From: Escherichia coli
GTDB lineage: Bacteria > Pseudomonadota > Gammaproteobacteria > Enterobacterales > Enterobacteriaceae
Assembly (NCBI RefSeq): GCF_001677475.2
Contig: NZ_CP015229.1
Length of the DNA: 64,000 bases
Reading direction: 5' to 3' (one strand)
In this document: piece after piece, positions 1-64,000 of the stretch
How positions within the stretch are numbered: position 1 is the stretch's first letter
How the letters are laid out: each line of letters opens with the position of its first letter
The notes under the pieces: model-generated
Database searches by the model: none
Seen by the model: the letters and a program-made list of their open reading frames with translations, nothing else
What the model was told of the DNA's origin: nothing
Translations under genes and position numbers: made by a program

Positions 1-454
1 ACTGTCCCTTAGCAGCAAACTCCACCGGGTAATTCACCGAATGACTGTCCTGAGTCAGACGTCCGCGATAATCAGCCTGAACATCCACTGCCCGCACATC
101 CACGCGAATACCATCACCGGCACCGCGGGTGACCACACCTCCCGCGTCCAGTTGGCCCGGGTTACCAAAATCCAAGGTGGCGACCTGCCCAGCCTTAAAG
201 GCTGAGCAGCCCTGAACCGAGGCGCCGGACTCATACAGACGCACCGTGAAGTCACGCGGCGGTACAGACGCCCCCGTGGACTTGCGGTAAGTCCCGAATG
301 TCAGCCGGCCACTGTTGCCGGTGCTGTCCGCATCCACCACCACATGACAGGCTGAGGCCACCACGTCAGCACTGAATACGGTTTTCTGAACAGTGGCGTG
401 AGAAACCCCGCCCCCTGCCAGAAGCAGAAGTACTGAAAGCGATAAATTTTTCAT
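1..454 (-). CDS. Fimbrial/pilin-like secreted protein, N-terminal part only (gene runs off the left edge)
   Basis: Manual reverse translation from ATG at 452-454 gives [20 protein letters not shown] (signal-peptide-like) followed by about 130 codons with no stop and two Cys about 47 residues apart; lies directly downstream of a PapB-family regulator on the same strand. Confidence 0.45.
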
Positions 455-461
455 GCAACTG

Positions 462-761
462 TTATCCCGTATATGGAATACTGGCTTCTGATATATAAAA
501 AGGAACCAGCCTGTTTACCGCCTGATGGGTACGCTGAATACGCCCGAGAGCACCAGAGAAATATCCCTGAGAAACCTCATGTCGTTCACAGGCCTCCCTT
601 CGGGTATAACCCAGAACCAGAAAATCCCTCAGCGCATTAAGAACCTTTTCACTGTGAACCGGAGATATTTCAGCTAATAACCAGAACTGGCTCTCTGACA
701 TTTTTCCGGGCGACAAAGTACGCCCGTGCTTCTTGCTCAGGTACAGGTCACTGCTGTTCAT
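462..761 (-). CDS. PapB-family fimbrial operon transcriptional regulator
   Basis: 99-aa ORF; core [55 protein letters not shown] parallels the PapB/SfaB/DaaA family as recalled; same strand and immediately upstream of the pilin-like gene. Confidence 0.7.
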
Positions 762-1332
762 TTACATCTATTCCAGAAACATAACCAGACAAAAAGACGA
801 CATAAATCCGGATAACAAAAACGTATTCACTCTGCTGCCGTCCTGTTTTCTGCGGCGAAGACTATCATGGTGTTTTATAGCGAAAAACACTAATTTCACG
901 ATCTTTATAACTAAAATAAAGAACAACAACAGCACAAACAGCCAAACAAAAACCAAAGACACAGAACAAACAACCAAAAACAAACAAAAATACAGATAAA
1001 AAGATCGTCGTTTTTGTGAGCATCAATATTGAATTCTGAACGAACTTTTTATGTTAATTTGGATTTTCATCAAAAAACAGATCATGTTTTTCATATAAAA
1101 AATGAATTTAGAATCACAGGAAATATTAAAGTGGGAAATTAAAATAACAGAAGGAAATATACGCATAATCATCTGCAGGTTAATAACGTAATCAATAACC
1201 AGAAACATTGTAAAAAACATGTTATGTGGTTGATTTTTTATGTGTTTTATAAGAATCAAAAGTGGGCGTGGAGGAGGAAGTCAGAGGCAGGTTATAATAA
1301 AGTGAATATTACAGATAAGGATGTAAACAGAA
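762..1332. promoter_or_regulatory. Divergent papI/papB-type intergenic control region with three GATC sites
   Basis: AT-rich 570 bp between divergent PapB-like and PapI-like genes; GATC at 900-903 (CGATCTTTAT), 1003-1006 (AAAGATCGTC) and 1080-1083; first two are 103 bp apart. Confidence 0.45.
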
Positions 1333-1539
1333 ATGAAGAAAACGCAGATACTGTCTTTTATTCAGGAGATAAACATGCCATGCAGAACGACTGATATTTC
1401 TTCACATTTTGACATGAGCACTTATCAGGCCCGCCATTACCTTATGTGTCTTGAAAAAGAGGGAAAAATAAGACGTACACCTCTTCGTCGTGGTGCCCGT
1501 ACTTTATGGGAGGTGGTCAGAGAAACAGAAAAGCATTAA
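1333..1539 (+). CDS. PapI/FaeA-family regulator
   Basis: 68-aa ORF with YQARHYLMCLEKEGKIRRTPLRRGARTLW, matching the PapI-family winged-helix core as recalled; divergent from the PapB-like gene. Confidence 0.7.
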   Translation: MKKTQILSFIQEINMPCRTTDISSHFDMSTYQARHYLMCLEKEGKIRRTPLRRGARTLWEVVRETEKH

Positions 1540-1809
1540 TAAAAAAATATGCATTTTTTCAGCATAAAATTAACTCATTCTTCTACTGAGATATAACCAT
1601 GATTTAACAACCAAGAACTTATATTGTTACTTTACGGCGTTATCTGAAATGTTGCCTAATCAAGAGTCTTTTTATACCACTCTCAGATACAGATTACTGA
1701 TGCGATATCCTGCACAGCCTGATTTTTGTCACAAAAGTTACGAAAATGAGTCTTCCACAACCTGGGGAGAAGAAAATGGATGAAACAAATATATAAGCTG
1801 TTTTAAGTT

Positions 1810-2139
1810 ATGGGCAACGTAATGCACTCTCTTAAGACACTTCTACAGTTACCTTGCGGATGGCGATGCAGTCGACAAATTATTAGCTCTGACGGTATAA
1901 CCCTCCATCTCCGCGGGAAACGCAAAACAGCACAATGCCCTGAATGCCTTAAATGCAGCGACTCTGTTCATAGTTGTCGTCAGCGCCGGATACAGCATTT
2001 ACCCTGCTCAGGGCAGACACTATGGCTTGTATTTTCCGTCCGCCACTGGTACTGCCGTAACCCTGCTTGTTCACGAAAAATTTTTGCCGGGTCGCTTGCT
2101 CCCTTCGCCGGTTCACACCTGCATATGAGACGACAATAA
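1810..2139 (+). pseudogene. ISL3-family transposase, N-terminal zinc-finger fragment
   Basis: 109-aa ORF rich in spaced Cys/His (CPECLKC...HSC...C) typical of the ISL3 N-terminal zinc-binding region; reading frame ends just before the IS21-family element. Confidence 0.5.
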
Positions 2140-2216
2140 CTCAGTCCGCCTGGCGCCGATTATTCTGGCCGGTTTTGTAACCTGAGTGTCATTTACATGA
2201 TCCAACAGGAAATGGC

Positions 2217-3716
2217 GTGACGCTCAATACTTCTCAGGTCAGTTACTATATGACTCAGCGTAAGAAAGGTATAACTCAGCATATCTCGGCCATGAAGGCT
2301 GGTATCTCAGTCCGTTCTGGTCGTCGGATCGAAAAAGGAGAGTGGGCAAAAAACAGTGTTCGGCACTGGCGCACACGCAAAGATCCTCTGGAAGCTGTGT
2401 GGGACAGCATGCTTGTTCCTCTGTTGAAAGAGAGGCCGGCTCTGACACCAACAACTCTACTGGAGATGCTACAGGATAAATATCCCGGCCAGTACCCCAA
2501 CAGCCTTCGAAGAACAATGCAACGGCGGGTTCGCGAATGGAAACTACAGTATGGTACAGAGCAGGAGGTCATGTTCCGCCAGCAACATCAGCCCGGCCTG
2601 CGAGGCCTGTCGGACTTTACTGAACTGAAAGGTGTAGTTGTCACCATCGCCGGTAAGTTGTTGGCGCATAAGTTGTATCACTTCCGTCTGGAATGGAGCC
2701 ACTGGAGCTGGATGCGGGTTGTTCTGGGTGGTGAGAGCTTCTCTGCTCTGGCTGAAGGCCTGCAGGAAGCCCTCGGACAACTGGGCGGAGTGCCGGTAGA
2801 ACATAAAACGGACAGCCTGAGGGCAGCATGGAAACAACAGGGCGAAGATGGACGCCGCGAGCTGACTGAGCGTTATGCTACTCTCTGTCAGCACTACGGA
2901 ATGCAGGGCGTACACAATAATGCCGGTCGGGGCCACGAAAATGGCTCGGTTGAAAGTGCCCACGGACATCTGAAAAGGCGTATCTGTCAGGCGCTGATAC
3001 TGCGGGGCAGTAACGACTTCAGCACCATAGAAGAATATCAGGCCTTCATCACTCAGCAGGTTATGCGGCACAACCGTAACAATCAGGATCTGGTCAAGGA
3101 AGAACGTCTTCATCTGAAACCGCTGCCGCTTCGTCGCAGTGCTGACTATGATGAGCTGACTGTGAGGGTTAGTCGCAGCAGTACCATCAATGTGAAGCAC
3201 GTCGTCTACAGCGTACCTTCCCGGCTTGTAGGTCAACTGTTACGGGTCAGGTTATGGGACGATCGTCTGAGCTGTTACGTTGGCAGCAGCGAGGTCATGA
3301 GCTGCCCTCGCGTCAGACCAGAAAAAGGGAAGACGCGGGCCCGTCGTATCGACTTCCGACATGTGATCGACAGTCTGGCAAAAAAGCCCGGTGCGTTCTG
3401 CCATGCAACGCTGAGAAATGACATCCTGCCGGACGATGAATGGCGGAGGCTGTGGCGTCGCTTATGTAATCATCTGGAGCCCGATATGGCAGGAAGGCTG
3501 ATGGTACATGCCCTGAAACTGGCTGCAGGATACGACGATATCTCAGTCGTGGCAAAAGGTATGGAGCAGATGCTGAATACCCCGGGAAACGTGGATCTGC
3601 ACCGGCTGATGCGCTTCCTGGGTATAAAAGAAAAGGCGTTGCCGGTAGTCAATGTGATACAGCATAACCTGAGCAGTTATGAGCAACTACTGCGTGGCAA
3701 GGGAGGTTCGCAGTGA
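2217..3716 (+). CDS. istA: IS21-family transposase IstA
   Basis: 499-aa ORF immediately upstream of, and overlapping, an IstB ATPase gene; size and arrangement fit IS21-family IstA. True start may be internal. Confidence 0.7.
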   Translation: MTLNTSQVSYYMTQRKKGITQHISAMKAGISVRSGRRIEKGEWAKNSVRHWRTRKDPLEAVWDSMLVPLLKERPALTPTTLLEMLQDKYPGQYPNSLRRTMQRRVREWKLQYGTEQEVMFRQQHQPGLRGLSDFTELKGVVVTIAGKLLAHKLYHFRLEWSHWSWMRVVLGGESFSALAEGLQEALGQLGGVPVEHKTDSLRAAWKQQGEDGRRELTERYATLCQHYGMQGVHNNAGRGHENGSVESAHGHLKRRICQALILRGSNDFSTIEEYQAFITQQVMRHNRNNQDLVKEERLHLKPLPLRRSADYDELTVRVSRSSTINVKHVVYSVPSRLVGQLLRVRLWDDRLSCYVGSSEVMSCPRVRPEKGKTRARRIDFRHVIDSLAKKPGAFCHATLRNDILPDDEWRRLWRRLCNHLEPDMAGRLMVHALKLAAGYDDISVVAKGMEQMLNTPGNVDLHRLMRFLGIKEKALPVVNVIQHNLSSYEQLLRGKGGSQ

Positions 3717-4468
3717 GCAATATCCATCACCTTGAACATAGCCTGCGTAAACTACGCCTGACACGAGTTGGAGCTGAATGGCACGCTCTGGAAAAACGAG
3801 CGCTGGCAGAAGGCTGGACACCATCGCGCTATCTTCTGACGCTATGCAATGAAGAACTCCTGTGGCGCGAGAGTGAAAAACTGCGTCGTTATAAAAAGGA
3901 GGCCCGGTTGCCAGTTGCCAAAACGCTGAGCGAATACGACTTCAGTCAGGTGCCGGAACTGAATGGAGCTCAGTTCCGGCAACTCTGTGAAACGACAGAC
4001 TGGGTTGATGCAGGAGAAAACGTTCTGCTGTTCGGAGCCAGCGGGTTGGGGAAAAGCCATCTGGCGGCAGCGATCGTGGATGGCGTAGTAGGTCAGGGCT
4101 ACCGGGCCCGGTTCTACAGCGCAGGAGAGCTGTTGCAGGAACTACGTAAAGCCAGAGCTCAGTTGAAACTGAATGAGCTGCTACTGAAACTGGATCGCTA
4201 CCGGGTGATAGTGGTGGATGATCTTGGCTATGTCAAACGCGATAGTGCCGAAACGGGTGTGCTGTTCGAGTTAATAGCGCATCGCTATGAACGTGGGAGC
4301 CTGGTGATAACCAGTAACCATCCGTTCAGCATGTGGGGCAGCATCTTCGTGGATGAGACTATGGCGGTGGCTGCGGCAGACAGGCTGCTCCATCACGGAT
4401 ATATGTTCGAACTGAAAGGGGAAAGCTACAGGAAAAAGACAGCGAAGGCAGTAACAAGCGCGACTTGA
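3713..4468 (+). CDS. istB: IS21-family helper ATPase IstB
   Basis: 251 aa with Walker A GASGLGKSHLA and Walker B VIVVDDLGY; start overlaps istA stop. Confidence 0.85.
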   Translation: MSNIHHLEHSLRKLRLTRVGAEWHALEKRALAEGWTPSRYLLTLCNEELLWRESEKLRRYKKEARLPVAKTLSEYDFSQVPELNGAQFRQLCETTDWVDAGENVLLFGASGLGKSHLAAAIVDGVVGQGYRARFYSAGELLQELRKARAQLKLNELLLKLDRYRVIVVDDLGYVKRDSAETGVLFELIAHRYERGSLVITSNHPFSMWGSIFVDETMAVAAADRLLHHGYMFELKGESYRKKTAKAVTSAT

Positions 4469-4621
4469 TGTCGCCCTGAAGGGTGCGGCCAGTATAGTTG
4501 GCGCGAGTCGGCAAAACTAGTTGACGTCTAATACCTGCAGTCTTCACAGGCGTTACAAAATTTACAACGTCAACTGGGATTAATAGCCGGAGGTGAGGCT
4601 GGAAAACGGGCTGCAACGGCA

Positions 4622-5482
4622 GTGGGTCTCCGTTGCAGTGCAGATACTCATCTTCGCAGGGTTATCAATACCCCAGAGACGAAACTGTCAGGCTCATCCC
4701 ATGTCGGTATTGATGAGTGGGCGTGGCATCGGGGCCACCGTTACGGTACGTTAATCGTCAATCTTGATACTCACCGTCCCCTCGTCCTGCTTCCCGGCCG
4801 TGATCAGCGTACGCTGGCGACCTGGTTCAGAAAATATCCGGAAATACAGGTTGTCTCACGTGATCGCAGTGGAGTCTATACGACAACAGCACGTGTAGGT
4901 GCACCTCAGGCCAGACAGGTGGCCGATCGATGGCACCTGCTAAAAAATATTGGCGATGCGCCTGAACAAATGATGTACAGACATATACCTCAGATACGTC
5001 TTGTTGCCAGTGAGTTGTCACCAAAGAAATCACCTGATCCAGAACCATCTGTGCCTGCAGCATCGCTCCGTCGTCCGGAACACCTAAAACAGCAAACCCG
5101 CAAAAAACGGCATCAGCATTGGACAGAGGTTATGGCCCTGCATAACAAGGGATGTAGTTTCAGGGAAATATCCCGTATTACAGGCCTGTCGCGTGTGACA
5201 GTCAGTCGCTGGGTACGTTCAGGAACATTCCCTGAAATGTCAACCCGACCTCCAAAGCGAGGGCTTCTGGAACCATGGCGGGAGTGGTTAAAAGAGCAAC
5301 GAGAAAGTGGTAATTATAACGCCAGCCAGATATGGCGGGAAATGGTGGCCCGGGAGTTTACAGGCAGTGAAACCATTGTCAGGGATGCTGTTGCCAAATG
5401 GCGTAAAGGCTGGATCCCACCGGTTACTACTGCCGTCAGACTTCCTTCAGTGTCCCGGGTAAGCCGCTGGTTGATGCCCTAG
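4622..5482 (+). pseudogene. ISL3-family transposase, catalytic-core fragment (continuation of the 1810-2139 fragment)
   Basis: HVGIDEWAWHRGHRYGTLIVNLDTHRPLVLLPGRDQRTL...VVSRDRSGVY...ADRWHLLKN fits the ISL3 DDE-domain pattern as recalled; further C-terminal fragment in another frame at 5531-5683. Confidence 0.6.
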
Positions 5483-5583
5483 AGAATAATCAGGGATGAA
5501 GAAAATTATGCTTCCTGATTTATTAGTCTGATGTGTGAAAAAGAACCTGAGCTGAAAATAGCGCAGCAACTGGCACTCGAGTT

Positions 5584-8845
<3,262 letters not shown>

Positions 8846-8903
8846 ATTTGTGTAATTGCCTGATTTTGATATGTTCAATCCAGCATCAAATGAAGGTTAA
8901 TTT

Positions 8904-10101
8904 ATGGCCGAAAAACAGTTACAGACTCTGGCTAACGAACTGGCCAAAAACCTCAAAACCCCTGAAGACCTCAGTCAGTTTGATCGGCTGCTGAAGAAGC
9001 TCAGCGTTGAAGCCGCTCTCAATGCAGAATCTTGGGTATGAGAAAAATCAGTCCAGACCAGGAGCTAACTCCCGCAACGGTTATTCCACAAAGACCGTTA
9101 TCACAAGCGACGGTCCACTGGAACTGCGTACTCCGCGCGATCGTGAAGCTACCTTCGAACCACAACTGGTAAAGAAAAATCAGACCCGTATTACCGGGAT
9201 GGATAACCAGATCCTCTCGTTGTATGCCAAAGGGATGACCACCCGTGAGATAGCTGCTGCGTTCAAAGAACTGTATGACGCAGATGTTTCACCGGCACTG
9301 ATATCAAAGGTCACCGATGCCGTGATGGAGCAGGTTGTAGAATGGCAAAACCGACCACTGGATGCTGTTTACCCCATTGTTTATCTTGACTGTATCGTCC
9401 TGAAAGTTCGGCAGGACAGTCGCGTCATCAACAAATCGGTGTTCCTGGCACTGGGCATCAATATCGAAGGTCAGAAAGAACTGCCAGGTATGTGGCTGGC
9501 CGAAAATGAAGGGGAGAAGTTCTGGCTCAATGTGCTGACTGAACTGAAAAACCGCGGTCTGAACGATATCCTCATCGCCTGTGTGGATGGCCTGAAAGGC
9601 TTCCCGGATGCCATCAACACAGTATATCCGAAGGCCTGCATCCAGTTATGCATCGTGCATATGGTGCGCAACAGCCTGCGCTTCGTGTCATGGAAGGACT
9701 ACAAAGCCGTCACTCGCGACCTGAAAGCGATTTATCAGGCTCCCACGGAAGAGGCAGGTCAGCAGGCACTGGAAGCGTTCGCTGCGGCCTGGGACAGTCG
9801 CTATCCTCAGATAAGCCGAAGCTGGCAGGCTAACTGGCCGAATCTTGCCACGTTCTTCGCTTATCCAACGGACATCCGCAAAGTGATCTATACGACGAAT
9901 GCCATCGAGTCGCTAAACAGCGTGATCCGCCATGCGATCAAAAAGCGTAAAGTGTTCCCGACAGACGACTCGGTGAAAAAAGTGGTGTGGCTGGCAATCC
10001 AGTCTGCGTCCCAGAAATGGACGATGCCGTTGAAGGACTGGCGAATGGCAATGAGCCGCTTTATTATCGAGTTCGGTGACCGCCTGGACGGTCACTTCTG
10101 A
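8904..10101 (+). pseudogene. IS256-family (mutator-type) transposase, frameshifted near 9030
   Basis: N-terminus MAEKQLQTLANELAKNLKTPEDLSQFDRLLKKLSVEAALNAE in one frame stops near 9040; remainder (GYSTKTVITSDGPLELRTPRDREATFEPQLVKKNQTRITGMDNQILSLYAKGMTTREI...) continues in the 9007-10101 frame. Confidence 0.65.
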
Positions 10102-10181
10102 GAAAAGGCATTTACACAGAATCCTAAACAGGCTCTCCATTCCGGGAACGGCATCACCGCAAACTGCGCCGGAGGCAACCA

Positions 10182-10616
10182 TTACAGCCTCTGTAACGGA
10201 TTATCAGTTCCGATATTTTCCGGCGGCGCCTTCTGCCGCTCGCCCTCTCTGCTGTATACCCCGGTACCGCAGCGTGGGCAGCACTTTTCCCCCTCATAAT
10301 TTTCGTCACACATCAGACAAAACCACTTTCTCACCTTCACCGTATAATCCGGAACCGTCATGCCTTGCAGATGCAAACGACGGGCCTCTTTCTCTGCCGG
10401 GTCAAGCCAGGTGCATCGCAGCAGGATTTTCGCAGCAACAGTCATCTGGTCATGTTCAAACCACGGCGGTTGTCCGTCATTGCCCCGCTTAAGTGTTAAC
10501 GGACAACCACAGGACACACAGCACAAAACGTCCTGGCGGTTGTGCTTCGCGGCTTCTTTCGCCGTAACAAAATGGCCCTTGCTGTCATTCGCCATATAGC
10601 AGTTCAGAATTCGCAT
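10182..10616 (-). CDS. Cys-rich zinc-ribbon-like hypothetical protein (PWFEH motif)
   Basis: 144 aa; CCVSCGC...PPWFEH and C-terminal CLMCDENYEGEKCCPRCGTG; paralog of the 11562-11969 ORF. Confidence 0.5.
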   Translation of the reverse strand: MRILNCYMANDSKGHFVTAKEAAKHNRQDVLCCVSCGCPLTLKRGNDGQPPWFEHDQMTVAAKILLRCTWLDPAEKEARRLHLQGMTVPDYTVKVRKWFCLMCDENYEGEKCCPRCGTGVYSREGERQKAPPENIGTDNPLQRL

Positions 10617-10801
10617 ATCTCCTCCTTGTATCTTGACAATTGGTTAAAATAACTATGATTAGATTTGGCAAAGTGTATGTAGTCCGATCCCTCAAGGGAT
10701 TCATAGCCCGTAGCTCAGCGAATGGCGCATACACTGAGCCACTCATCTGAAACCCGAACAGTTGTCAGTACGCCATAACGCATTTGCAAGGATGGGTAAT
10801 C

Positions 10802-11549
<748 letters not shown>

Positions 11550-11561
11550 TAATTTTTACGT

Positions 11562-11969
11562 TCAAGACAGTTGCTGAGCTGTCCGGGGAAGACTGAAACC
11601 TCCGGTCTGGCAGTGTGTGCAGTACCGCTCCCCATAATAATCGTGGTGACATTGTCTGCAGTGCCAGCTGGCTTTACGCACCACGGGTAAGGCATCCGGT
11701 ACGAATTGCTGCAGACGTTTAATCAACCGTATTTCTCTGCGCTCTGGCCTGACATAAGGGCACTGTTGACCGTGCTCTGTCAGCCCGTCGTCAGTGTGTT
11801 CAAACCAGGGACGTTCAGTGTCGTATTGCGGGTGATATCTGAGCGAACTGCCACAAAGATGACAGGTATAACGATCATATGGCGCAGTCTGTGCGGTACG
11901 GGCACCGGTCAGACGTCCGTTGCCATCAAATGCAATAAAGGATTTTGCGTACATAATCATACTCCTCAA
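11562..11969 (-). CDS. Cys-rich zinc-ribbon-like hypothetical protein (PWFEH motif), paralog of 10182-10616
   Basis: 135 aa; CHLCGSS...RPWFEH and C-terminal WHCRQCHHDYYGERYCTHCQTGG; same Cys spacing as the paralog. Confidence 0.5.
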   Translation of the reverse strand: MRSMIMYAKSFIAFDGNGRLTGARTAQTAPYDRYTCHLCGSSLRYHPQYDTERPWFEHTDDGLTEHGQQCPYVRPERREIRLIKRLQQFVPDALPVVRKASWHCRQCHHDYYGERYCTHCQTGGFSLPRTAQQLS

Positions 11970-12214
11970 CCGCCAGACGACACGCAGGCGTCAGCCGTCC
12001 CGGTACGGGCTGCGTGGTCAGAGTGTGAATGGCGGTTCAGTTAAAATCTGGATCCGGGGTTGGGTAAAGCAGGCTGGTTGTTGTTACAGCACTGTGGTTG
12101 TCACACAATGGCGCTCTGGCGTAAAAAACAACCAGTGGGAGAAAAGGTACATCGTTGCAGCCAGACAACAGTCCATTGTTTTGGTTTTACTGAATACTGG
12201 TGCGCCAGTCGTAC

Positions 12215-12820
12215 TCAATTCCGGCTACAGCCAAAATTACGCTCACCGGTACCGTTGACTTTGGTATACTCTTTCGCGAGATAGTCAGCACGGTTCAGCA
12301 TATCCCGTAAACCAGCATCATCATCGCGTTCCAGCCACACCACCGGCCTGGACGGAAAATTCGCCAGTGTGGCATAGCATCCGGCATCCACCCCCAGGGC
12401 ACTGCACCACGCCTGTTTAATCATCCCGGCCAGTGACCCCGGATCGCGGTAATCGCCCGCACCACACCAGGTATCACGGTTGACCAGCAGTATCAGGTGA
12501 TAGTGTTTTTTACCTTTGTTCTCCCCGAACTCCCGGGCCCAGACGTAATGCAGCCTTGTGGTATGTACGCGTTTACCTTCACGGCGCTTACGCTTCTGGT
12601 AAGCGTCGATTCGGGCTTTCAGGGCATTGATGAAGCGGGATATTACAGCCGCGTCCGTTGCTGCCGGTACATCCGGGAGACGCAGATCAACCCGCAATGC
12701 CGTCAGACGGGGATGAACATCCAGTGCGTGCAGCACCGTCTCACGGATACGTTGTTGCCAGAAGGGGTTGTATTTGTAGGTCATGGTTAAATCTCCGTAT
12801 GTTTCATACGGAATAGCCAC
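12215..12820 (-). CDS. YagK/YfjJ-like (inovirus Gp2-type) cryptic-prophage protein
   Basis: 201-aa ORF; MTYKYNPFWQQRI... start region and overall composition resemble the YagK/YfjJ family as recalled; likely start at the internal Met (12784). Confidence 0.5.
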   Translation of the reverse strand: MAIPYETYGDLTMTYKYNPFWQQRIRETVLHALDVHPRLTALRVDLRLPDVPAATDAAVISRFINALKARIDAYQKRKRREGKRVHTTRLHYVWAREFGENKGKKHYHLILLVNRDTWCGAGDYRDPGSLAGMIKQAWCSALGVDAGCYATLANFPSRPVVWLERDDDAGLRDMLNRADYLAKEYTKVNGTGERNFGCSRN

Positions 12821-12983
12821 GTCGTAAAAAATGCGCAGAGCCCCTGAGGTGACCTCCGGCAGGACACTGTCTCAGGCCCTCTGTGATAACCCGAACGGTC
12901 GTCTCCGGACTGACGGTTGAATTTTCAGCGTTGTTTTTTTAATGTAAAAAACCGGTTACGGGTAAGGCTGTGAGGAGGGAGTT

Positions 12984-13184
12984 ATGGTGATACGCAAAAA
13001 GAAGTGCAGGGACTGTGGAAACGCGATTACTCATAATACAGTGTGTTGCCCGTATTGTGGTTCTGTCGACCCCTTCGGCTATTACCGGAATACAGACCGT
13101 ATCGTTACCATACTGCTGGCACTGATTATTGTGGTCCTGCTGACTACTGTCAGCGTCAGTGTGTATATACTGTGTAGCTGGTGA
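12984..13184 (+). CDS. Small zinc-ribbon plus single-transmembrane hypothetical protein
   Basis: 66 aa; CRDCGN...CCPYCGS followed by hydrophobic IVTILLALIIVVLLTTVSVSVYIL. Confidence 0.3.
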   Translation: MVIRKKKCRDCGNAITHNTVCCPYCGSVDPFGYYRNTDRIVTILLALIIVVLLTTVSVSVYILCSW

Positions 13185-14240
13185 GATAACGGTTCATGTA
13201 TCCCCTGAGCTGACAGTGTACCGGGTATATTAAGCGTAACCGACAGGTTCTCCTTCATACCATATTAAATTTTTCCAGGTATTGCCGCTGCCTTATTTCG
13301 TCCCATACAGGAAAACTCGTCTGGGTTTCTGACAAATACGTGAAACTCACAGCCCCTCAATATCAACCACACGCTGTAAGCCGGTAATACCTGAAAATCA
13401 GCCTATTACCGCCCACGCCTCCGGTACCATTCCCTTTTGATTTCGAATTCTTTGTTGTCGCTATACCGCGTAACATCACCGATACCACACACCGGCACAG
13501 ATAACACCGGACTTATCGTAGCGCTGCTTCAATATTCAGGTGACATATTTCCAGACGGAAGCCGGCACGCGATCGTAAAATTTGCGGTCAGTTCTGCCAG
13601 CCGGTTGTCAACGGCAGAGTTAAAGGCTTCCAGCTCCGCAAGGGTAAGTTTATAACGCGTGTAGGAATTCACTTTTCCCGCGTCTCCTGACGTATTACGG
13701 GCTGCCACTTACCTGGTGTCCCGCAATACAGCCTTAGTGTTCCGTTATCGGGGATCCAGACGCACCGCAACAACCGGGGAAGTATTTTTGGTTAGAGCAG
13801 TGTCAAGAGGGATTTCTCAGCCCCTCACTCACCGGCTCAGTTTCAGGGCAGGAGCATTAATACGCTCAGTTCATGTCTTATACAGGAATGGGCACAGGGG
13901 GAGCTGGCGTGTCACTGCTGATTTTACGCATCAGCGTTCATGTATCTGCACTCTGATACAGAATGCTTCACAGCGCTCTGTTACCGGAGAGATTTACTAT
14001 CTTAGGTTATTCTGGCAAATCCTTTACGTTACTCTCTGATGACTTCTTATATTCATAATACCAATCAGACAACCTTATCCCATCGGTGATATCAGTCTCC
14101 TGCTCGCCAGGAACGGGCTGACTCACTGTAACCACCTCCGAAAACAACTCTGCAATTATCAGAACGCCTGCTTCTCTCCCTGTCCTCACGAAAACTATCC
14201 CCTCTTTATCGCGCGTGCGTGCGGAAGCATCTTTTCGCAA

Positions 14241-14256
14241 CCCCCCCCCCCCCCCC
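14241..14256. repeat. Homopolymeric C16 tract
   Basis: Direct read: gcaa-cccccccccccccccc-ggga at 14241-14256. Confidence 0.85.
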
Positions 14257-14420
14257 GGGATTCCGCTACGGCTCTGCCATCGCAATCCCCCCGTTTATCT
14301 CCGGACAGCCAGATTCCCGATTATTTTTTACGTTTCTCCCCGGTTGTTATGCCGGTGAAGGTGGCGCGCTGTTTTCATGACCACACCGGCTGGTTTAACA
14401 ACATCCGGAGGAACATTCTC

Positions 14421-14627
14421 ATGGCTACCCCAGTTTCGCTGATGGATGACCAGATGGTCGACATGACGTTTATCACTCAACTGACCGGCTTAACCGATAA
14501 GTGGTTTTACAAACTCATCAAAGATGGGGCCTTTCCTGCCCCCATCAAACTGGGTCGCAGTTCCCGCTGGCTGAAAAGCGAAGTGGAAGCCTGGCTGCAG
14601 GCGCGGATTGCTCAGTCCCGTCCGTAA
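14421..14627 (+). CDS. AlpA-family phage-type transcriptional regulator
   Basis: 68 aa from ATG at 14421 with GGAGG 9 nt upstream; FITQLTGLTDKWFYKLIKDGAFPAPIKLGRSSRWLKSEVEAWL matches the AlpA HTH pattern. Confidence 0.65.
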   Translation: MATPVSLMDDQMVDMTFITQLTGLTDKWFYKLIKDGAFPAPIKLGRSSRWLKSEVEAWLQARIAQSRP

Positions 14628-14720
14628 TTTTTAACCACTAACCCTTCGCCCAAAGCAGACGCAATCTCCGGCCTGCCGGCGGCGCTCTGCTGCCTGTTAT
14701 CCCCCGTGAGGAATATGAAA

Positions 14721-15323
14721 ATGAAACAACAGTATCAGACCCGTTACGAGCTGCTCCATGAAAACTACCAGAAATGGCTGACCGGCTTCACCCGGCACGC
14801 CGTATCATGGGGCGTGTGTCATCCGAATATCTACTATTTCCATAATCTGACGCCCGGGTGGGTGTCATTCAATGGCGAAAAACCGGAGATTGCCATCGTT
14901 CCCCAGAGTCTGCACCGGCTGATTTATGGTCCGGACAAACGGAGCTCCCCGTCTCTGGGTGATGATCTGATAGTGAATTTATGCACCAGCGAACACCTGC
15001 TGGTTCATCATCCGATGCTGGAAGGGATCCTGCTATCTGAATGTGAGCGCCTGAAGCAACATTCTCTGGCAAACAAACTGATCAGCCTCTTCCGTCAGTT
15101 TGGCGGCACGGAGTTACGTCTCAAACTGGTCTGGCTCTGCTGGCTTGATTTAATGACCGGAAACAGCCTTGACGACTGGACGAAAAACCTGAAACACAAA
15201 TCAGAAAAAGATCTGGAGCAATGGATCATTGCACGTCAGGGTCAGAGTGAACCACTGACAAATCTGATGGATCAGTACGTGCTTATGGCATACCGTACAT
15301 CGGTTGATGCCGCTCACAGTTGA
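14721..15323 (+). CDS. Hypothetical protein (about 200 aa), no recognised family
   Basis: Uninterrupted ORF directly downstream of the AlpA-like gene, RBS-like GAGGA upstream; start choice (14706/14715/14721) uncertain. Confidence 0.4.
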   Translation: MKQQYQTRYELLHENYQKWLTGFTRHAVSWGVCHPNIYYFHNLTPGWVSFNGEKPEIAIVPQSLHRLIYGPDKRSSPSLGDDLIVNLCTSEHLLVHHPMLEGILLSECERLKQHSLANKLISLFRQFGGTELRLKLVWLCWLDLMTGNSLDDWTKNLKHKSEKDLEQWIIARQGQSEPLTNLMDQYVLMAYRTSVDAAHS

Positions 15324-16125
15324 TGTCTGAGAACCACAGGGCTGGCAGTTGAAAACCAGCCCTGTGGTAAAATACAGTAATAGCGGCGTACATCAGGCAC
15401 GCCGCTCACTCGTCCACAGATCATATACGTCATTATACTGCGCGATAACGGAGGGCTTCAGCACCCGGTCATTTCTGAGCGGGTATGAATACCATTGATG
15501 ATGCGAAGCAGCCACGGGCAGAAACGTTCTTCACAACCAGGTGCCTCCATCTTCACTGCAGGCTGAATGTGCCGGCTTGTTATCCACCAGATAATGGTAT
15601 GCTCCGGTACATGCATACCCCGGTGACTATAAACGCACTGAATCATAGCCTCCCACCTCAGCAGGAGGCAGTCAGCTTTCAGGCGGAAAAACGTTGCAGT
15701 TAAAGATCGTGAGAATCGCTGTTTCGTTGCATAGCAACCTGAACAGTTGTAGTGAAACATTTTCCTGCATCAGCACATGGTCAGGGGCCGTCTGTATGGC
15801 GTGGAATACTGATGTTTCGGCTGATGGCAAGCCTCATTCTCTGTGGAAAAAGGGGCGCGCATTAGCTTCTCAACCAGAGAGCGTCACAAAGACAAATATT
15901 GCTGAAAATCGCATTCATCGTTCAGACGTGAATGCCCGGAGACAAAAGCCGCTGTCCGTACAGCCCCCCTCTGACCTGAACAAAAAGCATACACACAACA
16001 GGCTCACCTGCCCCCGAAAAACCATAACTTCAGCAATACCAGTGACACCAGCACGTTACCTCAGTGCCACATCTTTAGACCGCGATCAATCTGAAATGTG
16101 ACTATCGGGGCAATATCCCTGCTTT

Positions 16126-16515
16126 GTGGTACACGATAACCAGAAAACATCCCCTGAACCGCCAGCCAGAAAGACTGGCCACAAAAGGGGTAAGCTGAAA
16201 TCGTTTATGGATTACATCGACATATGCCTAGCAGAGAATGTCCGGAATGACGAGATTATCTTTGCGGAGATTAAGGCAATGGGCTATACGGGCCGACGTT
16301 CCATGCCGCGTTACTACATTCAGCCCGGACGTAAAATGCGCCCGTCAAAAAGAACGGTTCGCTTCGAAACTCAGCCAGGATACCACCTCTCCGTCACACC
16401 CGGGAAGAAGTTGATATGGTGGTTGCCGGACAACAGCGCTCCTGGATTGACTGCTGCATCACTCAACCACGCTGAATATCAAAGGAGAGCGTTACCGGTT
16501 AAAAGAGAAACGTAA
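16126..16515 (+). pseudogene. IS21-family IstA N-terminal remnant
   Basis: PEPPARKTGHKRGKLKSFMDYIDICLAENVRNDEIIFAEIKAMGYTGRRSMPRYYIQPGRKMRPSKRTVRFETQPGY closely parallels the IS21 IstA N-terminal region as recalled; homology stops after about 80 residues. Confidence 0.55.
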
Positions 16516-17706
16516 AGCTATGGTGATGACCCAAAACGCAACGCCTGTCAGTGAGGATGAAATGGTGAAAAGCGGACAGCATCAGTAACGGAAGTATCTT
16601 AGCGGGTACGAAAATGGCAGGATCGTGACATTGACAGAATATCTCCTGATCATCTTGAATGACTGCAGTTGCTGTGGAAAAGTAAGCTATCTCCACCCAC
16701 GGCACCACTTAACAGGCATTCCGTAACTTCCCCCAGACTTACTATGACGCATTATCGGTGCACTGAAAACAGGAGAGTGCGCTTAAAACCGCAGACCGCA
16801 TGCGGGTGTTACTGCATGACAGTCTGGCCGTATTGTGAGATGTCGGCAGGAACCGATGTCCGCGCAGGGGGGAACTTCCTGTAGTACCTGACGCTTCAAA
16901 TGGTATTAACCGTAGGGCGTTGTTGGTTCCGGATCGCGGAAATGGGAGCACAGGTCTGCTACGGGGTGTACCTCTGACAGTAAATCCGGCTCGCTCATCT
17001 GACAGCCTCTCTCCCGGAAAAGACCAAAAATGAGATCGTCTCCTCAACAGCAGAGAAAAGGTCTTGACAGACAGGCTACATTGCATACGATTTATGAAGA
17101 AAAAGACAGCAAATATGGAGGTTATAGCGGAGAACACCCTACGAAATTCCTATGAAAAACGATTGGAAAAAATATCAAATTCGATTCGTTTTTATATGCT
17201 TTTTGGGAGCGTGGCGATGACGAACTGTTGCATGTACAGAGGAGAATGCACCCGGAAGCACCAGAATCATCCAGAAAGGCAGAACGATTACGCATCAAAC
17301 CAGGAGACAGCAATATCACGGTAATATACTGATTTAAAATGAATTTACAGCAATACGTGAAAACATTTTTTACTTAAAGGAGACAGATGCGCTGAAGAGA
17401 GTGCAGGTATTTTTATATAAAAATGAGAAGTTTACGGGATGTATATCCGGCACACTATGACCGGAGAATATCAGTCAAGCTTAAAAAGGCAATAAATACA
17501 GTGAGTTAAATACACAGAGAAAACGTAGTATCAGAGGGTACATCTTACAACAGAGACTGAATTTCCGGTTTTTCATAACCGGCGCATTTCGGAAAGTGCA
17601 GGCGGCCAGGAGGTTTTCTGACGCCACTACCTAGTAGATTGTTCTGTACATCATGTACGGAGGTTTTTGTTTGCTTTTTTAAAATCTGCAAATGTGAGAA
17701 GAGCAG

Positions 17707-18873
17707 GTGAGGTGTATTGTGGGAAAGGAACTGGATGATATCTGCACCAGCTGTCCGTATATCGATGCTGTAAAACGGCACAAACAACAGCTCGGTGCCA
17801 TAGAGGAATATACACAGTGGTTAAAAAAAGAACCACGGGCATCTTATTTTTTTCTGTTCCGGCTGTATACCCGCATTCACAATACATTTTTCCCCCAAAA
17901 GCAACAACTCCCGTTCACTCCCGGTGGCACTCACTGCCCGGAACCTGATGTCACCCTTCGGGACTTAACGCTTTCCCCGGGCTACCACAGTGATTATGCC
18001 CCTCACCCCATTCCGGAGATGGACAGTTCTATTGTTGTTCCCCCCACTAATGAAAACACCTCGCCTCCGGAAGATACTCCCGACAACACTCCGGCCGGAG
18101 GCAATACCGGACAAGCGGAAAAGACCAGAAACGCAGGACTCACACCCATTCCTGAAAAACGTTCAGGAATGCCCCCGGAACATCTGCGGTTTGCCATGGG
18201 TTTTCCATCGCAACCGAAGATTGCCGGTCCCAGAGAAAAGCCGATGCGCACCGTGCATCCGGATAATATCTACCGTGAAATTATATGGTTCTGCTCCAGT
18301 TACCTGCTGAAATCCGGACCAGAGGCTACGAGGACGATTATCAACTCAGTATTCTCTGAATGGGCCAGCATAAACAATGATTACCCCTCCCCCTTTTCGT
18401 GGGTGGACAGCAGGGACAGTGAACAGTGTGACTGGTTATGGAACGCCATGCAGGTCCGGTGTGTGGGAACCCCGCTGAATCCCCTTACCCCGGAGCAGAA
18501 ATACTGGTTCGCCTGCGCCACATTTGATAACTGGGAAGGCTGGAATGAGCAACAGGTACAGTTTTTACTGGAAAGTAATCCCAGACGAAACAGAGCGAAG
18601 TTTGCGATAAACTCCTTCCAGACTCTCGGGGTTAAACAGCATAAAGCAGTTCTTCTTGATGAACTGAAAAGTGCCCGGGAGCAACAAAAAAGGCGTGATG
18701 AACGTGCTGATGGTTCCGTCCCGCTGAAACTGTCCGGAAAAATCCACAAACAGCTTGAAAGTGTTGCCCGAAGTCGTGGTGTCCCCCCCAAAAAACTGCT
18801 GAATGAAATGATTGAGCAGGCGTACCGGGATTTGGTGGCAACCAGGCAGAACAGCCAGATCGATTCCAGATAA
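17707..18873 (+). CDS. Hypothetical protein with Pro/Thr-rich segment and C-terminal ribbon-helix-helix-like tail
   Basis: 388-codon ORF from GTG (first in-frame ATG at 18019); low-complexity PPTNENTSPPEDTPDNTP; C-terminal LKLSGKIHKQLESVARSRGVPPKKLLNEMIEQAY resembles an RHH/CopG-type motif. Confidence 0.4.
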   Translation: MRCIVGKELDDICTSCPYIDAVKRHKQQLGAIEEYTQWLKKEPRASYFFLFRLYTRIHNTFFPQKQQLPFTPGGTHCPEPDVTLRDLTLSPGYHSDYAPHPIPEMDSSIVVPPTNENTSPPEDTPDNTPAGGNTGQAEKTRNAGLTPIPEKRSGMPPEHLRFAMGFPSQPKIAGPREKPMRTVHPDNIYREIIWFCSSYLLKSGPEATRTIINSVFSEWASINNDYPSPFSWVDSRDSEQCDWLWNAMQVRCVGTPLNPLTPEQKYWFACATFDNWEGWNEQQVQFLLESNPRRNRAKFAINSFQTLGVKQHKAVLLDELKSAREQQKRRDERADGSVPLKLSGKIHKQLESVARSRGVPPKKLLNEMIEQAYRDLVATRQNSQIDSR

Positions 18874-18956
18874 TTTCAGACATATATTATCTCCGTGAAT
18901 CCCCCGCCACCTTTCCGGTGTGCGGGGTTTTGTCTTTTTTCACCGGGAATACATGT

Positions 18957-19829
18957 ATGAATCCGTCTGATGCCATTGAGGCAATTGAAAAACCACTTTC
19001 TTCCCTGCCTTACTCGCTTTCCCGTCACATCCTGGAACATCTGCGCAAACTCACCAGTCACGAACCCGTGATTGGCATTATGGGTAAAAGCGGGGCCGGT
19101 AAATCCTCACTCTGTAATGCGCTGTTTCAGGGGGAGGTCACACCGGTCAGTGATGTTCACGCCGGCACCCGGGAAGTGAAGCGTTTCCGTCTGAGTGGAC
19201 ACGGTCACAGCATGGTTATCACTGACCTGCCCGGGGTGGGCGAGAGCCGGGAGCGGGATGCAGAGTATGAAGCTCTGTACCGTGACATTCTGCCCGAACT
19301 GGACCTGGTACTGTGGCTGATTAAAACCGATGACCGTGCCCTGTCTGTGGATGAGTATTTCTGGCGACACATCCTGCACCGGGGACATCAGCAGGTGCTG
19401 TTTGTGGTGACGCAGGCCGATAAAACGGAGCCCTGCCATGAATGGGATATGGCCGGTATTCAGCCTTCTCCCGCACAGGCACAGAACATTCGCGAAAAAA
19501 CGGAGGCGGTATTCCGTCTGTTCCGGCCCGTACATCCGGTTGTGGCCGTATCGGCCCGCACCGGCTGGGAACTGGATACGCTGGTCAGTGCGCTCATGAC
19601 AGCGCTTCCCGACCATGCCGCCAGTCCCCTGATGACCCGCCTGCAGGACGAGCTGCGCACGGAATCTGTCCGCGCTCAGGCCCGTGAACAGTTTACCGGT
19701 GCGGTGGACCGGATATTTGACACGGCGGAGAGCGTCTGTATTGCCTCTGTTGCATGCACGGTTCTGCGTGCCGTCCGTGACACGGTGGTCTCTGTTGCCC
19801 GCGCTGTATGGAACTGGATTTTCTTCTGA
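18957..19829 (+). CDS. YeeP/YkfA/YfjP-family small GTPase
   Basis: P-loop GIMGKSGAGKSS, switch-like DLPGVGE and G4-like region; sits immediately upstream of the Ag43 gene as in CP4-44-type modules. Confidence 0.7.
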   Translation: MNPSDAIEAIEKPLSSLPYSLSRHILEHLRKLTSHEPVIGIMGKSGAGKSSLCNALFQGEVTPVSDVHAGTREVKRFRLSGHGHSMVITDLPGVGESRERDAEYEALYRDILPELDLVLWLIKTDDRALSVDEYFWRHILHRGHQQVLFVVTQADKTEPCHEWDMAGIQPSPAQAQNIREKTEAVFRLFRPVHPVVAVSARTGWELDTLVSALMTALPDHAASPLMTRLQDELRTESVRAQAREQFTGAVDRIFDTAESVCIASVACTVLRAVRDTVVSVARAVWNWIFF

Positions 19830-19944
19830 ACACTCTGCCAGGGGAAATGCCTGATTACATTGCGTTAACCAACTGAAAACATGACACAAACACCTCATAC
19901 CCCTCCTGTTTCTCTTGCGTGGCCGCCTTGTTATTAATAGAATA

Positions 19945-19988
19945 AAACGATCGATAAAACAGGTATCGATCGTTACTATCGATCGTTT
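19945..19988. promoter_or_regulatory. Ag43 phase-variation switch (three GATC sites, OxyR-binding region)
   Basis: GATC at 19949-19952, 19968-19971 and 19981-19984 within AACGATCGATAAAACAGGTATCGATCGTTACTATCGATCG, about 220 bp upstream of the Ag43 start codon. Confidence 0.7.
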
Positions 19989-20201
19989 ATAGTGGTTAAT
20001 GGCCTGCGAAAAGGCAGCTGAATCTCTTCATCATGCAGAACGGAATTGCACACAACGGACTGATACTTCTCTGGCGGATGAGAGAGGGGAAGCATTTATG
20101 TCCGGGAAAAACCACTTTATCTGACCATGCTGTTTTGTACCTGCCGGTATCCACATTTGTGGGTACCGGCTTTTTTATTCACCCTCTGTAAGGAAAAGCT
20201 G

Positions 20202-23048
20202 ATGAAACGACATCTGAACACCAGCTACAGGCTGGTATGGAATCACATTACAGGCACCCTGGTGGTGGCTTCCGAACTGGCACGCTCACGGGGAAAAGGC
20301 GCCGGTGTGGCGGTTGCTCTGTCTCTTGCTGCTGTCACGTCAGTCCCGGCACTGGCTGCTGACACGGTTGTACAGGCGGGAGAAACCGTGAACGGCGGAA
20401 CACTGACAAATCATGACAACCAGATTGTCCTCGGTACGGCCAACGGAATGACCATCAGTACCGGTCTGGAGTATGGGCCGGATAACGAGGCCAATACCGG
20501 CGGGCAATGGATACAAAATGGCGGTATCGCCAACAACACTACTGTCACCGGTGGTGGTCTTCAGAGAGTGAATGCCGGAGGAAGCGTTTCAGACACGGTT
20601 ATCAGTGCCGGAGGCGGACAGAGCCTTCAGGGGCAGGCAGTGAACACCACTCTGAACGGCGGTGAGCAGTGGGTACATGAAGGCGGGATTGCAACGGGTA
20701 CCGTCATTAATGAGAAGGGCTGGCAGGCCGTCAAATCCGGCGCAATGGCAACCGACACGGTTGTGAATACCGGCGCGGAAGGGGGACCGGATGCAGAAAA
20801 TGGTGATACCGGGCAGTTTGTTCGCGGAAATGCCGTACGTACCACCATCAATAAAAATGGTCGTCAGATTGTGGCTGCTGAAGGAACGGCAAATACCACT
20901 GTGGTTTATGCCGGCGGCGACCAGACTGTACATGGTCACGCACTGGATACCACGCTGAATGGGGGGTACCTGTATGTGCACAACGGCGGTACGGCGTCTG
21001 GCACTGTTGTAAACAGTGACGGCTGGCAGATTATCAAGGAAGGTGGTCTGGCGGATTTCACCACCGTTAACCAGAAAGGCAAACTGCAGGTGAACGCCGG
21101 TGGTACAGCCACGAATGTCACCCTGACGCAGGGAGGCGCACTGGTCACCAGTACGGCGGCAACCGTCACCGGCAGCAACCGTCTGGGCAATTTCACTGTG
21201 GAAAACGGTAATGCTGACGGTGTTGTTCTGGAGTCCGGTGGTCGCCTGGATGTACTGGAGGGCCATTCAGCGCAGAAAACATTGGTGGATGACGGCGCTA
21301 TCCTGGCAGTGTCTGCCGGTGGTAAGGCAACAGATGTCACCATGACATCCGGTGGTGCCCTGATTGCAGACAGTGGTGCCACTGTTGAGGGGACCAATGC
21401 CAGCGGTAAGTTCAGTATTGATGGCATATCCGGTCAGGCCAGCGGCCTGCTGCTGGAAAATGGCGGCAGCTTTACGGTTAATGCCGGGGGACAGGCTGGC
21501 AACACCACTGTCGGACATCGTGGAACACTGACGCTGGCTGCCGGGGGAAGTCTGAGTGGAAGAACACAGCTCAGTAAAGGCGCCAGTATGGTACTGAATG
21601 GTGATGTGGTCAGTACCGGCGATATTGTTAACGCAGGAGAGATTCACTTTGATAATCAGACGACACAGGATGCCGTACTGAGCCGTGCTGTTGCAAAAGG
21701 CGACTCCCCGGTAACGTTCCATAAACTGACCACCAGTAACCTCACCGGTCAGGGTGGCACCATCAATATGCGTGTTCGCCTTGATGGCAGCAATGCCTCT
21801 GACCAGCTGGTGATTAATGGTGGTCAGGCAACCGGCAAAACCTGGCTTGCGTTTACAAATGTCGGAAACAGTAACCTCGGGGTGGCAACCTCCGGACAGG
21901 GTATCCGGGTTGTGGATGCACAGAATGGTGCCACCACAGAAGAAGGTGCGTTTGCCCTGAGTCGCCCGCTTCAGGCCGGCGCCTTTAACTACACCCTGAA
22001 CCGTGACAGCGATGAAGACTGGTACCTGCGCAGTGAAAATGCTTATCGTGCTGAAGTCCCCCTGTATGCCTCCATGCTGACACAGGCAATGGACTATGAC
22101 CGGATTCTGGCAGGCTCCCGCAGCCATCAGACTGGTGTAAGCGGTGAAAATAACAGCGTCCGTCTCAGCATTCAGGGCGGTCATCTCTGTCACGATAACA
22201 ACGGCGGTATTGCCCGTGGAGCCACGCCGGAAAGCAGCGGCAGCTATGGCTTCGTCCGTCTGGAGGGTGACCTGCTCAGAACAGAGGTTGCCGGTATGTC
22301 TCTGACGACAGGGGTGTATGGTGCTGCAGGCCATTCTTCCGTTGATGTTAAGGATGATGACGGCTCCCGTGCCGGCACGGTCCGGGATGATGCCGACAGT
22401 CTGGGCGGATACCTGAATCTGGTACACACGTCCTCCGGCCTGTGGGCTGACATTGTGGCACAGGGAACCCGCCACAGCATGAAAGCGTCATCGGACAATA
22501 ACGACTTCCGCGCCCGGGGCTGGGGCTGGCTGGGCTCACTGGAAACTGGTCTGCCCTTCAGTATCACTGACAACCTGATGCTGGAGCCACAACTGCAGTA
22601 CACCTGGCAGGGGCTCTCCCTGGATGACGGCCAGGATAACGCCGGTTATGTGAAGTTCGGGCATGGCAGTGCACAACATGTGCGTGCCGGCTTCCGTCTG
22701 GGCAGCCACAACGATATGACCTTTGGCGAAGGCACCTCATCCCGTGACACTCTGCGCGACAGTGCAAAACACCGTGTGAGTGAACTGCCGGTGAACTGGT
22801 GGGTACAGCCTTCTGTTATCCGCACTTTCAGCTCCCGGGGTGACATGAGCATGGGTACAGCCGCAGCCGGCAGTAACATGACGTTCTCACCCTCACAGAA
22901 TGGCACATCACTGGACCTGCAGGCCGGACTGGAAGCCCGTGTCCGGGAAAATATCACCCTGGGCGTTCAGGCCGGTTATGCCCACAGTGTCAGCGGCAAC
23001 AGCGCTGAAGGCTATAACGGTCAGGCCACGCTGAATGTGACCTTCTGA
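20202..23048 (+). CDS. flu: Antigen 43 self-associating autotransporter
   Basis: MKRHLNTSYRLVWNHITGTLVVASELARSRGKGAGVAVALSLAAVTSVPALAADTVV N-terminus, repetitive beta-helical passenger, C-terminal beta-barrel ending ...GYNGQATLNVTF; 948 aa from the ATG at 20202. Confidence 0.9.
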   Translation: MKRHLNTSYRLVWNHITGTLVVASELARSRGKGAGVAVALSLAAVTSVPALAADTVVQAGETVNGGTLTNHDNQIVLGTANGMTISTGLEYGPDNEANTGGQWIQNGGIANNTTVTGGGLQRVNAGGSVSDTVISAGGGQSLQGQAVNTTLNGGEQWVHEGGIATGTVINEKGWQAVKSGAMATDTVVNTGAEGGPDAENGDTGQFVRGNAVRTTINKNGRQIVAAEGTANTTVVYAGGDQTVHGHALDTTLNGGYLYVHNGGTASGTVVNSDGWQIIKEGGLADFTTVNQKGKLQVNAGGTATNVTLTQGGALVTSTAATVTGSNRLGNFTVENGNADGVVLESGGRLDVLEGHSAQKTLVDDGAILAVSAGGKATDVTMTSGGALIADSGATVEGTNASGKFSIDGISGQASGLLLENGGSFTVNAGGQAGNTTVGHRGTLTLAAGGSLSGRTQLSKGASMVLNGDVVSTGDIVNAGEIHFDNQTTQDAVLSRAVAKGDSPVTFHKLTTSNLTGQGGTINMRVRLDGSNASDQLVINGGQATGKTWLAFTNVGNSNLGVATSGQGIRVVDAQNGATTEEGAFALSRPLQAGAFNYTLNRDSDEDWYLRSENAYRAEVPLYASMLTQAMDYDRILAGSRSHQTGVSGENNSVRLSIQGGHLCHDNNGGIARGATPESSGSYGFVRLEGDLLRTEVAGMSLTTGVYGAAGHSSVDVKDDDGSRAGTVRDDADSLGGYLNLVHTSSGLWADIVAQGTRHSMKASSDNNDFRARGWGWLGSLETGLPFSITDNLMLEPQLQYTWQGLSLDDGQDNAGYVKFGHGSAQHVRAGFRLGSHNDMTFGEGTSSRDTLRDSAKHRVSELPVNWWVQPSVIRTFSSRGDMSMGTAAAGSNMTFSPSQNGTSLDLQAGLEARVRENITLGVQAGYAHSVSGNSAEGYNGQATLNVTF

Positions 23049-23168
23049 CAGAACCATCGCCTCTTTGTGGTCCCGGTCATCATGATCGGGACCCGGACCG
23101 GCGCAACGGATATTCAACGCCACATTCGCTGGCATTAACAATAACATGATATTCATCACGGAGTGACT

Positions 23169-25685
23169 ATGTTACAGATAGTCGGCGCGCTGATCCTGCT
23201 GATAGCAGGATTTGCCATTCTTCGCCTTTTGTTCAGAGCATTAATCAGCACGGCTTCTGTGCTGGCAGGGCTTATATTGCTGTGTCTGTTCGGCCCGGCC
23301 TTACTGGCTGGCTATATCACCGAACGCATAACACGGTTGTTCCATATTCGCTGGCTGGCAGGCGTATTTCTGACGATTGCCGGAATGATCATCAGCTTCA
23401 TGTGGGGACTTGATGGTAAACATATCGCGCTGGAGGCTCACACCTTTGACTCTGTGAAATTTATTCTGACCACCGCTCTCGCCGGTGGTCTGCTGGCTGT
23501 TCCCCTGCAGATCAAAAACATTCAGCAGAACGGGATCACACCAGAAGATATCAGCAAGGAAATTAACGGGTATTACTGCTGTTTTTATACTGCCTTTTTC
23601 CTTATGGCATGTTCTGCATGCGCACCATTGATCGCGTTACAGTACGATATTTCACCGTCACTGATGTGGTGGGGCGGGTTGTTGTACTGGCTGGCTGCAT
23701 TAGTGACGCTGCTATGGGCGGCCAGCCAAATCCAGGCGCTGAAAAAACTGACCTGTGCCATCAGCCAGACACTGGAAGAACAACCGGTGCTCAACAGTAA
23801 ATCGTGGCTGACCAGTTTGCAAAACGATTACAGCCTTCCTGACTCACTGACGGAGCGCATCTGGCTGACGCTCATTTCTCAACGGATTTCCCGGGGAGAG
23901 CTGAGGGAATTTGAACTGGCAGACGGAAACTGGTTACTGAACAATGCCTGGTATGAAAGAAACATGGCAGGTTTTAACGAACAGTTGAAAGAGAACCTGT
24001 CATTCACACCTGATGAACTGAAAACGCTCTTCCGGAACCGCCTGAATTTATCACCGGAAGCGAATGACGATTTTCTCGATCGTTGCCTGGACGGCGGTGA
24101 CTGGTATCCCTTTTCAGAAGGTCGCCGTTTTGTATCATTCCATCACGTGGATGAGCTTCGTATCTGTGCCTCCTGCGGGCTGACAGAAGTACATCATGCC
24201 CCGGAAAATCATAAGCCGGATCCGGAATGGTACTGCTCCTCTCTTTGTCGCGAAACAGAAACACTGTGTCAGGAAATTTATGAACGCCCTTACAACTGTT
24301 TTATTTCCGATGCAACGGCGAATGGTCTGATTCTCATGAAACTGCCGGAAACCTGGAGTACAAATGAGAAAATGTTTGCTTCCGGAGGGCAGGGACATGG
24401 GTTTGCCGCTGAACGGGGAAACCATATTGTCGACAGAGTCCGTCTGAAAAACGCACGGATCCTCGGTGATAATAATGCCAGAAATGGAGCAGACAGACTG
24501 GTCAGCGGAACAGAAATCCAGACGAAATATTGTTCAACTGCAGCCCGTAGCGTCGGTGCGGCATTCGACGGACAAAACGGACAGTATCGTTACATGGGAA
24601 ATAATGGCCCCATGCAACTGGAAGTCCCCCGTGATCAGTATGCCGGCGCTGTTGAAACCATGAGGAATAAGATCCGCGAAGGTAAAGTACCCGGTGTAAC
24701 CGATCCCGCAGAAGCGTCCCGGCTGATTCGTCGGGGACATCTGACTTATACTCAGGCCCGTAATATCACCCGGTTCGGGACCATCGAATCGGTCACTTAT
24801 GATATTGCCGAGGGTTCGGTTGTCAGTCTGGCGGCCGGAGGGATCAGTTTTGCACTGACGGCATCGGTCTTCTGGCTCAGCACCAGCGATCGCGATGCAG
24901 CCCTGCAGACAGCTGCTGTCCAGGCAGGAAAAACCTTCACCCGCACACTGGCTGTCTACATCACAACCCAGCAACTCCACCGGCTCAGTGTTGTTCAGGG
25001 TATGCTGAAGCACATTGATTTTTCGACTGCCAGCCCGACTGTCCGACTGGCTCTTCAGAAGGGGACCGGTGCAGGAAATATCAGTGCCCTGAACAAAGTA
25101 ATGAAGGGTACGCTGGTGACATCTCTGGCACTGGTAGCTGTCACAACCGGCCCTGACATGATCAAAATGTTGCGGGGACGGATCTCCGGTGCGCAGTTCA
25201 TCAGGAATCTTGCCGTGGCATCTTCCGGTGTGGCAGGTGGTGCTGTCGGGTCAGTGGCGGGCGGAATACTGTTCAGTCCACTGGGACCATTTGGTGCACT
25301 GACAGGGCGTGTGGTTGGCGGTGTTCTGGGGGGAATGATTGCCTCCGCTGTATCAGGAAAAATTGCCGGAGCGCTGGTTGAAGAAGATCGCGTCAAAATT
25401 CTGGCAATGATTCAGGAGCAGGTGACATGGCTTGCCGGCAGTTTCCTGCTGACCGGACATGAGATTGAAAATCTGAACGAGAATCTGGCCCGTGTTATCG
25501 ATCAGAATGCTCTGGAGATCATTTTCGCCGCCGGTATACAACAACGGGCCGCGACCAATATGTTAATCAAACCACTGGTGGTCAGTATCATCAGGCAACG
25601 CCCCGTCATGGAATATGATGCATCCCATCTCGGCAATATGGTTAACCGACTGGAAGAAGCATTACCCCCGGAGTTACCGGCATAA
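23169..25685 (+). CDS. YeeR-like inner-membrane protein (uncharacterised)
   Basis: About 838 aa; several N-terminal hydrophobic helices, central Cys cluster CASCGLTEVHH...YCSSLC, Gly-rich C-terminal helices (GVAGGAVGSVAGGILF...VVGGVLGGMIASAVSG); position right after flu as for yeeR. Confidence 0.5.
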   Translation: MLQIVGALILLIAGFAILRLLFRALISTASVLAGLILLCLFGPALLAGYITERITRLFHIRWLAGVFLTIAGMIISFMWGLDGKHIALEAHTFDSVKFILTTALAGGLLAVPLQIKNIQQNGITPEDISKEINGYYCCFYTAFFLMACSACAPLIALQYDISPSLMWWGGLLYWLAALVTLLWAASQIQALKKLTCAISQTLEEQPVLNSKSWLTSLQNDYSLPDSLTERIWLTLISQRISRGELREFELADGNWLLNNAWYERNMAGFNEQLKENLSFTPDELKTLFRNRLNLSPEANDDFLDRCLDGGDWYPFSEGRRFVSFHHVDELRICASCGLTEVHHAPENHKPDPEWYCSSLCRETETLCQEIYERPYNCFISDATANGLILMKLPETWSTNEKMFASGGQGHGFAAERGNHIVDRVRLKNARILGDNNARNGADRLVSGTEIQTKYCSTAARSVGAAFDGQNGQYRYMGNNGPMQLEVPRDQYAGAVETMRNKIREGKVPGVTDPAEASRLIRRGHLTYTQARNITRFGTIESVTYDIAEGSVVSLAAGGISFALTASVFWLSTSDRDAALQTAAVQAGKTFTRTLAVYITTQQLHRLSVVQGMLKHIDFSTASPTVRLALQKGTGAGNISALNKVMKGTLVTSLALVAVTTGPDMIKMLRGRISGAQFIRNLAVASSGVAGGAVGSVAGGILFSPLGPFGALTGRVVGGVLGGMIASAVSGKIAGALVEEDRVKILAMIQEQVTWLAGSFLLTGHEIENLNENLARVIDQNALEIIFAAGIQQRAATNMLIKPLVVSIIRQRPVMEYDASHLGNMVNRLEEALPPELPA

Positions 25686-25760
25686 CGGCTATTCTGCGCC
25701 TTTTACGTTTTATCACCTGATTTGTCAGTGTCATCGTCATGACTCAGAGAGGTAAATACC

Positions 25761-26216
25761 ATGATTCACCTGTTCAAAACCTGCATGATTACCGCCTTCA
25801 TTCTGGGGTTAACGTGGTCTGCCCCACTCCGGGCACAGGATCAACGTTACATCAGTATACGCAATACAGATACGATATGGCTCCCGGGAAATATTTGTGC
25901 TTACCAGTTCCGGCTGGATAATGGCGGAAACGATGAAGGATTTGGCCCCCTCACCATCACTCTGCAACTCAAAGACAAATATGGTCAGACGCTGGTGACC
26001 AGAAAAATGGAAACGGAAGCTTTTGGTGACAGTAATGCCACGCGAACCACAGACGCATTTCTGGAAACGGAGTGCGTGGAAAATATCGCCACAACCGAAA
26101 TCATTAAAGCAACTGAAGAAAGTAACGGCCATCGTGTCAGTCTGCCGTTATCGGTTTTCGATCCCCAGGACTACCATCCACTGCTAATTACCGTTTCCGG
26201 AAAAAACGTTAACTGA
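25761..26216 (+). CDS. Secreted hypothetical protein
   Basis: 151 aa with signal-peptide-like MIHLFKTCMITAFILGLTWSAPLRA; RBS AGAGAGG upstream. Confidence 0.45.
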   Translation: MIHLFKTCMITAFILGLTWSAPLRAQDQRYISIRNTDTIWLPGNICAYQFRLDNGGNDEGFGPLTITLQLKDKYGQTLVTRKMETEAFGDSNATRTTDAFLETECVENIATTEIIKATEESNGHRVSLPLSVFDPQDYHPLLITVSGKNVN

Positions 26217-26294
26217 TCCCTGAACTCAGTTTCATGCTTCAGCCTCTGTCACAACGCGTGGCAGAGGCTTTTTATTTATCAGGAGAAAACAGAT

Positions 26295-26528
26295 ATGCCG
26301 GGTTACACAGAGTATGTTCTGGCTGAAGGATCTTTCTCATACGGGCAGGCGGTTGCTGTCATAACAGCTTACCGCAATGTGTTTATCCAGAATGACCCGG
26401 GAATGCATTTCCGTTGGGTTATCCGCAACGCGGAAGGTCAGCGACGCTGGAGCTACCGGAATTCTGAACCCGATGCCGGAAAGGTGCTTAATACGCAGCT
26501 CGCCAGTGACGGTCTTCTCAGACAATAA
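26295..26528 (+). CDS. DUF905-type small protein (YkfF-like)
   Basis: 77 aa [30 protein letters not shown]...; AGGAG RBS; typical member of this island module as recalled. Confidence 0.5.
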
Positions 26529-26627
26529 ACGTCATTCATTTCACCCATCAGGCCGCGTCTTCTCCGGGAGACGTGGCTTTTTCATTTATTACACCAGTAA
26601 ATCTTAACCACCGATAAGGAGCAAATT

Positions 26628-27446
26628 ATGCGACTAGCCAGTCGTTTTGGTTATGCGAACCAGATACGCCGTGACCGTCCGCTGACACACGAAGAACTGA
26701 TGCACTATGTTCCCGGTATTTTCGGTGAAGACCGGCATACTTCCCGCAGTAAACGATATGCGTACATTCCCACTATCACCGTACTGGAAAGCCTGCAGCA
26801 GGAAGGTTTTCAGCCATTCTTCGCCTGCCAGACCCGCGTGCGCGACCCGGGCCGCCGGGGATACACCAAACACATGCTGCGTCTGCGCCGTGACGGGGAG
26901 ATAAACGGACAACATGTCCCTGAAATCATCCTGCTGAACTCCCATGACGGTACCTCCAGCTACCAGATGCTGCCGGGTTACTTCAGGTTCGTCTGCCAGA
27001 ACGGATGCGTCTGTGGTCAGTCTCTGGGGGAAGTGCGTGTTCCACACCGGGGAAATGTAGTGGAGAAAGTTATCGAAGGGGCTTACGAGGTGGTGGGCGT
27101 GTTTGACCGGATAGAGGAGAAGCGTGATGCCATGCAGTCTCTGGTTCTGCCGCCACCGGCACGCCAGGCGCTGGCACAGGCGGCACTGACTTACCGTTAT
27201 GGTGACGAACATCAGCCGGTCACCACCGCTGACATTCTGACACCACGACGCAGGGAGGATTACGGTAAGGACCTGTGGAGCGCATATCAGACCATCCAGG
27301 AGAATATGCTGAAAGGCGGAATTTCCGGTCGCAGTGCCAGAGGAAAACGTATCCACACCCGTGCCATTCACAGCATCGACACGGACATTAAGCTCAATCG
27401 CGCATTGTGGGTGATGGCAGAAACACTGCTGAAGAGTATGCGCTGA
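26628..27446 (+). CDS. DUF932-type protein (YafZ/YfjQ-like)
   Basis: 272 aa; family resemblance to YafZ/YfjQ from cryptic-prophage modules, from memory. Confidence 0.55.
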   Translation: MRLASRFGYANQIRRDRPLTHEELMHYVPGIFGEDRHTSRSKRYAYIPTITVLESLQQEGFQPFFACQTRVRDPGRRGYTKHMLRLRRDGEINGQHVPEIILLNSHDGTSSYQMLPGYFRFVCQNGCVCGQSLGEVRVPHRGNVVEKVIEGAYEVVGVFDRIEEKRDAMQSLVLPPPARQALAQAALTYRYGDEHQPVTTADILTPRRREDYGKDLWSAYQTIQENMLKGGISGRSARGKRIHTRAIHSIDTDIKLNRALWVMAETLLKSMR

Positions 27447-27536
27447 TGCCTTTTCCCTGAAAGCGCAGTTCTGACTCATGTCCGTCCCTGCCCCGCGACT
27501 TCTTCCATTCATTTACTTTTTATAAGGAATAATCTC

Positions 27537-28022
27537 ATGACAACCGTTTCGCATAATTCCACCACACCTTCTGTTTCCGTAACCGCTGTATCAGAGAATA
27601 ACCCGCCTCAACTGGTTGCCACCCTCGTCCCTGATGAACAGCGCATCAGCTTCTGGCCGCAGCACTTTGGCCTCATTCCACAGTGGGTGACCCTGGAGCC
27701 CCGTGTCTTCGGCTGGATGGACCGTCTGTGCGAAGACTACTGCGGTGGTATCTGGAATCTGTACACCCTGAACAACGGCGGGGCATTTATGGCACCCGAA
27801 CCGGATGACGATGATGACGAAGCATGGGTACTGTTCAATGCCATGAACGGTAACCGCGCTGAAATGAGCCCGGAAGCCGCCGGCATTGCTGCCTGTCTGA
27901 TGACGTACAGTCATCATGCCTGTCGTACGGAGAATTATGCCATGACAGTTCATTATTACCGGCTGCGGGATTACGCCCTGCAGCATCCGGAATGCAGCGC
28001 CATTATGCGCATCATCGACTGA
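27537..28022 (+). CDS. Antirestriction protein (KlcA/ArdB-like; YfjX/YafX type)
   Basis: 161 aa with acidic stretch PEPDDDDDEAW and conserved position immediately upstream of the RadC-like gene. Confidence 0.6.
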   Translation: MTTVSHNSTTPSVSVTAVSENNPPQLVATLVPDEQRISFWPQHFGLIPQWVTLEPRVFGWMDRLCEDYCGGIWNLYTLNNGGAFMAPEPDDDDDEAWVLFNAMNGNRAEMSPEAAGIAACLMTYSHHACRTENYAMTVHYYRLRDYALQHPECSAIMRIID

Positions 28023-28037
28023 ATGGAGGCAGGGACA

Positions 28038-28514
28038 ATGCAGCAGCTTTCCTTTCTGCCCGGAGAGATGACGCCCGGCGAGCGCAGTCTCATTCTGCGG
28101 GCCCTGAAAACCCTGGACCGCCATCTTCATGAACCCGGCGTGGCCTTCACCTCCACCCGTGCAGCACGGGAATGGCTGATTCTGAACATGGCGGGACTGG
28201 AGCGTGAAGAGTTCCGGGTGCTGTATCTGAACAACCAGAATCAGCTGATTGCCGGTGAAACCCTCTTCACCGGCACCATCAACCGCACGGAAGTCCATCC
28301 CCAGGAAGTGATTAAACGCGCCCTGTATCACAATGCCGCTGCTGTGGTGCTGGCACACAATCACCCGTCCGGTGAAGTCACCCCCAGCAAGGCAGACCGC
28401 CTTATCACGGAACGTCTGGTACAGGCACTGGGCCTGGTGGATATCCGGGTGCCGGACCATCTGATAGTCGGTGGCAGCCAGGTTTTCTCCTTTGCCGAAC
28501 ACGGTCTGCTTTAA
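28038..28514 (+). CDS. RadC-like JAB/MPN-domain protein (YeeS/YfjY/YkfG type)
   Basis: JAMM-like motif HNHPSGEVTPSKAD; GGAGG RBS 8 nt upstream of the ATG at 28038. Confidence 0.7.
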   Translation: MQQLSFLPGEMTPGERSLILRALKTLDRHLHEPGVAFTSTRAAREWLILNMAGLEREEFRVLYLNNQNQLIAGETLFTGTINRTEVHPQEVIKRALYHNAAAVVLAHNHPSGEVTPSKADRLITERLVQALGLVDIRVPDHLIVGGSQVFSFAEHGLL

Positions 28515-28582
28515 CCCGTCACCGTCACAACTACATCACACTTGTTTTCACTTTTATCTTCTGTCTTCAGAGGTATCCCATC

Positions 28583-28804
28583 ATGAAAATTATCACCCGT
28601 GGTGAAGCCATGCGTATTCACCAACAGCATCCTGCATCCCGTCTTTTTCCGTTCTGTACCGGTAAGTACCGCTGGCACGGCAGCGCTGAAGCGTATACCG
28701 GTCGTGAAGTGCAGGATATTCCCGGCGTTCTTGCCGTGTTTGCTGAACGCCGTAAGGACAGTTTTGGCCCGTATGTCCGGCTGATGAGCGTCACCCTGAA
28801 CTAA
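28583..28804 (+). CDS. DUF987 protein (YeeT-like)
   Basis: 73 aa; position between the RadC-like and antitoxin genes as in CP4-44. Confidence 0.6.
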   Translation: MKIITRGEAMRIHQQHPASRLFPFCTGKYRWHGSAEAYTGREVQDIPGVLAVFAERRKDSFGPYVRLMSVTLN

Positions 28805-28882
28805 GTCAGGAAGGGCATTCTGATGAGCCGAATTATCGCCACCATTGAACTATTCTTAACTGATTTCTGTGAGGACTTTATC

Positions 28883-29251
28883 GTGTCAGACACACTGCCC
28901 GGGACAACGCATCCCGACAACAACAACGACCGCCCCTGGTGGGGGCTACCCTGCACCGTGACGCCCTGTTTCGGTGCACGTCTGGTGCAGGAGGGTAACC
29001 GGTTGCATTACCTTGCAGACCGCGCCGGTATCAGAGGCCGGTTCAGCGACGCGGATTCGTACCACCTGGACCAGGCCTTTCCGCTGCTGATGAAACAACT
29101 GGAGCTCATGCTCACCAGCGGTGAACTGAATCCCCGCCATCAGCATACCGTGACACTGTATGCGAAGGGGCTGACCTGCGAAGCCGACACCTTCGGCTCC
29201 TGTGATTACGTTTATCTGGCTGTTTATCCGACGCCCGAAACGAAAAAGTAA
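28883..29251 (+). CDS. cbeA: CbeA (YeeU)-type antitoxin of a type IV toxin-antitoxin pair
   Basis: 122 aa from GTG at 28883: [51 protein letters not shown]...; directly upstream of the CbtA-like gene. Confidence 0.75.
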
Positions 29252-29340
29252 ACCACCGGAATAACCCTCTGCTCCGGCCTGGTGTTTTCACCACGCCACT
29301 GTCCCATTTTTTATCTCTGCATATCAGGAAAATCTTCAGT

Positions 29341-29715
29341 ATGAAAACATTACCCGACACGCATGTACGGGAGGCATCGAGCTGCCCGTCTCCCGTCACC
29401 ATCTGGCAGACACTGCTCACCCGGTTACTGGACCAGCATTACAGCCTTACGCTGAATGACACACCGTTCGCGGATGAACGTGTGATTGAGCAGCATATTG
29501 AGGCAGGCATTTCACTGTGTGATGCGGTGAATTTTCTCGTGGAAAAATACGCGCTGGTGCGTACCGACCAGCCGGGATTCAACACTTGTCCCCGCTCTCA
29601 GTTAATAAACAGTATTGATATCCTCCGGGCTCGCCGGGCGACCGGCCTGATGACCCGCGACAATTACAGAACAGTAAATAACATTACCCTTGGTAAGCAT
29701 CCGGAGAAACGATGA
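29341..29715 (+). CDS. cbtA: CbtA (YeeV)-type toxin (cytoskeleton-targeting)
   Basis: 124 aa [70 protein letters not shown]...; classic CbtA family sequence. Confidence 0.8.
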
Positions 29716-30200
29716 AACTGGCCCTGATGCTGGAAGCCGACAGCATTAATGTGCAGGCACTGAACATGGGGCGAATTGTCGTTGACGTCGATGGTGTTAA
29801 TCTCACTGAACTGATTAACAAGGTCGCTGAAAACGGTTATTCACTCCGCGTGGTGGAGGAATCCGACCAACAGTCAACCTGCACACTACCACCGTTTGCA
29901 ACCCTTGCCGGCATACGCTGCAGTACCGCACATATCACGGAAAAGGATAACGCCTGGCTGTACTCGCTGTCACACCAGACCAGTGACTTCGGTGAATCAG
30001 AATGGATTCATTTCACAGGTAGCGGATATCTGTTACGTACCGATGCGTGGTCATATCCGGTTCTGCGGCTTAAACGCCTGGGGCTGTCAAAAACGTTCCG
30101 TCGTCTGGTTGTCACACTCATCCAACGTTATGGCGTCAGTCTCATTCATCTGGATGCCAGCGCTGAATGTCTGCCGGACCTGCCCACTTTCGACTGGTAA
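29712..30200 (+). CDS. YeeW-like hypothetical protein
   Basis: 162 aa; start overlaps cbtA stop; GGAG RBS. Confidence 0.45.
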
Positions 30201-30211
30201 CCAGGAACAAC

Positions 30212-30409
30212 ATGAAATCATTAACCACGGAAACCGCACTGGATATTCTGATTGCGTGGCTACAGGACAATATCGACTGCGAATCGGGAATTATCTTTGA
30301 CAACGATGAGGATAGAACGGATTCGGCAGCACTGTTGCCCTGTATCGAACAGGCCAGAGAGGATGTCCGTACCCTGCGTCAGCTGCAGTTTCTGCAACAG
30401 AACCGGTGA
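30212..30409 (+). CDS. Small hypothetical protein
   Basis: 65 aa from ATG at 30212 with AGGA upstream; followed by a terminator hairpin. Confidence 0.35.
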   Translation: MKSLTTETALDILIAWLQDNIDCESGIIFDNDEDRTDSAALLPCIEQAREDVRTLRQLQFLQQNR

Positions 30410-30438
30410 GTCTTACTCACCAGACTTCATTCCACTGA

Positions 30439-30470
30439 CGCCAGCCTGAATACGGCTGGCGTTTTCGTTT
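30439..30470 (+). terminator. Rho-independent terminator-like hairpin
   Basis: CGCCAGCC-tgaatac-GGCTGGCG followed by TTTTCGTTT. Confidence 0.5.
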
Positions 30471-30493
30471 ATCTGCAAAAAGGAATATCGATT

Positions 30494-31336
30494 ATGTCTG
30501 AAATCACAGCCTCTCGTCCGGAAGTGGTCAACGGGCATACGGACGTTATCTGCTCAACCAGTATCCGCCACATTCTGGCTGTACGAAAGAGTACATTGCT
30601 GCAAATCGACACACTTATCCGACAACTGGCTGAAATATCAGCAATGACAGAAAGTATTAGAGGTAAAACGGCTCTGGACTGGGCCATGAAACAGGATTTT
30701 CGCTGCGGTTGCTGGCTGATGGAGAAACCGGAAACCACAATGAAAGCCATCACACGCAATCTTGATCGCGAACTCTGGCGTGATCTGATGCAACGTTCCG
30801 GGATGCTGAGTCTGATGGATGCGCAGACCCGGGACACATGGTACAGGTCACTGGAATATGATAATTTTCCGGAAATCAGCGAAGCGAACATTCTGAGCAC
30901 ATTTGAACAACTGCACCAGAACAAAGATGAAGTGTTTGAACGGGGAGTGATCAACGTCTTCAAAGGGCTGAGCTGGGATTACAAAACCAACTCACCCTGT
31001 AAATTTGGCAGTAAAATTATCGTCAACAATCTGGTGAGGTGGGACCAGTGGGGATTTCATCTTATCAGTGGAATGCAGGCAGATCGCCTGGCTGACCTGG
31101 AAAGAATGTTGCATCTGCTCAGAGGAAAACCGATCCCCGACAACCGGGGGAATATCACCATTAATCTGGATGACCACATACAGTCCGTTCAGGGTAAAGG
31201 ACGCTATGAAGATGAGATGTTCATCATTAAATACTTTAAGAAGGGATCTGCACACATCACTTTCAAAAGGCTGGAGCTGATTGACAGAATTAACGATATA
31301 ATAGCCAGGCACTTTCCTTCTGTGCTCTCAGCCTGA
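30494..31336 (+). CDS. DUF4942-like hypothetical protein at the island terminus
   Basis: 280 aa; AGGA RBS; last gene before the tRNA-Phe-derived junction; family call from memory. Confidence 0.45.
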   Translation: MSEITASRPEVVNGHTDVICSTSIRHILAVRKSTLLQIDTLIRQLAEISAMTESIRGKTALDWAMKQDFRCGCWLMEKPETTMKAITRNLDRELWRDLMQRSGMLSLMDAQTRDTWYRSLEYDNFPEISEANILSTFEQLHQNKDEVFERGVINVFKGLSWDYKTNSPCKFGSKIIVNNLVRWDQWGFHLISGMQADRLADLERMLHLLRGKPIPDNRGNITINLDDHIQSVQGKGRYEDEMFIIKYFKKGSAHITFKRLELIDRINDIIARHFPSVLSA

Positions 31337-31446
31337 CCCCGAGTTTGATTCCCTTTCGATATCAAAAGGGACTGCGGGTACAAAAGAGGGTACATCTTTC
31401 ACCAAACCAAACAAAATAAACTAATATCAACATGATAGAAGCATTC

Positions 31447-31468
31447 TTCGATTCCGAGTCCGGCACCA
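31447..31468 (+). repeat. Remnant of tRNA-Phe 3' end (T-arm, acceptor stem, CCA): island attR-type direct repeat
   Basis: TTCGATTCCGAGTCCGGCACCA matches the 3' end of E. coli tRNA-Phe except for one missing G in the acceptor stem (from memory); no upstream D or anticodon arm, so not a complete tRNA. Confidence 0.6.
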
Positions 31469-31482
31469 CTAATTCTTAAGAA

Positions 31483-31504
31483 CCCGCCCACAAGGCGGGT
31501 TTTT
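31483..31504 (+). terminator. Rho-independent terminator
   Basis: CCCGCC-cacaa-GGCGGG followed by TTTTT, immediately after the tRNA-derived repeat. Confidence 0.55.
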
Positions 31505-31560
31505 GCTTTTGGATCTGACAATAACCTTCACGAAAAAAATTAGCTTATAAAGTCTGGGGG

Positions 31561-31598
31561 AATTACTCTCGCCACGTTAACGAGAGTAATTTTATTGA
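31561..31598 (+). terminator. Strong hairpin (11-bp perfect stem) with T-rich tail
   Basis: AATTACTCTCG-ccacgttaa-CGAGAGTAATT then TTATTGAT; lies between the island junction and the gspM stop. Confidence 0.4.
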
Positions 31599-31615
31599 TA
31601 TTAATCTCCTGATAC

Positions 31616-32152
31616 TTACCCCCCTCCAAATTCCAGCCGCTGCACATTCACCATCCCTGGCTTCTCACCTACGCTGACATCAATTTGTGTCACCCGCAGC
31701 GCATATTTTTCATCCAGTGCGTTTAACCATTTCAGCAGGTCATTAAACACCACAGGTTCTATCCAGACCTGAATATTCTCCCCACGCTCGGCTATCCGCT
31801 TGATGACCACCGAGTGCGCGGAAGCACTGTCACTGATGACCCGCGATACCTGCGCAGGCGTTGTTGTGGCAGATTTTCGCGCTGCAATAATATCCGGCGC
31901 GGCGCTCTTCAGTCGCGCGTTCATCGCCACCAGCTGCTGCAACATCGTCTCCTGTTGTTCTATCCGTTCGCTCAACGGCTGCCAGATGAGGACGCAATAT
32001 CCGGCGCTAAACAGGAACACCACCGCTGCCAGTAACATGCCCTTTTCACGCGGAGAACGCCCCGCCAGGTGTTGTGTCAGCCAGTGTTCGCCACGGCTTA
32101 ACTGGCGTTCACGCCATTGCTGAAAATAGTGAATAAATTTATCGCGTAACAT
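31616..32152 (-). CDS. gspM: Type II secretion system protein M
   Basis: 178 aa, single N-terminal TM helix; last gene of the gsp operon. Confidence 0.75.
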   Translation of the reverse strand: MLRDKFIHYFQQWRERQLSRGEHWLTQHLAGRSPREKGMLLAAVVFLFSAGYCVLIWQPLSERIEQQETMLQQLVAMNARLKSAAPDIIAARKSATTTPAQVSRVISDSASAHSVVIKRIAERGENIQVWIEPVVFNDLLKWLNALDEKYALRVTQIDVSVGEKPGMVNVQRLEFGGG

Positions 32153-32156
32153 GTTA

Positions 32157-33332
32157 TTACCTCCGCAACGTTACGCCGCCGGAAACCGCATCACCCTCTT
32201 TCTGTAACGCGTCCTGTTGCACAACATAATCTGCCGCCAGTGCGCTACGCAGTTTGTCGAAACTGGCAAAGTTCGCGGCCCGCAACTGAAGGTGGAGCGT
32301 CTGGCGTTTTTGATCAAAGGTGAAACCACGCATTTCGATGTCGGAAAGTGATGCTGATTTCAGGGTGCTGGCTATCGCTGACAACTCAGCGAGCAGCCGG
32401 GTATCGTCGGCCTGTGGGCGATATTTTTTCAGCGCCATCGTCACCTGAGAGCGTAAATTCACAATCCGCTTCTGCTCCGGGAATAGCGTTAAGAACTGTT
32501 TCTCCGCCTGGGTGCGGCTTTGCGCCACCTGTTCGCTGACGCTCCATAACGTCACGCCCCGTTCCACTACCAGCGCAACCAGAATCAGCAATATCGGCAG
32601 AATCATCACCCGCCAGCGCGCCCACTGTTTTCGGTAGCTGACGCGAGGCTGCCACTGGCCGCTTAGCAAGTTCCCTTCTGGTTCTCCGAATGTGGTAATG
32701 GCTGGCAGTGCCGTGATTGTCAGGCGTTCTGCGTCCGCATCAGCCCATGTAGATAGCTCTTCCGGCGCAATACCGACCACGGTCAACGAAAGCGGTAAAT
32801 CCTGCTCATTGAGCTGTGCGCGTAACATGACCGGAGCCAGCGCCCGCCCGGCGCTCCATCCCCGGCACTCATTGATGCGGCAGATAACTCGTTGCGCATC
32901 GCCAGCCATATAGCCACAAGGAATGGACATCCAGTCCGGCGCGACGGTAGCGCGGGTGATGCCGTTTTCCTGCAACCACTGCGCAATGTTGCGCATATGC
33001 TGCTGGTGAATCACTGCCACGGTTGCCAGTTGCTGGTCGATTTTCAACGGCGCAAAATGCAGTTCGTCGATATCCTGGTTCAGTTCTTCTTCCAGTAAGG
33101 CGGGCAGAATAGTGGGTATCTCCTTACGGAGGACATCAGGCAGTTCAACCTGCCAGACGCTGATCCATTCGCCGGGAATGTAGAGTCGAATCGCATCGGT
33201 TTGCAGCCATTGCTGAAGCTGTTCGTTGTCGACGTCAGGCCAGATACCGCACTCCACGTCGGCGGTACGGCGCTGCCAGCGGATGGGGTCGGTGGCGCAA
33301 AGCGGGAAAAAAATCTCAAGCATGGAACTCAC
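32157..33332 (-). CDS. gspL: Type II secretion system protein L
   Basis: 391 aa; operon position between gspK and gspM. Confidence 0.75.
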   Translation of the reverse strand: MSSMLEIFFPLCATDPIRWQRRTADVECGIWPDVDNEQLQQWLQTDAIRLYIPGEWISVWQVELPDVLRKEIPTILPALLEEELNQDIDELHFAPLKIDQQLATVAVIHQQHMRNIAQWLQENGITRATVAPDWMSIPCGYMAGDAQRVICRINECRGWSAGRALAPVMLRAQLNEQDLPLSLTVVGIAPEELSTWADADAERLTITALPAITTFGEPEGNLLSGQWQPRVSYRKQWARWRVMILPILLILVALVVERGVTLWSVSEQVAQSRTQAEKQFLTLFPEQKRIVNLRSQVTMALKKYRPQADDTRLLAELSAIASTLKSASLSDIEMRGFTFDQKRQTLHLQLRAANFASFDKLRSALAADYVVQQDALQKEGDAVSGGVTLRR

Positions 33333-34306
33333 TCACTTTCTCCTGTCTGATGCCAGAGAACCGAAAAGTGTTGTGGCCCCATGCGGACAATTAACGAGTT
33401 CATCGTCAGTTCAATCTCATTCACGGTGATATCCGAACGCAGCCAGAAGTAATTGCTGTCCACGCTCAGGACGGTTTTTAGCTGTTTTTTAGTACGCTCA
33501 TCGACGTCAGCAAGTAGCGGCTGCGCAAGAAACTGATCGACATCTTCCCACCCCTTCGCCGGACGTTGTTGTAATAACGCCCGCGCCTGAACAGGGCTTA
33601 ACCACGGGTCAAACAGTGCTTCAAGAATCACACTTTGCGCAACGTCCAGGGTATTGATGTTGATTTGCTGGCGGGTCATCGGCAGCGCACAGACCAGCGG
33701 TTTCAGTTTTTGATAAAGCCCGGCGTCCATTCCCTGCACCACTCGCATCTCGCTGATATCAGCTAACGGTTGATTAGCGGCGTAGAACGGCACCGAGCGG
33801 GCGAGATACTCGCTGTCTTCACGCCCCAGACGCGTCTGCACGCTGCGGTCTTCATCAATAAACTCCCACAGGCTTTCGGCTATCAGTTCGGCCCGATAAG
33901 CAGGCACATCCAGGCGCGAGATCAGGGCAATCAGTTGTTGTACCGCGATAGGACGCGACGCCGTCGTCGGCTGAGCGAGGGCATTCAGGTTAAAGCAGGC
34001 CTGTGCGTCGCGCAGGGTGACGGCAATTTGCCCCTGCGGCAGTGGGAAGAAACGAGGGCCGGATGCCCACGGCTGTGCCAGATGCACGCGTTGTTCATTT
34101 TTCAGGCTCAGACTGAGTGCGCTCAACGCCAGGCTTTCTGCACTGGCGCTGTACCACAGCGCCTGCTGGTACTCCTGCTGGCTGCGCGTTCGCCCAAGTT
34201 GTTGCTGCATCCGCCCGGAAAGCGTGATGGTTACCAGCATCATAACCGCCAGCAATATCAGCACCACAACCAGTGCCATTCCGCGTTTTGGTGGTGAGGT
34301 GATCAT
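33329..34306 (-). CDS. gspK: Type II secretion minor pseudopilin K
   Basis: 325 aa with N-terminal hydrophobic helix; overlaps gspJ stop. Confidence 0.75.
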   Translation of the reverse strand: MITSPPKRGMALVVVLILLAVMMLVTITLSGRMQQQLGRTRSQQEYQQALWYSASAESLALSALSLSLKNEQRVHLAQPWASGPRFFPLPQGQIAVTLRDAQACFNLNALAQPTTASRPIAVQQLIALISRLDVPAYRAELIAESLWEFIDEDRSVQTRLGREDSEYLARSVPFYAANQPLADISEMRVVQGMDAGLYQKLKPLVCALPMTRQQININTLDVAQSVILEALFDPWLSPVQARALLQQRPAKGWEDVDQFLAQPLLADVDERTKKQLKTVLSVDSNYFWLRSDITVNEIELTMNSLIVRMGPQHFSVLWHQTGESE

Positions 34307-34908
34307 GATAATTGCGGCCCGCGTAACAACCAGATGCGTTCAATCTCGCCCCATTGCGGCGAATGCAGAGTCATGCGCACTGCCACAGGGATCGCCTGCA
34401 CTGATGACCAGCTCTCCTGCCAGCGCGTGCCGTCGTAGAACTGCAAACGGAGCGAATCTGCCGGGATTAATTTTTGCGTTGTTGGCTTCACGCTGCCTGC
34501 TGCATCGGTCAGCGGCCAGGCTAACCGTTCGAGATAACCGTCATGAATGCGGTAACCAACGGTGAGCAGATTACTGCGCGGCAGGCGCATCAACGGATTA
34601 ACCACACCGCCACGCACAAAGCGCATCCCTTCACTCTCAGACGCCAGCACGCCAGCGCCAGCCAGTAACGCCGGTTCCCGCTGGCCCTGATCGCCTCTTA
34701 CCGGGCGTGGCATCATTTGTGTCAGATCGTGGGTCAGAAAACTCATCGTTTGCTGCATGAGGTTTAGTTTTTGATCGTGTCCGGCGACGGCGCTATTCAC
34801 GCGCGTGACGCCGTTTGTCACCTGCTGCGCCATCAGCGCCAGTGAGGCAAAAATGGCGATTGCCACCAGCATTTCCAGTAACGTTAAACCAGCGTGGGTC
34901 CTTTTCAC
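34303..34908 (-). CDS. gspJ: Type II secretion minor pseudopilin J
   Basis: Prepilin-type N-terminus MKRTHAGLTLLEMLVAIA. Confidence 0.8.
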   Translation of the reverse strand: MKRTHAGLTLLEMLVAIAIFASLALMAQQVTNGVTRVNSAVAGHDQKLNLMQQTMSFLTHDLTQMMPRPVRGDQGQREPALLAGAGVLASESEGMRFVRGGVVNPLMRLPRSNLLTVGYRIHDGYLERLAWPLTDAAGSVKPTTQKLIPADSLRLQFYDGTRWQESWSSVQAIPVAVRMTLHSPQWGEIERIWLLRGPQLS

Positions 34909-35276
34909 TGTTGGCCTCCCACGGCGCTAAACCAGGCGCGTCGTGACTGAATCACCGGCGAAAAATCTTCGTGACGGCTGACTTCAATATCCACCGCCTG
35001 GAGCAGCGCGTTACCGGTATTCAGCGGTGTGGTTCGCCAGTACCAGCGGCTTCCTGCCATATCGCTCTCGCCCTGGTGCCTGACCGCCCGTTGTTCGCGG
35101 GTCATCAGGTAGAGTAGAGCGGTCTGGTTTTCAGCTACCCAGCCCGCTACTGTTTTCTCCTCAAGAACTTGCTGATTACTCAGCGCACCGCTGGCAATCT
35201 GTAACACTGCCGTGGCAGCCAGCGCAAAAATCGCCAGCGCGAGCATCACTTCCAGCAACGTAAATCCGCGCTTCAT
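34905..35276 (-). CDS. gspI: Type II secretion minor pseudopilin I
   Basis: Prepilin-type N-terminus MKRGFTLLEVMLALAIF. Confidence 0.8.
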   Translation of the reverse strand: MKRGFTLLEVMLALAIFALAATAVLQIASGALSNQQVLEEKTVAGWVAENQTALLYLMTREQRAVRHQGESDMAGSRWYWRTTPLNTGNALLQAVDIEVSRHEDFSPVIQSRRAWFSAVGGQQ

Positions 35277-35836
35277 GGCATCCTCTCATCACATTGATTG
35301 AGGGATAACGCGCCATCGTGCGCCAGTTTTACCGCCCAACATGCGTTTTGCACCGCCGAGTAAAAGCGCAGCGTAAACGGCGTGGCGGGTTCAAAAGGCG
35401 AAAAACGGATCTGCGGCGTCTTCTTTTTCGCCTCTTTTTGCAGCTCCAGTTCAATATCATGCAGCGTCAGGCGACGACGTTGCAGCTCCAGCGCATACTC
35501 TTTCTGCCAGATATCACTTCCGGGTTGTAACAGCATCTGCACCTGTTTCGACACCGTAACCTGTGCCGATAACCGGGTCGCAGAAACGGGCAACCACTGC
35601 CCCTGACGACGTTGCATAAACTGGTAGCCAGGTGGGTCGATTAGCACACCGAGTGTTTTCCCTTCGATCACTGCCCTGTCCTTAAACTGCGCAAAGCGAG
35701 TCAGAAAATCCTGCGCCGCTTTTTTCGCAGGCGATTCAGAATCGGTCGCAAAAGTCTGTACCACGCCCACACTGGCAAGGCCGATAAGGAAAATCACCAG
35801 CATGATTTCCAGAAGAGTGAATCCGCGTCCAGGCAC
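35273..35836 (-). CDS. gspH: Type II secretion minor pseudopilin H
   Basis: Prepilin-type N-terminus GRGFTLLEIMLVIF. Confidence 0.8.
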   Translation of the reverse strand: MPGRGFTLLEIMLVIFLIGLASVGVVQTFATDSESPAKKAAQDFLTRFAQFKDRAVIEGKTLGVLIDPPGYQFMQRRQGQWLPVSATRLSAQVTVSKQVQMLLQPGSDIWQKEYALELQRRRLTLHDIELELQKEAKKKTPQIRFSPFEPATPFTLRFYSAVQNACWAVKLAHDGALSLNQCDERMP

Positions 35837-35839
35837 TGA

Positions 35840-36295
35840 TTACTGAAACTCCTGCAAATTCCAGTTACCGATATCTGCGCCAGCGCCTTCCCCGTTTTCC
35901 TGACCATCCGCCCCTAAGGTGTAAACATCAAACATCCCTTTTTCGCCAGGGCTGAGATACTGATAATCATTGCCCCACGGATCTTTTGGCAGTCGTTTAA
36001 TGTATCCACCGGTACGGTAGTTGCGGGAATCCGCCATATTGGCCGGTTGCTGGATCAGCGCTTCCAGCCCCTGTTCGGTGGTCGGATAACGCCCGTTATC
36101 CAGTCGGTACATATCCAGCGCGTTCTCCAGCGCCACGATATCGCTGATGGCTTTTTGCCGATCCGCTTTCTCTTTATTGCCCAACAGGTTAGGCACCACC
36201 AGACTTGCCAGGACGCCAAGAATAACAATCACCACCATCACTTCCAGCAGGGTAAAACCTGCCCGTGGTTTTTGTGTGCGGGATAACGAATTCAT
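35840..36295 (-). CDS. gspG: Type II secretion major pseudopilin G
   Basis: MNSLSRTQKPRAGFTLLEVMVVIVILGVLASLVVPNLLGNKEKADRQKA; GGAG RBS 7 nt upstream of the ATG at 36295. Confidence 0.85.
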   Translation of the reverse strand: MNSLSRTQKPRAGFTLLEVMVVIVILGVLASLVVPNLLGNKEKADRQKAISDIVALENALDMYRLDNGRYPTTEQGLEALIQQPANMADSRNYRTGGYIKRLPKDPWGNDYQYLSPGEKGMFDVYTLGADGQENGEGAGADIGNWNLQEFQ

Positions 36296-36311
36296 GTGAT
36301 AACTCCGTAAA

Positions 36312-37535
36312 TTACATTCCAACCATATTGTTCAGTTGCAGCATCGGCTCGAGGATGGCGATGACGATAAACAGCACCACGCCCGCCATCATCACCACCA
36401 GCGCCGGTTCAAACAGCCCTAACGCCAGCCCCACCTGGGTATCAAATTCCCGTTCCTGGTTGACTGCGGCCTGCTCAAGCATGGTTTCCAGTTCGCCGCT
36501 CTGTTCGCCGGAGGCGATCATGTACAGCATCATCGGCGGGAACAGGCGCAACTCCGCCAGCGCAGCGCGCAGACTGCTTCCTTCGCGGACGCGATCTGCC
36601 GCCAGCAGCAGTTGTTGTTCGACATAGCGATTTGCCGACACGGCGGCAGCTGTCTGAATGCCTTCCAGTAGCGGAACACTGCTGGCGGTGAGGATGCTTA
36701 ACGTGCGGGAAAAACGCGCCGTATTCAGCCCGCGCGCAACACGCCCCGTCACGGGCAAACGCAGCAAGGTTTTATCCCAGCGCAAGCGCATGGCAGGATT
36801 TTTGAGTAGCCGTTGCCCCAGCACCAGAAGCCCCAGCAAACCTACCAGCCAGTAAACGCCGCTGGTCTGTAACGTGTCGCTCATGGCGATGAGCATTCGG
36901 GTGGAGGCAGGCAGCGCGTGTCCGAGATGATCAAACTGTTCGATGATTTTCGGCACCACTGCCGTCAGCAAAATAGTGACCACGCCCGTTGCCACCACCA
37001 GCAGTACCAGCGGATAGAGCATGGCCTGCAGCAGGCGTGATTTCAGGCGCTGCCGCTGTTCGGTGTAATCCGCCAGGCGATTGAGCACCACATCGAGATG
37101 CCCGGATTTTTCTCCGGCAGCGACCATCGAACAAAACAGGGAGTCAAAGACGCGGGGATGTTCGCGCAGGCTGTCCGACAGGGTATAGCCTTCCTGAATC
37201 CGACTGCGCAGCGCCATTCCGAGGCTTTTCACATGCAGTTTTTCACTTTGCTCACTGACCGCCTGTAAGCAGGTTTCCAGCGGCATTGCTGCCTGCACCA
37301 GCGTTGCCAGTTGGCGCGTGAACAGCGCCAAATCTGCCGCCGCCACGCGACGATGTGCGTGCCGCCGACGCTGCAACATTCCCCCTGTCGAAGCATTCAG
37401 CCGGGCTTCAATGTGCACGGGGATAAGCTCTTTACCACGCAACAATTGACGGGCATGACGCGCGGAATCCGCCTCAATCATGCCTTTGGTTTTGCGACCA
37501 TTACGCTCCAGCGCCTGATAGTAAAACAGTGCCAT
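36312..37535 (-). CDS. gspF: Type II secretion inner-membrane platform protein F
   Basis: 407 aa polytopic membrane protein; overlaps gspE stop. Confidence 0.8.
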   Translation of the reverse strand: MALFYYQALERNGRKTKGMIEADSARHARQLLRGKELIPVHIEARLNASTGGMLQRRRHAHRRVAAADLALFTRQLATLVQAAMPLETCLQAVSEQSEKLHVKSLGMALRSRIQEGYTLSDSLREHPRVFDSLFCSMVAAGEKSGHLDVVLNRLADYTEQRQRLKSRLLQAMLYPLVLLVVATGVVTILLTAVVPKIIEQFDHLGHALPASTRMLIAMSDTLQTSGVYWLVGLLGLLVLGQRLLKNPAMRLRWDKTLLRLPVTGRVARGLNTARFSRTLSILTASSVPLLEGIQTAAAVSANRYVEQQLLLAADRVREGSSLRAALAELRLFPPMMLYMIASGEQSGELETMLEQAAVNQEREFDTQVGLALGLFEPALVVMMAGVVLFIVIAILEPMLQLNNMVGM

Positions 37536-39028
37536 TACGCCTCCATGGTTACCCGCAGCACTTCATCGAGAGAGGTTTCTCCGGCGAGCACTTTCTCAAT
37601 GCCGTTGCTGCGGATGCCCGCAGAGTGTTGCCGGACATAACGTTCCAGCTCCAGTTCCCCGGCCTGACGGTGGATCAAATCACGCAATGTGGCGTCCACC
37701 ACGATCAACTCATGGATGGCAGTACGCCCGCGAAAACCTTTGTGATTACAGGCGGGGCAGCCCTGCGGATGGTACAGCGTGACAGTACGCGCGTCGGTAA
37801 TCCCCAGCAGGCGTTTTTCTTCGTCAGTGGCAGGCGCGGGCTGGCGGCAGTCGGGGCACAGCGTGCGAATCAGCCGCTGCGCCATCACGCCCGTCAGACT
37901 GGAAGAGAGCAGGAAAGGCTCCACGCCCATATCCTGCAAACGCGTAATCGCCCCCACCGCCGTGTTGGTATGCAGCGTGGAAAGTACCAGGTGCCCAGTG
38001 AGCGACGCCTGAACAGCGATTTCTGCGGTTTCGGTATCGCGGATTTCACCGACCATCACCACATCCGGGTCCTGACGCAAAATCGCGCGCAGGCCACGGG
38101 CGAAGGTCATGCCGACGCGGGTGTTGACCTGCGTCTGACCGATCCCTTCAATCATGTATTCGATGGGGTCTTCAACCGTGAGAATGTTGCGCGAGTGGTT
38201 GTTCAGCTCCTGCAATCCGGCGTACAGCGTGGTGCTTTTGCCGGAACCTGTCGGCCCCGTCACCAGAAAGATACCGTGCGGTTTGTGTAACAGCTGGCGC
38301 AAATGCGCGGTCAGTTCATGACTCAGCCCCAGACGCTCCAGCGTCAGGCGGGCCTGGTTTTTGTCCAGCAATCGCAGTACCACGCGCTCGCCCCAGGCGG
38401 AAGGCATGGTGGAGACACGCACGTCAATCGCCCGACCGCCCAGCAGCAGCGCAATGCGTCCATCCTGCGGTACGCGCTTTTCGGCAATATCCAGCCGCGC
38501 CATCACCTTGATACGCGATACCAGCAGCGAGGCCAGTTTGCGCCCCGGACGCAGCATTTCATGTAATGTGCCGTCAACGCGAAAACGGATCACCAGACTC
38601 TTTTCAAATGTCTCAATGTGGATATCCGAAGCGCCTTCTTTAATCGCCTCTGCCAGCATAGCGTTGATCAGTTTGATGATTGGCGCGTCGTCGTCGCTTT
38701 CCAGCAGATCTTCCGTTTCCGGCAGTTCTTCAGCGAGAGTAAAAAAGTCCTCAGCAGAACCGAGATCTTCCATCAGCTGGCGGGCCTCGGAAGAGTCCCG
38801 CTGCCAGACCGCATTCAGCCGCTGTTCAAATTCGGCTTCGTCGATTTGCCGCAGCGTAAAGGGCGCGTTCAGCCCCCGCTGCAGCTCCTGCAAAACAGAG
38901 AGCGATAGCGGATGAACGTGGAGGATCTCCAGCGACGCTTCGCACCATGCCACCAGGCTAAACCGACGGCTGAAACTGTAGGGCAGACGCACGGTGTTAG
39001 CGGTGGTTTCCTGTGCTACAGGCACCAT
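37535..39028 (-). CDS. gspE: Type II secretion ATPase E
   Basis: Walker [11 protein letters not shown]-terminal tetracysteine CPDC...CPAC; 497 aa. Confidence 0.85.
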
Positions 39029-41088
39029 TAACGCGTTCTCCCGGCATTGAGGAATGCGCGTACTTCCGGCGGTAAGGCCTGGTTTTGCGCTGGCAGTACC
39101 GGCTGCGCGGTGTGCGGCATCAGGCTTAAGCCTTGCTCATCGCGATAGATCTGTTCGGCGCGCATATAGTTATATTTGCGCTGCGACACGCCGTCTGCCG
39201 CCATACCGTCACGCAGAATGGTCGGACGGATAAACACCATCAGGTTACGTTTTTCTTTTTTATCCGCCGTCGATTTAAACAGGTTACCAATCAATGGGAT
39301 ATCGCCAAGCAGCGGCACTTTCGCCACGCTTTCTCCCGCCTGGTCGTCCATCAGACCGCCAAGCACAATTAGCTCACCATCGTTAGCCAACACGGTGGTT
39401 TTCAGTTTGCGCTCACCAAACACCACGTCGAGGCTGGTCTGTCCTTCCACCTTCGAGACTTCCTGCTCAATCACCATCTGTACCGCGTTACCTTCGTTAA
39501 TCTGCGGCGTGACTTTCAGCATGATGCCGACTTTTTTCCTTTCTACCGTGTTGAAAGGATTGCTGTTATTGGAGCCAACGGTAGATCCAGTTAATACCGG
39601 AACGTCCTGGCCCACCATGAAGAAGGCTTCCTGGTTGTCCAGCGTGGTGATGCTCGGCGTGGAGAGCACGTTCGAGCTGGAGTCGTTTTTAACCGCCTGT
39701 ACCAATGCCATCCAGTCGCCTTTCACCACGCCAACCGCCGTACCGCTAAAGCCGGAAAGAAGCTGGGCGAGCGTGGAGAGATCGCCGTTGGTATCCGGAT
39801 TAATGGTGGTTGCGCCGTTTTCACTGATCACCGTCGAGCCTTTCTGCGGTTTCGCCTGAGAAATGGCTGCGCCCAGCGTACCGATAGGGATCTGCGTACC
39901 ATTAGCAAACTGCATTAATCCGGCATCTTTCGACGCCCACTGCACGCCGAAATTGATATTGCTGCCTTCGGCAACTTCCACGATCAACGCCTCGACATGC
40001 ACCTGAGCACGGCGAATATCCAGTTGTTCAATCACGCTTTGCAGCGACTGCATGATGTCCTGCGGCGCGGTTACAATCAGGGCATTACTGTGTTTGCTGG
40101 CGGCGATGGAGACAACCTCACGCCCGCTACCGACCGTGCCTTCCGCCTCTTCTTTAGCCGCCGTGAGCGTGCCGCTGACCTGCTTCAGTACATCGACCAG
40201 ATCTTCGGCTTTGCTGTATTTGAGATAGAACACCTGGCTGTTGCCGCTGCGCTCCATTTCTGAGTCCAGGCGACGGATCAGGCGGCGCATTTTGTCCCGC
40301 GTGGCCGGGTCACCACTGACAATCACGCTGTTGGTGCGTTCATCGGCGACAATCTGTGATTTCAGCGTCGCTGGCTGGTTCTCGCCGCTGTTTTTAGTCA
40401 GGCTTTCCAGCACGCGAGCAATTTCCGAAGCCGAGGCGTTATCCAGCGGGATCACCTCTTCGGTGCGATTACCCGCGTGATCCACGCGCTGGATCACTTC
40501 CGTCAGGCGCTCCACAACGGAGGCGCGTCCGGTGAGCATAATCACGTTGGAGGGATCGTAATTAACAACGTTGCCAGAACCTGCGCTATCGATCATCTGG
40601 CGCAAAATCGGTGCCAGCTCGCGTACCGACACATTGCGTACCGGCACCACTTTAGTGACCATTTCATCACCCGCGTAGTTGTCGCTACCTTCACCGACCA
40701 GCGGCAGCGGCTCGACTTTCGCGGCGCTGGATTTCACCACCTTCAGCACGTCGTTTTCCATCGGTACGACGGCATACCCCTGTGCTTCCAGCAGGTTAAG
40801 GAATAGCTGGTAATACTGGCGTTCATTGAGCGGGGTCATGGTACGAATACTCACCTTCCCCTGCACGCCCGGCCCCATAATGATGGTTTTATTAAGGTTA
40901 GCGCCGACGGTTTCGATGAACGATTTCAGGTCGGTATCTTTAAAATTGGCGGTGAAGGTGGCTTCTTCCGCCCAGACCGGTGAACTACATAATGCCGCTG
41001 CCAGCACCAGCGGCAGTAAACGCTTTTTTGTTTTGAGGCCAGTTGTCTTCTTACGCCAGACCGACAACGTAATATCACGCCAAAACAC
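39028..41088 (-). CDS. gspD: Type II secretion outer-membrane secretin D
   Basis: 686 aa with signal peptide ...[16 protein letters not shown] and secretin-type C-terminal domain. Confidence 0.85.
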
Positions 41089-41117
41089 GATGAATGATTC
41101 TCCTGGATTAAATGCGG

Positions 41118-42077
41118 TTAGCGCAGCGCGATGGAAATATCGTAGCGCGCACCCTTGCGTAAAACCGTAAGTTGAATGGAATCCATTGAAGGTAACTGCC
41201 GCATCAGAGCAATCATTGCTCGTGGATCAGTAAAATCCTGCTGATTTAGCGCAATGGCGATATCGCCGTCCTTGAAACCGCTGGCATCGAACAGAGAACG
41301 ATCTGCCCCCGGTTTCACTGCATAACCGACAATCCCCTCCTTACGCACGGGCGTAAGCTGGATATAGTTAAAAATTTTCTGCGGATCTTTCGCCAGTGCC
41401 TGACGCACGGCAACCGGGATCTCAACTGGCGCACTGGCAGTAGGTTCGGCAACAGCTTGCTTTACTTCGTCACTGACGGCTTTTTTGTTGGTCACGGCTA
41501 CGGTGGAACGCTCCTCTTCTGCCAGACTCAGGCGCTCCATTTTTCCCTGATAGCGCAGCATCACATGGTCGCGATTGATTTCCTCAATCACCGCGTTGTG
41601 AGAGCCAAGCCGTTCCCCCTGTAAATAGACCTGTTGTTTGCCGCCTTCTTCAATAACCGCGCCGGGTCTGGCACCAAAGGCGATCCCGCGCAGCACCACG
41701 TTAAGACGCGTTTCTGCCACCGGCGCAGGTTCGGGTTGTTTTACCGGCGCGGCGACGGGCTGATATTTGCCAAACCAGTTTTGCTGGCTGATTAATTGCA
41801 CGTCTTTTTGCTCAAACGTTTTTGCATCCGCACGTGCCGGTTTATTCGCCGATGGAGAAGGCGATGTATATTCCGCAGAAAAGGAGATATAGCGCCAGAG
41901 TGAATACGCCATTTTTGCAGAAATAATAAGCAGCATCAGCCAGAACATCGCGCGTACAATTTTTCGCAGATGCTCTTTGTCTGTATTAAGAGATTGTCTC
42001 TGGCTAAGAGTGTGACGAATTTTAGTCAGCCACTGAATGAGATAAATTCGTGCGTCACGAAAAACAACCCGCGCCAA
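41118..42077 (-). CDS. gspC: Type II secretion protein C
   Basis: Membrane anchor MFWLMLLIISAKMAYSLW followed by periplasmic domain; first gsp gene downstream of yghG. Start codon uncertain (ORF opens at TTG; first ATG at 41948). Confidence 0.6.
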   Translation of the reverse strand: MARVVFRDARIYLIQWLTKIRHTLSQRQSLNTDKEHLRKIVRAMFWLMLLIISAKMAYSLWRYISFSAEYTSPSPSANKPARADAKTFEQKDVQLISQQNWFGKYQPVAAPVKQPEPAPVAETRLNVVLRGIAFGARPGAVIEEGGKQQVYLQGERLGSHNAVIEEINRDHVMLRYQGKMERLSLAEEERSTVAVTNKKAVSDEVKQAVAEPTASAPVEIPVAVRQALAKDPQKIFNYIQLTPVRKEGIVGYAVKPGADRSLFDASGFKDGDIAIALNQQDFTDPRAMIALMRQLPSMDSIQLTVLRKGARYDISIALR

Positions 42078-42092
42078 TTTATATACCCGACG

Positions 42093-42503
42093 TTATGCTT
42101 TGACTATTCCACAGGTGGTACGATCCAGTTTCCGCTGATACTGGTTACCTGTACGTGTATCATTAATCGTTATGCTGTAATTAATTCCCTCAGTGATCAT
42201 TAATTTCACCGTCGGGTCAGCGCACATTTGTCGTTGATAGCTGGTTAAAAAGGCGTCAGGCGTCTGCGTGGTTTGTGTACCCGCTTCGCTGATAATGGTC
42301 ATTTTTACCGTCGCACCGCTACTTTGCGCCAGCACTAAGGTATATCCCGCAGATTTAATTGGCAGGTTTTGACTGATATTTTGCGCCTGTTTTTTCGCCA
42401 GTAAACTGGCGTTTTCATTATGGCTGGCGCAGCCACTTAATAATCCTGTAACGCTCAACAATAGCGATATTAATACCCTCCCTGGCATCTGTTTTATCGA
42501 CAT
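42093..42503 (-). CDS. yghG: Type II secretion pilotin lipoprotein (YghG/AspS-type)
   Basis: 136 aa with lipobox LLSGC after signal peptide. Confidence 0.7.
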   Translation of the reverse strand: MSIKQMPGRVLISLLLSVTGLLSGCASHNENASLLAKKQAQNISQNLPIKSAGYTLVLAQSSGATVKMTIISEAGTQTTQTPDAFLTSYQRQMCADPTVKLMITEGINYSITINDTRTGNQYQRKLDRTTCGIVKA

Positions 42504-42568
42504 GGTAAATAATCTCTAAGGTTATTAATAAGAGTTAAAATGTCACTTTGATAATGACGTTGTTATCA

Positions 42569-43378
42569 TTAAAACAATGCCTGTAGATAAAGTGTTGCTA
42601 TACCGCCCAGACTTAAACACGGTCCAAAAGGCAGCGTCGTTGATCCTTTTTTTGTAATAACGGCATATATCAGGCCGCAGCATGAGGCGATTAAAGCAAC
42701 ATTGGGCAGTGACAACGGCCCCACCCAACTACCTAACGCAGCGAACAATAATACATCGCCCATGCCTAATGCTTCTTTACGCAGAACTATTCCGGCTATC
42801 CAGCGCAGAGAGTAAAAAGTGATAAACCCCACCAGGACGCCGGTGACTGCATCTTGTAGCGTGAGCGGGCTCTGCTGCGCCCATGCCGCAATTAGTCCCG
42901 TCCACAATACGCCCTGAGTAAAAACATCGGGCAGCCATTGGTTATCGAGGTCGATGACACTCGCGGCAATCAGCCAGGCGGATAATATCATCACCGCCAG
43001 CCCCCATCCACTTTCCGGCCAGACCAGACTCGCCAGCAAAAAAGCGAGTGCCGTCAATAACTCCACCAGCGGATAACGCTTGCTGATTTTCGTCTGACAG
43101 TCGCGGCAGCGCCCTTTGAGCATCAGCCAGGAGAATAGCGGAATATTGTCACGAACGCGGATGGTCTGCTGGCAATGCGGACAGTGCGAACGTGGCAGCG
43201 CCAGGCTTATTTTTGACTGCGCACTCGGCGTTTCCCCCTGAAACTCCGCCATTTGTTGGCGAAGCATGATGGGGTAACGCCAAATCACCACATTCAAAAA
43301 ACTGCCGATGATTAATCCTCCAACGGTTGCCAGGATGGGCATCACCGCTGGATATTGCTGAAAAACATCAAAATGCAT
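42569..43378 (-). CDS. pppA: Prepilin peptidase (GspO-type)
   Basis: 269 aa from ATG at 43378 ([21 protein letters not shown]...); zinc-finger CPHC...CRDC plus polytopic membrane domain. Confidence 0.8.
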
Positions 43379-43399
43379 GGTTAAAGGTTGTTTGTTGTA

Positions 43400-43571
43400 A
43401 TTTGCCGGATGCGGCGTAAAACGCCTTATCCGGCCTACAGGAGTCTGCCAACGCAAGTAATTGCGGCTTTCCCTGTAGACCCGATAAGTTGGCGCATCGG
43501 GCACATGTGTTAACCCGATGCGCCTTATTTCATGCCGGATGCGGCGTGAACGCCTTATCCGGCATACAGGC
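43400..43571. repeat. REP/BIME-type extragenic palindromic repeats
   Basis: Two near-identical GCCGGATGCGGCGT(A/G)AACGCCTTATCCGGCCTACAG-type units (43404-43440 and 43533-43570) plus an internal palindrome. Confidence 0.6.

Positions 43572-64000: not shown

What the first reader, a model, noticed from the sequence alone, without database searches (positions are those of the whole stretch)
43400..43571. REP/BIME palindromic cluster between pppA and sslE
Two near-identical REP-type palindromes and an internal palindrome fill the pppA-sslE spacer. They may act as an mRNA stabiliser or attenuator separating sslE from downstream pppA expression.
Basis: partly seen in the sequence, partly recalled or inferred. 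Interest (0 to 1): 0.15.

Follow-up and report, generated by a model that had tools for sequence, protein, structure and literature searches.

The report
Ordinary REP/BIME cluster between sslE and pppA
The 193-base gap between the sslE and pppA genes is filled by a standard Escherichia repetitive palindrome cluster (three REP units forming a BIME) that also sits at this spot in E. coli K-12; it probably protects the upstream sslE message and dampens downstream expression, and it is an ordinary, already known kind of element.

Summary
The sslE-pppA spacer (43379-43571, both genes on the minus strand) holds two near-identical Y-type REPs in direct orientation (43403-43438 and 43533-43567).

Together these make one ~130-nt BIME unit plus a closing Y REP, best classed as an atypical BIME. 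The same element lies at the orthologous K-12 locus. The spacer varies widely in length among E. coli genomes, from 129 to 733 nt, covering truncated forms and 1, 2, 3 or 5 tandem units. Only the REP next to the sslE stop codon is always kept.

On the operon's mRNA the cluster folds into three stable hairpins (-24, -25.5 and -21.7 kcal/mol) with no U-tract, so it is not an intrinsic terminator. The most likely role is the classic one: a barrier to 3'-exonucleases that stabilises sslE mRNA, plus partial Rho-type attenuation ahead of pppA. Published K-12 RNA-seq counts show a 4.2-fold per-kb drop from yghJ to pppA, which fits this but does not prove it.

Interest is low.

The parts
43572..48149 (-). 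sslE (yghJ) coding sequence, upstream gene; stop codon TAA at 43574-43572
   Evidence: ORF list; C-terminus ...TEHKMSAE*; RefSeq annotation of matching E. coli loci as sslE
43533..43567 (-). REP#3, Y-type. It is the first hairpin on the mRNA. Its head reads GTAT instead of GTAG on the transcript strand. The hairpin base starts 5 nt, and the canonical stem 8 nt, after the sslE stop codon.
   Evidence: hairpin -24.0 kcal/mol, z -5.1; present in every E. coli allele examined
43504..43532 (.). Tail-to-tail linker (29 nt) containing a truncated REP copy, CCCGATGCGCCTTAT, at 43514-43528
   Evidence: D1, I9
43490..43525 (-). Composite 'internal palindrome': the REP#2 tail arm (43491-43501) pairs with the half-REP copy (43514-43524), giving a 12-bp hairpin on the mRNA
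   Evidence: I9, 100% complementary; -25.5 kcal/mol, z -6.9; the central pair is broken (C.A) in 8 of 13 units from other strains
43475..43503 (+). REP#2: inverted, short z2-like REP (GTAG at 43475-43478) with C-G at the position where Y has G-C and Z has T-A
   Evidence: minus-strand match CTTATCGGGTCTAC; I2, I4; its own hairpin is only -11.5 kcal/mol
43439..43474 (.). Head-to-head linker (36 nt), locus-specific, with no IHF site above chance
   Evidence: median of one place per genome; only a 2-mismatch IHF-consensus hit; 1.2 expected; no significant fold
43403..43438 (-). REP#1, Y-type with a canonical CTAC head (43435-43438). It is the last hairpin on the mRNA, 24 nt before the pppA ATG.
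   Evidence: -21.7 kcal/mol, z -4.6; its right arm is deleted in the 129-163-nt alleles
43379..43402 (-). Leader of pppA (AAUUACAACAAACAACCUUUAACC): C/A-rich and G-poor, with no obvious Shine-Dalgarno sequence; conserved in all alleles
   Evidence: C 9 / G 4 in the last 30-nt window
42569..43378 (-). pppA (prepilin peptidase), downstream gene; ATG at 43378
   Evidence: [12 protein letters not shown]...; RefSeq annotation of matching loci

Best explanation
The spacer is an atypical BIME. On the + strand it reads: Y REP (inverted form), 36-nt head-to-head linker, short z2-like REP, 29-nt tail-to-tail linker, Y REP. That is one ~130-nt BIME unit plus a closing Y REP. It is orthologous to the cluster in the yghJ-pppA spacer of E. 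coli K-12.

It lies inside the polycistronic sslE-pppA-gspS-gspC..M (type II secretion beta) operon and is transcribed with it. On the mRNA it forms three stable G+C-rich hairpins without U-tracts.

Proposed mechanism (inferred, not shown). The hairpins block 3'-to-5' exonucleases (PNPase, RNase II). Transcripts that end or are cut downstream are therefore trimmed back to a stable sslE-only species. The 193-nt untranslated, structured gap also lets Rho stop a fraction of polymerases before pppA. The result would be more mRNA for the secreted substrate SslE than for its secretion machinery.

The element itself arose and varies through REP/BIME dynamics: tandem unit gain, and deletions between repeats.
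For: Identity (shown):
- REP consensus halves, orientation, GTAG/CTAC feet and stem mismatches are all present.
- The REP parts match a median of 31 places per E. coli genome, a lower bound because of the piece limit.
- The middle part occurs at a single locus per genome.
- Alignment to the K-12 and ETEC1732 spacers gives 96% mean column identity.
- Tandem 130-137-nt units number 1, 2, 3 or 5 in different strains. PMC3333891 describes exactly this for BIME-2 and atypical BIMEs.

Mechanism (inferred):
- Hairpins of -24.0, -25.5 and -21.7 kcal/mol form on the transcribed strand, with z -4.6 to -6.9.
- No terminator-like or promoter-like site lies on that strand in the spacer.
- The operon is reported to be polycistronic.
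- A C-rich, G-poor stretch follows the last hairpin, as seen downstream of protective stem-loops of Rho-dependent transcripts (PMC6061677).
- REP325 in yjdMN acts as a partial Rho-dependent terminator and an upstream stabiliser. REP-separated tandem gene pairs are biased towards upstream expression.
- K-12 DESeq2 baseMean values are yghJ 1472 and pppA 62.4. With the gene lengths this is 323 versus 77 per kb, a 4.2-fold drop. Both genes moved in the same direction in that comparison.
Against: - There is no direct transcript data for this window or this strain.
- The K-12 read-density drop continues a further 6.4-fold from pppA to yghG, where there is no REP. The decline is therefore not specific to the BIME. 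BaseMean values also pool all samples of that study.
- In 41 of 59 sampled E. coli genomes the spacer is truncated (129-163 nt) and only the stop-proximal REP is intact. The full three-hairpin architecture is therefore not under strong constraint.
- No compensatory substitutions occur among 13 units, so there is no covariation support for RNA-level selection. The sequences are too similar for this test to have power.
- The preprint itself reports that REP effects depend on context and that REPs do not uniformly lengthen mRNA half-life.
Confidence: 0.6

Rival explanations
1. The cluster is essentially neutral or selfish repeat DNA. It is a BIME maintained and reshaped by REP-associated transposase (TnpA-REP/RAYT) activity and by slippage or recombination between repeats. 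Any effect on sslE or pppA expression is incidental and not selected.
For: - Length polymorphism at this one locus is extreme: 129, 139, 146-148, 155, 163, 193-197, 326, 459 and 733 nt.
- Deletions have end points in repeated CCCGAT/GCGG motifs.
- Tandem unit gain matches the in-vitro TnpA-REP amplification model (PMC3333891).
- There is no covariation.
Against: - The stop-proximal REP is retained in all alleles seen.
- REP hairpins have physical effects on RNA whether or not they are selected.
- REP#3 here carries GTAT instead of GTAG. According to PMC3333891 this abolishes TnpA-REP binding, so that copy is probably no longer mobile.
Confidence: 0.3
2. The main effect is translational. REP#3 starts fewer than 16 nt after the sslE stop codon, so its hairpin obstructs the terminating ribosome. 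This would cause stalling, tmRNA-mediated rescue and lower SslE yield (the mechanism of Liang, Rudd and Deutscher 2015).
For: - The hairpin base lies 5 nt, and the canonical stem 8 nt, downstream of the UAA.
- The REP sits next to the stop codon in every allele.
Against: - This was not tested for sslE, and the original paper was not available here.
- About half of the REPs in that study met the distance criterion, so meeting it is unremarkable.
- SslE is an abundantly secreted product (PMC3707838), which does not suggest strong throttling.
Confidence: 0.2
3. The cluster is a true transcription terminator that ends an sslE monocistronic unit, and pppA-gsp is expressed from its own promoter in or near the spacer.
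For: Stable hairpins lie directly after the stop codon, and RNA density drops across the spacer in K-12.
Against: - No hairpin is followed by a U-run, and no terminator-like or promoter-like site was found on the minus strand in 43000-44000.
- The operon is reported as one polycistronic mRNA.
- yghJ and pppA changed together in the K-12 data set, with log2FC 1.28 and 1.10.
Confidence: 0.05
4. The element works at the DNA level, as a binding or cleavage site for DNA gyrase (as in BIME-2) or for IHF (as in BIME-1/RIB), relieving supercoiling behind the long, highly transcribed sslE gene.
For: The Y plus z2-like composition and tandem amplification resemble BIME-2, the family reported to be cut by gyrase (references listed; own knowledge of Espeli and Boccard 1997).
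Against: - The head-to-head linker is 36 nt, not the short S motif of BIME-2.
- The IHF consensus is matched only with 2 mismatches, which is chance level at 1.2 expected.
- Protein binding cannot be tested with these tools.
Confidence: 0.08

Closest known systems
E. coli REP/BIME elements (Y, Z1, Z2 palindromic units; BIME-1, BIME-2 and atypical BIMEs of Gilson/Bachellier, as summarised in PMC3333891), specifically the orthologous cluster in the K-12 yghJ-pppA spacer
   Same: It has the same Y consensus, the same GTAG/CTAC foot and the same stem mismatch. [quoted passage not shown] The location is extragenic and inside an operon. The tandem unit number varies between strains. It occupies the same position as in K-12, with 96% mean column identity over the aligned spacers.
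   Different: The partner REP is neither canonical Z1 nor Z2: it is short like Z2 but has C-G at the covarying stem position. The head-to-head linker is long (36 nt) without an IHF site, so it fits neither BIME-1 nor BIME-2 strictly and is 'atypical'. REP#3 has GTAT instead of GTAG.
REP325 in the yjdM-yjdN operon (source of naRNA4, Rfam RF02564)
   Same: Both are tandem REP clusters between two co-oriented genes of one operon. REP325 is shown to be a partial Rho-dependent attenuator and an upstream-mRNA stabiliser. The window's REPs give weak sub-threshold matches to RF02564.
   Different: REP325 has six repeats whereas this cluster has one unit plus one REP. The Rfam scores (39.7 and 36.1) are below the gathering score of 59.5. 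No experiment has been done on the sslE-pppA cluster.
Intercistronic REPs of malE-malF and hisJ-hisQ (Higgins 1982; Newbury 1987; cited; details from own knowledge)
   Same: In both cases REP hairpins sit after a highly expressed first gene (an exported or periplasmic product) and before lower-expressed membrane machinery genes. They protect the upstream mRNA segment from 3' exonucleases.
   Different: The operon and proteins differ, and the effect here is untested.
Stop-codon-proximal REPs, e.g. nrdAB (Liang, Rudd and Deutscher 2015, as quoted in PMC12306157)
   Same: The REP hairpin lies within 15 nt of the upstream stop codon.
   Different: No evidence of ribosome stalling or tmRNA tagging exists for SslE.

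Membership tests
REP (E. coli palindromic unit) | 30-40-nt imperfect palindrome matching the Y/Z consensus | tested here: met
   REP#1 is 36 nt and REP#3 is 35 nt, and both match the Y consensus. REP#2 is 29 nt and z2-like. The consensus strings themselves come from my own knowledge and PMC3333891 Fig. 1.
REP (E. coli palindromic unit) | Conserved GTAG/CTAC tetranucleotide at the foot of the stem | tested here: met
   REP#1 has CTAC at 43435-43438 and REP#2 has GTAG at 43475-43478. REP#3 has ATAC at 43564-43567, one substitution. The feature is met for two of three copies.
REP (E. coli palindromic unit) | Mismatch or internal loop within the stem | tested here: met
   A 2x2 internal loop appears in the folds of REP#1 and REP#3.
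REP (E. coli palindromic unit) | Many dispersed extragenic copies per genome | tested here: met
   The spacer query matched a median of 31 places per E. coli genome, in 5425 of 5426 genomes. Within this 64-kb window it is the only cluster.
BIME (any type) | [quoted passage not shown] | tested here: met
   The orientations are -, +, - (by the 5'-GTAG convention), with linkers of 36 nt and 29 nt.
BIME-1 | Y plus Z1 pair, a conserved long L linker with an IHF site, single copy | tested here: not met
   The partner REP is short with no inner GC stem, so it is not Z1. The IHF consensus is matched only with 2 mismatches, which is chance level. The unit is tandemly amplified in other strains.
BIME-2 | Y plus Z2 with a short S head-to-head linker, in variable tandem copies | tested here: inconclusive
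   The Y plus z2-like pair and the variable tandem copy number are met. The head-to-head linker is 36 nt, not short. The best fit is therefore the 'atypical BIME' class defined in PMC3333891.
Intrinsic (Rho-independent) terminator | G+C-rich hairpin followed by a U-run | tested here: not met
   No terminator-like site was found on the minus strand in 43000-44000. The sequences after the three hairpins are AUGAAAUAAG, AACUUAUC and AAAUUACAAC.
naRNA4 (Rfam RF02564) | Score at or above the family gathering threshold (59.5 bits) | tested here: not met
   The best scores are 39.7 and 36.1 bits, and there was no match at gathering threshold over the whole window. The resemblance only reflects shared REP sequence.
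REP mRNA stabiliser / Rho-dependent attenuator (functional class) | Stable 3' ends at the hairpin feet; longer upstream half-life and lower downstream transcription that depend on the element | not testable with these tools
   Only indirect evidence is available: the 4.2-fold per-kb drop from yghJ to pppA in K-12 baseMean values.

The most novel reading that the evidence does not exclude
The number of ~130-nt BIME units in this spacer (truncated, 1, 2, 3 or 5 units across Escherichia strains) acts as a heritable, strain-specific dial. It would set the ratio between the secreted mucinase SslE and its type II secretion machinery, so that BIME expansion and contraction tunes a colonisation and vaccine-candidate factor without changing promoters or proteins.
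Probability: 0.1. Interest if true: 0.45.

Novelty: already known. Interest (0 to 1): 0.1.

Why it matters
It matters little beyond correct annotation. The region should be labelled as a REP/BIME repeat and not as an ORF. The mechanical ORF list produces 41-aa and 58-aa ORFs inside it, and a 358-aa 'extended pppA' that runs through it.

For people working on SslE, a vaccine candidate and mucinase, and on T2SS-beta, two practical points follow. Strains differ widely in this intercistronic spacer, from 129 to 733 nt. Knock-out or fusion designs that end at the sslE stop codon cut into a REP hairpin; the published E. coli W sslE deletion primer lies in this repeat. If REP clusters really act as combined stabilisers and attenuators, these differences could change the substrate-to-machinery expression ratio between strains.

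Tried and rejected
- **Rfam.** Only sub-threshold naRNA4 matches were found, so the cluster is not filed as that family.
- **Promoter and terminator scan.** Nothing was found on the transcribed strand in the spacer, so the intrinsic-terminator and internal-promoter readings were rejected.
- **IHF consensus scan.** Only a chance-level hit appeared, so BIME-1/RIB was rejected.
- **Covariation on 13 aligned units.** There was no change on both sides of any pair, and the shuffles were uninformative because the sequences are nearly identical. This gives no evidence either way.
- **K-12 RefSeq record.** I looked for a REP annotation, but no repeat feature is listed there.
- **Unavailable papers.** Yang et al. 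2007 (PMC1797218) and Liang et al. 2015 (PMC4427526) are not held. Their content is cited only through other papers or marked as my own knowledge.
- **Supplements.** Those of PMC3333891, PMC12306157 and PMC6061677 had nothing on yghJ or pppA.
- **GTDB species-representative scan.** Scanning with the conserved pppA leader gave one hit, Escherichia sp. E1V33, which has a 2-unit version. This did not identify the window's source. The window is 93.5% identical to E1V33 over 13.5 kb. Its glcB is 97.8% identical to the best of 5426 E. coli genomes.
- **The long ORF 42569..43645 through the spacer.** It is a frame accident. The K-12 spacer is 4 nt longer, so the frame is not conserved.
- **A REP-like hit at 1421-1434.** It is not a REP.

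Full report
**Context**

The window comes from an Escherichia chromosome. Its malate synthase gene glcB (50654-52825) is 97.8% identical to the best of 5,426 complete E. coli genomes. A 13.5-kb stretch is 93.5% identical to Escherichia sp. E1V33. The source lineage is therefore not closely represented in the collections searched.

The genes around the finding all lie on the minus strand:
- sslE/yghJ, 43572-48149, with stop TAA at 43574-43572 and C-terminus ...HKMSAE*
- pppA, 42569-43378, starting MHFDVFQQ...
- gspS-beta/yghG, gspC and gspD, following in turn

This is a complete type II secretion beta operon. sslE is the upstream gene, pppA is the downstream gene, and the spacer is 43379-43571 (193 nt).

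**Observation check**

The sequence and the repeat finder confirm two near-identical REP-type palindromes.
- REP#1, 43403-43438: TGCCGGATGCGGCGTAAAACGCCTTATCCGGCCTAC
- REP#3, 43533-43567: TGCCGGATGCGGCGTGAACGCCTTATCCGGCATAC

They are in direct orientation, 130 nt apart. They differ only in the loop and at one base of the CTAC head.

A perfect 11-bp palindrome lies between them (43491-43501 / 43514-43524). The REP head-half motif occurs three times in the 64-kb window, all in this spacer, against 0.21 expected by shuffling. Searches for the Z-type head and for the tail motif find no other REP in the window. The transcript-strand RNA of the spacer folds at -97.6 kcal/mol, with z = -7.2.

One of the three head-half matches is on the opposite strand (43475-43488). 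It belongs to a third REP, 43475-43503 (GTAGACCCGATAAGTTGGCGCATCGGGCA), which is inverted relative to the other two.
- It is 29 nt long and lacks the inner GGCG...CGCC stem, like the short Z2 type.
- At the stem position where Y has G-C and Z has T-A, it has C-G.

The "internal palindrome" is therefore not a separate element. It is the tail arm of REP#2 pairing with a truncated REP copy (CCCGATGCGCCTTAT, 43514-43528) inside the tail-to-tail linker.

The full anatomy on the + strand is:
1. Y REP#1 (43403-43438)
2. 36-nt head-to-head linker (43439-43474)
3. z2-like REP#2 (43475-43503)
4. 29-nt tail-to-tail linker (43504-43532)
5. Y REP#3 (43533-43567)
6. 4 nt, then the sslE stop codon

This is the definition of a BIME: REPs in alternating orientation separated by linkers (PMC3333891).

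**BIME type**

BIME-1 requires a Z1 partner, a conserved L linker with an IHF site, and a single copy. Here the partner is not Z1. The IHF consensus is matched only with two mismatches, against 1.2 such hits expected per 193 nt. The unit is also tandemly amplified in other strains.

BIME-2 requires Y plus Z2, a short S linker and variable tandem copies. The composition and copy variability fit, but the 36-nt head-to-head linker does not.

The best label is "atypical BIME" in the sense of PMC3333891.

The REP portions are dispersed, matching a median of 31 places per E. coli genome. The middle portion (43440-43532) is specific to this locus, with a median of one place per genome and up to five where the unit is amplified.

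**Comparison with other genomes**

The same element occupies the same spacer in E. coli K-12 MG1655 (197 nt) and in ETEC1732 (193 nt), with 96% mean column identity.

I sampled 59 genomes at even steps through the ranking of about 3,600 locus-bearing genomes, and inferred spacer lengths from the joined flank matches:

| Spacer length (nt) | Genomes |
|---|---|
| 129 | 16 |
| 139 | 11 |
| 146-148 | 5 |
| 155 | 2 |
| 163 | 7 |
| 193-194 | 2 |
| 197 | 14 |
| 459 | 2 |

Individually fetched alleles add 733 nt (Z0117EC0005) and 326 nt (Escherichia sp. E1V33).

Reading the sequences sorts the alleles as follows:
- The 193-197-nt alleles are one unit plus a closing Y REP.
- The 326-, 459- and 733-nt alleles are 2, 3 and 5 tandem units of 130-137 nt.
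- The 129-163-nt alleles (41 of 59 sampled) are deletion derivatives. REP#1 has lost its loop and right arm, and REP#2 or the composite palindrome is often partly deleted as well.

This agrees, where 973 genomes covered at least 80% of the full-spacer query. Only REP#3, next to the sslE stop codon, is intact in every allele seen. Variable tandem BIME number at one locus across strains is a described property of these elements (PMC3333891).

**How it most likely works**

Shown:
- On the transcribed (minus) strand, REP#3 folds at -24.0 kcal/mol (z -5.1), the composite palindrome at -25.5 (z -6.9) and REP#1 at -21.7 (z -4.6).
- REP#2 alone reaches only -11.5 kcal/mol and is out-competed by the composite palindrome. 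The head-to-head linker has no significant structure.
- None of the hairpins is followed by a U-run. The scan finds no terminator-like or promoter-like site on that strand between 43000 and 44000.

From the literature:
[quoted passage not shown] 2007).
- REP hairpins define and protect the 3' ends of Rho-dependent transcripts against PNPase and RNase II, with C-over-G enrichment just downstream (PMC6061677).
- A REP cluster inside the yjdMN operon is both a partial Rho-dependent attenuator, with about a 10-fold effect on the downstream gene, and a stabiliser of the upstream mRNA.
- REP-separated tandem gene pairs are biased towards upstream expression (bioRxiv 10.64898/2026.03.23.713779).

Inference: this BIME stabilises an sslE-ending mRNA species. 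Together with the 193-nt untranslated gap and the C/A-rich, G-poor 24-nt leader before pppA, it allows partial Rho-dependent attenuation. The secreted substrate would then be expressed above its machinery.

One indirect datum fits this. It comes from the DESeq2 tables of the same preprint, for K-12, which carries the orthologous one-unit BIME.

| Gene | baseMean | Per kb |
|---|---|---|
| yghJ | 1472 | 323 |
| pppA | 62.4 | 77 |
| yghG | 4.98 | 12 |

The per-kb values use the gene lengths. There is a 4.2-fold drop across the BIME, and yghJ and pppA changed together in that comparison (log2FC 1.28 and 1.10). However, a further 6.4-fold drop occurs between pppA and yghG, where there is no REP. 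BaseMean also pools all samples. The datum is therefore consistent with the mechanism but not diagnostic.

I put the identity at about 0.97 and the stabiliser/attenuator mechanism at about 0.55-0.6.

**Rivals**

1. Neutral or selfish repeat. The heavy polymorphism, the deletions between repeated motifs, and the absence of compensatory change in 13 aligned units all fit weak constraint. That test had no power, since 94.5% of cells pair and no pair changes on both sides. This does not exclude a physical effect of the hairpins. REP#3 carries GTAT instead of GTAG, a change that abolishes TnpA-REP binding in vitro, so that copy is probably immobile.
2. Translational throttling. The REP#3 hairpin begins 5-8 nt after the UAA, inside the under-16-nt zone in which REPs were reported to lower translation of the upstream gene (Liang et al. 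2015, as quoted in PMC12306157). This is plausible and not exclusive of the main explanation, but it is untested. By that paper's count about half of all REPs meet the criterion.
3. True terminator plus a pppA promoter. This is rejected.
4. Gyrase or IHF site on DNA. There is no IHF site, and gyrase binding cannot be tested here.

**Comparison with known elements and novelty**

This is a member of the E. coli REP/BIME family and is orthologous to the K-12 yghJ-pppA cluster. Functionally, the closest studied cases are REP325 in yjdMN and the classic malE-malF and hisJ-hisQ intercistronic REPs. Rfam has no REP family as such. The only matches are sub-threshold hits to naRNA4, which derives from REP325. 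Nothing here is new in kind.

The most novel reading not excluded is that the unit number acts as a strain-specific dial on the SslE-to-machinery ratio. I give it about 0.1 probability.

**Verdict**

This is an already known kind of element, and interest is low (0.1).

Noticed in passing
window 42569-43645 (minus strand): The mechanical ORF list extends pppA upstream through the whole REP spacer to a TTG at 43645 (358 aa), because the spacer has no in-frame stop. The K-12 spacer is 4 nt longer, so this frame is not conserved. It is an annotation trap rather than a longer protein. Small + strand ORFs (43388-43513 and 43489-43665) are also made of REP sequence.
   Followed up: partly
window 1-64000; K-12 locus L001 3367-3442: ARAGORN finds no tRNA gene anywhere in the window. 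In K-12 the tRNA-Phe gene pheV lies right next to the end of this secretion operon (yghD). The region beyond gspM therefore differs from K-12.
   Followed up: no
window 19947-20183 (+) and 20127-23048 (+): There is an Rfam match to IS102 RNA (RF00124, 74.8 bits) overlapping the start of a 973-aa ORF. From memory, this sRNA candidate lies upstream of the antigen-43 gene flu in K-12, so this may be an Ag43-like autotransporter on an island. This was not checked.
   Followed up: no
window 50377-50598 (+): There is a full-length match to C0719 RNA (RF00117, 282.7 bits) in the gap between the 560-aa ORF (48616-50298) and glcB (50654-52825).
   Followed up: no
window 43179-43771 versus E. coli genomes: The pppA 5' end and the sslE 3' end are only 90-94% identical to all E. 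coli genomes that carry the locus, whereas glcB 7 kb away is 97.8% identical. The sslE-pppA region is therefore more divergent than neighbouring housekeeping DNA, in line with the known sslE variants.
   Followed up: partly
loci L005 (TKEC21-59) and L008 (DETEC-S792): In some E. coli alleles the annotated sslE stop lies inside or directly against the head of the last REP: the spacer ends ...CCTTATCCGGG or ...CCTTATCCAGG. In those strains the coding sequence runs into the repeat.
   Followed up: no
ETEC1732 (NZ_CP122823.1) and two other genomes, rows H91-H93: The otherwise single-locus middle part of the spacer has two places in these records although their spacer is the one-unit form. This suggests a second copy elsewhere on the chromosome, possibly a duplicated sslE/T2SS region.
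   Followed up: no
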